Shown here piece after piece: positions 1 to 64,000 of a DNA stretch of 64,000 bases. Numbering within the stretch: position 1 is the stretch's first letter; each line of letters begins with the position of its first letter. A program made the translations under genes and the position numbers. Under the pieces are notes generated by a model, which was given only the letters and a program-made list of their open reading frames with translations, made no database searches and had not been told where the DNA came from. Source of the stretch: an uncultured delta proteobacterium (GTDB lineage: Bacteria; Desulfobacterota; Binatia; DP-6); NCBI GenBank assembly GCA_963815115.1, contig CAWFFN010000005.1, positions 640,001 to 704,000 on the forward strand, given 5' to 3'.

Positions 1-182
1 ACCCATGGCGGCTGGAGCGCGATGCCCACCCACGACCAGTCGCCGGTCCAGAGATGCCAGTCGGTGCGACAGATGCCGTTGGCCTCGACGCGCACGATCG
101 CGCCGTTGGCGGGGCAGTGCGGATCGGGCATGTCGCGAACGACCAGCGGCTCGCGGATGGCTTCCATGACGGCGGCGCGCAT
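1..182 (-). CDS. Zn-dependent alcohol dehydrogenase family protein, N-terminal part (runs off the window edge)
   Basis: Manual translation from ATG at 182: MRAAVMEAIREPLVVRDMPDPHCPANGAIVRVEANGICRTDWHLWTG. The GICxTDxH Zn-binding motif is present, with a GAGGAGGA RBS upstream. Confidence 0.85.
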   Translation of the reverse strand, partial: MRAAVMEAIREPLVVRDMPDPHCPANGAIVRVEANGICRTDWHLWTGDWSWVGIALQPPW

Positions 183-266
183 GGTGGGTCCTCCTCTGTG
201 GGCTGTGGGGTGTTACACCCGGCGCGGCTGGCGCGTAAACCCCCGTCGAGGGATCGCCGAAACTAG

Positions 267-1740
267 GAGCCTGACCCAAGACTCCGCCGCATTATGTTGC
301 TAGAAGGGCGACATGGCGGAGGCGGGACGGTGGAAGCCGTATGTGCAGCGGCAGGGGCAGCTGCTGCCGACGTTCGTTGAAGACACGCTCGACCCGAGCG
401 ATCCGGTCTTTTTCATCGACGACGCCGTCGAGAGTCTCGACCTGACGCCGTTCGAGCAGCGCTACGCCGAGACGGGCGAGCATGCCTACGCGCCGCGGCT
501 GTTGCTCAAGCTGTGGCTGTACGCGGCGACGCAGGGCGTATTCAGCGGCCGGGAGATCGCGCGGCGGCTCCGGCGCGACCTAGCTTTCCGGTACCTGGCG
601 GGGGACGGGCCGGTGCCAGATTTCCGGACGATCAATCGCTTCCGGGTGCGGCATCGGGAGGACTTCGCCTGGGTGCTGCGGGCGACCGTCCGGCTGGCGC
701 GCGGGGCCGGGCTGGTGAAGCTCGGGCTCGTGACGGTGGACGGCACGAAGTTGCGGGCGAACACGTCGCGGCACAAAGCGATGAGCCACGCGCGGCTCCA
801 GCAGGAGGAGGCGCGGCTCGAGGCCGAGCTCGCCGCGTTGGTGACCAAGCTGGATGACGTGCAGGCCGCGGAGGACCGCGAACACGGCGAGGACGACGAC
901 GGCAGTGGGGGGTTACCCGCCGAGCTGCGGACGCGGGAGCAGCGGCTGGCCAAGCTGCGGGCGGTGCGGGCGCAGTTGGAGGCCGAGAAGGGTGCGACGT
1001 TGAAGCCGCGGCACCAGAAGAGCTTTGCCGACCCCGACGCGCAGATGATGCGCGCGGGGGACGGGGCCTTGGTCTACGCCTACAACGCCCAGGCAGCCGT
1101 GAGTGCGGACGGGCTGATCGTGGCGACCGGGGTGACGACGGCGGTGCGGGACATTGGGCAGTTGGTCCCCATGATCGAGGCGGTGACCGCGACGACCGGA
1201 GAGTCGCCTGGCTGCACGGTGGCCGACAATGGGTATCTCACGGAGGCGAATCTCGCGACCCTCGCGGAGCGGGGCGTGCGGTGTCTCGTGGCGGTGGGCC
1301 GCGAGGGCAAGGCCGTGCGGTGGCCGCAGGGACCGCACACCCAGCGCATGCATCGCCTGCTCCATCTGCCGTGGGCGCAGCGCTGGTATGCCTGGCGAAA
1401 GACGCAGGCGGAGCGTCCTTACGCGGAGATCAAGCACGCGATGGGCTTTCGCCGGGTCGCGCTGCGGGGCGTGGCGAAGGTCGGCGGCGAGTGGGACCTC
1501 GTGTGCGCGGCCTTCAACCTGCGGCGGCTGCGGGCGCTGGGCCTCGTCCCGGCGTAGACTCTGCCGCACACGCGGCGTGCGTCGGGGGCGTGGGGTCGCC
1601 GTCGGAGCGAATCCGCAGCCCCTTGCGCGCGCTCGCGGCCCATCGATGCGGCGCTGCACACTCGTCGGCGCGCATGGGGCGAGGACGCTGAGCGGAGACG
1701 GTGACCCCACGCCCCCGCACCGGCGTCTCGGGTCACGCTC
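267..1740 (+). mobile_element. Complete IS1182-family insertion sequence with 16-bp imperfect terminal inverted repeats and CTAG target duplication
   Basis: IRL GAGCCTGACCCAAGAC (267-282) and IRR GTCTCGGGTCACGCTC (1725-1740) match at 14/16. CTAG lies directly outside both ends (263-266, 1741-1744). The element carries a single transposase ORF. Confidence 0.9.
313..1557 (+). CDS. IS1182-family DDE transposase
   Basis: DUF772-like N-terminus (AYAPRLLLKLWLYA...FSGREI...PDFRTINRFR), VDGTKLRAN, DPDA, YNAQ, ADNGY and AERPYAEIK...GFRR motifs. Confidence 0.95.
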   Translation: MAEAGRWKPYVQRQGQLLPTFVEDTLDPSDPVFFIDDAVESLDLTPFEQRYAETGEHAYAPRLLLKLWLYAATQGVFSGREIARRLRRDLAFRYLAGDGPVPDFRTINRFRVRHREDFAWVLRATVRLARGAGLVKLGLVTVDGTKLRANTSRHKAMSHARLQQEEARLEAELAALVTKLDDVQAAEDREHGEDDDGSGGLPAELRTREQRLAKLRAVRAQLEAEKGATLKPRHQKSFADPDAQMMRAGDGALVYAYNAQAAVSADGLIVATGVTTAVRDIGQLVPMIEAVTATTGESPGCTVADNGYLTEANLATLAERGVRCLVAVGREGKAVRWPQGPHTQRMHRLLHLPWAQRWYAWRKTQAERPYAEIKHAMGFRRVALRGVAKVGGEWDLVCAAFNLRRLRALGLVPA

Positions 1741-2793
1741 CTAGTAGCCCGCGGCCGCCAGCGCGCGCTCGAGCTGCTCCTCGGTCGAGCCGTAGAACTG
1801 CTCGAACGTCGTGGCGCGCTTGAAGAAGACGTGCACGTCGACTTCCCACGTGAAGCCGATGCCGCCGTGCATCTGGATGGTCTCGCCGCAGACGAGGCGC
1901 GCCGAGTCTCCCGCGTATGCCTTGGCGGTGGCGCAGGCGAGGATGGCCTCGGGGTCGTTCGCATCCAGACACCAGGCCGCGCGATAGACCGCCGAGCGCG
2001 TCGATTCCGTGCGCAGCAGCATGTCGGCGAGTCGGTGCTGGAGCGCCTGGAAGGCGCCGATCGGCCGCTGGAAGGCGGAGCGGGCGTTCACGTACTCGAG
2101 GGTCATCTCGAGCGAGCGCGCCATGAGTCCGAGCAGGGTCGCCGCGGCGCCGACGGCGGCCAGGCGATCGGTGCGCTCGAGGAGGTCGACGCCCCCGACC
2201 GGCGTGGCCGCGTGCTCGAAGGCGACCGTGCCGAAGCGCTGCGCCAGATCGAGCGTCGGCGTCGGGGTCACGTCGAACGGGCCCGCGACGAGATGGACGC
2301 CGTCCGGCGTCGTCACCAGCAACGCATCGGCCGAGGCCGCGAAGGGCACGAAGAACTTGCGGCCGCGCAGCGTGCCGCCCTCCACCCGCGACCCGCCGCC
2401 CGACCGTCCTGCGAAGGGTGCGTCGCGCCGCGCGATCGTCACCACCTTGGTGCCGGCGCAGAGGTCGGCGAGCAGGGCGTCGTCGCGGCCCGAGCGCGCC
2501 AGCAGATCGGCCGCGAGGACGGCGTCGAGCAACGGACCGGGCAGGCAGACGCGGCCGGCTTCCTCGCACACGATCGCCAGCTCGACCGCGCCGAGTCCCT
2601 GACCGCCCTTGTCGGCGGGCACGGTGAGCCCGATGTAACCCATGTCGGCCAGCTGCCGCCACTGTGGCGCCTCGAAGCCGCGCGCGTCGTGTTCCATGAT
2701 CCTGCGGCTGCGCTCGAGCGGCGCGTCCTTGGTGAAGTAGTCGCGGGTGGAGCTGCGCAGCAGCGCCTGGTCCTCGGAGAGCTCGAAGCGCAT
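1741..2793 (-). CDS. Acyl-CoA dehydrogenase family protein (short subunit of a FadE-type pair)
   Basis: MRFELSEDQALLR start, FQRPIGAFQALQHRLAD and QMHGGIGFTWE motifs. Confidence 0.93.
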   Translation of the reverse strand: MRFELSEDQALLRSSTRDYFTKDAPLERSRRIMEHDARGFEAPQWRQLADMGYIGLTVPADKGGQGLGAVELAIVCEEAGRVCLPGPLLDAVLAADLLARSGRDDALLADLCAGTKVVTIARRDAPFAGRSGGGSRVEGGTLRGRKFFVPFAASADALLVTTPDGVHLVAGPFDVTPTPTLDLAQRFGTVAFEHAATPVGGVDLLERTDRLAAVGAAATLLGLMARSLEMTLEYVNARSAFQRPIGAFQALQHRLADMLLRTESTRSAVYRAAWCLDANDPEAILACATAKAYAGDSARLVCGETIQMHGGIGFTWEVDVHVFFKRATTFEQFYGSTEEQLERALAAAGY

Positions 2794-2806
2794 CCCGGGC
2801 TCCCCC

Positions 2807-3980
2807 TCAGGCCTGGGGCAGGCCGAGCACCCGCTTCGAGATGATGTTGCGCTGCACCTCGGACGAGCCGGAGTAGATCGTGCCCGCGCGCGACCAGAGG
2901 AACTCGCGCGCCCAGTCGACGTCGCGGCGCGCGCCCGGGCTCGAGCGCAGGAGCTGGCCCTCGGGGCCGAGCAGGTCGAGCGCGGTTTCCCGGAAGCGCT
3001 TGTCGAACTCGCTCCAGAAGATCTTCTCGATGGAGGACTCGCTCCCGGGTGCCTTGCCGTCGGCGAAGTTCGCCAGCATGCGCACGCCGTTGGCCCGCAT
3101 CACCTCGATCTCCACCAGGAGGCGCGCGAGCTTCTCGCGCGCCGAGCCTGCGAGGCGGCCGTGCTCGCGGCAGGCGGCGGCGAGCAGGTCGAGGTCGCGG
3201 CGGAAGCGCACCGAGTAGGCCAGTGACGAGGCGCCGCGCTCGTAGGCGAGGACCGTCATCGCGATGCGCCAGCCCTCGCCGATCTTGCCGACCAGGTTCT
3301 CCTTGGGGACGCGCGCGTCCTCGAAGAAGACCTCGCCGAACTCGCTCTCGCCGGTGATCTGCCGCAGCGGCCGCACGGTGACGCCGGGCGTGTCGAGCCT
3401 GCAGAGGACGAACGAGATGCCGCCATACCGGTCCTTCGGATCGGTCCGGCAGAGGACGAAGATCCAGTCGGCCCATGGGCCGAACGTGGTCCACACCTTC
3501 TGGCCGTTGAGCACGAACTGGTCGCCGTCGAGTGCGGCGCTGGTCTTGAGCGCGGCGAGATCGCTCCCGGCGCCGGGCTCGCTGAAACCCTGGCACCAGA
3601 TCTCGTCGCCCGAGAGCATGGGCGGGATGAAGCGGCGGCGCTGCGCCTCGCTGCCATGATGGATGAGCGCCGGCCCCAGCAAGCCGATGCCGAGGATGTT
3701 CGGGATGGGAGGCGCATCTGCGCGTGCCAGCTCCGCCTCGAAGATCGACTTCTCGACCTCGGTGGCGCCGCGGCCTCCCCATTCCGGCGGCCAGTCCATG
3801 CCGAGATAGCCGCCCTGGTAGAGCTTGCGCTGCCAGGCGCGGCGTAGCTCGACCAGCGAGTCCTCCGTGGCCGCGGGCTCGCGCAGCTCCTCGCGCCAGG
3901 GACGTTCCAGGTTCGCCGCGAGCCACGTGCGGAGCTCGTCGCGGAAGGCGAGGGCCTGCGGAGTGAGATCCAGGATCCAT
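2807..3980 (-). CDS. Acyl-CoA dehydrogenase family protein; the natural ATG at 3980 is one base out of frame with the body (frameshift or sequence error)
   Basis: WCQGFSEPGAGSDLA, NGQKVWT and TIYSGSSEVQRNII motifs. Homology-like sequence LDLTPQALAFRDELRTWL continues upstream of the ORF-track start (3799) to about 3973. Confidence 0.85.
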
Positions 3981-4058
3981 CGGCGGTGTCTACGGCCGGC
4001 GCGCGCGCGCTGTCAACGGCCGGCCGCGACGCCTGTCGCGACGCCGGCGCGGGATCGC

Positions 4059-5189
4059 TCAGCGCCGCGGTCGGAAAAGGCCGAACGCGCTGGTGTAGCC
4101 GTGGAGGAACGTCGTCCCCTGCACCGGGCCGATCTCTCCGTTGCAGAAGAAGCCCCCGAGCGGCACGTCACCCAGGTGGCGCCGGAAGGCGTTGGTGTCG
4201 TGATCGGGCTCGCCGTACAGGTGCTTGCCGCGACCGAGGCAGGAGAACAGGAGCGATCCGTGGGGTCGTCCCCGGTAGCGCTCGAGCAGCTCGTCGAGGT
4301 CCGCGGCCGACGTCCGGGCGTCGCGCAGGTGGAACTGGACGACCATGCCGTCACGGACGAGTACGCCGACGACCAGCGCGCCGCTCTTGCCGTCGATGCC
4401 CATGACGTTGCGGATCAGGAAATCGCCGTGCCCGTACTCCTGGCGATCCTCGCGCATGACGATGCCGAGCTGGAGCGAGTGCCGGAAGAGCTGCTGATCC
4501 TCGGCGCCGGCGTGCGCGTAGACGTCCTGGAGGACGGCACCGGCGCGCCGGCCGTCCAGCTCGTGGATCACGTTGCGCTCGCTGCGCGTGACGAACATCG
4601 GCTCGCCGATCGGCCGGCAGCCCTGCGCGACGATGGTGTCGACGGCGACGTTGCCCGAGAACGCGATGCCGACCAGGCCGCGCCGGTGCACCACGTCGTC
4701 GAGATAGAGCACGTTTCCGCCCGGCGCACGGCCGCCGCTCGCCAGGCCGCCGATCACGGTGGAGTCGGGATACGTCGCATCGAGCCGATGCAGGAGGTCG
4801 TCGACGTCGAAGGTGAACGGATCGGGCAGCAGCAGGAAGCTCGGCGTTTCCTGCGCCGCCAGCGGCGGCAGCGCCGGCTCGTCGAGATGAAAGGACGTGC
4901 AGCGGACGTCGGGAAGCACTGCCGCGGAGAGCGACAGCCCGGGCTGCTCCTCGAGCTCCCGGCCGCCGCCGATGACGCCACCCGCCGAGCAGCCGACGAA
5001 GGTGCCGCCGCCGAGCGTGGCGCGCACGAGCGCGGCCAGCCGCTCGTAGCGCGACTCGTGATGCGGCGAGATGAAGGCCACGACGAGGTCGGGCGTGGCT
5101 CCCTCGAGACCGGCCTGCAGGACCGCCGCCGCCTCGTCGACGGCCGCCTCCAGCCGCGAAGCGGTCGACGCCGCCGAGCTCCACCGCAT
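4059..5189 (-). CDS. FIST N/C-domain signal-transduction protein
   Basis: VGCSAGGVIG, VIGGLASG, VAQGCRPIG, FSCLGRG and GFFCNGEIGP motifs. Likely start is MRWSS at 5189. Confidence 0.92.
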   Translation of the reverse strand: MRWSSAASTASRLEAAVDEAAAVLQAGLEGATPDLVVAFISPHHESRYERLAALVRATLGGGTFVGCSAGGVIGGGRELEEQPGLSLSAAVLPDVRCTSFHLDEPALPPLAAQETPSFLLLPDPFTFDVDDLLHRLDATYPDSTVIGGLASGGRAPGGNVLYLDDVVHRRGLVGIAFSGNVAVDTIVAQGCRPIGEPMFVTRSERNVIHELDGRRAGAVLQDVYAHAGAEDQQLFRHSLQLGIVMREDRQEYGHGDFLIRNVMGIDGKSGALVVGVLVRDGMVVQFHLRDARTSAADLDELLERYRGRPHGSLLFSCLGRGKHLYGEPDHDTNAFRRHLGDVPLGGFFCNGEIGPVQGTTFLHGYTSAFGLFRPRR

Positions 5190-5272
5190 GTCGTTCGTCC
5201 CTAGCACAGACGGGAGGCCAGTGCGCGGCCGCCCGGTTCCCTCGCCGGGGTCGTCCCTCTAGCATCGCCGCG

Positions 5273-6949
5273 ATGGAGGAGGGACGGAGCGACTCCCTCG
5301 CGGCGTGGGCGGCGACGGCCGAACGCATCGGGGCCACCACCAGGCGGCTCGAGAAGGGCGCCATCCTGGCGCGCTACCTCGCCGCCCTCGACGCCCCGTC
5401 GGTCGTCGTCGCGGCGCGCTTCTTCGGCGGGACGGTCTTCGCGCGCCACGACGCGCGCACGACGCGGGTCGGCCCCTCGTTGCTCACGGGGGCGCTCACC
5501 GCGGTGTCGGGCGCGGATCCGGCGACCCTCGGTGAACGGTACGTCGCGCACGGCGACGCGGGGGATCTCGCGGCCGAGCTGCTCGCGGGCCGGCCCGACG
5601 CCGCCCTCGGGCTGACCGAGGTGGCGGAGCGCCTGGCGGCTCTCGGCGCCGCGGCCACGACGGCGGAGCGGCGATCCGACCTCGAGGCCCTCCTCGCCAG
5701 CGTCGGCTCGCGCGAGGCCCGCTACCTCGTCCGGCTTCTCCTCGGCGAGCTGCGCATCGGGCTCAAGGAGGCGCAGGTCGAGGAGGCTTTGGCGGCGGCA
5801 TTCGCGCGGCCGCTCGCCGCCGTGCGCCGGGCACACCTGCTGCGCGGCGACCTGGGCGAGGTGGCCCGGCTCGCGCGCGCAGACGACCTCGATTCCGCCC
5901 GTCTGGCGCTCTTCCATCCCCTCGGCTTCATGCTGGCGCAGCCGCTCGCGACGGCGGCCGAGATCGTCGAGCGCCTCCCGGCGCCCTTCGTCCTCGAGGA
6001 CAAGTACGACGGCATCCGCGCCCAGGCCCACGTGAGCGACGGCAGCGTCGTGCTCTTCTCGCGCACGCTCGACGACATCACCGCCGGTTATCCCGAGGTG
6101 GCCGCGACTCTCGCTGCGCTCGGCGAGGGGCTGGTGGTCGACGGCGAGCTGCTCGCGGTCGATCCCGACCAACCCGAGCGCGCGCTGTCATTCAAGGCGT
6201 TGCAGCAGCGGCTCGGTCGCAAGCAGCCCGGCGCCGCGCTGCTCGCCCGAGTGCCGGTCACCTTCATCGCCTTCGACATCCTCGCCGCCGGCGGGGAGCT
6301 GGTCATCGACGAGCCGTGGTCCGAACGCCACGCGCGCCTGGATACGCTCGCGTGGCCCGCGCGCGGGGCGCGCCTGGCGCCCCATCGCCTGTCGGCGGGA
6401 GCGGAGGAGATCGAGGCCGCCTTCGGCGCCGCGCGCGCCGCGGGCAACGAGGGACTGGTCGCGAAGGACCCGGATTCGGCGTACGCACCGGGCCGGCGCG
6501 GCGGCTCGTGGTTCAAGCTGAAGCGGCCGCTCGCCGCCCTCGACGTGGTCGTGACGGCGGTCGAGCGGGGCCACGGCCGGCGCCGCGCGGTGCTCTCCGA
6601 CTACACCTTCGCCGTCCGCGCGGCGGAGGACGATCCGCGCCTGCTGGTGGTCGGCAAGGCGTACAGCGGGCTCACGGATGCCGAGATCGCCGCGCTCACC
6701 GAACGCTTCGAAGCGCTCACGATCGAGCGGCGTCCGGGCTGGCATCGGGTGCTGCCCGAGGTGGTGCTCGAGGTCACCTTCGACACCGTGCAGCCCTCGA
6801 ACCGCCATTCGTCGGGCTACGCGTTGCGCTTCCCGCGCATCGTGCGGGTGCGCGACGACAAGCCGGCGGCCGAGATCGACACCCTCGCCCGCGTCCGGGA
6901 GCTTGCGAGCCGAGACTTCGTCTCGGCTCGCGGCGGAGAGCGAGAGTGA
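5273..6949 (+). CDS. ATP-dependent DNA ligase
   Basis: Motif I EDKYDGIRAQ, DGEL, EGLVAK, YAPGRRGGSWFKLK and LRFPRIVRVRDDK. Confidence 0.95.
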   Translation: MEEGRSDSLAAWAATAERIGATTRRLEKGAILARYLAALDAPSVVVAARFFGGTVFARHDARTTRVGPSLLTGALTAVSGADPATLGERYVAHGDAGDLAAELLAGRPDAALGLTEVAERLAALGAAATTAERRSDLEALLASVGSREARYLVRLLLGELRIGLKEAQVEEALAAAFARPLAAVRRAHLLRGDLGEVARLARADDLDSARLALFHPLGFMLAQPLATAAEIVERLPAPFVLEDKYDGIRAQAHVSDGSVVLFSRTLDDITAGYPEVAATLAALGEGLVVDGELLAVDPDQPERALSFKALQQRLGRKQPGAALLARVPVTFIAFDILAAGGELVIDEPWSERHARLDTLAWPARGARLAPHRLSAGAEEIEAAFGAARAAGNEGLVAKDPDSAYAPGRRGGSWFKLKRPLAALDVVVTAVERGHGRRRAVLSDYTFAVRAAEDDPRLLVVGKAYSGLTDAEIAALTERFEALTIERRPGWHRVLPEVVLEVTFDTVQPSNRHSSGYALRFPRIVRVRDDKPAAEIDTLARVRELASRDFVSARGGERE

Positions 6950-7172
6950 AACTCGATCAACAATGCGGGCGTCGTGCCGCGAGCGGCAAAGCCGCCGCGG
7001 CAGCCGTTTCGGAGCACGAGGCCGGAGCCGAAAACCCAGGCGTGCGCGCCGCGCGGAGCGAAGCCAACGTTCTGCCGCGCCGGCTTCGCCGGCCGCGGCA
7101 CGGCGTTCGCCGTATCTACCGAACGCCACACGCTCGCTCTCCGTGCCGACCCGAGACGGAGTCTCGGGTCGC
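6905..7172. repeat. ~270-bp imperfect palindromic element (MITE/REP-like) between convergent genes
   Basis: Terminal IR GCGAGCCGAGAC / GTCTCGGGTCGC (11/12), a small hairpin at each end, and nested arms GGAGAGCGAG/CTCGCTCTCC plus ~40-nt complementary arms at ~6969-7008 and ~7066-7106. Confidence 0.75.
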
Positions 7173-7176
7173 GTGA

Positions 7177-8409
7177 CTAGAAGGTGGCCTCGAGACCGAC
7201 CAGCGGGATCGGGCTGGTGTGAATGCCCTGCTCGGAGAGCGGCACGAGCACGTTGGCGAAGCCGAAGACGGTGTCGTTCCAGAGATTCAAGCGTCCACCG
7301 ATGGAGAGCGCGTAGTAGCTCGGGCGTACGCTGCTCAGGCCGAAGAGCGGAGCGGTGGGATGCGCGCAGCTCGGACTCGACACCGGACAGCCGTTGCGTG
7401 GATTGTAGCGCGGCAGGTCGAAGAAGCCGGCGGACGCGAAGCCGTGGAACGGCTCGCGCCCGAGGAAGCCGAACGACAGGGTCGCCCGATTGGCCAGCGC
7501 CACGTCGAAGCCCGCGCCGAAGCGGCCCTCGCTCACGTCCACGTCGTCGAGGACGAGATCGAGGCCGCCGTTCACGAAGGCCTGGACGGAGACCGGGCCC
7601 GCGATCGGGATGCGGTGGGTCGAAAGGTAGAGCAGCGGGGACAGCTCCCAGGAGCCGGTCCCCTGGAAGTTCTCCTCGTTGCCCGTCGGCATGCGCACCA
7701 CGAGCCCGAACGCCGCGGCGCCCCAGGGGTTCTTGAAGAAGCGGTACTTGCCGCGGAGCAGGAGGTCGCCGACGCCGTTGGCGTGCGAGATGTCCTGCTC
7801 GAACCTCGTCCCGCGCTGCTCCGGCGGGATCGGGACCAGGCTGTTGTCGCTCGGGTTGCGCTTGAACTCGCTTCCCATCGACCCGACGGAGAGCCGGCTG
7901 AAGAGCACCGGCAGCGCGAGGTTGACCTCGAGATCGTCCGTGATCCCGTACGTGCCCTGGAACGTCATCTCGTCGACGACGAGATCGACGGCGTAGCGGT
8001 CGAACCGGAAGAGCCGTCCGCCCCTGGAGGCGTTCTGGCCCGGGAGGATGATCGGCAGCCTGCTGTCGTGCAGCTGGTCGAGGTTCTCGTCCTGGACCGC
8101 GTCGACCGCGACGCGCTGGTAGCTCGCGCTGACGTTCCACTTCCCGCGTCCGATCGGCTGCGCGCGCTCGAGGTAGAGCTGCCCCAGCAGATCGGTCTCG
8201 CGCTCGAAGGACCCCGACGCCGGATCGAACGTGAAGGTGAGGCCGGGCGACGCGGAGATGACGGGAAGCGATCGGGCCACCGTCGCGGAGAGCGCCTGGC
8301 CGAGCGGCTTGGCGGGACCCCGGAACACGGACTCGAACGTCCGAGCCTCGAGCGGGGCGGCGCCGAGCGACGTCACGACGACGGCGGCGAGGAGCCGCCG
8401 CGCGGTCAC
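7177..8409 (-). CDS. Exported protein, probable outer-membrane beta-barrel (MetA-pathway phenol-degradation/'transporter'-like)
   Basis: GTG start at 8409 overlaps the upstream TGA. It has a signal peptide (RRLLAAVVVTSLGAAPLEA), the GVGDLLLRGKYRF...RMPTGNEENFQGTG motif, amphipathic strands and a C-terminal Phe (VGLEATF). Confidence 0.75.
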   Translation of the reverse strand: MTARRLLAAVVVTSLGAAPLEARTFESVFRGPAKPLGQALSATVARSLPVISASPGLTFTFDPASGSFERETDLLGQLYLERAQPIGRGKWNVSASYQRVAVDAVQDENLDQLHDSRLPIILPGQNASRGGRLFRFDRYAVDLVVDEMTFQGTYGITDDLEVNLALPVLFSRLSVGSMGSEFKRNPSDNSLVPIPPEQRGTRFEQDISHANGVGDLLLRGKYRFFKNPWGAAAFGLVVRMPTGNEENFQGTGSWELSPLLYLSTHRIPIAGPVSVQAFVNGGLDLVLDDVDVSEGRFGAGFDVALANRATLSFGFLGREPFHGFASAGFFDLPRYNPRNGCPVSSPSCAHPTAPLFGLSSVRPSYYALSIGGRLNLWNDTVFGFANVLVPLSEQGIHTSPIPLVGLEATF

Positions 8410-10610
8410 TGCGGTCCCCTCAAGCCGACGATCTTCCAGTCGCCGTCGGCTTCCTTGCGCAGCATCCCGGTGGTGGTGACCTCGAGGTGGATCTTCTTGC
8501 CGGTCTTCGCGTCGGTGAACTCGTCCCGGCGGGTGAAGGTGGCGGCGGCCTGGTCGCCCTGGCGGAGCACGTCGATGCCGGAGATCTGCACCTTCAGATC
8601 GGGTGCGATCTGGAAGTAGGTCTGCAGCTTCTGGCGCTGCGATTCGCTCATCTGCTCCTGCAGGGCGGCGATCTGGTCGACGTTCCTCGCCTCCAGGGCG
8701 GCGCCGTAGCGGTTGAGGAGGCTCCGGATGGCGGCGTCGTCGCCGTCCTCCTCGGCGGCCCAGGCCATCGACTGTCCGAACAGCCAGGAAGATCCGCCGG
8801 GAGCGGGCAGCGGCGGGGTCGCCGTGGGCTCGGACGGGCGGGGTCCCGCGCGCGGCTCGTCGGACGGTGTCGGGTCGCCAAGGGTCTCCGTGAAGAGGCG
8901 ATAGACGTCGAGCGTCTCGTTGCCGCGGCTGGCGACGATCTCCTTCAGCTGCTGCGGGGTCGGTGTGACGCCGAGTGCGCGCAGGGTACGTTCCGCGAGC
9001 TCGTTCTCGAGCTCCATCAGCTTCTCCGGCGGCCCCTGGACGTGCTCGGTCGCCACCAGCAGCCCCGTGGCCGCATCGATGACGTCCAGGTCGAGCGACA
9101 CCAGCTTGTCGTCGAGCGCGATGCTCGCCGAGAGCATCCTGTTCATGTGCAGCTGCGCCGCAGCCTCGATCTCGCTCAGCCCCTTCGTCTTCTGCAGGAA
9201 GTCGATCATCTGGCGCGAGAAGACCTGGATGGGCGGGAACTTGCCGAGAATGGTGATGAGCCCGTCGCGGGTGAGCTGCCGCATCCAGGCCGGAACGCCA
9301 GGCGTGCGGGCGCGCACCTCCATCACGCCGATGCGGATCGGCGTCTGCGGACCCGTCGAGGTGCGCCGGAACACGCCCACGCCGATCGCCGCGGCGAGCG
9401 CGACGAGCGCCACGATCGCGGCGAACCGGCCGGGGCGTCGTCGCGGTGCGACGACCGTGGCGGGCGCGGGCACGGGGGCACGGATGGGGGCGGGCGGCTC
9501 GACGGCAGGCGGTGCCGGTGCGGGCCGCTCGGGCGCTTGCGCCGGCGGCAGCTGCGGCAGCGGCACGACCGCGCCGCTGCGCAGCAGGGTCTGCCCTGGG
9601 TTGCCGTAGAGCACGAACGAGAGCCAGGTCGGCGAGCCGGCGCTCTCCGGCCTGCGGCGGCACTCGGCGCGCGCGTCGCGCAGCGCCTCGCCGATCGGGA
9701 CGGGCTCGAGCACGCGCCGGTAGAACGCCTCGGCGAGCGTCGCGGCGTGCCGGTCGCTCACGTCGGCGAGTGTCCCGACCACGGCAACCGCGCCGCCGAA
9801 GAGAAACGCGTAGGCCACGCTCGACACGGTCGCTTCCCAGGAGCCGCTCGCGGGTCCCTGGTGCTCGCGTGCGCTGGCGCACGCGTTCAAGAAGACGAGA
9901 GGCCGGCCGGCGACGTTGGGCTCGATCACCGCCGGGGACAGCGGGCGCGAGTCGGCGAGCAGGAGCGCCGGGCCGGTCTCCTCGCTGGTGATGACGTGGC
10001 CACAGTAGTGGATGAGATCGAAGCCCTCGCCGAGATACGCCGCGACGGTCTCGAAGCTCGCCAGCCGGTCGACGACGCACACGATGTCGGCGAACGGCTC
10101 GAGGGTCTCGCAGACGCCCTCGACCTCCTGGCGCACGAAGGGCAGGTCGCCGCGCGGATCCGAGCCGATGACCAGCGCCCGCGGCCGCGCGCGCATGCGC
10201 GGCGTGGCGCCGGCGAGCAGTGGGCGGTCGAGCACGAGGCGCTTGCCGAGCCCGTAGCGCAGCCCCCAGAACTCCTCCTCGTCGTGCAGGAGCTCCCACG
10301 GCATGCCGTAGAGCGACGTGCTGATCAGGAGCGGCCCCGAGACGCCCCGCAGCTTCTCGCGCAGGCGGGCCGGGACGAGCGTGCGGTAGATCACCTGGCC
10401 GCGCGCCTGCGCCTCCTGGGCGAACGTCTTGCTCTCGGGGCTGCGCAGCAGCGACTCGGCGCTCGCCAGGAGGGCGCGCGTGGTGACGTCGTCGACCGGA
10501 TGGCGGAACTCTTCCTGGAGCGGCTCGCCGAGGTCGCGCTCGGGGATGTCGAGCCGGTAGCGGAGCGCGCCCGCGGTCCGCTCGATGGAGAGCGTCGGGA
10601 CGAGCCTCAT
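8406..10610 (-). CDS. Membrane-anchored CHAT-domain (caspase-like) protease with periplasmic TolB_N/CsgG-like and SnoaL/NTF2-like domains
   Basis: MPWELL, DLPFVRQEV, catalytic LIHYCGH and VFLNACAS, AVVGTLADVSD and WLSFVLYGNP motifs. These are followed by a Pro-rich linker, a TM helix FAAIVALVALAAAIGVGVF and two soluble domains. Start MRLVPTLS at 10610. Confidence 0.88.
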   Translation of the reverse strand: MRLVPTLSIERTAGALRYRLDIPERDLGEPLQEEFRHPVDDVTTRALLASAESLLRSPESKTFAQEAQARGQVIYRTLVPARLREKLRGVSGPLLISTSLYGMPWELLHDEEEFWGLRYGLGKRLVLDRPLLAGATPRMRARPRALVIGSDPRGDLPFVRQEVEGVCETLEPFADIVCVVDRLASFETVAAYLGEGFDLIHYCGHVITSEETGPALLLADSRPLSPAVIEPNVAGRPLVFLNACASAREHQGPASGSWEATVSSVAYAFLFGGAVAVVGTLADVSDRHAATLAEAFYRRVLEPVPIGEALRDARAECRRRPESAGSPTWLSFVLYGNPGQTLLRSGAVVPLPQLPPAQAPERPAPAPPAVEPPAPIRAPVPAPATVVAPRRRPGRFAAIVALVALAAAIGVGVFRRTSTGPQTPIRIGVMEVRARTPGVPAWMRQLTRDGLITILGKFPPIQVFSRQMIDFLQKTKGLSEIEAAAQLHMNRMLSASIALDDKLVSLDLDVIDAATGLLVATEHVQGPPEKLMELENELAERTLRALGVTPTPQQLKEIVASRGNETLDVYRLFTETLGDPTPSDEPRAGPRPSEPTATPPLPAPGGSSWLFGQSMAWAAEEDGDDAAIRSLLNRYGAALEARNVDQIAALQEQMSESQRQKLQTYFQIAPDLKVQISGIDVLRQGDQAAATFTRRDEFTDAKTGKKIHLEVTTTGMLRKEADGDWKIVGLRGPQ

Positions 10611-10836
10611 CGAGCCCCGTACGGGCTGCGCTGGGAGCCGGCGTGCAACCCGCGGGCTACCCGGGCGCCGCACACGGACCCCTGACCCGGCACGCCACGA
10701 GGACGACGGGGTCTCAGGCCTGCTTCGTCGCGCACGGACGTCGTCTCGGTGGAGCGCACCTAGCATCGCGAGGCCCGTGGGTCCACTCCGGGTTCGTCGA
10801 GGGTCGCGCGGCGGCGAGGCCACGGTCTCTCGCCGG

Positions 10837-11724
10837 CTACGCGGCGAGCTCGACGTCGAACCGGAGCTTGAACCTTAGCGTTCGTTCCCGTTCGTGCAGC
10901 TCGAGCACGTACCGTCCGGGTCTCACGCCCTTCACGAGCACGGGGGCCGTTCCCCTGACCGTGTAGCGCGCGACCAGTTCGGCGCGGTCCGCTTCTACCA
11001 CCCGGAGCTGCACCGAGAGCTCGCTGGTCTCGGACCCGGAGACGCGGAGCGCAATCGCCACCAGCTCATCGCTCTGCGCCTCGAGTCGGAGTTCGACCCA
11101 GAGTCCCGAGTCCGCGAGCGCGAACTGAACCTCCTGGCCGAGCCCCGGTGCGGTGGCCTCGGAGGAGTCGGCATCGAGGCCCCGCATCGCGCCCACAGGA
11201 ACGGGCACCGCGCCGACCAGGAAGCCCTCCGGGACCTCGGTGAAAACCGCGGCGGCGCGTCCGACCCGCACGACGGCGTGTCCGACCACCTCGCGCACCT
11301 TCGCACCGAATCGGTTCGCCGTCTCGCGCCACCGTGGCGCGGGAGCCAGGAGCGGCTCGAGTTCCCCGCGCGCCGCGGCGCGCTCGACGGCGATCAGCTC
11401 GACCAGCCGCTCCCGGCAAGCGATGCACCAGCCCAGGTGACGGGCGAGCGTAGGCTCCCGGTTGCGGATGTCGGCCGCAGCGAGGTCGGTGACAAGGTAG
11501 AGCCGATCCTGCACTGCGTCGCAGCCGAAAAGGGACTGCATCCGGTCCGACTCTGCGGGGAGCTCCCCGGTCGCCAGCTCGTAGACCGTCCGCAGGATGG
11601 ACCAGCAGTCGGAGCACCAGGCGGCGTGCTCCTCGGCGGCCCGCCGATTGGCGGCGGTCTCCGGCTCGCCCGGCTGAGCGGGCGGCGACGCGAGCAGAGT
11701 GGCGATGCAATCCTCGTGGTTCAC
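10837..11724 (-). CDS. Putative soluble anti-sigma factor with two zinc-finger (HxxxCxxC) motifs and a C-terminal beta-sandwich-like domain
   Basis: HAAWCSDC and HLGWCIAC motifs, position directly downstream of an ECF sigma gene, and no TM helix. GTG 11724 is preferred over ATG 11736 because the promoter -10 box abuts 11736. Confidence 0.75.
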   Translation of the reverse strand: MNHEDCIATLLASPPAQPGEPETAANRRAAEEHAAWCSDCWSILRTVYELATGELPAESDRMQSLFGCDAVQDRLYLVTDLAAADIRNREPTLARHLGWCIACRERLVELIAVERAAARGELEPLLAPAPRWRETANRFGAKVREVVGHAVVRVGRAAAVFTEVPEGFLVGAVPVPVGAMRGLDADSSEATAPGLGQEVQFALADSGLWVELRLEAQSDELVAIALRVSGSETSELSVQLRVVEADRAELVARYTVRGTAPVLVKGVRPGRYVLELHERERTLRFKLRFDVELAA

Positions 11725-11737
11725 GGCTGCAACCATC

Positions 11738-11765
11738 GGGACGAAAGTCCGCAGTGGGATGTGTC
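11738..11765 (-). promoter_or_regulatory. Putative ECF promoter GACACA-N16-CGTCCC upstream of the anti-sigma gene
   Basis: Minus strand reads GACACA tcccactgcggacttt CGTCCC. The same motif occurs at 12425 and 16875. Confidence 0.7.
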
Positions 11766-11773
11766 GCCCCCCG

Positions 11774-12397
11774 TCACTCGGGGTCCTCGAAAGCCTGGCG
11801 AAGGGCCTTGCGAATGCGTTTGAGCTGTCCAGCCACGCTGTCCCTGGTGAGTCCTTGACGCGCCGCGATCTCCTTTTCGGGCAGGTCGTCCACGAACTTG
11901 AGGCGGGCCACCTCGAGTCGCGACACGGCGCGCGCCACGATGGCGAGCCGCTCCCGGTGGGCCGCGAGGTCCTCGGGGCCGGGGGCGTCGTCCGGAAGGG
12001 AGTCCCGCAGCGCGTGCTCGGGGTCGTCCTCGGGCATGCCGACGTAGCCCCGCCGGCGCGAATGGCGGCGACCGTCGCGGGCCAGGTCCAGCACGGTGTG
12101 GACGAAGAGGGAGCGGGCCCAGGCTTCGAGCCGGTCCGCGTCGCGCAGCGTGTCCAGCTTCTCGCACGAGATCAGCTTCAGAAGAGCCGTCTGGACGGCG
12201 TCCTCGAGGTCGTCCTGGAGCTGGGGGTAGCGCCGGCGGCCGAGCGCGAGCCAGTGGCGCCGGAAGCCCTCCAACACGTTGCCGAGGCGTGGATCGGGCG
12301 TCCCCGACTGTGCAGAGCGCAAGATGCCGAGGATGGCTTCCGGCGGCCCAGTCAGCACTTCATCGTTCCCCTTCGAGATTGACCGAAGCCCCCCCAC
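11774..12397 (-). CDS. ECF-type RNA polymerase sigma-70 factor
   Basis: Region 2 DLEDAVQTALLKL...LEAWARSLFVHTVLDLAR and region 4 HTH LPEKEIAARQGLTRDSVAGQLKRIRKAL. The start may be the GTG at 12358. Confidence 0.9.
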   Translation of the reverse strand: MGGLRSISKGNDEVLTGPPEAILGILRSAQSGTPDPRLGNVLEGFRRHWLALGRRRYPQLQDDLEDAVQTALLKLISCEKLDTLRDADRLEAWARSLFVHTVLDLARDGRRHSRRRGYVGMPEDDPEHALRDSLPDDAPGPEDLAAHRERLAIVARAVSRLEVARLKFVDDLPEKEIAARQGLTRDSVAGQLKRIRKALRQAFEDPE

Positions 12398-12424
12398 CCG
12401 GTCAAGGTAGCGAACAGGGAGGAT

Positions 12425-12452
12425 GACACACTGCTACGCGGAGGGGCGTCCC
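12425..12452 (+). promoter_or_regulatory. Putative ECF promoter GACACA-N16-CGTCCC upstream of the FG-GAP gene
   Basis: GACACA ctgctacgcggagggg CGTCCC. The spacer shares GCGGA at the same offset as the 11765 copy. Confidence 0.7.
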
Positions 12453-12588
12453 TCTCAGCAGACCGCGCAGATGCGAGGCTCAGATGTCGAGGGGGAAAGC
12501 GGCTCGAGTGCGAGTCGAGCTGCGAATGGCCTTTTTCCGGGACTCTGGAGAAGGTAACCTTTCCGATCCCGCCCAAAGATCCCTCATC

Positions 12589-15500
12589 ATGCGGCGTCAT
12601 TCTCGGTCGATTGTCTTCGCTTCGCTGGTCATTCTTCTCCTGACTGGGCTGGCGCGCGCCGACGACATCACCTGCGGTGAAACGCTCTCGCGCGTCATCG
12701 ACGACCGCGGCGTCGATGACGAGCTCACCTTCACGGCGCTGCAGGGCGAGGTCGTCAGCGTCACCGTCGCCGCGGCCGCGGGTCAGCCGTTCAAGTTCGA
12801 TCCGCGGTGGGAGATCACCGATTCCGACGGTCACAAGGTGCCGCTCGCGAACGACGACACGCGTTGCGCCTCCACCGAGCATCAGTGCGAGACCCTCCCG
12901 TTTGCGGCCAGCGACACCTATACGCTCTCCATCCGGGACGACAATCACAACGCGGCCGGCACCTACAACGTCACCCTCGAGGCCGTGTCCGCCACGGCGA
13001 ACGGCGCGCTCAACGGGCCGCCGGCGCAGGTTCCCGCGTGCGCGCGCCTCAATCAGAGCGGCAAGCCCGATGGCACGCAGCTGATCGAACGCGGGCAGCT
13101 CGTCGGTGGCGCCATCGACGTCTTCGGCGAGACCGACACCTTCACCTTCGCCGCCTCGGCCGGCGACGTGGTGACCATCGGGCTCGCGACCGGCGGCTCG
13201 CCCGCCGATTCCTTCGACCCGGTCTGGCGGCTCTTCGATCCCGCCGGCGCGGTCGTCGGTGGAGGGGACCAGGGCATCGTCTACTGCCCCGACACGTGCG
13301 ACCGGGGTCCGCTGCCCGCGGCCGGCATCTACACCATCAAGGTCTACGATTTCGGCTACGACGGCGCCGGCGACTACACGCTGTTCCTGCAGAACGCCGC
13401 GGTCACCACGACGACCACGATCACCACCACCACCGCCGCGCCCGCGACCACCACCACGACGCTGCTGCCGGCGGGCACGGCTCCGATCTACGAGCTGGCG
13501 AAGACGCTCCGGCGTCTCGGTTCGGCGGAGGAGCTCGGTGCGGCGCTCGCCGCGACCCCGGACCGGCTGATCATCGGCTCGCCCGCGGACCAGACGAGCG
13601 GTCCCGCCGCCGGCGCGGTGTTCGTCGTGAGCCTCTTCGGCACTCCAGGCGATCCGAACTACGGCCAGCTGCTGGCAACGCTGGTCAAGCCGAGCGGGCC
13701 GAGCGCGAAGGACGACCGCTTCGGCGCCGCGCTGGCGCTCATCGATCAGAGCATCCTCGTCGGCGCGCCGGGTGACGACACGAAGGGCGAGGACGCCGGC
13801 GCGGCATACGTCTTCGGAGCCGACCTCCGGCCGGCGCTGCGCGACCCGCTCACCTCACCGCGGGGCGCGGCTGGCGGCCGCTTCGGTGCCGCCGTCGCGG
13901 TGGTCGATGGCCAGGCGCTCGTCGGCGCTCCCGGTGAGGACGGCGTGGGACGGGTCTATCTCTTCGATCCCGCCGGAACGCCCATCCAGAATTTCGATGC
14001 CGCCGCTGCCGTCGCCGGCGCAATCGACGTGCAGAACGCCAATGCCGCCACGGCACGCGCCGGGGATCGGTTCGGGTCGGCGATCGCCGCGTCGGGTGAC
14101 GAGATCGTCTTCGGCGCGCCCGCCGACGTCAACAACCCCGGACGCGTGTTCCTCTTCAACAGCCGGACGGGCAAGTGGCAGGTCATTGCCAGCCCGAGCC
14201 CGTCGCCGGGCGACGGCTTCGGCTCGGCCGTGACGTTCGCGGGCAACGCGCAGATCGTCATCGGCGCGCCGGGGGTCGAGAAGATCTTCGTGGTCGGGCA
14301 GCAGCGCGGCAAGCCGGCGCAGGACGTCGGGCTCGCCCCGAGCGGCGGGCTCGGAGCCGCGGTCGCCGCGTTCGGTTCGAATCAGCTCCTCGTCGGCGCG
14401 CCGACGGACGGCGCCGCCACGGGCGGAGCGGCGTTGCAGGTCCGGCTCGACAACAACCCCTCCAAGAGCGAGATCCTGACCAAGTTCGTCAAGAAGCTTC
14501 CCGAGGCAGGCGATGGGTACGGCACGGCGGTGGTCGCGGCAGGCGCTCGCATCGCGATCGGTTCGCCGGGCGACAACGCCGGCACCGTCAGCGGGGGCGC
14601 CGTGTACGTCTACGGCCCGACCAGCACCACGCCGGAGGCGGTGTTCCGCAAGCGTCTCACCCCGTCGGGATTCGGCAAGGCGCTGAGCGCCAATGCCACC
14701 GACGTGGTCGTGGGAGCGCCGGAGGATGTCGAGGGCCACGGCGCCGTCTACCGCTTCGATACGCGCATCCCGTGCACGCCGAACTGTCCGCTGCTCGGAT
14801 CGGCGGTTACGGGCCCAGTCGCCGGCTCGCGCTTCGGCCAGACCGTCGCGGTGCTCGACGGGACGACGCTGGTCGGCGCACCGTCCCAGGACGGCGCGCA
14901 GGGCCAGGAGAGCGGTGCCGCGTACCTGGTGAACCCGACGCAGGTCGGTCCGCTGCTGGCGGATCCCGAGCCCTTCCCCGGCGATCAGTTCGGCTTCGCG
15001 GTCGCCGCGGCCGACAACGACCTCCTGGTTGGCGCGCCGCTTCTCGGCAGCTCCGACACCGGCGCGGTCTTCGTCTTCGAGCAGAGCGACGGCTTCCCCC
15101 GTCGCGTGACGTACCGCAAGCCCACGCCCACCGCGGGCGATTTCTTCGGCGCCGCGATCGCGGTCGACGGGGACACCGTCGCCGTCGGCGCGCCGTTCGA
15201 CAACGCGGCCGCACAGAATGGCGGCGCCGTCTACCTCTTCCGTCGCTCCACCGCGGAGCTGCTGCGGACGGACCCGCTGGTGAGCAACGCCCCGGTCGCG
15301 CGCGAGCTGTTCGGCTCCGCACTGGCGATCAGCCCCCAGTGGATCGTCGTCGGCGCTCCGCTCCAGGACGGCAGCAACGACGCGCCCGGCAAGGCCTACG
15401 TCTTCGACCGCGCCACGTTCGCGCTGGTGCGCAGCCTCGCCAGCCCGAGTCCCCACCCCGGGGATCACTTCGGCGCTTCGGTGGCGATCGTCGGCGGCTA

Positions 15501-16452
15501 CGTCCTGGTCGGTGCCCCGTATGACGACTCCGGCGCCACGCAGACGGGCGCGGCCTACCTCTTCGAGCCCGCCTCCGGGAACCTGGCGCAGGTCTTCAAC
15601 AACCCCGCGCAGAACGCCTTCGACCACTTCGGCCAGGCGGTCGTCGCCGGGCCAGCGGGTCCGGTGATCGGCGCTCCCGGTCCGTCGCGCGTCTACGTCT
15701 ACCAGCCCGCCTCGGGTGGCCTCACGGTCCGCAATGCGCATGGCATCACCGCCGCCGCCTCCGGGCCGCGGTGCGGCAACGGCATCGTCGAGGGCGCCGA
15801 GCAGTGCGACGACGGCAACTCGATCGATACCGACGATTGCCGCAACGACTGCACGCTCCAGAAGTGCTGCACCATCGACCCGCTCGCAGCCGACCGTTGC
15901 AACGACTTCGACCCCTGCACGGACGACGTGCTCGATGCCAGCGGCGGCTGCAGGAACGTGGACAACGGCACCTGCTGCACCTCGGACGCGAGCTGCACCG
16001 GCAACGGCACCTGCCGCCTGTGCGCAGGATGCTCGCTGTTCCCTTGGGACTGCTGCGACCAGGGCGCCGCCTGCATCCTCAAGTCATCGGAGTGCTCCGA
16101 TAAGACGTGCTTCGATGCGGCGACCTGCGAGTGTGAGGGAGGCCTCACCTGCAGCGACGGCGCCGTGCCCACGGAGATCTCGAGTCTCTTCGTGCCGGCC
16201 TGCGACATGCTGCGCCTGGAGCAGGACGGCAGCTCGGACAGGACGCCGCTCCAGGTCGCGCGGCTCGCCGCGAAGGAAGCCCGCAAGATGCTCCGCAAGG
16301 CGATGCACCGCACGCGCGAGCAGCTCTCCCGGCACGTCATCTCCAAGGGCTGCCGCAAGGAGATCATGACCACGCTTCGCCAGGTGCGACGCTCCATCCC
16401 GGAGGGCCAGCACATGCGGAAGTGCGTGGCTCATGAGCAGCCGGGAGCCTGA
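12589..16452 (+). CDS. Large secreted protein: two PPC-like domains, Thr-rich linker, many FG-GAP (integrin-alpha-like) repeats, Cys-rich (DUF4215/myxobacterial-type) repeats and a basic helical C-terminus
   Basis: Signal peptide MRRHSRSIVFASLVILLLTGLARA, a dozen or more FG..A....VGAP...GAVYxF repeats, and CGNGIVEGAEQCDDGN...CRNDC and CNDFDPCTDDVLD repeats. Confidence 0.9.
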   Translation: MRRHSRSIVFASLVILLLTGLARADDITCGETLSRVIDDRGVDDELTFTALQGEVVSVTVAAAAGQPFKFDPRWEITDSDGHKVPLANDDTRCASTEHQCETLPFAASDTYTLSIRDDNHNAAGTYNVTLEAVSATANGALNGPPAQVPACARLNQSGKPDGTQLIERGQLVGGAIDVFGETDTFTFAASAGDVVTIGLATGGSPADSFDPVWRLFDPAGAVVGGGDQGIVYCPDTCDRGPLPAAGIYTIKVYDFGYDGAGDYTLFLQNAAVTTTTTITTTTAAPATTTTTLLPAGTAPIYELAKTLRRLGSAEELGAALAATPDRLIIGSPADQTSGPAAGAVFVVSLFGTPGDPNYGQLLATLVKPSGPSAKDDRFGAALALIDQSILVGAPGDDTKGEDAGAAYVFGADLRPALRDPLTSPRGAAGGRFGAAVAVVDGQALVGAPGEDGVGRVYLFDPAGTPIQNFDAAAAVAGAIDVQNANAATARAGDRFGSAIAASGDEIVFGAPADVNNPGRVFLFNSRTGKWQVIASPSPSPGDGFGSAVTFAGNAQIVIGAPGVEKIFVVGQQRGKPAQDVGLAPSGGLGAAVAAFGSNQLLVGAPTDGAATGGAALQVRLDNNPSKSEILTKFVKKLPEAGDGYGTAVVAAGARIAIGSPGDNAGTVSGGAVYVYGPTSTTPEAVFRKRLTPSGFGKALSANATDVVVGAPEDVEGHGAVYRFDTRIPCTPNCPLLGSAVTGPVAGSRFGQTVAVLDGTTLVGAPSQDGAQGQESGAAYLVNPTQVGPLLADPEPFPGDQFGFAVAAADNDLLVGAPLLGSSDTGAVFVFEQSDGFPRRVTYRKPTPTAGDFFGAAIAVDGDTVAVGAPFDNAAAQNGGAVYLFRRSTAELLRTDPLVSNAPVARELFGSALAISPQWIVVGAPLQDGSNDAPGKAYVFDRATFALVRSLASPSPHPGDHFGASVAIVGGYVLVGAPYDDSGATQTGAAYLFEPASGNLAQVFNNPAQNAFDHFGQAVVAGPAGPVIGAPGPSRVYVYQPASGGLTVRNAHGITAAASGPRCGNGIVEGAEQCDDGNSIDTDDCRNDCTLQKCCTIDPLAADRCNDFDPCTDDVLDASGGCRNVDNGTCCTSDASCTGNGTCRLCAGCSLFPWDCCDQGAACILKSSECSDKTCFDAATCECEGGLTCSDGAVPTEISSLFVPACDMLRLEQDGSSDRTPLQVARLAAKEARKMLRKAMHRTREQLSRHVISKGCRKEIMTTLRQVRRSIPEGQHMRKCVAHEQPGA
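13401..13460 (+). repeat. ACC/ACG codon run encoding a Thr-rich linker
   Basis: Encodes VTTTTTITTTTAAPATTTTT. Confidence 0.8.
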
Positions 16453-16504
16453 GGGGCGGCCGGCCCCGTGGGGCGCCGGCGCCCGAGGGTCGCTCCGAAG
16501 CCGC

Positions 16505-16825
16505 TCAGTCGAACTCGTCGTCGCGGGCCGCGGGCCGCACGTACCGGCCTCTGGCGACCAGCCGGCGGAAGGCTTCCAGGACGGCCGCCTCCCGGCTCAT
16601 CTCCTCGACGCGGCCGTCCTCGTCCTCGAGCCGCACCAGCACCCCGGGCAGCTCGCGCACGTTACAGCCCACCTGCTCGAGAAAGCCGCGCGCGATCTGG
16701 AGGTCGTCGGCGGACGCCTTGATCCGGCCGGCGGCCAGCCAGGCGTCGGCGATGCGCACGGCGGCCAGCTCGAATCGGCACTCGACCGGCCGGGGCACGT
16801 TGCGCAGAACGTCGTAGTGATCCAA
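16505..16825 (-). CDS. Hypothetical ~106-aa cytoplasmic protein
   Basis: TTG start at 16825 with a GGAGGGGG RBS 7 nt upstream, GC3-biased codons, and the third copy of the ECF-like motif upstream. Confidence 0.7.
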   Translation of the reverse strand: MDHYDVLRNVPRPVECRFELAAVRIADAWLAAGRIKASADDLQIARGFLEQVGCNVRELPGVLVRLEDEDGRVEEMSREAAVLEAFRRLVARGRYVRPAARDDEFD

Positions 16826-16847
16826 CCGTGTGCCCCCTCCGCGGGTC

Positions 16848-16875
16848 AAGACGGGGGCAGCGCGGTGGATGTGTC
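16848..16875 (-). promoter_or_regulatory. Putative ECF promoter GACACA-N16-CGTCTT
   Basis: Minus strand reads GACACA tccaccgcgctgcccc CGTCTT, within the ~50-bp gap after korB. Confidence 0.65.
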
Positions 16876-16878
16876 AGG

Positions 16879-17880
16879 TCAGCGTACGACCCAGGTCTCG
16901 CCGCGCCGCAGCAGGCTGCCGAGATCGGCGGGCGAGCGCTCCCTGGCCGCCGCGATCTGCGCGTTGGCGGCGTCCTCGTAAGTCGGGCGCGCGACGGCGC
17001 GCAGGACGCCGACGGGGGTGGGAAACTCCGGCGGCCCGAGACGGGACAGCAGCGCGGCCATCGTCGAATCTCGCTCGTCGTGAACCACCAGGTCGGCCTC
17101 CGTGATACCGCCGCCGAGCTCGACCACCTCGGGGAGCAGGCCCCGCAACCGGATGCCCCGGTTGCGGTCCCGGCCGAAGATCAGCGGCCGGCCATGCTCG
17201 AGGACGAGCGTGCGGTCGGCCTTGCGGGCCTTGTCCGTGAGATCCTCGAAGGCGCCGTCGTTGAAGACGTTGCAGTTCTGGAGGACCTCGACGAAGGAGG
17301 CGCCCCGGTGCGCGTGTGCGCGCCGCAGGACCTCCGTCAGATGCTTGGCCTCGACGTCCACGCTGCGGGCGACGAACGATGCCCCCGCCCCCAGGACCAG
17401 CGCCAGCGGATCGAAGGGCTGATCGACGGAGCCGAACGGGGTCGATTTCGTCGTCTTCCCCACCTCCGAGGTGGGCGAGTACTGGCCCTTGGTCAGGCCG
17501 TAGATGCGGTTGTTGAACACCAGGATGCAGAGGTCGAGGTTGCGGCGAAGGGCGTGAATCAGATGGTTGCCGCCAATCGAGAGTGCATCGCCGTCGCCCG
17601 TCACGACCCACACCGAGAGCTCCGGCCTCGATATCTTGAGCCCGGTCGCGAGGGCCGGGGCTCGGCCATGGATGGAATGGAAGCCGTAGGTGTTGACGTA
17701 GTACGGGAAGCGGCTCGAGCAGCCGATCCCGGAGACGAAGACGAAGTTCTCCCGCGGTACGCCGAGCTCGGGCAGGAGCTTCTGCACCTGGGCGAGGATG
17801 GCGTAGTCACCGCAGCCCGGGCACCAGCGCACGTCCTGGTCGGAGATGAAATCCTTCCGGCTGAGCGGCGCGCTGCTCAC
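16879..17880 (-). CDS. korB: 2-oxoacid:ferredoxin oxidoreductase beta subunit
   Basis: WCPGCGD, SGIGCSSR, TPP-binding GDGDALSIGGNH...NN and YGLTKGQYSPT motifs. Confidence 0.95.
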   Translation of the reverse strand: MSSAPLSRKDFISDQDVRWCPGCGDYAILAQVQKLLPELGVPRENFVFVSGIGCSSRFPYYVNTYGFHSIHGRAPALATGLKISRPELSVWVVTGDGDALSIGGNHLIHALRRNLDLCILVFNNRIYGLTKGQYSPTSEVGKTTKSTPFGSVDQPFDPLALVLGAGASFVARSVDVEAKHLTEVLRRAHAHRGASFVEVLQNCNVFNDGAFEDLTDKARKADRTLVLEHGRPLIFGRDRNRGIRLRGLLPEVVELGGGITEADLVVHDERDSTMAALLSRLGPPEFPTPVGVLRAVARPTYEDAANAQIAAARERSPADLGSLLRRGETWVVR

Positions 17881-19757
17881 GACAGCACCTCCTGCTCGTC
17901 GTCGCCCGCGAGCAGTCGCAGGCTCCTGGCGGTGAGCTCACTCACCTTGAACGGACGTCCCTGTATCTTCTGATAGCCCACCGCCGGCGTCAGATACTCG
18001 GCCCTGAGTACCCGCACGAGCTGACCCAGGTTGATCTCCGGAACCAGGACGTGCCGCGACCGCGCGAGTCGGTCGCCGAGATCGGCTGGCAGGGGATTCA
18101 GATGGCGCAGGTGGAGATGCGCCGCCCGATGGCCGGCTGCCTGGAGATCGGTCACCGTCTGGCGGATCGCACCGAAGGTGCTTCCCCAGCCGACGACCAG
18201 CAGGTCCGGGTCGGCCGCACCGAACACCTCGGTGGGCGGGATCTCGCGGGTGATGCCGGCGATCTTGCGCGCGCGCAGCCGCACCATCTGCTCGTGGTTG
18301 AGCGGCGCATAGCTGACGTTCCCGGTGACGGCCTCCTTCGCCAGGCCTCCGATGCGGTGCTCGAGGCCGGCGGTGCCGGGCCGTACCCACGGCCTCGACA
18401 GCGTCTCCTGGTCGCGCAGGTAGGGGAAGAACCCCTGCGGGTCGGTGCGGAAGCTGACCGGGATGTCGGGCAGACCGCTCGGGTCGGGGATGAGCCACGG
18501 CTCGGCCCCGTTGGCGAGGTAGCCGTCGCTCAGCACGATCACCGGCGTCATGTACTTGATCGCCAGCCGCACCGCCTCGAAGGCGACGGCGAAGCAGTCT
18601 GCCGGCGTGCAGGGAGCGAGGATGGGGACCGGCGCCTCGCCGTGCCGCCCGTAGAGCGCCATCAGCAGATCGGCCTGTTCGGTCTTGGTCGGCATGCCGG
18701 TCGATGGTCCGGCGCGCTGGATGTCGACGACGATCAGCGGCAGCTCGACGGCGAGCGCGAGTCCGATGGTCTCGGCCTTGAGGTCCATGCCGGGGCCGCT
18801 CGTCGTGGTGATGCCGATCGCGCCGCCGAACGACGCGCCCAGCGCGGCGCCGACGCCGGCGATCTCGTCCTCGGCCTGGAAGGTGTAGACGTTGAACTGC
18901 TTGAGCGCGGCCAGCTCGTGGAGCACGTCGCTGGCCGGGGTGATCGGGTAGCTGCCGAGGAAGAGCGGCAGCTTCGCCTTGTGGCCGGCAGCCACGAGTC
19001 CGAGGGCGGTCGCGGTGTTCCCGGTGACGTTGCGGTACATGCCGGGAGGGATGGCGGCCGGGCGAACCTCGTACGATACGGCGAGCATCTCGGTGGTCTC
19101 GGCGTAGTTCCATCCGGCGCGCAGCGCGCGCCGGTTCGCCTCGACCAGCTTGGGGTTCTTCTTGAACTTGTCCTCGACCCAGGCCTCGGTCGGCTCGATC
19201 GGGCGGTGATAGAGCCAGGAGGTGAGACCGAGACAGAAGAAGTTGCGGCAGCGGAACTCCTCGCGAGCCGAGAGCCCGAGGCCCTTCAACGAACCGGTCG
19301 TGAGCTTCGTGATGTCGACCGGAAAGAGCTGCCAGCGCGCCAGCGAGTCGTCGTCGAGCGGATTGCGCTCGTAGCCGGCCTTGCGCAGGTTGGCGTCGCT
19401 GAAGGCTTCGCGGTCGACGATGAGAACGCCGCCGGGCCGCAGGTCGTCGAGATTCATCTTCAACGCCGCGGGATTCATGGCGACGAGGATGTCGACGTCA
19501 TCGCCCGGCGTGAAGATGCGCTCGGCCGCGAAGTGGAGCTGGAAGGCGCTCACGCCGGCCAGGGTGCCGGCGGGCGCGCGAATCTCGGCGGGGAAGTCGG
19601 GCAGGGTGGCGAGATCGTTTCCAGCCAGTGCCGACTCGGTGGTGAACTGCAGGCCCGTCACCTGCATGCCGTCACCGGAGTCTCCGGCGAAGCGAATGAC
19701 GACGCCCTCGCGGGTTTCCAGGCGCTTCGCCGGGCTCGACGAGCCTTCGGACATCAC
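17877..19757 (-). CDS. korA: 2-oxoacid:acceptor oxidoreductase alpha subunit (gamma-alpha fusion)
   Basis: FAGDSGDGMQ, YPITPAS, QAEDEIA, TSGPG and QRAGPSTGMPTKTEQ motifs. Confidence 0.95.
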   Translation of the reverse strand: MMSEGSSSPAKRLETREGVVIRFAGDSGDGMQVTGLQFTTESALAGNDLATLPDFPAEIRAPAGTLAGVSAFQLHFAAERIFTPGDDVDILVAMNPAALKMNLDDLRPGGVLIVDREAFSDANLRKAGYERNPLDDDSLARWQLFPVDITKLTTGSLKGLGLSAREEFRCRNFFCLGLTSWLYHRPIEPTEAWVEDKFKKNPKLVEANRRALRAGWNYAETTEMLAVSYEVRPAAIPPGMYRNVTGNTATALGLVAAGHKAKLPLFLGSYPITPASDVLHELAALKQFNVYTFQAEDEIAGVGAALGASFGGAIGITTTSGPGMDLKAETIGLALAVELPLIVVDIQRAGPSTGMPTKTEQADLLMALYGRHGEAPVPILAPCTPADCFAVAFEAVRLAIKYMTPVIVLSDGYLANGAEPWLIPDPSGLPDIPVSFRTDPQGFFPYLRDQETLSRPWVRPGTAGLEHRIGGLAKEAVTGNVSYAPLNHEQMVRLRARKIAGITREIPPTEVFGAADPDLLVVGWGSTFGAIRQTVTDLQAAGHRAAHLHLRHLNPLPADLGDRLARSRHVLVPEINLGQLVRVLRAEYLTPAVGYQKIQGRPFKVSELTARSLRLLAGDDEQEVLS

Positions 19758-19825
19758 CCGTTACCTCCTGCGACCTGTGTACCGCCCGACCGCTCCGCGT
19801 GCAACGCGAGGCCGCGGGCACGCGC

Positions 19826-20431
19826 TCAGAAGTCGAGCTTCGGCTCGCGACCGAGCAGGCGGCAGTGCAGATAGGCGAGAGCCGAGTCCTCGACGATCTC
19901 GGCGCGGTTGTATGCTTCGAGCAGCGACGGGCCGGTGGCGGCGAGGCCGTGGTTCGCGAGCAGCACGATGCGCGTGTCCGGCTTGCGACGGTACACGTCG
20001 ACGACCAGATCGCGCAGGCGCTCGGAACCGGCGTCGGCGTAGGGGACGATCTGGATCTCCTTCAGATGGGCGCGGGCCTGTCCGGTCATGTGGGGCGGCG
20101 TGATGCCGCAGATGCCGAAGGCCATGGTCGCGGTCGAGTGCGTGTGCACGACGCCGTGGACCTCGGGACAGGTGGCGAACACGCCGGCGTGCCAGCGGTA
20201 CTCCTTCGAGGGTTTGAAGTCGAAGCCGCCCACCTGGTTGCCGGCCAGGTCCATCTCGACCACGTTCTCGACCGCGGTGTCGCCGAACGTCACGCCGGTG
20301 GCGGTGCACAGGTAGCGGTCGCTGTCGGGCACGCGCACGCTGATGTTCCCGCCCGAGCCGGAGGTGAGCCAGCGATCGCTGGCCCGATGGCAGATGTCGA
20401 CCAAGTACTTCTTGAGATCGAGGATGCTCAT
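19826..20431 (-). CDS. Class II aldolase/adducin family protein
   Basis: GGNISVR, KPSKEYRWH, VVHTHS and LLANHG motifs. Confidence 0.92.
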   Translation of the reverse strand: MSILDLKKYLVDICHRASDRWLTSGSGGNISVRVPDSDRYLCTATGVTFGDTAVENVVEMDLAGNQVGGFDFKPSKEYRWHAGVFATCPEVHGVVHTHSTATMAFGICGITPPHMTGQARAHLKEIQIVPYADAGSERLRDLVVDVYRRKPDTRIVLLANHGLAATGPSLLEAYNRAEIVEDSALAYLHCRLLGREPKLDF

Positions 20432-20595
20432 GCGGGGTCGAGTATCCGAGATCGCGTGCCGGTTCTCAACCACGCATGATGGGAGGGCGGGGCGGTCCAT
20501 TCTTCTGCGGTGGCGAAGACTGCCCGGGATGAAAAGCGGGTCGCATTTTGGTGCCGGTTCGGCGAAGATAGTAGCCCTGACGCCATTCCATTCGG

Positions 20596-20631
20596 GACAG
20601 ATCTTGACAGATCAAATGCAGTCGGAATAGT
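20596..20631 (+). promoter_or_regulatory. Probable sigma70 promoter (perfect TTGACA -35) overlapped by a GACAGATC direct repeat
   Basis: TTGACA at 20604-20609, AATAGT at 20626-20631, and GACAGATC at 20596 and 20606 (10-bp period), in an AT-richer intergenic gap. Confidence 0.5.
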
Positions 20632-20707
20632 TCGCGCTCGGGACACGGTGTGTGCGAGGGGGGCCCGCCCTTCCGCGTCTCGGTTCTCCGCAGAGTCGTC
20701 CACCGTC

Positions 20708-21760
<1,053 letters not shown>

Positions 21761-21980
21761 CGACGCCCCCGGCGCCGCCGGGGCGCACCGCGCAGGTGCG
21801 CTCGTGCGCGCCGGTGCCTCCCGACCCCCGCGCCGTTGCTCGCACCGAACCGAAGCGCACCGCCCACGTGCGCTTTCGGCATGCCCTGCGGCGGCCCGGA
21901 GCGCACCTGGCAGGTTCCATTCTAGCTTGCGTCTCGCCGGGCGATCCACCATGCGTGCGGTTTCTCGAAGAATCGCGCCG

Positions 21981-21996
21981 CGGCACGCGAGTTGCT
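21981..21996 (+). promoter_or_regulatory. Sigma54 (-24/-12) promoter
   Basis: CGGCACGCGAGTTGCT compared with consensus TGGCACG-N4-TTGCW, with exact GG-N10-GC spacing. It lies between the activator gene and the operon. Confidence 0.8.
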
Positions 21997-22041
21997 CGGT
22001 GCGGTGTCCAGAAGTCTCCGGTGGATCCGGGAGAAGCCACC

Positions 22042-22278
22042 GTGAAGTGTCCATGCCTCTACAGCGATGCGGCACCGATCTGTCGAGCCGAAGGTGATGC
22101 CATGCGGATTCCGTCCGCCGAGCAACTCGCGAGCCACTGCCTGACGCCGCACTACCGCCGGTGCGAGGTGTTCCGGCGGTTCCTGATCGCGCTCGCCGAG
22201 CGGCCGGAGCGCTGGCGCTCGGCGGGCGGCGAATACGGCACCGATGTGCAACGACAGCGACGATCGAGAGGAGAATGA
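22042..22278 (+). CDS. Small Cys-rich (probable metal-binding) protein, 78 aa
   Basis: GTG start with a GGAGA RBS. Sequence MKCPCLYSDAAPICRA...PS...HCLTPHYRRCEVF. The stop overlaps the next ATG (ATGA). Confidence 0.65.
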   Translation: MKCPCLYSDAAPICRAEGDAMRIPSAEQLASHCLTPHYRRCEVFRRFLIALAERPERWRSAGGEYGTDVQRQRRSRGE

Positions 22279-22568
22279 CCATGAACGGTTCGACGATCCG
22301 ATCACGAGTCCTGTGCTTGACGCTGGCGTGCCTGATGTCGGCGGGGCTCGTCCTCGCGTCCAGCGCGCGGGCGGACAGCGGTGGCGACCCGAGCAAGATC
22401 ACCTGCCCGGATGAACAGGTCACGATGGTGGAGAGCAAGACCTGTCCGCCGACGAACCAGCGTCCGGCCGTCGTGGTCCAGCGCGCCTGCTGCACCAAGA
22501 CCAGCCAGAAGGGTACCAAGACGCGCTGCAAGTCCTTCCCGCACTGCCCGCGCAACTCGCCGTCCTGA
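22275..22568 (+). CDS. Small secreted protein with six Cys in the mature part
   Basis: GAGGAG RBS, signal peptide ending ARA-D, and mature Cys pattern C-C-CC-C-C. Confidence 0.75.
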   Translation: MTMNGSTIRSRVLCLTLACLMSAGLVLASSARADSGGDPSKITCPDEQVTMVESKTCPPTNQRPAVVVQRACCTKTSQKGTKTRCKSFPHCPRNSPS

Positions 22569-22584
22569 GCCAGCGACTTCGGCC

Positions 22585-23709
22585 ATGACCTCGAAACTCA
22601 GCTCGCCCCGCGCGTGCGCGTGGGGGTCTACCCTCGCGCTGGCGGCGGTGCTCGTCGCGGGATGCAGCGCGACCAGCGTGCGCACGGACCTCGATCTCGG
22701 TCGGCCGCACGACGCCGCCGGGAGCATCGGGGACCTGATGAGCACACAGGATCACCAGGCCCTGGGAAGCCTTGCCGCGGTGCGCGCCCGGGAGGGCCGT
22801 GACGGCTATCGCATCGGCGCGGACGACCTGCTCGACATTCGCATCCCGAAGCTACTGAACGCCCAGGCCGACCCGACCCGGGCGGCCAACAGCGGCGCGG
22901 CGATCCCGACGGTCGCCGAGGCGCCCGTGTTCCAGCAGGGCGTGCGCGTGGCAGCCGATGGCGAGGTGACGCTCCCGCTGATCGGCAGCGTGCACGCGGC
23001 GGGACGGACCCCGAGCGAGCTGGAGGCCGAGATCGCCCGGCGGCTGGTCGCGGCGGGCATCCTCTTGCGCCCGAACGTCAGCGTGCAGATCGCCGAGCAC
23101 CGCAGCAGCGTCGTGGCCGTGGTGGGCAGCGTGGAACGGCCTGGCCTCTATCCCCTCACCCGTCCGGGCGCGACCATCGCCGACTTCATCTGGGCGGCGG
23201 GCGGCCCGAACAAGGATGCCGGACGGCTCGTCGAGTTCACGCCGGCGAGCGGGCGGGACGCCCATGGCGCGCCGATTCGCATCGACCTCGACGTGCTGAC
23301 GAAGGATCGCACCGCCGCGCCGAGCGCACTCAACCCCGTCGCGCTCGCCGGCGACGTCCTCACCGTCGCCCCGGCCGGCAGCGTGCAGATCGACGGCTGG
23401 GTCGACAAGCCCGGCTCGTACCCGGTGACGCGCGGGCTCACCCTGACCGGCGCGGTGGCAGCCGCCGGCGGCCAGCTCTTCCCGGCCGACCGCCAGCACG
23501 TCACGGTGAAGCGGGTGCTCGCGGCGGGCGACCAGCAGTACTTCACCGTCGACCTCGACGCCGTGGCGTCGGGTCGCGAGCCCGACTTCCCCATCACCGA
23601 CGGCGACGTGGTGCACCTGCCGGTGTCGCCACAGCGCGCCGTGCCGTGGGGGGTCTACGAGGCAACCAAGGAAATGATCCACGTCGGCGCCAGCATCCCG
23701 ATCTTCTGA
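22585..23709 (+). CDS. wza: Polysaccharide export lipoprotein (Wza-like, Poly_export plus SLBB domains)
   Basis: Lipobox LVAGC, YRIGADDLLDI, DGEVTLPLIGSVHAAGRT and two SLBB repeats. Confidence 0.9.
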   Translation: MTSKLSSPRACAWGSTLALAAVLVAGCSATSVRTDLDLGRPHDAAGSIGDLMSTQDHQALGSLAAVRAREGRDGYRIGADDLLDIRIPKLLNAQADPTRAANSGAAIPTVAEAPVFQQGVRVAADGEVTLPLIGSVHAAGRTPSELEAEIARRLVAAGILLRPNVSVQIAEHRSSVVAVVGSVERPGLYPLTRPGATIADFIWAAGGPNKDAGRLVEFTPASGRDAHGAPIRIDLDVLTKDRTAAPSALNPVALAGDVLTVAPAGSVQIDGWVDKPGSYPVTRGLTLTGAVAAAGGQLFPADRQHVTVKRVLAAGDQQYFTVDLDAVASGREPDFPITDGDVVHLPVSPQRAVPWGVYEATKEMIHVGASIPIF

Positions 23710-23711
23710 CC

Positions 23712-26057
23712 ATGAGCCCGCACGTTCCCTCGACCGACGTCGCCCCGACCCTCGCGGGCGTGCCCGCCGCGGCGGCTCCTGCCGGCTACCCCGGCTATAT
23801 CGAGGCTGAGGTGGTCGACGTTCGCGGCCGCCACCTGCGGGAGTACCTCTGGATCCTCTACAAGTATCGCTGGCTCGCGGCGACCTGCTTCGGCGCCGTC
23901 TTCGGCCTGACCTGCCTCGGCACGCTGCTCTCGTCACGCATGTATACCGCCACCACCCAGGTGCAGGTCTCGCGGGACTCACCCATCCAGCTCCAGCTCG
24001 ACCAGAACGTGCTGCGCAATGACGACAGCGACCGGACGGTGAACGGCAGCTCCAGCTTCCTCGCCACGCAGGTACAGGCCCTCAAGAGCCGCGACCTCGC
24101 CGAGCGCGTCATCCGGCAGCATCGGCTGGCCACGAGCGACGCGTTCATGCGTCCCAGCGCCGGCCGGCAGGGACTGGGGGGCGTCGGGGGCGGACTGCTC
24201 GCCCTCCTCCGGCCGCGTGGCTTCAGCGAGCCCGGCGCCGCGGCGCAGGCCGACGATACCTCCAGCACGGCCGACGTGCCGCCCGAGCTGCTCGACCGAT
24301 ACACGCGATGGCTGACGGTGAACGACGTCCGCGGCACCGACCTGGTCGAGGTGAGCTTCAGCACCCCGAGCCCCTCGCTGTCGGCGTTCCTGGCTGCGGC
24401 TCACACCCAGGCCTACCTCGACACCAACGACGAGGCGCGGCGCGCCACCGACGTCACCGCGAAGGATTTCCTCGGCCAGCAGATGCGCGAGGCGCGCGAG
24501 CGCGTCGAGCGGGCGCAGGAGTCGCTCCGGCGCTTCGCGGCGGAGCATCCCGACATCGCCGTGAGCGAGGAGGACAAGACCCAGTCGCAGCGGATGCAGG
24601 ACGTGTCCGGACTGCTCACCAAGGCGGAGACGGACCGCATCAGGCTCGAGACCCGCTTCAAGTTCCTCTCCGGGGGCGATCGCGACGCCCTGGCGTACTT
24701 CCTCGACAAGCCCGACGTGCAGAAGCTGTATCTCGAGCTGATGGACCTGCAGGCCCAGCAGGCGGCCATGAGCAACGACCTGGGACCGAAGCATCCCGAC
24801 ATGGCCGCACTGCTGCGGCAGAAGGCGATCGTGGAGGAGCAGCTGGACGCCGCCGTGGCGAAGCAGACGCGCGGGGTGCGCGAGCACCTCGCCGCGTCGA
24901 TGCAGCGCGAGTCCGCGCTCAGGCAGAAGCTCACGGATCTCGAGACCCAGGGAGTCGCCGTGCGCGACCTGGGCGCGCGCTACGAGTTCCTGAAGAACGA
25001 CGTGGACACCGCCCGTCAGCTCCATGCCTCGCTGCTCAAGCAGCAGCTCGAGACCCAGGTGAACTCGCAGCTCGCGCCGTCGAACGTGCGCGTGCTCGAG
25101 CGTGCCGAGGTGCCGACGCGGCCGAGCAAGCCGAACGTGCCGCTCAACCTGGCGCTCGGCCTGCTCGGCGGCGTCGTGGTGGCGGTCGGCGCGGCTTTCG
25201 CCTCGGAGTACTTCGACAGCAGCGTGAAGAGCACGGAGGAGGCGGAGGAGCTGCTCCACCTCCCCATCCTGGCGACCATCCCGAACTTCGCGCTCGCGCA
25301 ACGCTCCGCCTACGGACACGCGCTCACCAACGGCACGCGGGCGGGGCCGACGGGGAGCGAGCGCCTGGTGGTGACGCACGAGCCGCGCTCGGTGGTGGCG
25401 GAGGCGTTCCGGACACTCCGCACGGCGGTGCTGTTCTCCACCCCGAACGCCGCGCCGAAGCTCATCCTGGTGACCAGCGCGACCGCCAGCGAGGGCAAGA
25501 CGGTCAACTGCCTGAACCTCGCCGCGACGCTCGCCGAGTCGGGCTCGCGCGTCCTCCTGGTCGACGTCGACCTGCGCCATCCGAGCTGCCACCGTGCGTT
25601 CGGGCTCGAGAACACCACCGGCCTGTCGAACTTCCTCGCCGGCCACATCGGACTGGACGAGCTCGTCCATCGCCTGGAGGAGCCGCGGCTGTGGTTCATC
25701 CCCGCCGGCCCGACGCCGCCGAACCCCGCCGAGCTCGTGGGCTCGACCCGGATGCAGGAGGTCGTCGAGCTGGCGCGCGACGAGTTCGACTTCGTCATCC
25801 TCGACTCGCCGCCGGTGACGCCGGTGAGCGATGCGCTCGTGCTGGCGCGCTCGAGCGACGGCGTGGTGCTGGTGGTGAAGGGCCAGGACACGCCGAAGGA
25901 CGTGGTGCGGCGCGCCCGTGACCAGCTGTCGCTCACCGGCGCTCACCTCCTCGGCACGGTGATGAACAACGTCGGCCTCGCGTGGGGCGATTTCCGCTTC
26001 TACCAGCGCTACTACGGCTACTATCACCGGCCGCAGCTCCAGGAGGAGCCGGTATGA
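23712..26057 (+). CDS. wzc: Polysaccharide co-polymerase / tyrosine autokinase
   Basis: Two TM segments, coiled coil, Walker A ATASEGKT, DVDLRHP, VILDSPP and a C-terminal YQRYYGYY cluster. Confidence 0.95.
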   Translation: MSPHVPSTDVAPTLAGVPAAAAPAGYPGYIEAEVVDVRGRHLREYLWILYKYRWLAATCFGAVFGLTCLGTLLSSRMYTATTQVQVSRDSPIQLQLDQNVLRNDDSDRTVNGSSSFLATQVQALKSRDLAERVIRQHRLATSDAFMRPSAGRQGLGGVGGGLLALLRPRGFSEPGAAAQADDTSSTADVPPELLDRYTRWLTVNDVRGTDLVEVSFSTPSPSLSAFLAAAHTQAYLDTNDEARRATDVTAKDFLGQQMREARERVERAQESLRRFAAEHPDIAVSEEDKTQSQRMQDVSGLLTKAETDRIRLETRFKFLSGGDRDALAYFLDKPDVQKLYLELMDLQAQQAAMSNDLGPKHPDMAALLRQKAIVEEQLDAAVAKQTRGVREHLAASMQRESALRQKLTDLETQGVAVRDLGARYEFLKNDVDTARQLHASLLKQQLETQVNSQLAPSNVRVLERAEVPTRPSKPNVPLNLALGLLGGVVVAVGAAFASEYFDSSVKSTEEAEELLHLPILATIPNFALAQRSAYGHALTNGTRAGPTGSERLVVTHEPRSVVAEAFRTLRTAVLFSTPNAAPKLILVTSATASEGKTVNCLNLAATLAESGSRVLLVDVDLRHPSCHRAFGLENTTGLSNFLAGHIGLDELVHRLEEPRLWFIPAGPTPPNPAELVGSTRMQEVVELARDEFDFVILDSPPVTPVSDALVLARSSDGVVLVVKGQDTPKDVVRRARDQLSLTGAHLLGTVMNNVGLAWGDFRFYQRYYGYYHRPQLQEEPV

Positions 26058-28579
26058 CGCGCCAGGCGCGCGGCGTGCTCTGGACGCTCCAGGCGACCAT
26101 CGTCGCCCTCCCGCTGTTTCTCGGCGGCCGGCAGGCCCTGGGCCTGGTGACGGCGTGGCTGGCGATCGCGGTCCTGCTCGTGCTCACCTTGTGGGCGCGC
26201 CGGCAGGCGGGACGGCCCGCCGCACCGGGCGCAGCCGTGCTCGCTGCGTTCGTGGCCCTCGGGCTGCTCACGGCGCTGCCGCTGCCCCCGGAACTGCTCG
26301 AGCGGCTCGCGCCCGCGACGGCGCAGCTCTACCGCGACGTCCTGCCGGGGTGGCCGGGAAGCGGAGGGTGGTCCGTCTGGCGCTCGCTGGCGCTCGATTC
26401 CTATGCGGTGTGCACGACGCTGAGCACGCTGGCCATCGGCTTCGGTGCCTACCTGGTCCTGGCGGGATACCCGTGGGGTGACGAGAAGGCGCGAGCGCAG
26501 GCCTTCGGGCGCGTCTTCCTCACCGTGCTCGGAGGCGGAATTGCGCTGGCGTTGCTGGCGCTCTTGCAGGAGGTCGCGGGCAACGGGCGCGTGCTCTGGA
26601 TCAGCGACGAGCAGGTCACGGGCAGTCGCGTGTCGGGGCCCTTCGTCAACCCCAACCACCTGGCGTGCTGGCTCGAGATGGTCATCCCGGCGGGTGCTGC
26701 CTATGCCTGGTCGCTCGGCGGACTCCTGCGGGGACGCATCGTCAAGTCGGTGGAGTCCGGACAGCGCCTCGGTCTGCGCGCGCGGCGGGCGTGGGTGGGG
26801 GCCCTCATCGCGAACCAGCGCCGCCTGGCGATCCCCTTTCTCGCCGTGGCCGGGGTGGCCCTCATGGCGACGGCGCACCTGGGTACGCAGTCGCGCGGCG
26901 GCATGGCCGCGCTGCTGGTCGGGCTCGGGGTGACCCTCGGCGGCCTGCTCGCCACCGCCTCGCGACGCCGGCACGGGCACGCGCCGCGCTGGATCGCCGC
27001 CGCAGCGGTCCTGGCGTTCGTCGGAGCCGGCGCGCTGGCGCTCGGGCTGTGGGCGCGGGCGGACGGCCAGGAGATCGCGGGCGTGGACCAGGTGGACGTG
27101 AGCTTCGCGAGCCGTCTCGCGGTGGGACTCCAGGGCACCGGGATCGTCCGAGACCATCCGGTCTTCGGAACTGGCCTCGGCTCGTGGCTGCACGCCTTCC
27201 GCGGCTACGTGTCGCCGCCGGTCGAGGGCGGCATCTGGGATCACGCCCACGACGAGTACCTCGAGCTGGCGGCGGAGACCGGGATACTCGGCGTGGCGCT
27301 GGCGGCGTGCTTCGCGGTCGCGGTCGTGTATGCGCTGCGGCGCGCTCGCCGGCGTGTCGCCATGGCGGACGCCCGGCGCGAGCGGCGCGGTCGGGCACTC
27401 TCCGACCCGCCGGAATGGCGGACGGCGCTCGGCGACCACCGGACCCTCGCCTGGGGGCTCGCGGGCGGCGTCGCGGCCGTTCTGGTCCACAGCCTCGTCG
27501 AGTTCGGGCTGCACATGCCCGGGAACTTCGTGCTCCTGATGACGGCGGTCGCATTGCTCGTGATGGCGCTGCCGGTCCGCGAGTCCCGCACCTCGTTCGG
27601 GCTCGCGGCGTTCGTGGCGCTCGGACTCGTGGCCGCCGCGCCCATCGCCTGGAACACGATCCTCGGCCTGGCGGGACGCTCGCCGCTGTCGCCCGACGAC
27701 GCGCTCGCCGCCGCAGACCGCGCCTTCTCGGAGGACCAGGACGCCCCGCGTGCGCAGGCGCTCGCGCGGTCCGCGATCGACCATTCGCCGGCCTACCGCG
27801 ATGCGCACGAGATGCTGGCGAACGTGCTCGGCCCCGGTCCCGAGGGCGAGGATGCGCTGCGCCGCGCGCTCCGGCTCGAGCCCTGGTATGCGCCGGGACG
27901 CGACGACCTGGCATTGCGCCTCTGGCGCCGCGGCGAGCAAGCGGCCGCGCTCGCCGCGCTCGAGGACTCGTTCTACCGGCTTCCGTGTCTCGTCTCGCAC
28001 GCGTTCCTCGGGCCCGAGACGGAGCTGACGCCCGCTCAGGGGCCGTACGTGGTGCGCGCGCTCGCCGACGGCGACGTCCTGGGCGTGCGGCTGGCGATTC
28101 TCGAGCCGCCGCTGTCGGGCGCCATCGAGCGCGGGCTCGCCCGCGCGCTCGAGGAGCGGCCGGCGGGTGGGGACCGCGCCGCGATCATCGCCGATCGCGT
28201 CGCGCTGCTCGAGGCGGGCCAGCGCTGGGGCGAGGCCGCGGAAACGCTGCGCGCCGAGGCGCGCCGTGACGAGCGCGACGACGAGTCGCTCGGCCACGCG
28301 GCACGAAACTATCTCAAGGCCAATGACCCCACTCGCGCGGAGGAAGCGCTGCTGGCTGGACTCCTGCGCAACCCCGAGCGGGGCAGCCTCTACCAGCGCC
28401 TTGCCGTGGACATCTACACGCCGCGTGGCGACTTCGCGCTCGCCGAGAAGGTGCTCGAAGCGGGCGAGCGCAACGCGGTGGACATGCTGCCCATCTACGC
28501 CGCGTCGGCGGACGTGATCTCCAAGCGCGAGCAGGCGTGGACCGAGCACACGGCGCTGGGGCCGGAGGCCCGGCCGTGA
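26054..28579 (+). CDS. O-antigen ligase (Wzy_C) family membrane protein with C-terminal TPR-like repeats
   Basis: GPFVNPNHLA, TQSRGG, PVFGTGLG, HAHDEYLE and VHSLVEF motifs, followed by a helical-repeat tail. Confidence 0.88.
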   Translation: MTRQARGVLWTLQATIVALPLFLGGRQALGLVTAWLAIAVLLVLTLWARRQAGRPAAPGAAVLAAFVALGLLTALPLPPELLERLAPATAQLYRDVLPGWPGSGGWSVWRSLALDSYAVCTTLSTLAIGFGAYLVLAGYPWGDEKARAQAFGRVFLTVLGGGIALALLALLQEVAGNGRVLWISDEQVTGSRVSGPFVNPNHLACWLEMVIPAGAAYAWSLGGLLRGRIVKSVESGQRLGLRARRAWVGALIANQRRLAIPFLAVAGVALMATAHLGTQSRGGMAALLVGLGVTLGGLLATASRRRHGHAPRWIAAAAVLAFVGAGALALGLWARADGQEIAGVDQVDVSFASRLAVGLQGTGIVRDHPVFGTGLGSWLHAFRGYVSPPVEGGIWDHAHDEYLELAAETGILGVALAACFAVAVVYALRRARRRVAMADARRERRGRALSDPPEWRTALGDHRTLAWGLAGGVAAVLVHSLVEFGLHMPGNFVLLMTAVALLVMALPVRESRTSFGLAAFVALGLVAAAPIAWNTILGLAGRSPLSPDDALAAADRAFSEDQDAPRAQALARSAIDHSPAYRDAHEMLANVLGPGPEGEDALRRALRLEPWYAPGRDDLALRLWRRGEQAAALAALEDSFYRLPCLVSHAFLGPETELTPAQGPYVVRALADGDVLGVRLAILEPPLSGAIERGLARALEERPAGGDRAAIIADRVALLEAGQRWGEAAETLRAEARRDERDDESLGHAARNYLKANDPTRAEEALLAGLLRNPERGSLYQRLAVDIYTPRGDFALAEKVLEAGERNAVDMLPIYAASADVISKREQAWTEHTALGPEARP

Positions 28580-29109
28580 GCAGCGCGGCGCTGGCGGCGA
28601 CCGCAGCCCCGGAAGCGTGGTTCGCGGTCTGGACGCGCAACCAGTACGAGCCCCGCGTCTCCGATCGGCTGCGGAGCAAGCGCTTCGAGGTGTTTCTCCC
28701 GTGCGTGCGGGTGCCGAGCCGGCGCCGCGACCGGCGCATCGTGCTCGACCAGCCGCTGTTCCCCGGCTACCTCTTCCTGCGCTTCGCGCCGTCGCGTGCC
28801 GGCTACGTCAGCGTCGTCAGCACCGAGGGCGTGGTGCGGGTGCTGGGCGACTGCTGGGAGACGCTGCAGCCGGTGCCCGACGACCAGGTGGAGGCGGTGC
28901 GCCGCCTGGTGACGTCGGCGGAGGAGGCGCGCGCCGTGCCGTGGATCCGCGTCGGCGATCGCGTGCGGATCGCCCGCGGCCCCTTGGCCGGACTCGAAGG
29001 GTGCGTGCGCGACCGCTGCCGCGGTCGTGCCACCTTCGTCGTGAACGTGGATCTGCTCCGGCGCAGCGTCGGCGTGGAGCTCGAAGCGGCGCTCCTCGAG
29101 CGCTGCTGA
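28576..29109 (+). CDS. NusG paralogue (RfaH/UpxY/LoaP-type antiterminator)
   Basis: WFAVWTR, PLFPGYLF and the KOW motif GDRVRIARGPLAGLEG. Confidence 0.92.
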   Translation: MSSAALAATAAPEAWFAVWTRNQYEPRVSDRLRSKRFEVFLPCVRVPSRRRDRRIVLDQPLFPGYLFLRFAPSRAGYVSVVSTEGVVRVLGDCWETLQPVPDDQVEAVRRLVTSAEEARAVPWIRVGDRVRIARGPLAGLEGCVRDRCRGRATFVVNVDLLRRSVGVELEAALLERC

Positions 29110-29129
29110 GCGCGGCCCGCACCCCGCCG

Positions 29130-29180
29130 CCTCGAGGGAGGGCGGGAAGCCTCCTTCCGAAATCGAGGGGCGAAGCTCTG
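29130..29180 (+). promoter_or_regulatory. Stem-loop followed by ops-like GGGGCGAAGC (JUMPstart-like cis element)
   Basis: CCTCGA (29130-35) pairs with TCGAGG (29163-68) around an inner GGGAGG/CCTTCC stem, followed by GGCGAAGCTCTG. It lies directly after the NusG paralogue. Confidence 0.5.
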
Positions 29181-29205
29181 CCCGCAACCCGGTGAAGGCA
29201 CAGCC

Positions 29206-31344
29206 ATGAAATTGGTGATCCGTGACGGTCGCAGCGTGCCGCGCGTCGAGGACGTGCCGAGACCCGCGGCACGGCCGGGGTACGTGCTCGTCCGCACGCA
29301 GGTGTCGCTGGTGAGCGCCGGGACGGAGCGCTCCGCGGCGGCGTTTGCGGGTCTGTCGCTGGCGGCGAAGGCCGCGCGACGGCCCGATCTGGTCCGTCAG
29401 GTGATGGACAAGGTGCGGCGCGACGGCCTGTGGGAGGCGCAGCGCGCCGTGCGCACCCGGCTGGGCGTTGCCGAGCCGCTCGGCTACAGCGCCGCGGGCG
29501 TCGTCGAGGAGGACGGCACGGGCCGCCATCCCGCGGGCACGCTGGTGGCGTGCGCCGGGGGCGGTCACGCCGCGCACGCCGAGGTGAACCTCGTGCCGCG
29601 CAACCTGATCGCCGCCGTGCCGCCGGGCGTGTCCGCGGAGGACGCCGCCTTCGCCACGGTCGGATCGGTGGCGCTGCACGCGGTCCGGCTGACCCGAGGC
29701 ACGCTGGGCGACCACGTCGCGGTGCTCGGCCTCGGGCTGCTGGGCCAGCTCGCCGCCCAGCTCCTGCGCGCCGCCGGGTGCACGGTGTTCGGCCTCGATC
29801 CGCAGCCCCCGCGGGCCGACCTCGCCGCGGGCCTCGGCTGTCACCACGTCGCCACCGACGGCCCGGCGCTGGAGCGCCTGGTGCGGGAGCGGACGGGCGA
29901 CCGCGGCGTCGACGCGGTGGTGATCGCGGCGTCGGCGCCCAACAGCGACCCGGTCGCGACGGCGGCGGCCATCGCCCGCGGACGTGCCCGGATCGTCGTC
30001 CTCGGCGACACGCAGCTCCACCTCGACCGGCGGCCGTTCTACGAGAAGGAGCTCCGGCTCGTCGTGTCGCGCTCGTACGGCCCCGGCCGCTACGACCGTG
30101 ACTACGAGGAGCGCGGCGTCGACTACCCGTACGAGTACGTGCGCTGGACCCTCGGCCGAAACCTGGAGGCGTTCCTCGGTCTCGTGCCCCAGCTGCGCCT
30201 GGGCTCCCTGGTCACCCATCGCTTCGACGTCGCCGACGCAGGACGCGCCTACGAGCTGCTGCTGGGCGCGAACAGCGCCTCGGCGCTCGGCATCCTGCTT
30301 CACTACCCGCACGCGAGCGAGCCCGCGCCGCAGACCGTGCGGCTGGCGTCGATCGGGGGCGCGCCGGCGGCGGACCCGGGGGTGAGCGTGATCGGCGCCG
30401 GTACCTATGCCCGCGCGACGCTCCTCCCGGCCCTCGAGAAGCTGTCCGGCATCCGCCGCGTGAGCCTGGTGACGGCGAAAGGGCTGAGCGCCTGGGACGC
30501 CGGGCGGCGCTTCGGCTTCGCGACGTGCTCGACCGACCTCGAGGCGGCGTTCGGTGCCGACACCACGCTCGTCGTCGTCGCCACCCGGAACGGCTCGCAC
30601 GCCGCGCTCGTGCGCGAGTGCCTCGCGCGCGGCAAGGCCGTCCTGTGCGAGAAGCCGCTCTGCGTCTCGGACGAGGAGCTGGATGGGTTGGCGGCAGCCC
30701 ATGCGAGCGCCAGCCGCCCCTTCGTGATGGTCGGCTACAATCGCCGCTTCGCGCCGCTGGTGGTGCGGCTGCGCGAGCGGCTCGCCGGGATCGGCCGCCC
30801 GCTGGTGCTGTCGTACCGCGTGAACGCGGGGGCCGTGCCGCGCCAGAGCTGGCTGCATGACGACGCGGAGGGCGGCGGACGGCTGGTCGGCGAGGCCTGC
30901 CACTTCGTCGACCTGCTGAGCTACCTGGCGGGCGCACCGCCGCGCCGCGTGCACGCCGTGCGTCCCCGGGGGGCAGGGGAGTCGAGTGACCCCGAGACCT
31001 TCACCGCGCTGCTCGAGCTCGCCAACGGCTCGGTCGGGACCCTCGTCTACTCCGCCGACGGCGATCCGGTGCACCCGAAGGAGCGGCTCGAGATCGTGGG
31101 TGGCGGCGCCGTCGCGGTGCTCGACGACTTCCGCGAGCTGGTCGTCACGCATCGCGGGCGGCGCGAGCGCTTGCGCACCTGGGGCCGCGACAAGGGGCAA
31201 GCGGAGGCGCTGCACGCGGCGGTGGAGGCGACCCGCTCCGGCGCCCCGGAGCCCGTCCCGTTCGACGACGTCGTGCGCGGCATGCGCGCCGTCTTCGCGA
31301 TCCGCCGCGCGTTCGCCGGCGGCGCGCCCGTGGACGTCGCATGA
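29206..31344 (+). CDS. Bi-domain oxidoreductase (Zn-ADH-like plus Gfo/Idh/MocA)
   Basis: SLVSAGTE, GLGLLG, SRSYGPGRYD, CEKPL, VGYNRRF and GEACHFVD motifs. Confidence 0.92.
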   Translation: MKLVIRDGRSVPRVEDVPRPAARPGYVLVRTQVSLVSAGTERSAAAFAGLSLAAKAARRPDLVRQVMDKVRRDGLWEAQRAVRTRLGVAEPLGYSAAGVVEEDGTGRHPAGTLVACAGGGHAAHAEVNLVPRNLIAAVPPGVSAEDAAFATVGSVALHAVRLTRGTLGDHVAVLGLGLLGQLAAQLLRAAGCTVFGLDPQPPRADLAAGLGCHHVATDGPALERLVRERTGDRGVDAVVIAASAPNSDPVATAAAIARGRARIVVLGDTQLHLDRRPFYEKELRLVVSRSYGPGRYDRDYEERGVDYPYEYVRWTLGRNLEAFLGLVPQLRLGSLVTHRFDVADAGRAYELLLGANSASALGILLHYPHASEPAPQTVRLASIGGAPAADPGVSVIGAGTYARATLLPALEKLSGIRRVSLVTAKGLSAWDAGRRFGFATCSTDLEAAFGADTTLVVVATRNGSHAALVRECLARGKAVLCEKPLCVSDEELDGLAAAHASASRPFVMVGYNRRFAPLVVRLRERLAGIGRPLVLSYRVNAGAVPRQSWLHDDAEGGGRLVGEACHFVDLLSYLAGAPPRRVHAVRPRGAGESSDPETFTALLELANGSVGTLVYSADGDPVHPKERLEIVGGGAVAVLDDFRELVVTHRGRRERLRTWGRDKGQAEALHAAVEATRSGAPEPVPFDDVVRGMRAVFAIRRAFAGGAPVDVA

Positions 31345-32501
31345 CGACGAAGGTCGCCCTCGTGGCCGGCGCGCGGCCGAACTACATGAAGATCGCACCC
31401 ATCTGGTGGGCGATGCGCGAGCATGCGGCCGCGCGCTTCGCACCGCTGCTGGTGCACACCGGCCAGCACTACGACGACAGCATGTCGGGCGCCTTCTTTC
31501 GCGACCTCGGGCTGCCCGAGCCCGCCATCAACCTCGGCGTCGGGTCGGGCTCGCATGCCGCGCAGACGGCGAAGGTCATGGCGGGGTTCGAGCAGGTCCT
31601 GCTCACGGAGCGGCCCGGCGCGGTGATCGTCGTCGGCGACGTCAACTCGACCGCGGCCTGCGCGCTGGTGACCGCCAAGATCGACCTCGGCGGCAACGGC
31701 CGCCCCGTGCGGCCCCTGCTGGCGCACGTCGAGGCCGGGCTCCGGAGCCGCGATCGCGACATGCCGGAGGAGGTGAACCGCGTCGTCGCCGACGCCCTCT
31801 CCGACGTCCTGTTCACCACCTGCCGCGAGGCCGGAGACAACCTCCTGCGCGAGGGGCTGGCACGGGAGCGCATCCACTTCGTCGGCAACCCGATGATCGA
31901 CTCGCTGCGGCGCTCCCTCGCCGATGCCGACGCGTGCGCCGCCCTGCCGGCGCTCGGGCTCGAGGGCCGGCCATTCGGGCTGTGCACCCTGCACCGGCCG
32001 TCGAACGTCGATCACGCCGACGTCCTCCAGGTCCTGCTCGACACGCTGGCCGAGGTTGCCGCCGACGTCCCCGTCGTGCTGCCGCTGCATCCGCGCACCC
32101 GCGCCCGCATCGCCGGCTTCGGACTCGGCGCGCGCATCGCGTCGCTGGACCGGCCCCCACGCGGCGTTCCGGCGCGGGGCCTCGTCGCGATCGAGCCGCT
32201 CTCGTACCTCGCGATGCTGCAGGCGATGCGCGCCGCGTCCTTCGTCCTGACGGACTCCGGCGGCATCCAGGAGGAGACCACGGCGCTCGGCGTGCCCTGC
32301 GTGACCCTGCGCGAGAACACCGAGCGCCCGGTGACGATCACCGAGGGAACGAACGTGCTGGCCGGGCTCGAGCCGGCCGCGATTCTCGCCGCGCTCGGCG
32401 AGGCACGTGCCAAGGCTGCGAACGGCGCGCGCATCCCCGAGCTGTGGGACGGGCGCGCGGCCGAGCGCATCGTCGCCGTGCTGTCGGACATGGACGGCTG
32501 A
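31341..32501 (+). CDS. wecB: UDP-N-acetylglucosamine 2-epimerase (non-hydrolysing)
   Basis: GARPNYMK, HTGQHYD, HVEAGLRS and TDSGGIQEET motifs. Confidence 0.93.
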   Translation: MTTKVALVAGARPNYMKIAPIWWAMREHAAARFAPLLVHTGQHYDDSMSGAFFRDLGLPEPAINLGVGSGSHAAQTAKVMAGFEQVLLTERPGAVIVVGDVNSTAACALVTAKIDLGGNGRPVRPLLAHVEAGLRSRDRDMPEEVNRVVADALSDVLFTTCREAGDNLLREGLARERIHFVGNPMIDSLRRSLADADACAALPALGLEGRPFGLCTLHRPSNVDHADVLQVLLDTLAEVAADVPVVLPLHPRTRARIAGFGLGARIASLDRPPRGVPARGLVAIEPLSYLAMLQAMRAASFVLTDSGGIQEETTALGVPCVTLRENTERPVTITEGTNVLAGLEPAAILAALGEARAKAANGARIPELWDGRAAERIVAVLSDMDG

Positions 32502-33475
32502 TGCGGGCACGGCTGCGCTACCTGCGTCGCGTGGCGGCCGCGTACCTGGGAAGCGAACCGAGCCAGCTCACGTTCTGGCACGAGCCGCCCGAGACGAATC
32601 CCAACGCCTTCACGGAGCCGCTCGGCGAGTACTACCAGTGCTTCTTCAGGAAGGCCGACTACTGCGCGCATACCGACCGCGACGGCGTCCCGATGCTCGA
32701 CTACCGCGGTCACATCGGGCGGCAGTACAACCCGATCGCCATCGCCCAGTGGGGCCTCGGCAACTGGAACCTGTGGAAGCGGACCGGAGATCCGGACCGA
32801 TGCACGCGCTGGACGCTCGCCGCCGAGTGGCTGGTGGAGACCCTGAGCCCGAACGAGCACGGCATTCCGGTGTGGAAGCATCACTTCGACTGGGAATACC
32901 GCGACACCCTGCGCTCCGGTTGGTACTCGGCGCTGGCGCAAGGGCAGGGCCTGTCGCTGCTCTGCCGCGCGCACCGCGCCACGGGAGACGGCCGCTACCT
33001 CGACGCCGCGCACGCGGCCTTCGGCGCCATGACGGTTTCCACCGGAGAAGGTGGCGTGTTGATCCGCGAGGGTGCCGACGGCGCGTGGCTCGAGGAGGCG
33101 GTGGTGGACCCGCCGACGCACATCCTGAACGGCTTCCTGTGGGCGATGTGGGGCGTCCGCGACTACGCCGTCACCGGGCAGACGCGCGCCGCATGGGCGC
33201 TACTCGGCGCGAGCAAGCGGACGCTGCGGCGGAATCTCCCGGCGTTCGACTGCGGCTTCTGGTCGCTCTACGAGCAGTCGGGCACCCGCCTCCCGATGCT
33301 GGCGAGCCCGTTCTACCACGGGCTGCACGTGAACCAGCTCGCCATCACGGCCCGGCTGCTCGACGAGCCGGAGCTGGTGGGTTGGTCCGAGCGGTGGAGC
33401 GAGTACGCGCGCAGCGCCTGGTGCCGTTGGCGTGCCCTCGCACAGAAGGCGCTCTTCAAGGCGCTCTATTACTGA
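32501..33475 (+). CDS. D-glucuronyl C5-epimerase family protein
   Basis: YNPIAIAQWGL, WYSALAQGQGLSLL, HILNGF, WSLYE and YHGLHVNQL motifs. Confidence 0.85.
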   Translation: MRARLRYLRRVAAAYLGSEPSQLTFWHEPPETNPNAFTEPLGEYYQCFFRKADYCAHTDRDGVPMLDYRGHIGRQYNPIAIAQWGLGNWNLWKRTGDPDRCTRWTLAAEWLVETLSPNEHGIPVWKHHFDWEYRDTLRSGWYSALAQGQGLSLLCRAHRATGDGRYLDAAHAAFGAMTVSTGEGGVLIREGADGAWLEEAVVDPPTHILNGFLWAMWGVRDYAVTGQTRAAWALLGASKRTLRRNLPAFDCGFWSLYEQSGTRLPMLASPFYHGLHVNQLAITARLLDEPELVGWSERWSEYARSAWCRWRALAQKALFKALYY

Positions 33476-33477
33476 CC

Positions 33478-34725
33478 ATGCACATCTTGCTCATCCACCA
33501 GGTGTTCGCCGGTCCCGACGACCCCGGGGGCACGCGTCACTACGAGATCGGTTGCCGGCTCGTCGCGGACGGCCACCGGTTCACGGTGATCACCAGCGCC
33601 GTGAACTACCTGACTGGCGAAACGGCTGGCCGGCCGACGACGCCCCTGCCCGACGGCATGCGGATCATCCGCATCGCGGGGCGGGAGGACATTCACCGGA
33701 GCTACGCGGCGCGCGCCCGCGCCTTCTTCGGCTTCGCGGGCGGGGCGCTCCGCGCGGCGATGGCCCTCCCGGACGTCGACGTGGTGTGGGGAACCTCGCC
33801 GCCGCTGGTGCAGCTGGTGCCGGCGTGGCTCGCCTCGCGGCGCTGTCCCGGCGGCTTCGTTCTCGAGGAGCGGGACCTGTGGCCCGAGTTCGCCGTCGGC
33901 ATGGGAGTGGTGCGCGACGGGGCGCTCGCGCGCTCGGCGCTGCGCCTCAAACGGTTCCTCTACGGTCGCGCCCGCCGCGTGGTGATCAACTCGCCCGGCT
34001 TCCTGCCGTTCCTCCGGCGCTATGGAGTACCGGCGGAGAAGATCCGGGTCGTCCCGAACGGGGTGGACGTGGAGCAGTTCGATCCCGCGGTTCGGGGCGG
34101 GGCGCTCCGCGCCGCGTGGAACGCGGAGGGGCGGTTCGTCGTGCTCTATGCCGGCGCGCTCGGGCCGGCCAACGGCCTCGAGGTCGTCCTCGACGCCGCG
34201 GAGACCCTGCGCGACACGCCGGCGCTCTTCGTGCTCGTGGGCGACGGGAAGGCGCGTGGCGAGCTGATCGCCACCGCCGATGCTCGCGGCCTCGAGAACG
34301 TGCGGTTCATTCCCGCGCAGCCGAAGCGCGCCATGCGCGACGTGCTCGGCGCCTCGGACGCGTGTCTGGCGACGCTGCGCGACATCCCGCTCTTCCGCAC
34401 GACCTATCCGAACAAGGTGTTCGACTACATGGCGGCGGGCCGCCCGGTGCTGCTCGCGATCGACGGCGTGATCCGCGACGTGGTCGAGCGCGCGGGTGCC
34501 GGCCTCTTCGTGCTGCCGGGCGACGGCCCCACGCTGGCGGAGGCCGTTCGGCACCTCCTGCACGCGCCCGACGAGGGGCGGGCCATGGGTGCGCGCGGGC
34601 GTGCGGCGGTGTGCGCGGGGTTCGACCGCCGGCAGCACGCCGCGGACTTCGAGCGCCTGCTGGGCGAGCTGGTGCCGCCGGCGGCACCGCAAGAGGCGTG
34701 GCCGCGACGGACGGCGGAAGCATGA
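33478..34725 (+). CDS. Glycosyltransferase family 4 (WbuB-like)
   Basis: TSPPL, ERDLWPE, YAGALG and PNKVFDYMAAGRPV motifs. Confidence 0.93.
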   Translation: MHILLIHQVFAGPDDPGGTRHYEIGCRLVADGHRFTVITSAVNYLTGETAGRPTTPLPDGMRIIRIAGREDIHRSYAARARAFFGFAGGALRAAMALPDVDVVWGTSPPLVQLVPAWLASRRCPGGFVLEERDLWPEFAVGMGVVRDGALARSALRLKRFLYGRARRVVINSPGFLPFLRRYGVPAEKIRVVPNGVDVEQFDPAVRGGALRAAWNAEGRFVVLYAGALGPANGLEVVLDAAETLRDTPALFVLVGDGKARGELIATADARGLENVRFIPAQPKRAMRDVLGASDACLATLRDIPLFRTTYPNKVFDYMAAGRPVLLAIDGVIRDVVERAGAGLFVLPGDGPTLAEAVRHLLHAPDEGRAMGARGRAAVCAGFDRRQHAADFERLLGELVPPAAPQEAWPRRTAEA

Positions 34726-35348
34726 AGCGCGACGCGCAGCGCGTGCTCGACCTGGCGCTGGCGGTTGCCGTGCTGCCGGCTGCCCTGCCGGTCGTGCTGG
34801 TGATGGCGGTGCTCGTGCGCTTCACCATGGGACCGCCGGTGCTCTTCCGGCACACGCGGACGGGCCTGCACGGGCGCCTGTTCACGCTCTACAAGTTTCG
34901 CACCATGCGCCGCTGCGCCGGCGACGACGAGACGCGGTTGACCGCCGTCGGGCGTGCGCTGCGCAGCCTGTCGCTCGACGAGCTGCCGCAGCTCTGGAAC
35001 GTGCTGCGCGGTGACATGTCGCTGGTGGGCCCGCGGCCCCTGCTGCCGCAGTACCTCGGGCGCTACACGCCCGAGCAGGCACGCCGGCACGAGGTCCGGC
35101 CGGGAATCACCGGGTTGGCGCAGGTCAGCGGACGGAACGCGCTCGGCTGGAGCGAGAAGTTCGCGCTCGACGTGTGGTACGTGGATCATCGCAGCGTCGC
35201 CCTCGATCTGCGCATCCTCGTGCGGACCGTCACCGCGGTGGTGCGCCGTGCCGGCGTGAGCGCGCCCGGTGCGGCGACGATGCCGGAGTTCATGGGAGAG
35301 CCCGCGCCCCCAGCCCGGCCCGAGGAGCGTCGATGCGCTACCTCGTGA
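34722..35348 (+). CDS. Undecaprenyl-phosphate phosphoglycosyl transferase (Bac_transf, PglC-like)
   Basis: KFRTM, SLDELPQLWNVLRGDMSLVGPRP and RPGITGLAQV motifs. Confidence 0.95.
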   Translation: MKRDAQRVLDLALAVAVLPAALPVVLVMAVLVRFTMGPPVLFRHTRTGLHGRLFTLYKFRTMRRCAGDDETRLTAVGRALRSLSLDELPQLWNVLRGDMSLVGPRPLLPQYLGRYTPEQARRHEVRPGITGLAQVSGRNALGWSEKFALDVWYVDHRSVALDLRILVRTVTAVVRRAGVSAPGAATMPEFMGEPAPPARPEERRCATS

Positions 35349-36016
35349 TCGGCGCCGCCGGCCACGCGCAGGAGGTGGCCTGGTCGCTGTCCGAGCAGCT
35401 GCGCTCGGCGGGCCAGCAATTCGAGCTGCGCTTCTTCGACGACCGCATCCCGCGCGGCCCCCTCGCGTCGGGACTCGGGGAGGTCGTCGGGACCGTCGAC
35501 GCGGTAGCCCACCACATCAGAGGCGACGAGGCGTGGCTGGTGTTGGGTATCGGCCTGCCACGCACGAAGGTGACCCTCGTGGAGCGACTCACACGGCTGG
35601 GACTGCCGTGGTCAACGGTCGTGCACCCGCGAGCCGTGATCGGTCCGCGGGTAACGCTCGGGGAGGGCACGTACGTCGCGGCGGGCGCGATCGTGACGGT
35701 GAACGTGCTGGTTGGCCGCTTCGTCACGATCAACATGCATTGCCAGGTTGCGCACGACGACGTGATCGCCGACTTCGCGACGCTGCATCCTGACACGCAT
35801 CTCTCGGGAAACGTGACGGTCGGAACCGGGTGTGAGCTGGGAACCGGGAGCATTGTCACCCCCGGGAACAGCATCGGGGACTGGGGGGTGCTCGGGGCTG
35901 GCTGTGTCGCGGTGCATTCAGTCCCTGGCGGCGAGACCTACGTGGGCCTGCCCGCCAAGCGCCAGGTGAAGCAGACCGGGACGCCACGGCGGGCGATCGT
36001 CGCGCGAGCACGATGA
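35333..36016 (+). CDS. Sugar N/O-acetyltransferase (PglD/NeuD-like, hexapeptide repeats)
   Basis: IGAAGHA, TVVHPRA, HDDVI motifs and left-handed beta-helix repeats. Confidence 0.9.
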   Translation: MRYLVIGAAGHAQEVAWSLSEQLRSAGQQFELRFFDDRIPRGPLASGLGEVVGTVDAVAHHIRGDEAWLVLGIGLPRTKVTLVERLTRLGLPWSTVVHPRAVIGPRVTLGEGTYVAAGAIVTVNVLVGRFVTINMHCQVAHDDVIADFATLHPDTHLSGNVTVGTGCELGTGSIVTPGNSIGDWGVLGAGCVAVHSVPGGETYVGLPAKRQVKQTGTPRRAIVARAR

Positions 36017-37467
36017 GCAGCACCTGGCTAGTCATCGGGCCGGCGTTCGTCATCCTCGGCATGGCCGGCCAGTACTATGAATTCTCGACGGTCCTGCTGG
36101 CGGTGTGCGTCACGATCATGGGCATCGCGATCGACTTCAGGTCGCGCCGGCCCCGTGTCCTCCGGCTCCTCGACATCTGGTGCTTCGCCTTTGCCTACCT
36201 ATTCGGCAGCGACGCGCTGGTGACGCTCTCGGACGTGCGCGACGACTTCGGGATCCGGCTAGCGAGCTCGGCGGAAGGGGTGATCGTGGCCGCGTTCGGG
36301 GCAACTCTGGTGGGATACGCCCTGGCCCAGGCGATCGCATCGCACCCTCGAAGACACCGTCATCCGATCGTACGCCGCCTTTCGGCGGAAATACTCCTCC
36401 TTCTCGTCCTCTCGGCGTTGATCCTCGTGTACGTGATGGTCGTCGCGTCGCCGGCCGAGCTGCTCGCCCGACGAAGCATGAGAGAGAACCGAGCGCTTGG
36501 CGAGGCATCGGTGGCCGTCGTCGCCGCCATGATCGTGCAGTCCGCGCTCACCGCGCGCCTGATGGTGCTGATCCGACGGCGCGCGATACTTGCCTTCCCC
36601 GTGGCAGTGGCCGCGCTCTCGGTTGTCGTCCTCTATCTCATCGGAACCCGGTACTTCCTGGGCTTTCTCGCCTTCAGCGTGCTCTTCTACGCAACTCGGA
36701 TGATGGAACCCCTTTCGAGGCGGCAGCTCTCGTTCTTCGCCGTTGCTGTCGTTGCGCTGGCTCTCGTTCAGGGCACGATGCGGTTCGTGCGCGGCACCGG
36801 CCTGGGCGCCGCCGATCGTAGCTCGGTGGTCTCGGCGGCGGGTCGTCCCGAAACCTATCTCAGTTCGGAAGGAATGCTGCGTGTGCACGCTTGGGTACAC
36901 TTGAAGCGCATCTTCGACGAGGAAGGCCGCTCACCCGAGCACGCGTTCATGCTCTACTGGTGGATACCGCGTACGCTGTGGCCCTCCAAGCCCACCATGG
37001 ACGGATACTGGCTCGCGCACGAGGTCATGGCGGACGGGGACGTCGGAGCGGGACACAGCGTCGCCGGAGGCTTCGTACTGCCGGCGCTCCTGGACTTCGG
37101 ACCTCTCGGCGGCGTGAGCTTTTGCCTGCTCTACGGGATCGTTCTCTGGAGACTCGATCGCTTCCTTGCGGCGCACCGGAATCCCCGCGATCCGGCGTCC
37201 GTGTTCGCAGCGCTGCTCCCATTCGCCGTGTTCTTCGGCATGCGATCGCCACAGACGAGCGCGATCTTCCTCGAGTCGTGCGTGGCGGTGTACTTGCCGA
37301 TCTTCCTCGTGCTGAAGATCTCCGCCCCGGCTCGCCGCCGTCGCCTCGCGGTGTCGGCTGCACGCAACATTTCCGTGGCGTCGACCGCCGCCCGGACCGG
37401 TTCCGTCCCGGTGGCGGCGCGGTGGGCGACGGCGAGGTCGCGACGATGGGTCAGGGGCGCGGTGTGA
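36013..37467 (+). CDS. Polytopic membrane protein, probable repeat-unit polymerase (Wzy)
   Basis: About 10-11 hydrophobic segments, WIPRTLWPSKP and DFGPLG motifs, and cluster context. Confidence 0.7.
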   Translation: MSSTWLVIGPAFVILGMAGQYYEFSTVLLAVCVTIMGIAIDFRSRRPRVLRLLDIWCFAFAYLFGSDALVTLSDVRDDFGIRLASSAEGVIVAAFGATLVGYALAQAIASHPRRHRHPIVRRLSAEILLLLVLSALILVYVMVVASPAELLARRSMRENRALGEASVAVVAAMIVQSALTARLMVLIRRRAILAFPVAVAALSVVVLYLIGTRYFLGFLAFSVLFYATRMMEPLSRRQLSFFAVAVVALALVQGTMRFVRGTGLGAADRSSVVSAAGRPETYLSSEGMLRVHAWVHLKRIFDEEGRSPEHAFMLYWWIPRTLWPSKPTMDGYWLAHEVMADGDVGAGHSVAGGFVLPALLDFGPLGGVSFCLLYGIVLWRLDRFLAAHRNPRDPASVFAALLPFAVFFGMRSPQTSAIFLESCVAVYLPIFLVLKISAPARRRRLAVSAARNISVASTAARTGSVPVAARWATARSRRWVRGAV

Positions 37468-38552
37468 TGCGCGTGGCAGTAGAGGCCACGAGCGCGGCGC
37501 CCGGAGGAGGCCTCAGCTTCCTGCGAGGCGCGCTGCGAGCCCTGGCCGAGCGTGGCGACGTCGAGATCGACCTCTTCGTGCAGCCAGCGCTGGCTCGGGA
37601 GAGCTTCGGTCCGGGCGTCAGCGTGCACGTGACCGGCCCGTTCCGCGGCTTGGTGCATCGACTCGGCTGGGTCCAGTCCGCGTTCCCGCGCCGCGTGGCA
37701 GCGCACGACGTGGTCTTCGCGCCCGGGAACCTGGCTCCGTTACCGGCGGCAAGACGAACCGTCCTGTTCGTGCAGAACGCGCACGTCGTGCCGCAGACGC
37801 TCTGGCGCGCCGAGTACCGGAGGCCCAAGCGCAGACTCCAGCGCCTGATGGCACGGCTCAGCATCCGCCGGGCGGCGCAGGTGCTATTCGTGTCCGAGAC
37901 GCTGAAGACGTGGGCGCAGCCGTGGTGGCAGGACAGAGGCAGCGAGCCGGGTGTCGCCTACCCGGGGCTGACGCTCGCACCGGAGCGGGTCGAGGAACGC
38001 CGGGCGGGTCGCGACGTGCTGCTCGTCGGCAACCTCGTGCCGCACAAGCGGGTGGATCGCGCGATCCGCGCGTTTGCCCTGCTGACGAGGCGTGACGGTC
38101 GAGCCGGCCGGCTCCGGATTGCCGGCCTCGAGGCATGGCCCGGGCTACTGGGGCGCCTGAGAGCGCTCGTTGCCCGCGAGGGAATCGAGGAGCGCGTCGA
38201 CTTCCTCGGCTTCGTCGATGTCCGGACGCTGGCGCACGCCTACGCCACGAGCGGATGCTACCTGACGACGTCAGCACTCGAATCGCTCGGGTTCCCGGCG
38301 CTGGAGGCGATGGCGGCAGGGACACCGGTGGTGGTCCCGGATACGGCTGTGTTCCACGAGATATGCGGGCCCGCCGGCATGTACTTCTCCGACCACGATG
38401 ATGCCGTCGTGGCACGGCTCGCTGCTTCCCTGGACCGTCCCCCGGGTGAGCATGGGCTGCGGCGTGCCGCGCGCGAGCAGCTGACGAAGTTCTCCTGGCC
38501 GGTGTTCGCCGACCGGCTGCGAGCTGCGCTCGGGGCCGTGACGACGACATGA
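37467..38552 (+). CDS. Glycosyltransferase family 4
   Basis: VGNLVPHKRV and ESLGFPALEAMAAGTPVV motifs. Confidence 0.92.
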   Translation: MRVAVEATSAAPGGGLSFLRGALRALAERGDVEIDLFVQPALARESFGPGVSVHVTGPFRGLVHRLGWVQSAFPRRVAAHDVVFAPGNLAPLPAARRTVLFVQNAHVVPQTLWRAEYRRPKRRLQRLMARLSIRRAAQVLFVSETLKTWAQPWWQDRGSEPGVAYPGLTLAPERVEERRAGRDVLLVGNLVPHKRVDRAIRAFALLTRRDGRAGRLRIAGLEAWPGLLGRLRALVAREGIEERVDFLGFVDVRTLAHAYATSGCYLTTSALESLGFPALEAMAAGTPVVVPDTAVFHEICGPAGMYFSDHDDAVVARLAASLDRPPGEHGLRRAAREQLTKFSWPVFADRLRAALGAVTTT

Positions 38553-40267
38553 CGGTCAGACTTCTTCAGCTGGGGCTCGTGCTGGTCGTCACGTTTGCGC
38601 GCACCGGGGTGGTGCGGCCGGCCGCGGCTCCCACCGCGCCTGCCTTTGCGGTGCAGTTCGACGGGATGTCCTTGCATCGATATCGGCACGGTCCGGCCGT
38701 CTCGGATGATCTGCTGGATGCGACGGTCGCTCTCACGGGCGAAGACGAATGGGAGCTGACGCTCACCCCGAAGCACGATCCCATCACGGCCGTGTGGTTC
38801 CCGTGGGAGGCCGACAGGGCTCTCGTCCCACGCGCCGATTCGGCTGTCGTCTACTACCCCAGGCTGCTCGGAGTCGCCGTACGCTCGGCGCTCCTCGCCG
38901 AATGGGGATGGCAGGGCGGCCCGTATCCCGGCGAGTGCTTCGCGCCGCTGGTGGTGGTCGCCGACGACTCTGAATCCCGAATGGTGGCTGCCACGAACTG
39001 GCCGCCGCGCCGCGTGACCCCGATGTACTCGCTGGGCCGGATCGGCTTGCGCTACGACGAGCGTGTCACGGCCGGGGTCCGGCGATCATACCGCGCCCTG
39101 GTGGTCCGGACATCTCGTGGTGCGGGCGAATCGCCATGGCAGCGAGCGCTCGACCGATACAAGTCGTGGGTGAAGGCGCGGGTCCTGGCCGCGGGGTTGG
39201 AGCCGTCACCGCCGCCGTGGCTTCAGGTTGCGCACGGGTGGCTCAACGTGCAGCTCGAGAACCTGCCCACGTGGGATCCGGGCGCCGTCAAGGCATCCTG
39301 GGAGCGATGGCGGCAGTGGCTCCCCTGGGTGCAGTTCTGGGGGCAGATGAGCGGTCACTTTGAGCATGGCCGCTCCGACCCCTCCCAGGCTGGCTGCTGC
39401 CTCCAGACGTCGCAAATGCATTCGCGGTACGAGCCCGACTTGCTACGCATCGCGCGCGGCATCGCGCGCGAAGGTCACGTCGGCTTCTACGCACGCCCGC
39501 GTGCGCCCTACGCCCCGCTCGTCGCCCCTGGCGACTCCCGAGAGACGCCTGAGTTTGCGTTCGTACGCGACTGGCTCCAGCGCAACCGCAGCGAATACGG
39601 TGCCAATGCCTTCTATGTCGACGTGCTCGGCGGGCGCGACTTCGGCGAGCCCCTGCGCGTCGCGAAACTGATCAAGGGCGAGATGGATCCCGCGACGGTG
39701 ATCGAGCGCGCCGTGGATATCTACCCGTCGGCGTCGCTCGTCAGCGGCGCACTTGGGGGAGGGACCTGGCAGGGTGGGCCCGGCCGCACGCCGGGTCGGC
39801 TCGGCCAGGCGCTGTCACGGACGACGTTCCCGGCCTTTGGCCGCTACCTCCTCGACGATCGCATCATGTTTCTTGGCGAGAGTAACGGGGACTACCGCTG
39901 GTGGGGCCCCCAGGGGGGCTACTGGACCGAGAGGCAGGCGTTTCTGCTCGGCGCGAAGTTCGACGTCGTCCATCCGACGGAGAACGGGAGACCCGACGGT
40001 CCGGCGAACGAGGCGCTGGTCGCTGCGATCGAGGCCCGTGATCAGGTCGGCTGGTGGCGTCGCGATCCGGTCTACCTCGACCAACGCGGGATCGGAGCGA
40101 TCCCGGCCGACGTGGACGTCCGGCGCTTCCGCGGGCGCGACGGCGAGACGCTGCTCGTCGTCGACAACTGGAGCGGCCGGCGCGACGTCACCCTGATGCT
40201 GGACGGGCGCTCGGTAGCGCTGCCGAACGAACGCTTGTCCATCGTCGTCATTCCGAGAGCGACATGA
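38549..40267 (+). CDS. Exported hypothetical protein, Trp/Tyr-rich, possibly glycoside-hydrolase-like
   Basis: N-terminal signal-like segment, GHVGFYAR and GANAFYVDVLG segments reminiscent of TIM-barrel glycosidases. Translationally coupled on both sides. Confidence 0.6.
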   Translation: MTVRLLQLGLVLVVTFARTGVVRPAAAPTAPAFAVQFDGMSLHRYRHGPAVSDDLLDATVALTGEDEWELTLTPKHDPITAVWFPWEADRALVPRADSAVVYYPRLLGVAVRSALLAEWGWQGGPYPGECFAPLVVVADDSESRMVAATNWPPRRVTPMYSLGRIGLRYDERVTAGVRRSYRALVVRTSRGAGESPWQRALDRYKSWVKARVLAAGLEPSPPPWLQVAHGWLNVQLENLPTWDPGAVKASWERWRQWLPWVQFWGQMSGHFEHGRSDPSQAGCCLQTSQMHSRYEPDLLRIARGIAREGHVGFYARPRAPYAPLVAPGDSRETPEFAFVRDWLQRNRSEYGANAFYVDVLGGRDFGEPLRVAKLIKGEMDPATVIERAVDIYPSASLVSGALGGGTWQGGPGRTPGRLGQALSRTTFPAFGRYLLDDRIMFLGESNGDYRWWGPQGGYWTERQAFLLGAKFDVVHPTENGRPDGPANEALVAAIEARDQVGWWRRDPVYLDQRGIGAIPADVDVRRFRGRDGETLLVVDNWSGRRDVTLMLDGRSVALPNERLSIVVIPRAT

Positions 40268-41511
40268 TCGCGCCGGCAGTAGACATCCGATTCGGAAATA
40301 CGGCGCCCAGCGACCATCGAACCGCGGCTTCGCTCGAGTGTCGGGTCGTCGTATTCCAGCCGGCCCTGGCACGATATCGGCGTCCGGTGTTTCGTCGCCT
40401 CGGCCAGCGGGTCGGCTCGTTGACGCTCGTGCACGGGGAGCGACCATTGCCCGGTGAGGTGCCGGCGTCGGACGAAGGACTGGAGGGGGTGCACACCGTC
40501 GCGGTGGCACACACGAGGCGGGGGCCTGCCTTCTGGATGCCCGCGATGTGGCGAGTCGCGGGCGAGGACCGCCACGATGTCGCGGTGTTCAGCTGGAACA
40601 CCCGGTACCCGCATCTTCCCCTCGCGATGCTGCGGGCGAGGCGCTCGGGGATGGGTGTCGCTCTCTGGGGCCATGGCTATTCGATCAGGAACACCCGGAT
40701 TCGACGCAGCTACCGCAATCTGCTCACGCGTTTCGCCGATGCCATCATCACGTACAATCGCCGCGCGGCGAGCGACCTGATGCTCGCGGGCATTCCCCGG
40801 AACAGGATATTCGTGGCACCCAACGCTCTCGATGGCGAGGCGATCGACGCAGCCGCCGCGGCCTGGACGGATACGGCCGAGCGGATGCGCCAGTTTCAGG
40901 AGCGGCTCGGCGTGCTCGACCGGCCGGTGGCGCTCTTCGTGTCGCGGCTTGGTAGCTTGGCAAATCTTCGCGTGCTCATCGATACCTGGCGCATGGTCGT
41001 CACCGCTGCGCCGCAAGCGCGGCTCGTGATCGTCGGCGATGGTCCGGCCAGGAAGGGCCTGGAGCACTGCATCGACGAGCATGGACTCGAGGCGTCGGTG
41101 GCGTGCGTGGGGCCGGTCTTCGGAGAGGAGGCCATCGCCCCGTACTTTCTGACGGCACGCCTGCTGCTGCATCCGGTCAGGATCGGCCTGGCTCTCAATC
41201 ACGCCATGGGCTACGGCGTTCCCGTCGTCACCTTCGACGACGCGTCCTTGCACGGGCCGGAGTTCGAGGCGTTGCGGCATGGCGCAAATGGGCTCTCGGC
41301 CCGACACGGAGACGTCGAAGCGCTGGCCGGCCACGCGACCCACCTGCTGCTGCACGGCCAGCTTGCAGCCTCCTTCGGCCGCGAGGCCAAAGAGAACATG
41401 CGCAGCGGATACGGGCTCGACGGGATGGTGGACGGGTTCGTCGAGGCCGTGCGTTGCGCCCACGCTGCGGGCGCGCGCCGGCAGCAGGCACGAGGGTGGT
41501 CGAACGCGTGA
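40264..41511 (+). CDS. Glycosyltransferase family 4
   Basis: FVSRL, IVGDGP and GLALNHAMGYGVPVVT motifs. Confidence 0.9.
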   Translation: MIAPAVDIRFGNTAPSDHRTAASLECRVVVFQPALARYRRPVFRRLGQRVGSLTLVHGERPLPGEVPASDEGLEGVHTVAVAHTRRGPAFWMPAMWRVAGEDRHDVAVFSWNTRYPHLPLAMLRARRSGMGVALWGHGYSIRNTRIRRSYRNLLTRFADAIITYNRRAASDLMLAGIPRNRIFVAPNALDGEAIDAAAAAWTDTAERMRQFQERLGVLDRPVALFVSRLGSLANLRVLIDTWRMVVTAAPQARLVIVGDGPARKGLEHCIDEHGLEASVACVGPVFGEEAIAPYFLTARLLLHPVRIGLALNHAMGYGVPVVTFDDASLHGPEFEALRHGANGLSARHGDVEALAGHATHLLLHGQLAASFGREAKENMRSGYGLDGMVDGFVEAVRCAHAAGARRQQARGWSNA

Positions 41512-41722
41512 GGCGTCAATCCCGACCTCTACCTCTCATGCTCGCCGCCCGCCCAAGCGCGATATGGCCTTCGGGCGGGAGTCCCGTCTTCTCAGGGCTC
41601 CCGCCGCGATTGGTTCTGGTCGGCAAACGCCCCGGTCCCACCCCGCAGATCGACGAATCGGCACCCGTCAGCCTGCGTCGAGACGAGCCGCACGCGCGGC
41701 TCCGTTCCCGGAAGGAACCGCG

Positions 41723-43165
41723 GTGAGTCGGTCGAGGAACGCTCGCGCCGTGGCGCCTGGGAGCACACATCGAACCTCTGTCTCGCGAGCGACGGAGACC
41801 AAGGTCCTGCCATCCCGTTCCGCTCCCGATGGCGAAACCGGCAGGCAGCACGTCCTCAGAGATTCGGTCGTGACGATCGCGGGCGAGGCTCTGACGAGCC
41901 TTGCCAATCTGGCGGCGAGCGTGCTGCTGGCACGCGCCCTGGGGGCGGACGGGAAAGGCGTGTTCACGTTCGTGATGACCGTCACCGCCACCGCAGCCTC
42001 GGTTCTCGGCCTGCGGTGGGACCGGCCGGCAGGCCATTTTCTCGCGCGGGATGTAACGGCCCTGCCCACCATCCTCACGTCGATCGCCCTGGTGACCGCG
42101 ATCGCAGCTGGGATCACCGGGGTCGGCCTTGCCGCCTGTCCCGAGCACCTCGTGATGATCGTGCTCCGCGGTGTGGATCCATCGAGCGCCGCGGTTCTCA
42201 CCTGGCTGGTCGGTGCCCAGTGCCTGTACCTGGGAACCGCGGCGCTCTTCGCAGGTTTGAGGAAGTTCACATACCGATCGAGGTTTCTGCTCTCGTTCCA
42301 TTTCCTGCAGGCCGCCGTGACAGGCGCTCTCTTCGTGTTCGGGGTCGACGACGTTTCCCTGTACCTGAAGTGGTACGCGATCACCGGCTGGGGGGTGGGG
42401 CTGGCGTGGCTGCTGGTATTTGCCTTCGTCCAACGCGTGTCACCCCGGTGGGATTGGCGATTGATCAAACGCATGGCCACGTTCGGTTCGGTTTCGTACT
42501 TCTCTCTCCTCCTCGATCTCGTGACGGTCCGACTCGATGTGATCTTGCTGAACTTTCTCGCTTCGGCGTCTGCAGTGGGCGTCTACTCGGTGGCGGTGGC
42601 GATCGGAGCTCGCCTGGCGACAATTCCTCAGATCGTGGCGTACGTCGTGTACCATCGGACGTCCGCCCGCGAACTGGGCCCGGGCGCGACGACCGCCCAG
42701 ATCCTGAGGGTTGCCACGGTGGTAGTCGTCTGCGGCGGGCTCCTCGCGGTCGCGGCGGGAACCGTCCTCGTGGTTCCGGTCTTCGGTCCCGACTTTGCGA
42801 AGGCGGTGCCCGCTCTCTGGGTGATGATTCCGGCGATGAGCATCTGGGGCTTGTTCAAGCTTCTTGCGTCGGACATCGAAGGCAGAGGAAGGCCCGGGAT
42901 CGTCGCTCTCATCAGCCTTGCCGCGAATGCGACGATCGTCATCCTGGACGTCGGGTGGATTCCCCGATACGGGATCGTCGGTGCAGCTTGGGCGAGCCTG
43001 ATCGCATACGGCGTGGCACTCGGCCTGGCAGCGGTGGCTTTCTGCAAAGTCACTGGACTCCAATTTCGAGAGGCCTATCTGCTGCGAGGCGCAGACATCA
43101 GCTCGATCTACCGACTCGCCGGACGCGTCATCCGAACCCGGCAGCTCATGGAGCAGCCGGGCTGA
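41723..43165 (+). CDS. Oligosaccharide flippase (Wzx)
   Basis: LARALGADGKG, RLDVILL...VGVYSVA and IPRYGIVGAAWAS motifs, multiple TM segments, and a GTG start with GAAGGA RBS. Confidence 0.88.
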   Translation: MSRSRNARAVAPGSTHRTSVSRATETKVLPSRSAPDGETGRQHVLRDSVVTIAGEALTSLANLAASVLLARALGADGKGVFTFVMTVTATAASVLGLRWDRPAGHFLARDVTALPTILTSIALVTAIAAGITGVGLAACPEHLVMIVLRGVDPSSAAVLTWLVGAQCLYLGTAALFAGLRKFTYRSRFLLSFHFLQAAVTGALFVFGVDDVSLYLKWYAITGWGVGLAWLLVFAFVQRVSPRWDWRLIKRMATFGSVSYFSLLLDLVTVRLDVILLNFLASASAVGVYSVAVAIGARLATIPQIVAYVVYHRTSARELGPGATTAQILRVATVVVVCGGLLAVAAGTVLVVPVFGPDFAKAVPALWVMIPAMSIWGLFKLLASDIEGRGRPGIVALISLAANATIVILDVGWIPRYGIVGAAWASLIAYGVALGLAAVAFCKVTGLQFREAYLLRGADISSIYRLAGRVIRTRQLMEQPG

Positions 43166-43180
43166 TCGAGGGGAGAAGCG

Positions 43181-43837
43181 ATGGCAATGCTCGCGAGCCG
43201 TCTCCACCTTCCCCGCCCGGCTCGACACTGGACGTTGCGGTACATCCTCGACCGCGTCGAGCTTCTGGTGTGGGAACGCATGAACCCCGCCGCGCCATGG
43301 TTGGTGGCGGAAGCGGTGGACCTTCTCGACCGTCGGCTGAAGGCTTCCGATCTGGTCGTCGAGTTCGGATCGGGTCGGAGCACGCTCTGGCTAGCCCGAC
43401 GGGTACGCCGAGTCGTCAGCGTCGAGCACGACCCTGTCTGGCACGATCGGGTGACAAAGCAGCTGGCCGCAGAGGCGCTTCGCAACGTGAACTACCATCT
43501 CGTGCGCGACGAGACGAGCGGTTCGGGCGATGGCGATGGGTACGTCGGCGTGGCAACGGGGTCTCTCGATGGCCCGGTCGATCTCGTGCTCGTTGATGGG
43601 ATTCGACGCGATGCCTGTGCGCTCTGGGCGCTGGATCACCTGCGTCCAGGCGGTCTGATCGTCGTCGACAACGCGAACCGCTACCTGCCGCACGCGACGA
43701 GGTCGCCGGCATCTCTCGGTGCGCATGGCGTCCCGCCCACCGCGGATTGGCGAGACTTCGCGGCCGCGGTGAGTCACTGGGATCGTATCTGGTTCTCGAA
43801 CGGCGTGACCGACACCGCGGTCTTTTCCAGTCGCTGA
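43181..43837 (+). CDS. Class I SAM-dependent methyltransferase
   Basis: VEFGSGRST, DLVLVDG and LRPGGLIVVDN motifs. Confidence 0.9.
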   Translation: MAMLASRLHLPRPARHWTLRYILDRVELLVWERMNPAAPWLVAEAVDLLDRRLKASDLVVEFGSGRSTLWLARRVRRVVSVEHDPVWHDRVTKQLAAEALRNVNYHLVRDETSGSGDGDGYVGVATGSLDGPVDLVLVDGIRRDACALWALDHLRPGGLIVVDNANRYLPHATRSPASLGAHGVPPTADWRDFAAAVSHWDRIWFSNGVTDTAVFSSR

Positions 43838-44064
43838 GGCGCGATCGGCGGAGGACGGCCTTGCGTCGAATCGTGAGGCCCGCGTCGCCGGCGCTCGTGG
43901 TCCTGGATCGAGACGACACACCCATCTCGAGGTCGGCGGCCACCTGCTGAGCCTGCTGCGCCGGACCGCGTCGGCTTGCGCCACGTCGCTCCCGGCGGCT
44001 CCCAGCCCCGCCGACGGGACGCGCCCAGGCATCTACTTTGTCCCGCCACATCGGAGATTCACGC

Positions 44065-45219
44065 ATGACCATCCCCATGTCCCAACCCGACATCACCTCC
44101 GCCGAACGCGCCGCCGTGCTCGACGTGCTGTCCTCGGCGACCCTCGCGCTCGGCCCCCGACTCGATCGCTTCGAGCGCACGCTGGCCGGATACGTCGGGG
44201 CGCGGCATGGCATCGGCGTCTCCAGCGGCACGGCGGGACTGCACCTCTGCGTGGTGGCAGCCGGAGTCGGCGAGGGCGACGTGGTTCTCACGACGCCCTT
44301 CAGCTTCGTGGCATCCGCCAACTGCATCCTCTACGAGCGCGCCCGCCCGGTCTTCGTCGACATCGATCCCGTGACCCTCACCATCGACCCGGACGCCCTC
44401 GAGGCGGCCGCGAGGAAGCACGTCGCCCGCGGCGAGCGGCTGAAGGCGATCCTGCCGGTGCACGTCTTCGGCCACCCGGCCGACATGGATCCGATCCGAG
44501 ACCTGGCTCAGCGCTATGGCCTCGCGGTCATCGAGGACGCCTGCGAGGCGATCGGCGCGACCTACAAGGAGCGCCCGGTCGGCACGCTCGGCGACGCCGC
44601 CGTGTTCGCCTTCTACCCCAACAAGCAGATGACCACCGGCGAGGGCGGCATGATCGTCACCGACGATCGGACGTGGGACGCGCTCTTCCGCAGCCTGCGC
44701 AACCAGGGCCGCGACGTCTTCGACGGCTGGCTCGAGCACAGCCGGCTCGGCTGGAACTATCGCCTGGACGAGATGAGCGCGGCGCTCGGCGCCGTGCAGG
44801 TCGAGCGCCTGGACGAGATCCTGGCCCGGCGCGAGCGCGTGGCGACCGCCTACACGCAGCGCCTGCTACGCCTGGAGCACGTGACCACGCCCACCGTCGC
44901 CCCCTGGGTCACCCGCATGAGCTGGTTCGTGTACGTCGTCCGCCTCGCGCCCTGGCTCGATCGCGACGGCGTGATCCGTGCCCTCGGGGCACACGGCGTA
45001 CCGTCGCGTCCGTACTTCCCGCCCATTCACCTGCAGCCGCTCTACCGCGAACGCTTCGGCTTCCGGGCCGGAGACTTTCCCGTGAGCGAGGACATGGGGC
45101 GCCGCTGCCTGGCGCTGCCGTTCTTCGGTGGCATGAGCGACGTCCAGGTCGACACCGTCTGCGGCGCCCTGGCGGAGATCGTCGCGGAGGCCGAAACCGC
45201 GAGGAGGGCCAGCGCATGA
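44065..45219 (+). CDS. DegT/DnrJ/EryC1/StrS sugar aminotransferase
   Basis: SSGTAGLH, IEDACEA and FYPNKQMTTGEGG (PLP lysine) motifs. Confidence 0.95.
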   Translation: MTIPMSQPDITSAERAAVLDVLSSATLALGPRLDRFERTLAGYVGARHGIGVSSGTAGLHLCVVAAGVGEGDVVLTTPFSFVASANCILYERARPVFVDIDPVTLTIDPDALEAAARKHVARGERLKAILPVHVFGHPADMDPIRDLAQRYGLAVIEDACEAIGATYKERPVGTLGDAAVFAFYPNKQMTTGEGGMIVTDDRTWDALFRSLRNQGRDVFDGWLEHSRLGWNYRLDEMSAALGAVQVERLDEILARRERVATAYTQRLLRLEHVTTPTVAPWVTRMSWFVYVVRLAPWLDRDGVIRALGAHGVPSRPYFPPIHLQPLYRERFGFRAGDFPVSEDMGRRCLALPFFGGMSDVQVDTVCGALAEIVAEAETARRASA

Positions 45220-47150
45220 ACACTCCGGCGCTCGCGATCGAGGGCTTGCATCCCATGCTGATCCGCTACCGCACCGTGGTCACCGTGGTCGGCAATCTGG
45301 CCATCGCCACCGCGGCCTACCTGGTCGCCTTCGGGCTGCGTTTCGATTTCCGCATTCCCCCGGACCACTTCCATCTGGCGCTGATCACGCTTCCCCTTCT
45401 CCTCCTCTGCAAGCTGGTGGCGTTCCGGGTCACGAACCTGTTCTCGGGCTGGTGGCAGCACGTGAGCATCCGCGACGTCCAGGACATCGTGAAAGGGAAC
45501 CTGCTGGGCTCGGCCTTCTTCCTCGTCGCCCTGGTCTACGGACGGGGCCTGCACAACTTTCCGCGTTCGGTCTTCCTGCTCGATCTGCTCCTTTGCGTGG
45601 CCGCCATGGGCGGTACGCGGGTCGGCATTCGCATCTGGCGGGAGCGTGACCAGGGGCCCACCACGCGGCACATCGACAGCGTCGCGCTGATCGTGGGCGC
45701 GGGTTCGGCCGGGATCCACCTGCTCGACGAGATCCAGAGCCGGCCGCGGTTTCGGATTGCCGTCGCCGGCTTCGTCGACGACGACGTCGCCAAGGTGGGC
45801 TTGCGCATCAGCGGTAGCCCGGTGCTCGGTCGGATCGACCACATCCCCGAGCTGGTGAAGGTGCACGAGGTCAACGAGGTCCTCGTCGCCATCCCCTCGG
45901 CATCGCCGGCCACCCTCCGACGCATCGTGAAGCTGTGCGACGAGGCGCGGGTTCGGCATCGGGTGCTCCCCACCCTCGGCGAGCTGGTGGCCGGCCGCGT
46001 CATGTTCACCCAGATGCGCGAGGTGAAGGTGGACGACCTGCTCGCCCGCGAGCCCGTCCGTCTCGACCTGGTACGCGTGCGCTCGTTTCTCGCCCACCGC
46101 ACCGTGCTGGTGACGGGGGCCGCGGGCTCGATCGGCTCCGAGCTGTGCCGCCAGGTCGCCGCGCAGGAGGCCGAGCGACTGGTGCTCTACGACCGCCACG
46201 AGAACGGGTTGTTCGCCCTCGAGAAGGAGCTCGCCGCGCGCCACCCGGCGGTGCGGCTCGAGGCCGTGCTGGGCGACATCCTCCTCGAGGATCAGCTCGA
46301 GGCAGTCTTCGCGAGCTTCCGGCCCGAGGTCGTCTTCCACGCCGCCGCGTACAAGCACGTCTCGATGGCCGAGAGGAACCCGCTCGAGGCGGTGCGCAAC
46401 AACGTGCTCGGCACGCGCAACGTGGCGCGGGCCGCGATCGCGCACGGGGCGAAGGAGTTCGTGCTGGTCTCGACCGACAAGGCGGTGCGGCCGACCAGCG
46501 TGATGGGCGTCACCAAGCGGGTCGCCGAGCTGGTGGTGCAGAGCCTCCAGAACGGCTGCTGCCGCTTCGTCGCCGTGCGCTTCGGCAACGTGCTCGGCTC
46601 GAACGGGAGCGTGGTCCCCATCTTTCGCGAGCAGATCGCGCGCGGTGGCCCGGTGACGGTCACGCATCCCGAGGTCACGCGTTTCTTCATGACCATCCCC
46701 GAGGCCGTCCAGCTGATCCTCCAGGCGGCCGGCACGGGACACGGCGGCGAGATCTTCGTCCTCGAGATGGGCCACGCCGTCCGCATCGTCGACCTCGCCC
46801 GGCAGATGATCCGGCTCTCCGGCTTCGAGCCCGACGAGGACGTCGAGATCGTGTTCACCGGGCTCGCCCCCGGCGAGAAGCTCCACGAAGAGCTCGTCTC
46901 GGACGGCGAGGAAGTCGCCCCGACCCATCACGACCGCATCCGCGTGCTCCGCCTGCCCGAGCGGCCCTCGCAGCATGCCGACGACGGCTGGCTTCCCATG
47001 CTCGAGGCGTGCATCGAGGCGGGGCATGTTGCCAACGCCGTCGCGCTGCTCGAGAAGCTCGTTCCCACGTACCGGCCGAGCGGGGCTGTGCTCGCCGCCG
47101 CCGGCGCCCCCTCCGGTTCCCGTCTCGCATTGCCTGCCCGCGTCGCCTGA
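45216..47150 (+). CDS. Membrane-bound UDP-GlcNAc 4,6-dehydratase (PglF/CapD family)
   Basis: Four TM segments, TGAAGSIGSEL, HAAAYKHV, STDKAV and RFGNVLGSNGSV motifs. Confidence 0.95.
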   Translation: MNTPALAIEGLHPMLIRYRTVVTVVGNLAIATAAYLVAFGLRFDFRIPPDHFHLALITLPLLLLCKLVAFRVTNLFSGWWQHVSIRDVQDIVKGNLLGSAFFLVALVYGRGLHNFPRSVFLLDLLLCVAAMGGTRVGIRIWRERDQGPTTRHIDSVALIVGAGSAGIHLLDEIQSRPRFRIAVAGFVDDDVAKVGLRISGSPVLGRIDHIPELVKVHEVNEVLVAIPSASPATLRRIVKLCDEARVRHRVLPTLGELVAGRVMFTQMREVKVDDLLAREPVRLDLVRVRSFLAHRTVLVTGAAGSIGSELCRQVAAQEAERLVLYDRHENGLFALEKELAARHPAVRLEAVLGDILLEDQLEAVFASFRPEVVFHAAAYKHVSMAERNPLEAVRNNVLGTRNVARAAIAHGAKEFVLVSTDKAVRPTSVMGVTKRVAELVVQSLQNGCCRFVAVRFGNVLGSNGSVVPIFREQIARGGPVTVTHPEVTRFFMTIPEAVQLILQAAGTGHGGEIFVLEMGHAVRIVDLARQMIRLSGFEPDEDVEIVFTGLAPGEKLHEELVSDGEEVAPTHHDRIRVLRLPERPSQHADDGWLPMLEACIEAGHVANAVALLEKLVPTYRPSGAVLAAAGAPSGSRLALPARVA

Positions 47151-47204
47151 CGGGGAGCACACGCCGACTACCATTCGCGACCAGCAGTCCGGTCCACCGT
47201 ACGG

Positions 47205-47240
47205 CGGCCACGCGACGATCGTCGCGTGGCCGTTTTCTTT
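47205..47240 (+). terminator. Intrinsic terminator closing the polysaccharide cluster
   Basis: Perfect palindrome CGGCCACGCGACGATCGTCGCGTGGCCG followed by TTTTCTTT. Confidence 0.85.
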
Positions 47241-47257
47241 AGGGAGACGCGAGGGCG

Positions 47258-47506
47258 CTACGCGCGCCGCAACATGCGGTAGCCGCCGAGCAGGATCAGT
47301 GCGCCGGCCACCGACATGACGAATCCTGCGGGCTGGCCTTCCTGGTAGAGGCCCATCGCGCGGCCGAGGAAGCCGCCCACCAGGGCGCCGGCGATGCCGA
47401 GCAGGATGGTGACGATGATCCCGCCCGGGTCGTTCCCGGGCATGATGAGCTTGGCGACGGCGCCGATGACCAGGCCGAGGATGATCATGACGAGAATGCC
47501 GCCCAT
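47258..47506 (-). CDS. GlsB/YeaQ/YmgE (transglycosylase-associated) membrane protein, copy 1
   Basis: MGGILVMIILGLVIGAVAKLIMPGNDPGG...LGIAGALVGG. Confidence 0.92.
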   Translation of the reverse strand: MGGILVMIILGLVIGAVAKLIMPGNDPGGIIVTILLGIAGALVGGFLGRAMGLYQEGQPAGFVMSVAGALILLGGYRMLRRA

Positions 47507-47634
47507 GGGATTTCCTCTTTTGTCTCGCCCGGACCCCGCCTCGCGCTGCCCGCCACCTGCGTCGTCTGACGCTTCCAGAATCCCGCTCCGCGCAGGCCCG
47601 CGACGCGCGGGACGCCGAGCCGCGGCACGCAAAG

Positions 47635-47910
47635 CTACAATCCGCGATACACCTCGCGCCGGTGGCCAATCCTGATCACCATGACGATCAAGCGGTCCTC
47701 ACGGATCTCGTACACGACGCGGTACGCTCCGGCAGCGCGAACGCGGTAGCGGTCGATCTGCCCGGCGAGTTTCTTGCAACCAGGAGGTCGTGGATCGTCA
47801 GCGAGGGCGTCGATGACGGACACGACCTTCGCGCGGACGGGAGCGGGCAGGTGGTGCAGCGTGCGCACGGCGCTTGGCTTGATCTCGATCGTGTACCGCC
47901 GACGCCCCAT
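47635..47910 (-). CDS. RelE/ParE-family toxin
   Basis: YTIEIKPSA...LADDPRPPGCKKLAG...YRVRAAGAYRVVYEI...IRIGHRREVYR. Confidence 0.92.
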   Translation of the reverse strand: MGRRRYTIEIKPSAVRTLHHLPAPVRAKVVSVIDALADDPRPPGCKKLAGQIDRYRVRAAGAYRVVYEIREDRLIVMVIRIGHRREVYRGL

Positions 47911-48181
47911 CGAGACCACGCCGCACCTCCTCCCACGGGACCGACTCGGGCTCGTCGGCTGCGATCCGATCGGCCTCGGCGACGTCGATCCGATCCTCCG
48001 CCTCCTCGATCAGGTGCTCGAGCAGCCCGAGGTCTCGCATCGAGATCAATGCGGCCAACGCCTTTCCCGCGCGACCGATGACTACCCGCTCCCCGCGATA
48101 GTGCACCCGGTTGACCAGCTCGGCGATGTTGCTCCGGACGTCGCTCAACCTGAGGATCGCGGGTGGGCGCGCGCTGCCCAT
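47798..48181 (-). CDS. Phd/YefM-family antitoxin (C-terminus reads into the toxin gene)
   Basis: SDVRSNIAELVNRVHYRGERVVIGRAGKALAALIS...EEAEDRID...VPWEEV. Confidence 0.88.
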   Translation of the reverse strand: MGSARPPAILRLSDVRSNIAELVNRVHYRGERVVIGRAGKALAALISMRDLGLLEHLIEEAEDRIDVAEADRIAADEPESVPWEEVRRGLDGASAVHDRDQAKRRAHAAPPARSRPREGRVRHRRPR

Positions 48182-48225
48182 ATGATCGGAATGCGCCATG
48201 GGGGAAGGTTAGGACAGATCGAGCT

Positions 48226-48237
48226 ACTTGTACAAGT
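48226..48237. promoter_or_regulatory. Palindromic operator candidate for the Phd antitoxin
   Basis: Perfect 12-bp palindrome ACTTGTACAAGT with a GTAC core, upstream of the antitoxin. Confidence 0.6.
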
Positions 48238-48456
48238 TGTCTCACCGGACTAACCCCGGAAGTCCCGGGACCCCCGCGCCGCGGACACACCGCGCAGTAC
48301 CCCGCTCGGGGAGCCCTTGGCCCTGTCACGGCATGTCAGGAGGGGTCGCTAAATCGCTGCAGATCGTCGCCACGGACGCCGACCAGGCATCCGGCGAGCC
48401 CATCGTGGTCCAGCTCCGCCTCGTCCCGTAGCTTCCACGCCGCCCTGCGGCTGACG

Positions 48457-48492
48457 AACCCCCCCGGGTCCGCGACCCGAGGGGGTTTCTTC
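48457..48492 (+). terminator. Intrinsic terminator-like hairpin
   Basis: AACCCCC.CGGGTC-CGC-GACCCG.GGGGGTT followed by TCTT. Confidence 0.65.
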
Positions 48493-48547
48493 GTCTCGTC
48501 GGCGGAGCGATGCGCCCGCCGCCCGGTATGTCTACGCGCGCCGCAGC

Positions 48548-48655
48548 ATGAAGAAGCTCATCGTCGTAGCCGAGTTCGTGACGCTGGACGGTGTCATGGA
48601 AGCCGACGGGGGCGACCCGGCCATCCGCACCGCGGGTGGGTCGGCGACCTCATGC
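48548..48655 (+). pseudogene. Truncated, frameshifted dihydrofolate-reductase/RibD-C family gene fragment
   Basis: MKKLIVVAEFVTLDGVMEADGGDP, then HPHRGWVGDLM in a shifted frame. Nothing recognisable follows. Confidence 0.7.
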
Positions 48656-48814
48656 AGATCTCGCCTCGCGTTGCCCGCCAGACCGCGTCGCCTGACCTCC
48701 CGGATCCCCTTCGCGCGACGGCGCCGCTCGGCCAGCGGCGCCGCCAGAGACGCCTGCTGCGTTCGAGGTCGGAAACCCGCGCAGGCCCACCAGCCTGACG
48801 GGCGGTGGGCCGGG

Positions 48815-49228
48815 TCACCCCGCGAAGCGACGAAACCCGGCGACGGTGAAGTCGTCGTCGAAGGTCAACACGGCCGTGCACCGGGTAGCCTCGAGGACGG
48901 CGAAGCTCATGGCGTCTGTGTAGGTGATCGTCTGGTCGTCGAGCTTCGAGAGCCACGTGTGCGCGCGCGCGTGGCGCTCCGCGGTGGCGAACTCCAGACG
49001 GAGCGAAGGGCTGCGATCGACACGGTCGAGGAATGCGCGTGCCGCGGCGCCTCCTGCCCGGAAGAGCAACAGCCGGTGCGCCTCGGCGACGACGAGGTCG
49101 GTCGTCACGAGGGGAAGGCGCCGCATCAGCGCGGCGCGAAAGAGGCGATCGGCCTCGGCGTGGCGGGCGTCACGTGCGCTGGCGAGCGCGATCCAGGGAC
49201 TGCTATCGACGAAGACGCGCTCGGGCAC
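48815..49228 (-). CDS. VapC/PIN-domain toxin
   Basis: VFVDSSPWIAL, TTDLVVAE, TDAMSFAV and TFDDDF acidic PIN residues. Confidence 0.92.
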   Translation of the reverse strand: MPERVFVDSSPWIALASARDARHAEADRLFRAALMRRLPLVTTDLVVAEAHRLLLFRAGGAAARAFLDRVDRSPSLRLEFATAERHARAHTWLSKLDDQTITYTDAMSFAVLEATRCTAVLTFDDDFTVAGFRRFAG

Positions 49229-49490
49229 GACGCCGGCCGAGGCCGTAGGGCGGCGGCCGCTCCGCGACGAATGTGGCATTCAGATGGTGGTCAAACCGCT
49301 CGCTCAGGTCGGCTGGCAGGCCGTCGACCATGCCGCTCAGCTCCAACAGGGGGTCCTGTTCCGGCGCCGCGGTGAGCGCTCGAACGGCCAGGCGCACGAC
49401 CTGTGACTTCGTCCAGCCTCGGTGCTTCGCCCAGGCCTCGAGGCGAGCGAGTTCGGATTCATCCAGATACACCTGCACCGGACGGCTCAT
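49203..49490 (-). CDS. Ribbon-helix-helix (CopG-like) antitoxin
   Basis: MSRPVQVYLDESELARLEAWAKHRGWTKSQVVRLAV...DLSERFDHHL. Confidence 0.85.
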   Translation of the reverse strand: MSRPVQVYLDESELARLEAWAKHRGWTKSQVVRLAVRALTAAPEQDPLLELSGMVDGLPADLSERFDHHLNATFVAERPPPYGLGRRRARARLRR

Positions 49491-49543
49491 GATTGTGAAC
49501 GTTGCGCGATCATGATCAGGATGTCAACACGGTCATGATCATG
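49487..49543. promoter_or_regulatory. TCATGA-based palindromes, probable autorepression operator
   Basis: TCATGA at 49487, GATCATGATC at 49508-17 and CATGATCATG at 49534-43. Confidence 0.6.
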
Positions 49544-49688
49544 CGGGGCGACGACCGTCCTCGCGCGCGGCCCGAGCGAGCTGAATCGCGGCGCGGTGTT
49601 GCGCCCGTCGTCCGCCAGCTGGCAGTGACGGTCCCGATGCGAGCACGCGCGATCGTGCGAACCCGGTCGCGCGAGACCGCGACGACCG

Positions 49689-49937
49689 CTACGCGCGCCG
49701 CAACATGCGGTAGCCGCCGAGCAGGATCAGTGCGCCGGCCACCGACATGACGAATCCCGCGGGCTGGCCTTCCTGGTAGAGGCCCATCGCGCGGCCGAGG
49801 AAGCCGCCCACCAGGGCGCCGGCGATGCCGATCAGGATGGTGACGATGATCCCGCCCGGGTCGTTTCCGGGCATGATGAGCTTGGCGACGGCGCCGATGA
49901 CCAGGCCGAGGATGATCATGACGAGAATGCCGCCCAT
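49689..49937 (-). CDS. GlsB/YeaQ/YmgE membrane protein, copy 2
   Basis: Identical to copy 1 except for one Leu/Ile change. Confidence 0.92.
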   Translation of the reverse strand: MGGILVMIILGLVIGAVAKLIMPGNDPGGIIVTILIGIAGALVGGFLGRAMGLYQEGQPAGFVMSVAGALILLGGYRMLRRA

Positions 49938-50116
49938 GGAACTCCCTCCTTGTGAGACGCCTGTTCGCGAACCGCACCGAGCAAGATAGCACGGCCGGCC
50001 TTCGATCCGAAATCCGGGCGACGGCTGCCGTCCCGGGGGCCTTGCCGCGCTGCGGGAGCGGGAGTAGCGTCGACCCCGGAGTGGTGGTGGAGGGAACCGG
50101 CAACCAGGGGTTCCAC

Positions 50117-50767
50117 ATGCCACGCATCCTTCGGATCGTCGTCGCCGTCCTGATCCTGACCGTCGCCGCGCGGGCGACGGCCGAGCCCGGATTCGAGTTG
50201 ACCGACGGCGGCCGTACAATCGTGTACCGCGCCCGGCCGGGGGATACGCCGACCGGCGTCGCCCGGGCGCTCGGCATCCCCGCTCCGCAGGTCGCCGCGC
50301 TGCTGGCCGCCGGAGGCATCAGCGATGGCGGCCGCGTTCCGGTGGGCTTCGAGTACCGGGTGCCGAATCCGCTCGCGGCGCGCGCAGACGCCGCCGAGGC
50401 ACGGAGCGCCGAGCTGGGGCAGCGTGCCGCGGCGGCCGAGCAGACCCTGGCGGAGACGCAGCGCACCGAGGAGCTGCGGGGCGAGGAGCGGCGGCGGCTG
50501 GCGCAGCTCGAGGGTCGCTGGTCGCTCGCGCTCTGGGCGCTGGTCGGACTGGCCGCGGGCCTCGCCGTGATGGGTGCGGTGGCGTCCGCCGCGCTCCGCC
50601 GCGAACGGGGCGCCACGCGCTACGCGCGCACGATGGCGCAGGAGCTCGAGGACAGGCGCCGGAGCGGGCTCGCCGAGCGCCAGCAGAGCGCGCGTCGCAT
50701 CGTCGAGCTCGAGGACCGCATCCGGCAGCTCGAAGGGCGCGCGCATCCCGTGCCGCGCAGCGCCTGA
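50117..50767 (+). CDS. LysM-like domain, coiled-coil, single-TM protein
   Basis: Signal peptide, YRARPGDTPTGVARALGI...VPVGFEYRVP LysM-like segment, and a TM helix. Confidence 0.7.
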   Translation: MPRILRIVVAVLILTVAARATAEPGFELTDGGRTIVYRARPGDTPTGVARALGIPAPQVAALLAAGGISDGGRVPVGFEYRVPNPLAARADAAEARSAELGQRAAAAEQTLAETQRTEELRGEERRRLAQLEGRWSLALWALVGLAAGLAVMGAVASAALRRERGATRYARTMAQELEDRRRSGLAERQQSARRIVELEDRIRQLEGRAHPVPRSA

Positions 50768-50773
50768 CGCGCG

Positions 50774-50977
50774 TCATCCCTTCGCGCGCTCCTCGAATCC
50801 CGGGCAGACGAGCACCGGCAGCCGCGGGTAGCGGGCGAACCGCGCCTCGCTCTCCGCCCGCTCACAGCGCCAGAAGGTGCTCCCCCGGCGCGTCGGCTGG
50901 CGGCGCGCGTGCCGGCAGCGGGCGCAGAGTCCAACGCTCTGCTCGAGCTCAGGCTCGCGCGTTCCGGAACTCGACAT
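50774..50977 (-). CDS. Small four-Cys hypothetical protein
   Basis: GLCARCRHAR...GSTFWRC...ARYPRLPVLVCPGFE. Confidence 0.7.
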   Translation of the reverse strand: MSSSGTREPELEQSVGLCARCRHARRQPTRRGSTFWRCERAESEARFARYPRLPVLVCPGFEERAKG

Positions 50978-53117
50978 ACTCGACCATGGCGCGCAGCGCG
51001 GCGACCGCGCGGTGCGCGCTCGGGTAGCACAGCCGGCCGCCCTCGCGGACCGCCAGCGGCCCGGCGTTGCCGTAGGCGCGGTCGGCGTACACCAGCTCGC
51101 TGGCGACCAGCACCGGCTTGGCATGGCGCTCGGAGGCGGCGCGCGCCGCCTCGGCGTAACGGCGATCCTGGCGTTCGTGGAACTCGACGATGCGATCGAG
51201 CCCGAAGCCGGGGAAGAACTCGCCGGTGCGGAAGCCGTTCGCCTGGTTGGCCTGGATGCCGAGGCCGAGGAAGAGGACGGCGTCGACGTCGGGATGGCCG
51301 CAGACGAGATCGAGCGCGTCGGGGATCGTGTCGCGCGTCTCGCCCCCCGCGAGGTCGACGGGGTTCTGACGGCTCCAGCGCGCGGGCACCATCGCGTCGA
51401 TCTTCCGCCGCAGCGCGTCGGGCAGCTCCATCACCTCGAGCCCGGCGGCGGCGCACGCGTCCGCGGTGAGCACGCCCCAGCCGCCCGCCGTGGTGAACAC
51501 GATCACGCGACGCCCGCGCGGCCAGGGCTGCGTCGCGAAGGTCGCGGCCCACTCGAAGGCCTGCTCGACGGTCGGGGCGCGCAGCACGCCGAGCTGGCGG
51601 CAGATGCCGTCGAAGACCCGGTCGTCGCTCGCCAGCGATCCGGTGTGGCTGGCGGCGGCGCGCTGCCCCTCGCGCGCAGCGCCGCCCTTCAGCAGGACGA
51701 GCGGCTTGGCGGCCGTCAGCCGGCGGAGCGCGGCGAGGAAGGCGCGTCCATCGCCGACGCCCTCGGCGTACGCGAGTGCGACGGCGGTGTCGGCGTCGAC
51801 GGCGAAGTAGTCGAGGTAGTCGGCGATCGTGGTCTGGGCCGAGTTGCCGCACGAGATCGCCTTGCTCACGCCGACGCCGGTGAGGACGGAGTAGTTCAGC
51901 AGCGCGGAGAGCAGATTGCCGCTCTGGCTCGCCACCGAGATGCGGCCGGGGGGCGGGTAGGGCGCGACGATCTGGGCGCACAGGGCATCGCCGGTCGAGA
52001 TCAGGCCCTGACCGTTGGGACCGGCGAGCAGGATGCCGGTCTCGTTCGCCACCCGCACCAGCTCGGTCTCGAGCGCCTTGCCTTCGTCGCCGGCCTCGCC
52101 GTAGCCGCCGGTCGCGACGAAGGCGGCACGCACCCCGCGCGCGGCGCAGGTGCGCAGCACCTCGGCGTTCGCGCCGGGCGGCGTGCACACGACGGCGAGG
52201 TCGGCGGCGCCCTCGGGCACCTCGCGCACGTCGCGCAACGTCGGCCGCCCGAGGACCTCGGCGCCCTCGCGGTTCACCGGGAAGACCGCGCCCCGGTATC
52301 CGAAGCGCAGCAGGTTGTGGAAGGCGGCGAAGCCGAACTTGCCGGGATGGCTCGACGCGCCGGCGACGATGACCCCGCGCGGGTGGAACAGCGGGCGGAA
52401 GCGTTCGGCCACGGCGGCGACGTCCACCGGCGGGCCGGGCGCCGCGGCGGGCGTAGGCGCGGGATCGAGCACGACCAGCGCGTCGACCGCGACGGGTTCC
52501 CCATCGCGGACGATCAGCGGATTGAGATCGATGCTCTGCACGTCCGGACGCTCCGCGGCGAGCGTGCCGAGGCCGACGAGGATGCGCGCCAGGGCATCGC
52601 CGTCCACCGGAGGCTCGCCGCGAAACGCGCCCAGCAGCGACCGCGTCCGGAGACCGCCGACCATGCGCCGTGCCTCGGCGGCGTTGAGCGGTGCGGCGGC
52701 GAAGACGACGTCGCCGACGGCTTCCGTGAAGATGCCGCCCAGCCCGAGCACGACGCACGGGCCGAACTGCGGATCGCGCACCAGCCCGGCGATGAGCTCG
52801 CGGCGTCCGCGCACCTGCTCGGCGACGAGCAGCTCCACGGGACCGTCTCCCGGCTGCGCCAGCGCGAGCAGGTCGGCGGCAGCCGCGCGCACCGACGCCG
52901 CGTCGCCGAGACCGATGCGCACCAGGCCACGTTCGGTCTTGTGAGCGATCGAGTCGCCGCACAGCTTGACGACCACGGGGAAGCCGATCTCCCGGGCGGC
53001 GCGCGCGGCGGCGTCCGGGTCCCTGGCGAGTGCGTCGCGCGCCACCGGAACACCGTAGCGCGCGACGAGCGCCTTCGAAGCGTGCTCGGAGAGCGTGGTG
53101 GTGGTGCGGGCGAGCAT
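50949..53117 (-). CDS. Acetate/acyl--CoA ligase (ADP-forming) family, ATP-grasp domain N-terminal
   Basis: AHKTERGLV, DLNPL, GASSHPGKFG, GPNGQG, SQSG, SHTGSLA and NPVDL motifs. Confidence 0.93.
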   Translation of the reverse strand: MLARTTTTLSEHASKALVARYGVPVARDALARDPDAAARAAREIGFPVVVKLCGDSIAHKTERGLVRIGLGDAASVRAAAADLLALAQPGDGPVELLVAEQVRGRRELIAGLVRDPQFGPCVVLGLGGIFTEAVGDVVFAAAPLNAAEARRMVGGLRTRSLLGAFRGEPPVDGDALARILVGLGTLAAERPDVQSIDLNPLIVRDGEPVAVDALVVLDPAPTPAAAPGPPVDVAAVAERFRPLFHPRGVIVAGASSHPGKFGFAAFHNLLRFGYRGAVFPVNREGAEVLGRPTLRDVREVPEGAADLAVVCTPPGANAEVLRTCAARGVRAAFVATGGYGEAGDEGKALETELVRVANETGILLAGPNGQGLISTGDALCAQIVAPYPPPGRISVASQSGNLLSALLNYSVLTGVGVSKAISCGNSAQTTIADYLDYFAVDADTAVALAYAEGVGDGRAFLAALRRLTAAKPLVLLKGGAAREGQRAAASHTGSLASDDRVFDGICRQLGVLRAPTVEQAFEWAATFATQPWPRGRRVIVFTTAGGWGVLTADACAAAGLEVMELPDALRRKIDAMVPARWSRQNPVDLAGGETRDTIPDALDLVCGHPDVDAVLFLGLGIQANQANGFRTGEFFPGFGLDRIVEFHERQDRRYAEAARAASERHAKPVLVASELVYADRAYGNAGPLAVREGGRLCYPSAHRAVAALRAMVEYVEFRNARA

Positions 53118-53123
53118 GTTCGT

Positions 53124-53198
53124 TCAACCGAGGCGCACGTTGTGTACCACGACGCCCAGCCCCGGGGCGCGGGCCAGCGGGCCGTCGGCCGTCACCAG
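53124..53198 (-). pseudogene. C-terminal remnant of a VapC/PIN toxin
   Basis: LVTADGPLARAPGLGVVVHNVRLG-stop, resembling a PIN C-terminal 'LVTAD..LA' segment, fused to the end of the antitoxin. Confidence 0.7.
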
Positions 53199-53422
53199 CG
53201 CTTCTCTCGCTCGGGGCGAACCTCGCCGAGAAGTTGCGCCGCGGCCTTGCGGAGTTCGACCGGCTCCCGCTTTGCCAGGCGCGCGCGGAACTCGTCCCGC
53301 GCGATCTCTCGCTGCATCGCATCCAGCACGAGATCGCGTACGGTGCGTCTCCGCCGCCTGGCCGCGGCGCGAATCTTGCGCTGCAGGCCCTCGGGGACAT
53401 TCTTGACCTGAAGGTTCCCCAT
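53192..53422 (-). CDS. FitA-like ribbon-helix-helix antitoxin
   Basis: MGNLQVKNVPEGLQRKIRAAARRRRRTVRDLVL. Confidence 0.85.
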   Translation of the reverse strand: MGNLQVKNVPEGLQRKIRAAARRRRRTVRDLVLDAMQREIARDEFRARLAKREPVELRKAAAQLLGEVRPEREKRW

Positions 53423-53434
53423 GGGATGCCGTTA

Positions 53435-53468
53435 GCATGCCAGGAGCATGCTCGCACCGTCGGCATGC
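53435..53468. promoter_or_regulatory. Three GCATGC palindromes, probable antitoxin operator
   Basis: GCATGC at 53435, 53446 and 53463. Confidence 0.6.
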
Positions 53469-53581
53469 TTGGTCACGCGCACGCCTCTCGCCTCGCGCCC
53501 AGGGGCTCGGAGGCGGGGCCTCCCCCTTGTGGCCGCCACGCATGTCGTGCTTGGGGAACCGTGTGAACCAGGAGGTGGGCG

Positions 53582-53995
53582 ATGGCGGATGGACGTGAGC
53601 GAGGACTCTTCCTCAGCGTGATGGCGGTGCTCTTCGGTGTCCTCGCGTTCTCGAACTTCACCAAGGCCTGGCAGCACATGCGCGACCCGCACCTGGGTCT
53701 CGTTCTCTTCGGGGTGCGCTGCGAGACCATCGCCTCCAACGTGGTGCTCGGGGCCGTGCTCGGCGCGGTGCTCGCGGTCTACGCCTACGGACTCTGGAGG
53801 TTGAAGGCGTGGGTCGCGCCGCTCTCCATCGTGTACGCCTTCTACGTTCCCGTGAACCTGGTGCTCTTCTGGGCCTTCCAGACGGGACCGGACGTTCCGC
53901 CGGCCCTGGGCCTGCTGGGCTACCTGGCGGTCGCCTTCACGGGCTCGATCGGGACCGCCCTCTATCTCGGATACCACCGAGACAAGCTGGCGTGA
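53582..53995 (+). CDS. Hypothetical four-TM membrane protein
   Basis: AGGAGG RBS and hydrophobic segments. Confidence 0.75.
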   Translation: MADGRERGLFLSVMAVLFGVLAFSNFTKAWQHMRDPHLGLVLFGVRCETIASNVVLGAVLGAVLAVYAYGLWRLKAWVAPLSIVYAFYVPVNLVLFWAFQTGPDVPPALGLLGYLAVAFTGSIGTALYLGYHRDKLA

Positions 53996-54007
53996 CGTCC
54001 GGACGGC

Positions 54008-54511
54008 TCACCAGCCGTGCGTGCCCGGAGCGCCCTTGAACGGCCCGGCCACGTCGGACGTGATCCACCCGCCGTAGAAATTGCCGTCCTGCGCCTCGAC
54101 GGGCTCGCCGTCGACGTAGCAGGCATCCACGCGCCCCGGGTAGATGGCGATGCAGTCCGCGAGCAGGGCGTAGCGTGCCGCGGGGCTGGGATAGGACCAC
54201 GCCGCCAGGCGAGCCACTCGCCCGCCGACCGCCAGATCGAAGTACCGCGCGACTCCCTTGAACTCACAGAAGCTCTCGTCGCTGGTCGGCAGGTAGCAGG
54301 CGCGACGGCAGTCCTCGGGCGGGACGTAGTAGACCGGCGGGTGACTCGTTTCCAGCACGCGAAGAGCGCGCGTGCTGTCCGCGATCACCTCGCCGGCGAA
54401 GACCACGACGACGTGCCGTCGCGAGGGCTCGACCCGGGGCGGCCTCGGATACGCCCACGCCGATTCTTGCCCCGGTTTCGGCGTGATGGGCTCGATCGAG
54501 CGCGGCGTCAT
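54008..54511 (-). CDS. DUF427 family protein
   Basis: ESAWAYPRPP, VLETSHPPVYY, SFCEFKG and FYGGWIT...GPFKG motifs. Confidence 0.88.
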   Translation of the reverse strand: MTPRSIEPITPKPGQESAWAYPRPPRVEPSRRHVVVVFAGEVIADSTRALRVLETSHPPVYYVPPEDCRRACYLPTSDESFCEFKGVARYFDLAVGGRVARLAAWSYPSPAARYALLADCIAIYPGRVDACYVDGEPVEAQDGNFYGGWITSDVAGPFKGAPGTHGW

Positions 54512-55116
54512 ACCTGCGCGCTCGGGCGCTGCTTGAACTCCTGGTACCAGCGATGGACGTTGCCGAGCGCAGGGTCGATCTCGATCCCCGCGAAGTTGGC
54601 GAAATCGAGCGCGGCGAGCAGCGTGCAGTCGGCGATGGTCGGCTTCTCCCCGGCGACGAACTTCTGCTTCGCGAGGCGGCCGTCGATCACCTTGAGGGCG
54701 CTCTGCAAGCGCGGACGCGCGTTGTCCGCCGCGTCCGCCGATTGCTTGACGCGCTGGGCGAAGAACGGGTGGGTGTTCTGGAAGATCGTGCCGACGCTGC
54801 CGAGCACCCCCAGATCGCAGATGCGCTCCGCTTCGCGCACGCGCGCCCGCTCCAGGGGCGTGCTGCCGAGCATCGACGGCTGGGGATGGAGCTCTTCGAG
54901 ATACTCGATGATCGCCAGCGACTCGGTCAGATGGCTGCCGTCGTCCAGCTCGAGCACCGGCAAGCCGCCCAGCGGGTTCTTCTTCAAGAACTCCGGGGAG
55001 CGGTTCTGCCCGCTCAGGATGTCGACCGATTCGCTCGGGACGTCGATTCCTTTTTCCTTGATGTAGACGTTGACCTTGCGCGGATTCGGCGCACCCGCGA
55101 ACTCGTATAGCTTCAT
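54508..55116 (-). CDS. Glutathione S-transferase family protein
   Basis: APNPRKV, NPLGGLPVLELDDG, ESLAIIEYLEE and TIAD motifs. Confidence 0.95.
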   Translation of the reverse strand: MKLYEFAGAPNPRKVNVYIKEKGIDVPSESVDILSGQNRSPEFLKKNPLGGLPVLELDDGSHLTESLAIIEYLEELHPQPSMLGSTPLERARVREAERICDLGVLGSVGTIFQNTHPFFAQRVKQSADAADNARPRLQSALKVIDGRLAKQKFVAGEKPTIADCTLLAALDFANFAGIEIDPALGNVHRWYQEFKQRPSAQV

Positions 55117-55196
55117 CGCTGGTTCCCCCTCTTCGCTGCCCTGAGTTCACTCCGCCCTACACCGCGTGCCAGCCGAGGCAAGCAGCGGCCCGCTGC

Positions 55197-55589
55197 TCAG
55201 CGGAACAGCTGGAACAGGATCATCAGCTCCCCGACGGTCGCGACGAAGAACACCGCCGTGCGCAGGTAGACGATCCCGGCGAGGTAGACGAGCGCGTGCA
55301 GCACGCGCCCCCAGAAGAAGATCGTCGCGCCGAGGGCCGTGGTGGCGTTCGCCTTGCCCGCCACCTGCGCCACGAGGACGAGGATGGCGAACGGTGCCAG
55401 GTTCTCGACCAGGTTGCGGTGCGCGCGCTCCGCCCGCCCCGCCCATGCCGGGAAGGTGAAGTCGCGCTCCCGGTTGCCGAGCCCCCAGGCGACGCCCCCG
55501 GGTGTCGTGCCCCGGGCGAGGAGATACGGCATCGGCAGCAGGAGGCACAGCACCGCACTCCATACCAGCATCCACAGGTCGGTCGTCAT
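55197..55589 (-). CDS. MAPEG family membrane protein
   Basis: RAERAHRNLVENL and GRVLHALVY motifs. Confidence 0.9.
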   Translation of the reverse strand: MTTDLWMLVWSAVLCLLLPMPYLLARGTTPGGVAWGLGNRERDFTFPAWAGRAERAHRNLVENLAPFAILVLVAQVAGKANATTALGATIFFWGRVLHALVYLAGIVYLRTAVFFVATVGELMILFQLFR

Positions 55590-55683
55590 GGACGCCGCCT
55601 AGCACGCGTCCGCCATCGACGCACCCCGGGCCGGCACACCGGGGTGTCGCGTGCCAGCGTCCGCTCCGGTAGGCATCGGGACG

Positions 55684-57195
55684 ATGGAGCAGATGCTGCG
55701 GCGATCGTTCAACGCGCGGGTGGCCGAGGTGCTGCCGGCGCCGACACCGCTGGATCGGGCGGTGACGTTGAGCCAGCGGCTGGGGCGCGCCGTCTGGCTC
55801 AAGCGCGAGGACCTGACGCCCGTGTTCTCCTTCAAGCTGCGCGGGGCCTACAACGCCATCGCCGCGCTCGACGAGGCACGGCGGCGCTCGGGTGTCATCG
55901 CGGCCTCCGCCGGCAACCACGCGCAGGGCGTCGCGCTGGCGGCGCAGCGGCTCGGGCTCGCCTGCTGCATCGTCATGCCGCGCACCACGCCGTCCATCAA
56001 GGTCGAGGCGGTGCGCCGCCTGGGTGCCCGGGTCGAGCTCGTCGGCGACGACTACTCGGATGCCGCGGCGCGCTGCGCCGTGCTGGCCGGGGAGACCGGG
56101 ATGACGCCGATTCCACCCTACGATCACCTCGACGTGATCGCGGGGCAGGGCACCATCGGCCTCGAGATCCTGAGCCAGGCGCCGCGTGATCTCGGCTCGA
56201 TCTTCCTGCCGATCGGCGGCGGCGGCCTGGCCGCGGGGGTGGCGGCGGTGGTGAAGGAGCTGCGTCCCGCCGTGCGGGTGATCGGCGTGCAGCCCGACGA
56301 CGCCGACGCCATGGCGCAGTCGCTGCGCCTGGGCCGTCGCGTGCGGCGCGAGCACGTCGGCCTCTTCGCTGACGGCGTGGCGACGAGGGAGCCCGGCGAG
56401 CTCACCTTCGCGCTCTGCCAGCGCTATCTCGACGGCTGCCTCACCGTCGGCGTGGACGAGATCTGCGCCGCCATCAGGGACGCGTTCGAGGACACCCGCT
56501 CCGTGCTCGAGCCCGCCGGCGCGCTGGCGCTCGCCGGGCTCAAGCGCGCGCTGCGCGACGGCGAGCTCGCCGAGGGGTCCGCGGTGGCGGTGGCGTCGGG
56601 AGCCAACATGAACTTCGCGCGCCTCGGCCACGTCGCCGAGCGGGCCCAGGTGGGCGAGCACCGCGAGGCCATCTTCGCGGTGACCATCCCCGAACGCCCG
56701 GGCACCTTCCTCGAGTTCTGTCGCGTGATCGGCGAGCGCAGCATCACCGAGTTCAACTACCGGCTCGCCTCGCGCAGCGCGGCGCACGTCTTCGTCGGGG
56801 TCGAGGTGTCGGGGCTGGCCGAGGCGCGGGCGCTCGCCGGCGACCTGGCCGCGCGCGGCTATCCGTGCGTCGACCTGAGCGAGGACGATCTGGCGAAGAC
56901 CCACGTGCGGCACATGGTCGGCGGGCGGACGCCCGAGGTGCGCGACGAGGTGCGCGTGGCGGTCGAGTTCCCCGAGCGGCCGGGAGCCCTGGTCCAGTTC
57001 CTCACCCACCTCGGCTCGCGCTGGAACATCTCGCTCTTCCACTACCGCAATCACGGTGCCGCGTTCGGCCGCGTGCTGTGCGGCCTCGAGGTGCCGCCGG
57101 AGGAACGGGCCGAGCTCCGCGGCCGGCTCGATGCGATCGGCTTCGAGTGGGTCGACGAGACCGCGAATCGCGCCGGCCGCTTCTTCCTGGGTTGA
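55684..57195 (+). CDS. ilvA: Threonine ammonia-lyase, biosynthetic
   Basis: KREDL.PVFSFKLRGAYN, ASAGNHAQGVA, two ACT-like regulatory domains and WNISLFHYRNHG. Confidence 0.96.
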   Translation: MEQMLRRSFNARVAEVLPAPTPLDRAVTLSQRLGRAVWLKREDLTPVFSFKLRGAYNAIAALDEARRRSGVIAASAGNHAQGVALAAQRLGLACCIVMPRTTPSIKVEAVRRLGARVELVGDDYSDAAARCAVLAGETGMTPIPPYDHLDVIAGQGTIGLEILSQAPRDLGSIFLPIGGGGLAAGVAAVVKELRPAVRVIGVQPDDADAMAQSLRLGRRVRREHVGLFADGVATREPGELTFALCQRYLDGCLTVGVDEICAAIRDAFEDTRSVLEPAGALALAGLKRALRDGELAEGSAVAVASGANMNFARLGHVAERAQVGEHREAIFAVTIPERPGTFLEFCRVIGERSITEFNYRLASRSAAHVFVGVEVSGLAEARALAGDLAARGYPCVDLSEDDLAKTHVRHMVGGRTPEVRDEVRVAVEFPERPGALVQFLTHLGSRWNISLFHYRNHGAAFGRVLCGLEVPPEERAELRGRLDAIGFEWVDETANRAGRFFLG

Positions 57196-57206
57196 GGTGC
57201 GGCCGG

Positions 57207-57944
57207 TCAGGCGCGCGAGCGCACGGTGGCGAGGCCGCCGTCGATGCCCAGCACCTGGCCGGTCACCCACGCCTGCGCGGGATCGAGCAGCCACGCGATC
57301 GCCGAGGCCACCTCGTCGGGCTCACCGATGCGGCCGAGGGGGTGCAGGGCCGCGGACGCCTGGAGGGTCGCCGCGTTGCTGGTGAGGACCTCGGTGAGCG
57401 GCGTGCGCACCAGCCCCGGCGCGACGGCGTTCACCCGGATGCGACGTCCCGCATAGGAGGCCGCCGCCGACAGCATCAGCCCGATCACGCCCGCCTTGGC
57501 GGCTGCGATCGCCTCGTGATTCGCGATGCCGAGGCGGGCCGCCGCCGACGACACCAGCACGACGGATCCGCCCGTCCGCGTCATCGCCCGGACGGCGGCG
57601 CGCACGGTCAGGAAGGCCGACGTCAGGTTGGTCGTCAGCGCACCCGTCCACTCGTCGTCGGTCGTGAGGTGCGCCGGCTTGAGCAGGATCGAGCCGACGC
57701 AGTTGGCCACGCCGTCGATCCGTCCGTGTTGCGAGAGCGCCTCGGCGAAGCAGCGCTCGACGTGCGTCGCGCAGGTGGCGTCGATCGGCAGCGCGTGGAC
57801 GCCGAGCTCGGTGCCGAGCGCGCGGACGCGCTGGCAGTCGCGTGCCGCGATCGTCAGGCGCGCCCCGGTCGCGAGGAGGCGCCGGCAGAGCGCGGAACCG
57901 ATGCCCCCGGTTGCCCCGAGGACCACGTAAACCGGCTCGGCCAT
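57207..57944 (-). CDS. SDR family oxidoreductase
   Basis: GATGGIG, HEAIAAAK, RVNAVAPG and WVTGQVLGIDGG motifs. Confidence 0.92.
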   Translation of the reverse strand: MAEPVYVVLGATGGIGSALCRRLLATGARLTIAARDCQRVRALGTELGVHALPIDATCATHVERCFAEALSQHGRIDGVANCVGSILLKPAHLTTDDEWTGALTTNLTSAFLTVRAAVRAMTRTGGSVVLVSSAAARLGIANHEAIAAAKAGVIGLMLSAAASYAGRRIRVNAVAPGLVRTPLTEVLTSNAATLQASAALHPLGRIGEPDEVASAIAWLLDPAQAWVTGQVLGIDGGLATVRSRA

Positions 57945-58008
57945 CCCGCGACCCTGCCACGCCGGAAAAGCTGATCCCAACGGCTCCCGGACGACGGGGC
58001 GCGCCGGC

Positions 58009-59061
58009 TCAATCCGTCTTCGGCGGCGGCATGGGCGCGTAGTACGGCTTGCCGGCTTCCATCCACTCCTCGAAGATTGGCGCGAAGTCCGCACCCATGG
58101 GGTCGAGTCCACGGATCGGCATCGAGCCGCGGCGGATGGTGAAGTCGTGCGGCGCCAGCTCGCCGGCCCGGACGAAGTGACGCTCGGCCGCCTCCCGCCG
58201 CCCCGTCCGGTGGAGGTACCACGCCAGCGTGAACTCGGCGCGCGCGAGCTGCTCCTCGGCCGTCGGCAGCACCTGGTGGGCGCGCACGTCGGCGTCGTCC
58301 GCGAATGGCAGGGTCCCGTCGCGCACCCACGCCCGCAGCGCGTCGAGGTGCGGCCCGGCGGGCCGGCCGTGCAGGTCCACGAAGCGGTCGTCGCCGAAGA
58401 CCGCGTCGTTCGGCCGGACGATGCGGCCGCGCTCGTCGATCCACACCGCCGTGGGCACGTTGATGATGCGGTAGAGGTCGGCGACGCGGTGCTCGGAGTC
58501 GACGAGCGCGGAGTGGGTCGCTCCGGCGGCTTCGATCCACGGTCTGGCATCGTCCGCCGACCGGTCGAGCGCCACCGTCACCACGGCGAGTCCCGCGGGC
58601 GCCAGTTCCTCGTGCAATGCCTGCCAGACCGGCAGGTCGTAGCGGCATCCTCACCAGGAGGCCCAGGCGAGGAGCAGGACCTTGCGGCCGCGCTGGTCGG
58701 AGAGGCGGTGCGCGCGTCCCTCGAGATCGGGAAGCGTGAACCCGGGCGCGTCCAGCGAGCGGAGATGGTGCCCGCGCGCCGCGGCCGATGCTCCGAGGCA
58801 GGCGACGCGCTCGTCGACGTCGAGGGCCAGCGGCCTCTCGAGCAGCGACGCCAGCGCCACAAGGTCGATGCCGTCGGCGTGCACGAGGCCGTGCTCGGGT
58901 CGCACCGGCACGCAGGTGTCGCCGCGGCAGAGCCCGGCCGGCTCGAGCTTCCAGCCGACGGCCGTTCGGACGGCATCCGGCGCGAGCCGCACGCTCCCCG
59001 ATCCGAACGTCGCCGGCACCTCGCTCGGAGAGTCCTCGTCGAGCAGGGTCAGATTCGACAT
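58009..59061 (-). CDS. ResA/TlpA-like thioredoxin-fold selenoprotein (WASW-U-GC), with in-frame TGA at 58651-58653
   Basis: Two ORF halves in the same frame are joined by one TGA: ...APGFTLPDLEG...KVLLLAWASW*GCRYDLPVWQALHEEL... A hairpin follows 14 nt downstream. Confidence 0.88.
58620..58636 (-). promoter_or_regulatory. Candidate bacterial SECIS hairpin
   Basis: CCTGCC-GGTCT-GGCAGG, beginning 14 nt 3' of the UGA, with G/GU in the apical loop. Confidence 0.65.
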
Positions 59062-59140
59062 TGGCGCCACGGGTCGCTGGCTACAGTAGGACCGGCGGCA
59101 GCATGAAGGCAAACCGCCTGGGGTTCTGCTACCATCAATC

Positions 59141-61594
59141 GTGATGTGGCGGTGGAGGCGGGCGGGGATCGTCGCCCTGCTCCTCGTGGCGGCACGGGTG
59201 GCGGTGGGGCAGGCCCAGCCGGTGGCGGCGCCGACGGGCGTCACGGGGCCGACCGCACCCGCCGCGGAGGCCGCCCCGAAGCCCTTCGCCGTGCCTGAGA
59301 TCGCGGCGCAGGCGCAGACCACCGTCGCCCGCATGCGCTCGTTCGAGGAGGGGTCGCATCCCGTCGGTACGGTGGCGTCGATCGAGAGCCAGCTGCCCGA
59401 CCTCGAGCGGCGAGTCTCGCTGGGGGTCGAGGAGACCGAGCAGGTGCTGAAGGCGAGGCCGTCGCTGGCGTCGCTCGACGCGCTCATCGAGCCCTGGGCG
59501 GACGTGCGCGAGCAGGCCAGGGCATGGGTCGCGGCACTGACGGAGCGTGCCGAGGAGCTGGAGGCGGACCTCGCCAAGCTGGACGCGCTGCGCGCGAGGT
59601 GGCTGGCGACGCAGGCCGCGGCGCCGGCGGCGACAGTTCCCGAGGCGACGATCGGCCGGATCGAGTCCACCCTGGCGGTCATCGGCTCCGTGCGCGGCGG
59701 CGTGGCCGATCGCCGCAGCCACGTCCTGGTACTGCAGGATCGCGCCGCCCAGCAGCTCGCGCGCTCCGACGAGATGCTCGGACGTGTCGACATGTCACGC
59801 CGCGCGCTCCTGGGTCAGCTGTTCGTGCAGGACGGACTCCCGTTCTGGGATTTCCTCGGCGTGCCCGCCTGGGAGCGGGTGAAGCGCCAGGCGAACCGTT
59901 CGATGGTCTCCGAGGTCCCGGTGGTGGCGCTCTTCACTCGGCAGCACACGACGTCTCTCATCGTCGAGGGCGTGCTCTTCGTCGTGCTGGGTGTGATCTT
60001 CTCGTACATGCGGCGGCGCGCGCGTCGCTGGACGGCGCTCGACGAGACGCTGGTCCCGCGCTTCCGGGCGCTCGACTTCCCGTGGGCGAGCGCCGCGCTC
60101 CTCTCGCTCCTGATCAGCGCACTCACGCCGCCACTCGAGCCGCGTGCGATCACCGCCGCAGTGGCGCTCGTCGCCGTGCTGCCCATCATCCGGCTGGTCG
60201 CCGCCCTCAGCCCGCCGGCGCTCGTCCCCGTGGTGTGGCTGGTCGGCATCTTCCGCGTGGTCGACCTGGTGCGCGCGCTGCTCACCGCGGTGCCAGTGCT
60301 GGAGCAGGCGCTATTCCTCCTCCAGCTCTTGGGAATCCTCGTCGCCGTCGCCTGGGTGCGCCGGCGCCTCGCCGGCGTCGCCGTGGGCGAGGGAATCCAC
60401 CGACGTCGCCTGCGTCGGCTCGGCCGCGTCATCCAGGTCCTGGCTGCCGTCGCCCTGGTCGCCGGAGCGCTCGGCTACCTGCGCCTCGCCCGCCTGCTGG
60501 GGTTCTTCGCGGTCGGCATGCCCATGTGGGCGATCGTGCTCTGGGCCGTGGTCCGGCTGAGCGACGCCCTGGTCGGCTGGGCCCTGCGCGCGCGGCCGCT
60601 GCGCCTGCTGCGCGCGGTGCAGGAGCATCGCCTGCCACTCGAGCGCCGGGTGATCGCGGTCACCCGGTTCGGCGCGGTGCTCTTCGGGGTGATGAGTGTG
60701 GCGGGGGCGCTCGCCATCCTCGAGCCCGTGCGGCAGCGCCTCACCCAGATACTGGAGGCGCGCATGACCCACGGCGCGCTCAACGTGTCCCTCGGCGACC
60801 TGCTCGTCTTCGCGCTCGTCGTCTGGTTCACCTTCATCCTCTCGTCCGCCGTGCGCGTCTTGCTCGAGGAGGACATCTTCTCTCGCGTGCACCTGCCGCG
60901 CGGCGTCCCGGGCGCGCTCTCGAGCGTCGTGCACTACCTCATCCTCCTGATCGGGTTCTTCCTGGGCCTGGCCGCGCTCGGCCTCGACTTCACCCGCATC
61001 ACCATCATCGCCGGCGCGCTCGGCGTCGGGGTCGGCTTCGGGCTGCAGAACATCGTCAACAACTTCGTCTCGGGCCTGATCCTGCTCTTCGAGCGCCCGA
61101 TCCAGATCGGCGATGCGGTCCAGCTCGGCACGCTCACGGGCGAGGTGAAGCGGATCGGCATCCGCTCCAGTACGTTGCGAACCTGGGACGGTGCGGAGGT
61201 CATCGTGCCGAACGCCAGCCTGGTGTCCGACCAGGTGACCAACTGGACGCTGTCGGACCGTATGCGCCGGTTCGATCTCGAGGTCGGCGTCGCCTACGGC
61301 ACCGATCCGCAGCGCGTCGTCGCGCTGCTGGCGGAGGTGGCGCGCGGCACGCCAGGGGTGCTGCACGAACCTCCGCCGGTCGCCCTTTTCCTGGGGTTCG
61401 GAGACAGCGCGCTCAACTTCCAGCTGCGCGCGTGGACGGCGCACTTCGAGGAATGGATGAAGACGCGCAGCGACCTCGGCCTCGCGGTGCACGACGCGCT
61501 CGAGAAAGCCGGCATCACGGTCCCGTTCCCGCAGCGCGAGGTACACGTCATCGGCGAGCCAGACGGGTTGCGAGAGCAGCCTGCGCGTGGATGA
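59141..61594 (+). CDS. Large MscS-family (MscK-like) mechanosensitive channel
   Basis: Periplasmic coiled coil, many TM segments, GALGVGVGFGLQNIVNNFVSG and IVPNASL motifs. Confidence 0.93.
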   Translation: MMWRWRRAGIVALLLVAARVAVGQAQPVAAPTGVTGPTAPAAEAAPKPFAVPEIAAQAQTTVARMRSFEEGSHPVGTVASIESQLPDLERRVSLGVEETEQVLKARPSLASLDALIEPWADVREQARAWVAALTERAEELEADLAKLDALRARWLATQAAAPAATVPEATIGRIESTLAVIGSVRGGVADRRSHVLVLQDRAAQQLARSDEMLGRVDMSRRALLGQLFVQDGLPFWDFLGVPAWERVKRQANRSMVSEVPVVALFTRQHTTSLIVEGVLFVVLGVIFSYMRRRARRWTALDETLVPRFRALDFPWASAALLSLLISALTPPLEPRAITAAVALVAVLPIIRLVAALSPPALVPVVWLVGIFRVVDLVRALLTAVPVLEQALFLLQLLGILVAVAWVRRRLAGVAVGEGIHRRRLRRLGRVIQVLAAVALVAGALGYLRLARLLGFFAVGMPMWAIVLWAVVRLSDALVGWALRARPLRLLRAVQEHRLPLERRVIAVTRFGAVLFGVMSVAGALAILEPVRQRLTQILEARMTHGALNVSLGDLLVFALVVWFTFILSSAVRVLLEEDIFSRVHLPRGVPGALSSVVHYLILLIGFFLGLAALGLDFTRITIIAGALGVGVGFGLQNIVNNFVSGLILLFERPIQIGDAVQLGTLTGEVKRIGIRSSTLRTWDGAEVIVPNASLVSDQVTNWTLSDRMRRFDLEVGVAYGTDPQRVVALLAEVARGTPGVLHEPPPVALFLGFGDSALNFQLRAWTAHFEEWMKTRSDLGLAVHDALEKAGITVPFPQREVHVIGEPDGLREQPARG

Positions 61595-61909
61595 TTGAAT
61601 GCGATGGCGCCGATCGCCTGGGACCGCATCACCTTCACGGCGCACATGGTCGAGGCGGCCGCGCTGGTCGCCGAGTGTCACGTGGCGTTCGATTTCGAGG
61701 GCCACGAGCAGACGACCTACGAGGTGAAGGTCTTTCGCGCCCTGAAGGGCGCGTCCGGCCAGCCGTTCTTCGCCGTGGCGACCAATCGCGACGATCCCGC
61801 CGCGTTCCGGCCGACGGGGGAGGGTGAGAGCGCCGAAGCGGCGCTGGAGGCGTGCCTGCAGGATGCGGGTATTCACCACCGCCGCCGGGTGCGCCAGACC
61901 ACCGGCTGA
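61595..61909 (+). CDS. Hypothetical protein (~100 aa)
   Basis: GC3-biased ORF filling the gap between mscS and sucA. Start uncertain. Confidence 0.65.
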   Translation: MNAMAPIAWDRITFTAHMVEAAALVAECHVAFDFEGHEQTTYEVKVFRALKGASGQPFFAVATNRDDPAAFRPTGEGESAEAALEACLQDAGIHHRRRVRQTTG

Positions 61910-61972
61910 ACCCCGGGCGCGTCACGATGGGTGGCGATCGGATCGCCTGCCCGCTAAAAGGGAAGTCCCACC

Positions 61973-64000
61973 ATGGATGGTATCGAAGGGCTCGCGCTCG
62001 CCAACAAGGACTACGTCGCGGAGCAGTATCGCCGCTGGCAGGCGGATCCGCATTCCGTCGACGAGAGCTGGGCGCTTTTCTTTGCCGGCTTCGAGCTGGG
62101 CGGGCAGGGAGGCAATGGCGCCGCGCCCGCGGCGATCGCGGCGACCGAGCCGCAGGCCCCGCCTGCGGCCGCCGGCAAGGACGGCGCGCTCGAGGGCGTC
62201 TACGACCTGGTCCACTCGTATCGCGAGGTCGGCCACCTGGTCGCGCACCTGAACCCGCTCGCCCCGAAGCCGGAGAGCCATCCGCTTCTCGAAGCGTCGG
62301 ACTTCGGCTTCGCCGAGGAGGATCTCGACCGGGTGGTCGATCCGGGCAGCTTCCGCGGCTGCGGCCGGGTGCCGCTGCGCGAGCTGATGGCCTGTCTGCA
62401 GGCGACCTACTGCCGCACCATCGGCGTCGAGTATCTCCACATCCACGATCGGCGGCAGCGTGTGTGGCTCCAGGAGCAGATGGAGCCGACCCTCAACCAG
62501 GCCGTGCTCACGGACGCGGATCGGCTGCGGCTCCTCGATCAGCTCGTCGCCGCCGAAGGCTTCGAGCAGTTCCTCCAGGTGCGCTATCCCACGGCGAAGC
62601 GCTTCTCGCTCGAAGGCAGCGACTCGCTGGTCCCGATCCTGGACGCACTCGTCGAGGCCGGCGGCGATCTCGGCGTCGAGGAGTTCGTGCTCGGGATGCC
62701 GCATCGCGGGCGGCTGAACGTGCTCGTCAACTTCCTCGGCAAGCCGTACGAGATGGTGCTCGGCGAGTTCGAGGGCAGCCTGCTGGCGCGCGAGGCCACC
62801 GGCGACGGCGACGTGAAGTACCATCTCGGGTACTCGCGCGATCACACCACGCGATCCGGCCGGAAGATCCATCTCTCGCTGAGCTCGAACCCGAGCCATC
62901 TCGAAGCCGTCAACCCGGTGATCGAGGGCATGGTGCGGGCCAAGCAGAGCCACCTCGGCGACAGCGAACGCGGGCGTGTCGTCCCCGTGGCGATGCACGG
63001 CGACGCCGCCTTCACGGGGCAGGGTGTCGTCGCGGAGACGCTGTGGCTCTCGGAGCTCGAGGCCTACCGGACGGGCGGGACCATCCACATCATCGTCAAC
63101 AACCAGATCGGCTTCACCACGCCACCCGAGGACTACCGCTTCACGCCCTACCCGAGCGACGTGGCGAAGATCATCCAGGCTCCGGTCTTCCACGTGAACG
63201 GCGACGACCCCGAGGCCGCCGTGCAGGCGGCGCGGCTCGCGATCGCGTTCCGCCAGCAGTTCAAGAAGGACGTGTTCATCGACCTCGTGTCCTACCGCCG
63301 CCACGGGCACAACGAGCTCGACGACCCCACGTTCACCCAGCCGGTCATGTACCAGACGATCGCCGCGCACCCCACGCCCCTGGCGCTCTACCGCGGGCGC
63401 CTCGTCGGAGCGGGTGTGGCCACCGACGCGGAGGTCGACCGGCGGATCGCCGAGTTCCGCGAGCTGCTGGGCGATGCGCAAAGCTACGCCCGCGACTTCA
63501 TGCCGCGCCAGCCGATCTTCGTCTTCGGCGGCCTGTGGAAGGGGCTCGGCTGGGCGGGCGACGACTGGAGCGCCGACACGGCCGTCCCCGAGGAGACGCT
63601 GCGCGAGATCGCCGCCACCTTCACCCGCGTCCCCGAGGACTTCCATCCCCATCCGAAGGTCATGCGCATCATGGAGGCGCGGGCCGCGATGGTCGAGGAG
63701 GGCGGTCGGATCGACTGGGGATGCGGCGAGGCGCTCGCGTTCGGCTCGCTCGTGCTCGAGGGCATCGAGGTGAGGGTGAGCGGTCAGGACACGCGACGCG
63801 GCACCTTCAGCCACCGCCACGCGGTGCTGCACGACGTCGAGAACGACGCGCAGTACGTTCCGCTCGCCCACATCCGGTCGGGCCAGGCGCCCTTCGTCAT
63901 CATCGACAGCATGCTTTCCGAGAACGCCTGCCTGGGATTCGAGTTCGGCTTCAGCACGGCCGATCCCAGCAAGCTGGTGGTGTGGGAGGCGCAGTTCGGC
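61973..64000 (+). CDS. sucA: 2-oxoglutarate dehydrogenase E1 component, 5' part (runs off the window)
   Basis: Manual translation: MDGIEGLALANKDYV...DPHSVDESW, KRFSLEG, GMPHRGRLN, GDVKYHLG, HGDAAFTGQG and SGQDTRRGTFSHRH. Confidence 0.96.
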   Translation, partial: MDGIEGLALANKDYVAEQYRRWQADPHSVDESWALFFAGFELGGQGGNGAAPAAIAATEPQAPPAAAGKDGALEGVYDLVHSYREVGHLVAHLNPLAPKPESHPLLEASDFGFAEEDLDRVVDPGSFRGCGRVPLRELMACLQATYCRTIGVEYLHIHDRRQRVWLQEQMEPTLNQAVLTDADRLRLLDQLVAAEGFEQFLQVRYPTAKRFSLEGSDSLVPILDALVEAGGDLGVEEFVLGMPHRGRLNVLVNFLGKPYEMVLGEFEGSLLAREATGDGDVKYHLGYSRDHTTRSGRKIHLSLSSNPSHLEAVNPVIEGMVRAKQSHLGDSERGRVVPVAMHGDAAFTGQGVVAETLWLSELEAYRTGGTIHIIVNNQIGFTTPPEDYRFTPYPSDVAKIIQAPVFHVNGDDPEAAVQAARLAIAFRQQFKKDVFIDLVSYRRHGHNELDDPTFTQPVMYQTIAAHPTPLALYRGRLVGAGVATDAEVDRRIAEFRELLGDAQSYARDFMPRQPIFVFGGLWKGLGWAGDDWSADTAVPEETLREIAATFTRVPEDFHPHPKVMRIMEARAAMVEEGGRIDWGCGEALAFGSLVLEGIEVRVSGQDTRRGTFSHRHAVLHDVENDAQYVPLAHIRSGQAPFVIIDSMLSENACLGFEFGFSTADPSKLVVWEAQFG

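Follow-up and report, generated by a model that had tools for sequence, protein, structure and literature searches.

Does a six-gene cluster of an uncultured Binatia bacterium encode a switch in which a caspase-like CHAT protease, linked across the cell envelope to an outer-membrane barrel, sets free an ECF sigma factor? The first-pass annotation of the window (the whole stretch of 64,000 nucleotides analysed here) proposed such a system from the sequence, and its gene order was borne out. The genes of an ECF sigma factor, a soluble double-ZAS anti-sigma, a CHAT-TM-periplasmic protein and an outer-membrane barrel follow one another, the GTG start of the barrel gene and the stop of the CHAT gene share a GTGA overlap, the gene of a secreted FG-GAP protein is divergent, and a small gene (106-aa product) lies beyond it. 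The predicted features are:

7177..8409, minus strand: outer-membrane beta-barrel, 410 aa (GC3 0.94; signal-like N-terminus, ...LEATF C-terminus)
8406..10610, minus strand: CHAT protein, 734 aa (PF12770)
10690..10785, minus strand: sigma-70-like promoter TGGACC-N17-TAGGT and highly conserved leader before the CHAT-barrel pair
10837..11724, minus strand: soluble anti-sigma, 295 aa (two HxxxCxxC motifs)
11740..11765, minus strand: GACACA-N16-CGTC between the sigma and anti-sigma genes, ~15 nt 5' of the anti-sigma GTG
11774..12358, minus strand: ECF sigma factor, 194 aa (TIGR02937 above cut-off; conserved GTG-CTG-AC start)
12379..12405, minus strand: conserved inverted repeat TTGACCG-N13-CGGTCAA, 5' of the sigma gene
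12425..12450, plus strand: GACACA-N16-CGTC toward the FG-GAP gene
12589..16452, plus strand: secreted FG-GAP protein, ~1287 aa (FG-GAP_2, E 7.8e-75)
16505..16825, minus strand: small cytoplasmic protein, 106 aa (GC3 0.91; equal length on record)
16850..16875, minus strand: GACACA-N16-CGTC before the small gene

The coding status of all six genes is backed by third-codon-position GC (0.86-0.94) and by homologues. The sigma and anti-sigma genes most likely start at GTG 12358 and GTG 11724, respectively; the FG-GAP gene starts at ATG 12589. A CHAT start at the top of the long ORF was rejected, as homologue lengths point to ATG 10610, and a plus-strand ORF (16433-16981) was discarded as a spurious alternative to the minus-strand small gene.

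Conservation and promoters of the cluster

The genes do occur together elsewhere, as the proposal implied: of the 25 genomes of one Binatia family, 14 have the cluster. A search of the class (401 genomes) recovered the anti-sigma family in 16, namely in 14 of the 25 that belong to family f1 if G000 is included (13 of 24 if it is left out) and in two of the 376 from the remaining families. In each of these loci, a CHAT gene comes immediately after the anti-sigma gene. The sample of orthologous loci, whose record titles name Binatia, overlaps with this genome sample, and these related sequences are not independent. The cluster is kept vertically inside one family, in a setting of uncultured soil bacteria.

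The annotation had also noticed one promoter motif shared by three genes. Indeed, GACACA-N16-CGTC precedes the anti-sigma, FG-GAP and small genes, and occupies the equivalent three places in orthologous loci. It has 3 matches in the window versus 0.55 expected (three were reached by 1 of 100 shuffles), and genome-wide (6.9 Mb) 12 matches versus 3 for the reversed control. The copy in the anti-sigma spacer is kept in all eight loci searched (L006, L007, L009-L014) and the one on the FG-GAP side in six of the seven orthologous loci that hold the region (it is missing in L011), while the small-gene copy also appears in L006, L012, L013 and L014. This ECF-type motif sits before the anti-sigma gene and not before the sigma gene, and its conservation is consistent with a three-gene regulon that includes the suggested feedback on the anti-sigma. 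The inverted repeat that precedes the sigma gene may serve as an operator, as a -35/-10-like pair, or as both.

The CHAT-barrel pair lacks the motif and has a separate promoter instead, which fits an input rather than an output role. This promoter and its leader, containing ...CCGAGACGAC...CCGTG..., were found in the window and in seven of eight loci searched (absent in L010). An Rfam search matched the leader to no family, and the hairpin predicted in it displays little covariation.

Anatomy of the encoded proteins

The sigma factor is a member of the ECF (group IV) sigma-70 proteins: it scores 55.9 bits against TIGR02937 (cut-off 42.9). The Pfam scores for r2 (22.4, cut-off 24) and r4_2 (22.3, cut-off 25.7) fall slightly under the cut-offs, and no NCBIfam subfamily model reached its own. 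Its pairing with the anti-sigma is taken from gene adjacency.

The putative anti-sigma has no hydrophobic segment and would be soluble. Two tandem zinc-finger (ZAS) helical bundles (residues 3-118) are predicted, followed by a beta region (132-171), a disordered linker (173-191) holding the near-invariant R181 in a segment of pLDDT <50, and a C-terminal beta-sandwich (198-293). The zinc sites, H3?/H33-C37-C40 and C68/H96-C100-C103, are invariant or at least 90% conserved, and the protein carries the ZAS zinc motif, i.e. HxxxCxxC plus an upstream Cys/His ligand. Conservation of at least 90% across 35 family members, some with as little as 17% identity, is restricted to the zinc ligands, L97, W132, R181 and Y272. 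Pfam zf-HC2 (PF13490) did not match the window protein at E up to 1, and a PDB sequence search returned no relative. Among 28 distant family representatives, 10 matched PF13490 at E up to 0.01 and five reached its cut-off, one of them with two stretches. The assignment of the window protein thus draws on motifs, context and distant family members.

The CHAT protein scores 96 bits against PF12770 (cut-off 24). The match to this caspase-fold family and the His-Cys dyad H205/C244, invariant in 18 of 18 sequences, suggest a peptidase. The protein has no signal peptide; its N-terminal region and CHAT domain (~1-345) are predicted to be cytoplasmic and are followed by a Pro-rich linker and a single TM (396-414), with four Arg before and two after it. 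A CsgG/LpoB/'TolB-like' domain (~420-590) and a SnoaL-like domain (~620-734; SnoaL_3 24.9 bits against a cut-off of 22 when scanned alone) would lie in the periplasm. 'TolB-like' is the JGI name on homologues; in the window protein it is backed only by BLASTP, which weakly matched a CsgG-hit domain (E 0.005).

The barrel probably belongs to the Phenol_MetA_deg-like set. It scores 17.5 bits (E 0.0045) against PF13557, below the cut-off of 22; 29 of its 30 Atlas feature matches fall in the PF13557 set, and a paralogue in G143 passes the cut-off with 26.4 bits. In all orthologous loci reaching that far, the barrel gene comes immediately after the CHAT gene. The family was found only in Binatia, so the core switch would not need the barrel. 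Three contexts combine the periplasmic module with the barrel: CHAT, TIR and an N-terminus of unknown type. In one locus (L111), an unrelated beta-propeller/disintegrin protein adjoins the barrel.

The FG-GAP protein consists of a signal peptide, PPC-like domains, a Thr-rich linker, nine FG-GAP_2 stretches and a tail of Cys-rich DUF4215/myxo_disulf repeats, and its gene points away from the sigma gene wherever the locus extends far enough to include it. Relatives of the 106-aa protein form 57 clusters, none of them named, with at least 70% identity; its AF2 model has a pLDDT of 51 and gave no match in a fold search.

The CHAT/anti-sigma pair and the proposed switch

The link between CHAT and the anti-sigma extends beyond Binatia. 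Of the 80 best CHAT loci, which come from several phyla, 45 have an anti-sigma of the window's family directly upstream of CHAT and on the same strand. This count derives in part from iterating a search over a small set; a single-pass profile retrieved 19 non-orthologous loci at E up to 1, 11 of them under 1e-4. Where at least 1.5 kb of upstream sequence was available, 42 of 71 CHAT loci had an anti-sigma-like ORF, and 41 CHAT loci with the anti-sigma also had a sigma gene. Among 31 anti-sigma-linked CHAT proteins scanned, 15 carry an N-terminal cyclase, three PD40, three AAA_16 with TPR, two Clp_N and one Sortilin/BNR; L015 has a CHAT-NACHT-HEAT architecture. That the partner stays constant while the sensors vary suggests that CHAT targets the anti-sigma. 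In P0315 (963 aa) the two are fused (anti-sigma 1-268, CHAT 396-669, then TPR). The anti-sigma/CHAT pair is older than the cluster.

Prediction of the CHAT/anti-sigma complex, which the annotation had named as a check, came out in favour of binding. CHAT 1-350 with the anti-sigma gave an ipSAE of 0.76, the best of three controls 0.00. The individual runs gave 0.78, 0.76 and 0.76, with at least 95% of contacts in agreement and partner pLDDT of at least 71; in the benchmark, 116 of 157 solved complexes came up to the ipSAE mark, as did 2 of 215 mismatched pairs. In the predicted interface, CHAT 147 and 160-188 contact residues 237-279 of the anti-sigma, in the C-terminal beta-sandwich. This interface lies away from H205/C244, so a plain tether would be compatible with docking alone as well.

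Computation showed that the genes are linked, how the domains are arranged, that the motif is conserved and that docking is predicted. Based on these results, we give a protease-gated sigma switch across the cell envelope slightly better than an even chance; we infer the cut and its position, the signal and the participation of the barrel. In the resting state, the two zinc-finger bundles of the soluble anti-sigma would hold the ECF sigma, while its beta-sandwich would rest against a strand at the edge of the CHAT domain, a cytoplasmic part of the single-pass inner-membrane protein. The periplasmic CsgG/TolB-like and SnoaL-like module, probably together with the outer-membrane barrel, would sense a change and activate the His205/Cys244 dyad; here it is the anatomy that suggests an outside signal, participation of the barrel and cutting of the anti-sigma by CHAT. 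The cut would most likely fall in the disordered linker with Arg181. Arg at P1 is an idea taken from separase and metacaspases; Craspase cleaves after Leu or Met. The freed sigma would then read the GACACA-N16-CGTC promoters; this would induce the secreted FG-GAP and the 106-aa proteins and replenish the anti-sigma, which would reset the switch.

ZAS domains are able to respond to redox without a protease, and ZAS anti-sigmas such as RsrA are redox sensors. CHAT might only anchor or reshape the anti-sigma, with oxidation of the zinc sites or a partner swap freeing the sigma, and any CHAT proteolysis directed at itself or at other proteins. The distance of the interface from the dyad, the two complete and conserved ZAS sites and a weak RsrA match (E 0.021) would agree with this. 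We nevertheless consider it unlikely, as the dyad is invariant, which would be superfluous in a pure scaffold, one Arg is near-invariant within an otherwise free linker, and the many kinds of sensor on CHAT partners suit a transmitter enzyme.

It is improbable, in our view, that the cluster is a conflict or defence module in which an envelope breach (e.g. by phage or toxin) turns CHAT into a broad cell-damaging protease, with the sigma pair as an accessory. The idea gains from a paralogue in the same genome, where TIR_2 (E 1.1e-21) sits on an equivalent TM-periplasmic module with a paralogous barrel; this TIR matches PADLOC TIR models and would be an NAD-burning counterpart of CHAT. CHAT-NACHT and CHAT-AAA_16 STAND relatives exist as well, and DdvA/DdvS and Craspase have defence links. 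However, a PADLOC search of the parts gave no system beyond a weak BovA match on the CHAT domain, the motif-predicted regulon contains no known effector, the flanks are housekeeping genes (DNA ligase, 2-oxoacid oxidoreductase) and retention is vertical. Very improbable is a loop by which the barrel and the periplasmic module watch FG-GAP export or assembly, responding to the cell's own product rather than to outside cues: although the divergent FG-GAP gene is a constant neighbour and the main motif-bearing target, the module and barrel also accompany TIR and the third type of N-terminus, in fetched loci where tblastn gave no match to the FG-GAP protein.

Relation to known systems and wider role

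The annotation did not recognise the protease-gated switch as a described system. This holds in that the cluster belongs to none of the nearest known ones, i.e. DdvA/DdvS, Craspase and the ECF54 gene context; however, a CHAT context is already on record for ECF54, and DdvA/DdvS, Craspase and SAVED-CHAT are published analogues. In Myxococcus xanthus, DdvA is a single protein (ZAS, TM, periplasmic TPR-CHAT), proposed to self-cleave before RseP acts (PMC11506125). Both systems place an ECF sigma under a zinc-finger anti-sigma, with CHAT His-Cys proteolysis proposed to start release across the inner membrane. Unlike DdvA, the window anti-sigma lacks a TM and combines two ZAS bundles with a beta-sandwich; CHAT belongs to a different, membrane-anchored protein, in which it is cytoplasmic and N-terminal to the TM, with no signal peptide and no TPR matches, and an outer-membrane barrel is attached.

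In Craspase, a cytoplasmic CHAT protease cuts a sigma-binding protein, altering ECF sigma activity, and a similar cut is proposed here. The type III-E components are Csx29 (TPR-CHAT), Csx30 and RpoE (PMC10028731). The window cluster has no Cas7-11 or TPR, and its trigger would be a membrane/periplasmic module versus target RNA in Craspase. As stated in the annotation, the window holds no CRISPR-like array, and the CAS_III-E_sigma model scores 15.3 bits (cut-off 100).

For actinobacterial ECF54, the published descriptions place CHAT nearby and a carboxypeptidase-regulatory-like (beta-sandwich) protein at +1, with proteolytic control proposed, a subtilase in the context, promoter GTATCAG/CTCC and, as they say, no anti-sigma (Huang 2015, as cited in later work; PMC7826278, PMC8999054). 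Some likeness exists, in that CarboxypepD_reg gave weak matches, all below cut-off, in 11 of the 28 distant anti-sigma family members. The window cluster differs in its recognisable ZAS anti-sigma, its GACACA/CGTC motif, its occurrence in records that name Binatia and the lack of a subtilase at the locus.

Reportedly, the CalpL/CalpT/CalpS system also relies on a signal-activated protease, the Lon-type CalpL. The SAVED-CHAT/PCaspase cascade is a signal-activated protease cascade as well (bioRxiv 10.1101/2023.06.23.546230). Both systems resemble our model in cutting sigma or anti-sigma proteins, and differ in being driven by cyclic oligoadenylates via CRISPR/CBASS; neither is known to have a membrane or envelope part. 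FecA/FecR/FecI shares the logic by which a protein of the outer membrane acts through the periplasmic domain of an inner-membrane protein on an ECF sigma. Unlike in Fec, the barrel is a 410-aa MetA-like protein, the inner-membrane protein is not the anti-sigma, and release is proposed to depend on a cytoplasmic caspase-like domain versus site-1/site-2 proteolysis; no Pfam match to a TonB-dependent transducer or FecR was found.

A broader reading, which we put forward tentatively and at somewhat less than an even chance, is that CHAT serves in many phyla as a general 'receptor caspase' transmitter. Interchangeable sensors (periplasmic CsgG/TolB-like modules, cyclases, STAND NTPases, beta-propellers and Clp-type domains) would feed one output, i.e. 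a cut at the conserved Arg of a docked tandem-zinc-finger anti-sigma that frees an ECF sigma. In Binatia the sensor would reach the outer membrane via a dedicated barrel, and the same sensor would also be wired to TIR. If this is true, one receptor chassis drives either a caspase-like or a TIR output.

Gene content and conservation of the cluster

The window has a G+C content of about 70% and long spurious ORFs are therefore abundant in it; six real genes were singled out by third-position GC (GC3). On the minus strand they run in the order ECF sigma factor, anti-sigma factor (a soluble double-ZAS protein), CHAT protein (a caspase-like CHAT-TM-periplasmic protein) and outer-membrane barrel. 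The genes are as follows:

7177-8409, minus strand: barrel, 410 aa, with a GTG start and a GTGA overlap with the CHAT stop
8406-10610, minus strand: CHAT protein, 734 aa (PF12770, 96 bits)
10837-11724, minus strand: anti-sigma factor, 295 aa, with two HxxxCxxC motifs
11774-12358, minus strand: ECF sigma factor (TIGR02937, 55.9 bits versus a cut-off of 42.9)
12589-16452, divergent from the sigma gene: secreted FG-GAP protein, about 1287 aa (FG-GAP_2 in nine stretches; tail rich in Cys)
16505-16825, minus strand, convergent with the FG-GAP gene: small gene, 106 aa

The gene order, the divergent FG-GAP gene, the small gene and the GTGA coupling had been noted in the first-pass annotation, and the analysis bears them out. 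The cluster is flanked by genes for an ATP-dependent DNA ligase and a 2-oxoacid:ferredoxin oxidoreductase. Hydrophobic segments are absent from the sigma factor, the anti-sigma factor and the small protein. The AF2 model of the latter has a pLDDT of 51 and gave no Foldseek match at E<=0.001 (its weak top rows include winged-helix regulators, which we treat as a lead only), while its sole result in the Atlas was one unnamed Binatota cluster. A 17-nt GC-rich tandem repeat (2.8 copies, window 16447-16493) separates the FG-GAP and small genes where they converge and may be a terminator common to both.

The whole arrangement, in identical order, was found in public genomes at five loci (L006, L011, L012, L013 and L014) and partially at three others (L007, L009 and L010), while L008 is interrupted by a contig end. 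These orthologous loci come from MAGs labelled Binatia, 'delta proteobacterium' or Thermodesulfobacteriota. The anti-sigma factor was detected in 16 of 401 sampled genomes of the class, i.e. in 14 of 25 genomes of one Binatia family, f1 (13 of 24 when the own genome is excluded), and as two weaker matches among 376 genomes of other families; some public loci belong to the same MAGs as these sampled genomes, and kin are not independent. A phylum-wide sample of 301 genomes yielded the periplasmic module of the CHAT protein in 2. In the neighbourhood check, which had been proposed beforehand, the genes co-occur: the CHAT gene directly follows the anti-sigma gene in every such locus, and wherever the contig extends far enough the sigma and FG-GAP genes are present in their usual positions. 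The cluster is real and conserved.

Two of the loci have peculiarities of their own. In L013 (6545-9200) the CHAT gene is broken into two ORFs near residue 435, by either a frameshift or an assembly error. L008 and L009 come from one MAG, as judged from a shared isolate name, which gives a genome with two CHAT-barrel copies, one of them 51% identical to that of the window.

The anti-sigma factor and its CHAT partner

The anti-sigma family comprises 67 clusters in the 90% library, none of which is named or carries Pfam domains; for at least ten of them the longest contig has a length that also occurs among the CHAT matches. In the AF2 model (pLDDT 73.8), helices 3-118 form two bundles, followed by a beta region (132-171) and a C-terminal beta-sandwich (198-293), with disordered stretches at 123-129 and 173-191. 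The invariant residues H33/C37/C40 and C68/H96/C100/C103 make up two full ZAS-type zinc sites. The Pfam scan of the window protein gave no zf-HC2. A search of 1.84 billion proteins with the family profile returned 243 representatives, and among 28 distant ones zf-HC2 was found at E<=0.01 in 10 (reaching the cut-off in five, one of them with two stretches) and CarboxypepD_reg, below threshold, on the C-terminal sandwich in 11. When 35 members with identities as low as 17% are aligned, conservation reaches 90% or more solely at the zinc ligands, L97, W132, R181 and Y272, of which R181 sits within a disordered linker. Fold searching with the model gave generic beta-sandwich matches only, and the profile search of PDB sequences found nothing.

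The pairing extends beyond the class. Anti-sigma and sigma profiles were run against the best 80 CHAT loci. A single pass with the profile picked up anti-sigma-like ORFs at 19 non-orthologous loci at E<=1 (11 of these below 1e-4), and the iterated search did so in 45 of the best 80, or 42 of the 71 with at least 1.5 kb upstream. Such ORFs are invariably on the CHAT strand and end at or just ahead of the CHAT ORF, and at 41 loci they are closely preceded by a sigma-like ORF. By their labels, the paired loci belong to Chloroflexota, Thermodesulfobacteriota, Nitrospirota, Acidobacteriota, Pseudomonadota and others. A domain scan covered 31 of the 36 non-Binatia CHAT proteins, five short or cut ORFs being omitted.

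Further domains in the 31 scanned non-Binatia CHAT proteins
N-terminal cyclase: 15 (13 of these with TPR, 12 with CsgG/LpoB)
PD40 propellers: 3
AAA_16 and TPR: 3 (one also with a solute-binding domain)
Clp_N: 2 (one with a ClpB-like AAA+ part)
CsgG, with or without TPR: 2
Sortilin/BNR: 1
FlgT_C: 1
No further Pfam domain: 4

In another Binatia family, locus L015 (1-11173) encodes, in order, an ECF sigma factor, an anti-sigma-like protein, a CHAT-NACHT-HEAT protein (1688 aa) and a second CHAT protein (1395 aa) composed of CHAT, the periplasmic module and Sortilin/BNR, which places two differently sensed CHAT proteins behind a single sigma pair. Locus L108 (7230-13034, genome G517) carries an anti-sigma-like gene followed by genes for CHAT-Clp_N and Double-GTPase2 proteins; its upstream 308-aa gene has no Pfam match, and no sigma factor was recognised there.

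Gene fusion is a classic mark of proteins that function together. P0315, a 963-aa protein from the representative set, fuses an anti-sigma part (1-268) to CHAT (396-669) and TPR repeats; it could be a gene-call artefact, and if genuine would be such a mark for the anti-sigma factor and CHAT. On a quick tree of 78 of the 88 CHAT-domain sequences (rows matching fewer than 180 profile positions were removed), which is unrooted and has long branches, anti-sigma-linked CHAT domains cluster, with 15 label changes versus 25.3 in shuffles and none of 500 shuffles as low. The link between CHAT and the anti-sigma factor is old and modular. A constant partner combined with variable sensors is what would be expected if the CHAT domain transmits and the anti-sigma factor is its target.

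Complex prediction, which had been suggested beforehand, was run for CHAT residues 1-350 with the anti-sigma factor and yielded an ipSAE of 0.76 (runs 0.78, 0.76 and 0.76), versus 0.00 for the best of three controls. Of 157 solved complexes, 116 reach this ipSAE mark, as do 2 of 215 mismatched pairs; the calibration holds just roughly because custom alignments were used. The runs concur in at least 95% of contacts, and the partner pLDDT is at least 71. The predicted interface joins the CHAT edge strand 174-183 (ADIVCVVDRL), together with 147 and 160-188, to the anti-sigma sandwich strand 249-255, within 237-279. We know of no solved complex of this kind, so it seems unlikely that the predictor passed by having learnt such a structure. 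The model supports binding between the CHAT domain and the anti-sigma factor. The predicted contact lies off the active site. It looks like a docking site from which the R181 linker would still be able to reach the catalytic dyad, H205/C244.

The putative envelope-spanning sensor and the promoters

All 18 sequences compared have the dyad unchanged. The full-length CHAT relatives fall into 144 protein clusters, nearly all metagenomic. The CHAT ORF is open for a long stretch further upstream, but this stretch was not accepted as coding, as GC3 drops there and homologues begin at MRLVP. The protein lacks a signal peptide and has a single strong hydrophobic segment (396-414), with four Arg ahead of it and two behind, so that the CHAT domain is expected in the cytoplasm and the part from 420 to 734 in the periplasm. 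Scanned alone, the final 147 residues pass the SnoaL_3 cut-off. The membrane-proximal periplasmic domain had no Pfam match; its homologues are named 'TolB-like' by JGI, and it weakly matches the Pfam-CsgG domain of another CHAT protein (35% over 52 residues, E 0.005 as a single comparison).

The window's barrel matches PF13557 below the cut-off (E 0.0045), and a paralogue clears that cut-off; of the 30 Atlas feature matches of the window's barrel, 29 fall in the PF13557 set, so that it probably belongs with the MetA-like barrels. The barrel and periplasmic module were found in Binatia loci only, and travel together in three contexts, i.e. with CHAT, with TIR_2 and, in genome G143, with another N-terminus. 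The own-genome paralogue (L002/L110, G000:C9:1146445-1149341) encodes a 493-aa protein made of TIR_2, a TM segment, the periplasmic module and SnoaL, with the TIR_2 domain (E 1.1e-21) matching PADLOC TIR models; the barrel that follows it has 434 aa and is 30% identical to that of the window. No sigma or anti-sigma gene lies near this paralogue. CHAT and TIR thus appear to exchange on one envelope-spanning sensor. A role in sensing is given to the barrel solely because of its pairing with the module and the GTGA coupling.

The promoter motif that the first-pass annotation had attributed to three genes proved to be GACACA-N16-CGTC. It occurs three times in the window, always at the cluster, with 0.55 copies expected and 1 of 100 shuffles reaching three. 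The regulatory elements are as follows:

Motif copy 1: in the 37-nt sigma/anti-sigma spacer, about 15 nt ahead of the anti-sigma gene's conserved GTG
Motif copy 2: ahead of the FG-GAP gene
Motif copy 3: ahead of the small gene
10690-10785, minus strand: sigma-70-like TGGACC-N17-TAGGT and leader, before the CHAT-barrel pair
12379-12405, minus strand: inverted repeat TTGACCG-N13-CGGTCAA upstream of the sigma gene, conserved and different from the motif

Orthologous loci whose proteins are just 45-85% identical keep the motif at the identical three positions, and clustered triples recur in further genomes of family f1. The 6.9-Mb genome holds 12 copies versus three of a reversed control. A CGTC -10 element is a feature of ECF promoters, and by this element the motif looks like one. 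Its three places and ECF-like form point to a likely regulon of the FG-GAP protein, the small protein and the anti-sigma factor itself, and hence to negative feedback. Per-genome motif counts (about 10 in 14 genomes with the system, about 4 in 11 without) were set aside as evidence, because genome sizes differ and the locus itself adds three.

A fourth good copy, GACACATCC...CGTC, is present in L109 (4609-4634, minus strand; G000:C5:1161608-1161633), 12 nt ahead of the ATG of a gene for a HisKA/HATPase_c histidine kinase, next to which a PPK2 gene follows; GGTTTGCA downstream of it resembles the anti-sigma promoter. The kinase gene may be a further regulon member. The inverted repeat may serve as an operator for some regulator as well as a promoter. 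A different pattern upstream of the sigma and small genes, CTTGACC-N5-RGGGGG, was dropped (4 matches versus 3.86 expected), and other loci do not keep the copy before the small gene.

The CHAT-barrel pair lacks the ECF motif and has its own sigma-70-like promoter instead, which fits an input role. Its leader holds the invariant CGAGACGAC and is more conserved than neighbouring coding DNA, with no second good copy of the pattern anywhere in the own genome. No Rfam family matched the leader. RNAalifold predicted a hairpin in which 2 of 14 pairs covary and for which the covariation term is positive; the covariation being weak, no RNA structure is claimed. The sequencing runs yielded small shares only, in each case as contigs. 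In two soil RNA libraries, short contigs overlap the anti-sigma gene (window 10777-11435), one of 125 nt without a difference, but such contigs are unable to show transcription, starts or strand.

Proposed mechanism and relation to known systems

We suggest that the anti-sigma factor would hold the sigma factor while docked on the CHAT domain, and that a periplasmic or outer-membrane event would activate the dyad. The linker would then be cut, perhaps after R181, the sigma factor would read the three promoters, and newly made anti-sigma factor would close the loop. As a whole, this reading has, in our judgement, slightly better than an even chance of being right; it is internally consistent, and comparative evidence supports its core idea well. 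The pair might instead work as a tether or redox switch without proteolysis, which we hold to be unlikely. A defence module with a broad-acting protease seems distinctly improbable; neither a CRISPR array, whose absence had been stated earlier, nor, beyond a weak BovA match on the CHAT domain, a defence model was found in the window. Feedback on export of the FG-GAP protein is, by a little, the least probable of the explanations weighed here.

Docking, envelope-triggered cleavage and sigma release, the reading we prefer, has relatives among known systems. The nearest studied one is DdvA/DdvS, although DdvA is a single chain with a periplasmic TPR-CHAT, unlike the window cluster (PMC11506125). 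SAVED-CHAT/PCaspase (bioRxiv 10.1101/2023.06.23.546230) and Craspase (PMC10028731) follow a like logic but are CRISPR-driven. In the gene context described for actinobacterial ECF54, position +1 is taken by a carboxypeptidase-regulatory-like protein, and a subtilase and a CHAT protein also occur; the group is described as 'lacking an anti-sigma', with the promoter GTATCAG/CTCC (PMC7826278, PMC8999054). This +1 protein may be a member of the window's anti-sigma family.

The first-pass annotation had not recognised the cluster as a described system. This stands for the exact module, as the literature found describes no combination of a sigma factor, a soluble tandem-ZAS anti-sigma factor and a cytoplasmic CHAT (ECF groups defined later lie beyond its coverage); on the other hand DdvA, Craspase, SAVED-CHAT, CalpL and ECF54, which that literature does describe, are related. 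In our view, the cluster is a variant of sigma control gated by a protease, and it stands out by its unusual trans-envelope sensor and the exchange of CHAT for TIR.

The release of sigma factors by proteases is familiar from intramembrane proteolysis and, lately, from CRISPR-linked CHAT and Lon proteases. The locus points to a CRISPR-free family in several phyla, in which a cytoplasmic caspase-like domain would be the transmitter from many sensors to an ECF sigma factor. The anti-sigma factor seems built for the proposed job, with two zinc bundles to hold the sigma factor and a beta-sandwich to dock on the protease, and the locus offers compact, testable parts, i.e. the promoter motif, the catalytic dyad, the predicted interface and an Arg that is a candidate for cleavage. 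The CHAT and carboxypeptidase-regulatory-like neighbours of ECF54 may find an explanation here as well, and the apparent CHAT/TIR swap bears on the recruitment of bacterial 'death-domain' enzymes into ordinary signalling.

Follow-up and report, generated by a model that had tools for sequence, protein, structure and literature searches.

A conserved YGACACA-N16-CGTC motif linked to a divergent ECF-type sigma factor and its zinc-type anti-sigma factor in Candidatus Binatia

Genes and features of the locus

The DNA considered here, a stretch of 64,000 nucleotides referred to below as the window, comes from an uncultured member of Candidatus Binatia, a group of abundant, uncultured soil bacteria. 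It contains a module that is conserved within one Candidatus Binatia family and consists of genes for a small protein, a secreted FG-GAP protein, a sigma factor, an anti-sigma factor and a membrane CHAT protease, in that order. Three exact copies of the motif GACACA-N16-CGTC, described as promoter-like sites 1 to 3, lie in non-coding DNA before three of these genes:

8406..10610, minus strand: gene for a membrane protease of CHAT (caspase-like) type with 734 aa, Pfam CHAT at 3.5e-27
10757..10785, minus strand: conserved block in the anti-sigma/CHAT intergenic region, TGGACC, 17 nt, TGC-TAGGTG
10837..11724, minus strand: anti-sigma factor gene, 295 aa, soluble, with tandem zinc-type motifs
11740..11765, minus strand: promoter-like site 1, GACACA at 11765-11760, a 16-nt spacer, CGTC at 11743-11740
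11774..12358, minus strand: gene for the ECF-type sigma factor (194 aa), starting at GTG 12358
12376..12405, minus strand: promoter-like box of housekeeping type before the sigma gene, TTGACC at 12405-12400, 18 nt, CAATCT at 12381-12376
12425..12450, plus strand: promoter-like site 2, exact match, oriented toward the FG-GAP gene
12589..16452, plus strand: secreted FG-GAP/cysteine-rich-repeat protein gene, 1287 aa, with site 2 upstream
16505..16825, minus strand: small protein gene, 106 aa, with site 3 upstream
16850..16875, minus strand: promoter-like site 3, exact match, with the small gene downstream

The sigma factor matched the superfamily model TIGR02937 (sigma70-ECF) at 56.2 bits (cut-off 42.9) over residues 42-189 of 194, and scored just under threshold for Pfam Sigma70_r2 (22.4, cut-off 24) and r4_2 (22.3, cut-off 25.7). 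Its closest solved relative is CnrH (E 7e-7). The presence of regions 2 and 4 only, together with the superfamily match, places the protein among the ECF (group 4) sigma factors; it terminates directly after region 4, with no C-terminal extension. The start codon was fixed at GTG 12358 because GTGC is invariant at the start and 194 aa is the commonest length among relatives. The host genome also encodes two orphan paralogues of the local sigma (77% and 70% identity), with a region-4 helix almost identical to its own (alignment A1). Neither paralogue has an adjacent anti-sigma or CHAT gene, and their loci have no copy of the motif.

The gene adjoining that of the sigma factor is conserved across loci, and its product has two zinc-type motifs, joined by a disordered linker to a beta-sandwich at the C-terminus, with no transmembrane segment found. 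The two zinc-type sets, H3/H33/C37/C40 and C68/H96/C100/C103, are invariant in 9/9 sequences (alignment A3). HxxxCxxC with upstream Cys/His, set in an N-terminal domain that is modelled as helical (residues 1-118), is the arrangement of class I (ZAS) anti-sigma factors; at the profile level, Pfam zf-HC2 gave no match even at E <= 10. Searches with the whole protein against Pfam, NCBIfam and PDB sequences returned no match, and a fold search, made from a model with a pLDDT of 63, returned generic beta-sandwich matches only. A predicted complex of the sigma with anti-sigma residues 1-135 scored 0.77, compared with 0.20 for the best control; that mark is attained by 116 of 157 solved complexes and by 2 of 215 mismatched pairs. 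Contact agreement across runs was at least 74%, with a partner pLDDT of at least 80. The anti-sigma is predicted from these models to bind the sigma. Complexes of sigma and anti-sigma factors have already been solved, and the complex score may reflect likeness to them.

The CHAT gene follows the anti-sigma gene in 8/8 loci long enough to show it. The protein has an N-terminal CHAT domain with the dyad motifs HYCGH and VFLNACAS, no signal peptide, a single transmembrane helix (396-414), and an outer part that ends in a SnoaL-like domain (a weak SnoaL_3 match). The intergenic block at 10757..10785 is kept across genera (alignment A4) and, by sequence, resembles an extended -10 housekeeping promoter. 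An Rfam search of positions 8000-18000 found nothing relevant, and the block had no match.

The FG-GAP protein, which carries a signal peptide, matched FG-GAP_2 at 7.8e-75 and also contains DUF4215; G001-type, G005, G013 and G002 loci encode a protein of this architecture divergently from the sigma gene. Homologues of the small protein occur in 21 of the 25 genomes of the family. No match to it was found in Pfam or NCBIfam, and its model (pLDDT 82) predicts a helix followed by an alpha-beta3-alpha unit. With this model, no fold match reached E <= 0.001, and the weak matches at the top were to dsRBD/HicA-like alpha-beta3-alpha folds. Selenocysteine was considered for paralogues of the small gene and rejected: the in-frame TGA is the gene's own stop, with the match running past it, and the Cys positions are not conserved.

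Position, conservation and distribution of the motif

An exact scan of both strands of the window found three copies of GACACA-N16-CGTC and no more, at 11765-11740 (-), 12425-12450 (+) and 16875-16850 (-), where an earlier note on this DNA had placed them. Across 100 dinucleotide shuffles of the window, the mean was 0.19 copies and the maximum 2, with three or more in 0/100. The trailing bases read as had been described (CGTCCC, CGTCCC and CGTCTT), and each copy is non-coding and oriented toward a gene, also as claimed. Both stretches said to be common to two of the sites, GCGGA in the spacers and GACACATCC, are present, but GCGGA is not kept in orthologues and its sharing is probably a coincidence. 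A search around the three copies found no repeat extending past the boxes.

A gap of 49 nt separates the sigma stop (11774) from GTG 11724, the conserved start of the anti-sigma gene, and site 1 lies in it. Its CGTC and that start codon are only 14-15 nt apart; the leader of an RNA begun at site 1 would be some 7-9 nt long and include part of a ribosome-binding site at best. Site 2 is in the divergent region between the sigma and FG-GAP genes, 138 nt upstream of the signal-peptide ATG 12589, and lies 19 bp from the -35 box of the sigma gene, which points the other way. Site 3 has the stop of a 2-oxoacid:ferredoxin oxidoreductase beta gene (16879) on one side and the small gene on the other; it is 24 nt upstream of the conserved TTG (16825) at which the small gene starts, with a GGAGG ribosome-binding site in between.

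No copy with one mismatch or fewer was found in the sense orientation before the sigma gene, in agreement with what had been noted before. Across the loci, a conserved TTGAC-N~18-CAnnnT box occupies that place instead. In alignment A2, CCTTGAC is nearly invariant upstream of the sigma gene, and TTGAC followed by CAnnnT occurs within 110 nt upstream of it in 31/45 loci, most of the rest having TTGCC or TTGCG. A strict sigma-70 consensus scan of positions 10500-17000 returned 0 promoters, missing the TTGAC box because its -10 element is CAATCT.

One line of support for a promoter motif is its conservation. Of 12 orthologous genome loci, 11 have the exact motif at the site 1 position, the sigma/anti-sigma gap, and one has GCCACA there; at the site 2 position, divergent upstream of the sigma gene, it is present in 10 of the 11 assessable loci. 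Directly before the syntenic small gene (the site 3 position), it is present in 10 genomes, namely the host (G000) and G001, G003, G004, G005, G006, G013, G014, G018 and G023. Among metagenome loci, site 1 is exact in 42 of 66 assessable cases, a further 11 having one mismatch, and site 2 is exact in 30 of 50. Loci without an exact site (24/66 for site 1 and 20/50 for site 2) belong mostly to the GCCACA clade, to orphan-like copies or to a distant subfamily. G002 retains the sigma, yet has no exact site before its FG-GAP and small genes. The motif is absent before small-gene homologues in seven sigma-less genomes, and before non-syntenic paralogues.

Spacers have diverged in every conserved case, and the gap is 16 nt long in all conserved genome sites. 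Alignments built blind to the motif have invariant non-coding columns only at (G)ACACA and CGTC, with variable spacers: CACA and CGTC are invariant at site 1 (alignment A6), GACG is invariant and TGTGTC nearly so at site 2 (alignment A2, in the sigma orientation), and GACACA and CGTC are invariant at site 3 (alignment A7). These alignments mark each of the three sites as a phylogenetic footprint. Refined, the motif reads Y-GACACA-t-N15-CGTC-h. The base 5' of GACACA, a feature that had not been searched for, is C or T in 58/58 non-redundant sites, all 58 thus having YGACACA as the -35 box. The invariant N16 and CGTC -10 box, at 9-140 nt upstream of start codons, have the geometry of ECF-type promoters. 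Most ECF promoters have AAC in common in the -35 box, and YGACACA has none. The earlier remark that GACACA departs from the usual AAC-containing -35 holds, ECF41 promoters being proven exceptions of this kind.

A genome-wide scan for enrichment, as the earlier note had proposed, gave a divided answer. The 12 exact copies in the whole host genome are not above chance, since 720 composition-matched permuted motifs had a mean of 12.8 copies and 38% of them had at least 12. On the other hand, 10 of the 12 copies are in non-coding-like DNA, defined as DNA without codon periodicity, compared with 19.5% of 9206 matches to permuted motifs; only 2 permuted motifs with at least 8 matches have a larger non-coding-like share. 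At least three copies within 6 kb were found for 10/720 motifs, the real motif among them, and because other motifs cluster in this way, the clustering of three copies taken alone is only moderately unusual. Motif density is about 1.9 copies/Mb in genomes with the sigma (138 copies, 13 genomes) and about 0.95 copies/Mb in genomes without it (48 copies, 12 genomes).

The three sites had been suggested to define the sigma regulon. Their link to the sigma is supported, but the regulon would be larger than three. The motif upstream of a GT2 glycosyltransferase gene (G000, contig C5, 1631144) is kept in three species of the genus and, by that conservation, this gene is a probable fourth, genus-conserved target. 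Other candidates were rejected: the site at a histidine kinase gene (G000, C5:1161633) is kept in 0/5 orthologous loci, a search of 5 genomes found no orthologue of a LuxR-type gene, a metallophosphoesterase has a one-mismatch site only, in 1/4 loci, and conservation of the candidate site at a Flp pilin gene was not demonstrated. In G013, G009 and G021, a copy of the motif lies upstream of a small helix-turn-helix (XRE-type) gene; the helix-turn-helix homologues in G000 have no motif.

Interpretation and alternatives

The three sites are, with high probability, promoters for RNA polymerase carrying the local ECF sigma, and probably also for polymerase carrying the two near-identical orphan paralogues, which may read the same boxes. 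Conservation, footprints and co-occurrence all point to a promoter motif linked to the local sigma, as the earlier note had held. Weighing against this reading are the unexceptional genome-wide count, the lack of AAC in the -35 box, the short leader at site 1, G002 and the metagenome loci without an exact site, the unconserved histidine kinase site, and the two paralogues, which could be the real readers. We infer the promoter status, the sigma identity, the transcript starts and the feedback logic: YGACACA would act as the -35 box and CGTC as the -10 box, with 16 nt always between them, and transcripts would start about 6-8 nt past CGTC. A search of sequencing runs listed none of RNA for this stretch, and every DNA run listed contained less than 0.2 of its words. 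Most likely, the sites let the local sigma turn on the genes for the anti-sigma that inhibits it, for the large secreted FG-GAP protein and for the small protein.

In the proposed circuit, the housekeeping-type promoter TTGACC-N18-CAATCT would transcribe the sigma gene together with that of the anti-sigma. Release of the sigma by the soluble zinc-type anti-sigma would turn on the outputs, which would be the FG-GAP and small proteins and, within this genus, also the membrane GT2 glycosyltransferase. The internal promoter, site 1, would supply additional anti-sigma. The response would thereby be self-terminating, giving negative feedback without positive autoregulation. The pattern at the two genes, with a conserved TTGAC-type box and no ECF motif at the sigma and the ECF motif before the anti-sigma, is consistent with both parts of the earlier suggestion, namely feedback through the anti-sigma and the lack of positive autoregulation.

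The boxes could serve another sigma factor, either an orphan paralogue or an unrelated ECF, with the neighbouring sigma having other targets. The near-identity of the region-4 helix in the two paralogues is consistent with this reading. However, the motif accompanies the local sigma/anti-sigma pair in every orthologous locus, including those of genomes without a detected paralogue, and is missing from the loci of the paralogues themselves; an unrelated sigma would leave unexplained a site between the sigma and anti-sigma genes in at least 7 genera. This makes a different sigma unlikely. We give even less credence to the proposal that the boxes form no promoter but the operator of some DNA-binding regulator, such as the small XRE-type protein. 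While the lack of the usual AAC in GACACA and the copies before the small helix-turn-helix gene in three genomes would fit an operator, its homologues in G000 have no such copy, and the element is asymmetric and strictly oriented to the downstream gene. Moreover, the fixed 16-nt gap and the distance of CGTC from start codons are the geometry of a promoter and not of a dyad operator, and just one of the seven -35 positions differs from the proven ECF41 promoter if Y is T, by the account in the part of PMC3426412 covered here.

A chance cluster, or functionless remnants of a repeat, would account for a genome-wide count that equals chance and for three copies within 6 kb, which 10/720 motifs also have. 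It is contradicted by the alignments, in which both boxes are kept across genera at three positions while spacers and flanks have diverged, and no repeat extends beyond the boxes; this explanation is highly improbable. Assignment of the sites as promoters read by the local sigma is retained, with the sigma as a candidate for a new ECF group that uses an ECF41-like -35 box without AAC.

Relation to known systems

Prediction of a promoter and regulon in this way is routine ECF comparative genomics, and the kind of switch is ordinary in bacteria; what is unusual is the recognition sequence and the wiring. The locus is a complete, testable signalling unit comprising a divergent ECF sigma, a promoter code, outputs and a circuit with negative feedback only. 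Literature searches found no paper on Binatia sigma factors, and none on a genomic context combining an ECF sigma, FG-GAP and anti-sigma. In the part of the ECF-classification supplement that was covered, ACACA and GACAC had 0 occurrences. As far as the relevant section of the supplement of PMC7826278 goes, ECF genes of the actinobacterial group ECF54 also lie near genes for CHAT-domain proteins; that group differs from the present one in being confined to Actinobacteria, in having no predicted anti-sigma, and in its predicted promoter, GTATCAG / CTCC.

Another parallel is DdvS/DdvA of M. xanthus, which, in the portions of the two reports covered, likewise combines an ECF sigma, a zinc-type anti-sigma domain and a CHAT caspase-like module, and acts at a few nearby promoters whose spacer is N16 and whose -10 box is CGT (PMC11506125, PMC6061681). 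According to the same portions, DdvS differs in that its promoters are GTAA-n16-CGT and its own operon is autoregulated, and DdvA in that its TPR-CHAT part is periplasmic and belongs to one fusion protein with the anti-sigma. In the present module, CHAT is on a separate membrane protein, N-terminal to the single transmembrane helix and presumably cytoplasmic, and anti-sigma, transmembrane helix and periplasmic TPR-CHAT do not share one polypeptide as they do in the DdvA type. It is conceivable, though doubtful, that the module is related to DdvA-type/craspase-type signalling, in a split form with inverted topology. The outer, SnoaL-ending part of the membrane protein would sense a signal outside the cell; cytoplasmic CHAT, activated in this way, would cleave the anti-sigma, probably in its disordered linker (122-195), and free the sigma; a surface programme of the FG-GAP adhesin-like protein and the GT2 polysaccharide synthase would be turned on; and anti-sigma remade from the internal promoter would end the pulse. 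If true, this would be a new release route for an ECF sigma, with a dedicated intracellular caspase-like site-1 protease acting on a non-membrane anti-sigma. The association of the membrane CHAT protease with a soluble tandem-zinc anti-sigma is conserved, and it is this connection that could yield something new.

The wiring resembles that of sigH-rshA in C. glutamicum, where an rshA-only SigH promoter lies behind housekeeping sigH promoters (Busche et al. 2012, PMC3489674). In C. glutamicum, sigma and anti-sigma are expressed together from housekeeping promoters, and the anti-sigma alone from an extra sigma-dependent one. The sequence pattern here would fit such wiring: a TTGAC box precedes the sigma gene, and the ECF motif appears only past the sigma stop. 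Given the sigma gene's own TTGAC-type promoter-like box and the lack of an ECF motif there, feedback would act via the anti-sigma only, as in sigH-rshA. Both anti-sigma factors are soluble and of the zinc type (HxxxCxxC), and the role proposed for the feedback in the part of PMC3489674 covered is rapid shut-off. The two systems differ in phylum, ECF group and promoter sequence; in addition, the anti-sigma here has two motifs and a beta-sandwich, with a CHAT protease gene next to it.

In promoter sequence, the closest known counterpart is TGTCACA-n16-CGTC, a proven promoter of group ECF41 (Wecke et al. 2012, PMC3426412). As given in the part of that paper covered, both consist of a 7-mer, 16 nt and CGTC, with a -35 that lacks AAC and ends in CACA; YGACACA equals TGTCACA at 6/7 positions if Y is T, the third -35 base being A here and T in ECF41. 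The sigma factors themselves are unlike. The 194-aa sigma here lacks the SnoaL-like C-terminal extension of about 100 aa that defines ECF41, none of its 21 NCBIfam matches is an ECF41/SigJ model, and it has an anti-sigma, which ECF41 does not. With YGACACA-N16-CGTC, ECF41 would be joined by a second kind of -35 that lacks AAC, and this promoter code may find use as an orthogonal part.

Motif copies and the genes around them

An exact pattern scan of the window recovered three copies of GACACA-N16-CGTC and no more, located as the earlier note had described them, and their flanking bases read identically on re-inspection. Shuffled versions of the window contained 0.19 copies on average, and none of 100 shuffles reached three. 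The sites and genes are as follows.

Motif copies and genes of the module
11765-11740 (-): site 1, exact match, before the anti-sigma gene
12425-12450 (+): site 2, exact match, before the FG-GAP gene
16875-16850 (-): site 3, exact match, before the small gene
11774-12358 (-): ECF-type sigma gene, 194 aa; TIGR02937 at 56.2 bits against a cut-off of 42.9
10837-11724 (-): anti-sigma gene, downstream of sigma, 295 aa; conserved start GTG 11724
8406-10610 (-): CHAT-domain protein gene, next after the anti-sigma gene, 734 aa
From ATG 12589 (+): FG-GAP/cysteine-rich-repeat protein gene, divergent from sigma, 1287 aa, secreted, with signal peptide
From conserved start TTG 16825 (-): small gene beyond the FG-GAP gene, 106 aa, no known family

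Both Pfam sigma domains scored slightly below threshold for the 194-aa sigma, and family and sequence searches gave no family match for the 295-aa anti-sigma. The latter carries two invariant zinc-type ligand sets in tandem, His-His-Cys-Cys (H3/H33/C37/C40) and Cys-His-Cys-Cys (C68/H96/C100/C103), with no transmembrane segment predicted. Its structural model (pLDDT 63) has a helical N-terminal part, a disordered linker (122-195) and, at the C-terminus, a beta-sandwich that fits no recognised family. The predicted complex of sigma with anti-sigma residues 1-135 scored 0.77, against 0.20 for the best control, and both zinc-ligand stretches contact sigma in it; the runs concur in at least 74% of contacts, with partner pLDDT at least 80. 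Of 157 solved complexes, 116 attain that mark, as do 2 of 215 mismatched pairs; these counts are rough here, the alignments being our own. Because sigma/anti-sigma complexes have already been solved, the score may mirror likeness to known structures.

The CHAT gene follows the anti-sigma gene in all eight loci long enough to show it. Its product, a putative protease, has His and Cys dyad motifs in an N-terminal protease domain, a single transmembrane helix (396-414), no signal peptide, and an outer part with a SnoaL-like end. Since the CHAT domain lies N-terminal to the lone helix in a protein without signal peptide, it is presumably cytoplasmic. Three paralogues of the outer half (residues ~427-731) occur elsewhere in the source genome (C9:1147039, C12:575014 and C7:1120284). 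Between anti-sigma stop and CHAT start, a block conserved across genera (10700-10792 (-)) resembles an extended -10 housekeeping promoter, TGGACC-N17-TGC-TAGGTG, followed by a conserved leader with GACGTC; because this block precedes it, the CHAT gene may have its own promoter.

Genome-wide placement and conservation of the sites

Copy number and clustering of the motif are not decisive. The source genome (6.89 Mb, 70% G+C) holds 12 exact copies, while 720 permuted box versions gave a mean of 12.8, with 38% reaching at least 12; clusters of at least three within 6 kb occurred for 10 of the 720, the real motif among the ten. What sets the motif apart from chance, decisively, is location in DNA without codon periodicity: 10 of the 12 copies are in such DNA, judged over 146-nt windows, compared with 19.5% of 9206 permuted-motif matches. 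Among permuted motifs with at least 8 matches, just two exceeded this share, and GACACA combined with the other eleven 4-mers gave 10 of 37. Family-wide, 138 copies occur in ~71 Mb of genomes with sigma and 48 in ~50 Mb without it (genome sizes rounded); the motif read backwards gave 27 and 14. Some permuted pairs also fall mostly in non-coding-like DNA of the source genome (AACGAC-N16-CTGC, 7/8; AAACCG-N16-CCGT, 7/8; AGACCA-N16-TCGC, 8/10; CAAGAC-N16-GCTC, 8/11); these may serve other ECF sigmas as promoters or be fragments of repeats.

Additional evidence came from orthologous loci. Half of the 24 other family members, 12 genomes in 7 genera, have a sigma orthologue, and none was found in 36 genomes from other families of the class (E <= 1e-10). 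The sigma/anti-sigma gap contains the exact motif in 11 of these 12 loci and GCCACA in the twelfth, and the divergent upstream side has it in 10 of 11 assessable loci, with a 16-nt spacer throughout. The small gene keeps a syntenic place 4-6 kb from sigma, with an exact copy immediately 5' in nine genomes (G001, G003, G004, G005, G006, G013, G014, G018 and G023); in G009 and G021 the copy precedes a small helix-turn-helix gene that itself lies in front of the small gene, and in G002 it is absent there. It is likewise absent at small-gene homologues of seven sigma-less genomes and at nine non-syntenic paralogues. Presence and absence follow the whole module among related genomes, and are not independent events. 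In seven small-gene paralogues (L031, L034, L035, L037, L040, L045 and L047; ~89 aa against the 106-aa query), a selenocysteine reading of the lone in-frame TGA was rejected, the TGA being their own stop.

Three alignments built blind to the motif reveal it directly as a footprint: the non-coding columns that stay invariant are GACG/TGTGTC (A2), CACA/CGTC (A6) and GACACA/CGTC (A7), with variable spacers and flanks. Among 70 metagenome contigs, near-duplicates included, 42 of the 66 loci that could be assessed have the exact site after the sigma stop and 11 others have it with one mismatch; the divergent upstream site is exact in 30 of 50. The one-mismatch group is a single clade with GCCACA. 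This form replaces GACACA before the anti-sigma in loci L105-L116 and L010 (G009); with CGTC and the 16-nt spacing kept, the clade suggests that the -35 box has CACA as its core. Across 58 non-redundant sites, the base 5' of GACACA is C (41) or T (17) and nothing else, the base 3' of it is T-rich (27/58), G follows CGTC in just 2, and the spacer carries no information. Just 3' of site 2, the long FG-GAP leader contains ACCGCGCA(G/C)ATGCGAGG (12462-12478 (+)), conserved within the genus, and a 27-codon open frame from ATG 12471.

Several further genes are preceded by the motif. The copy at C5:1631144 (+) lies ~170 nt upstream of a membrane GT2 glycosyltransferase gene. In both G001 and G003 the orthologous gene likewise has a same-strand exact copy, ~230-280 nt ahead of it, and the spacers are unrelated; a search of three other genera gave no orthologue. 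We take this gene as a probable fourth target, conserved at genus level. Exact copies also stand 5' of a ~70-aa XRE-type helix-turn-helix gene in G013, G009 and G021 (L058:13415 (-), L036:286 (+) and L048:2182 (-)); two source-genome homologues (C7:970683 and C12:368936) have none within 200 nt, allowing up to two mismatches. Conservation was not demonstrated for the copies in front of genes for a soluble histidine kinase, a LuxR-type regulator, an Flp pilin and a metallophosphoesterase.

Wiring of the sigma and anti-sigma genes

No sense-oriented motif copy precedes sigma in the window or the orthologous loci, in agreement with the earlier note. Instead, the gene has a putative promoter of its own: a nearly invariant CCTTGAC lies 36-44 nt before the invariant GTG of sigma, with CAnnnT about 17-18 nt further; the window form, TTGACC-N18-CAATCT, is missed by a strict consensus scan. 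TTGAC occurs upstream in 31 of 45 loci, in one (L093) solely at the start codon, and most of the others have TTGCC or TTGCG in the same place. Sigma stop and anti-sigma start are only 49 nt apart, with site 1 in between, so read-through and site 1 presumably both contribute to anti-sigma expression. CGTC always stands 14-15 nt ahead of the GTG of the anti-sigma, which implies that a site 1 transcript would have a very short leader, a doubtful point for the promoter reading. Assuming promoter activity at site 1, the comparative evidence supports feedback through the anti-sigma only, as the earlier note had suggested, instead of positive autoregulation.

Two orphan sigma paralogues in the source genome (C9:1494475-1495053 (+) and C7:684960-685526 (+)) are 77% and 70% identical to the local sigma and have a nearly identical region-4 helix; their surroundings are lower in G+C, and anti-sigma gene, CHAT gene and motif are all absent nearby. 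In a distant metagenomic subfamily (L149, L151 and L153; 51-54% identity), the sigma and anti-sigma genes overlap at stop and start (ATGA) and have no internal promoter; GACACA-N16-CGTC copies, partly a back-to-back pair, lie ~230 nt upstream of sigma, beyond a TTGAC-N17/18-CATGAT box. This layout suggests that the wiring was rearranged in evolution.

Comparison with known ECF systems

The comparative evidence supports the earlier note's proposal that the motif marks the promoter set of the local ECF sigma, with the sites as putative promoters and this sigma as their probable reader. The module is a candidate new ECF group with a promoter code and a small local regulon; published groups were compared in part, and a matching one could exist. 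The type III-E CRISPR protease Csx29 reportedly acts on the partner of an ECF-like sigma. Links between ECFs and CHAT proteins are described for DdvS/DdvA (PMC11506125, PMC6061681) and ECF54 (PMC7826278 supplement). According to PMC7826278, ECFs usually autoregulate, and a predicted motif is absent in non-autoregulated groups. The ECF41 promoter, TGTCACA-n16-CGTC, has experimental support (PMC3426412) and shares six of seven -35 positions with YGACACA (Y, C or T) when Y = T; however, the local sigma lacks the defining ECF41 features. The wiring inferred here agrees with that of Corynebacterium glutamicum sigH-rshA (PMC3489674).
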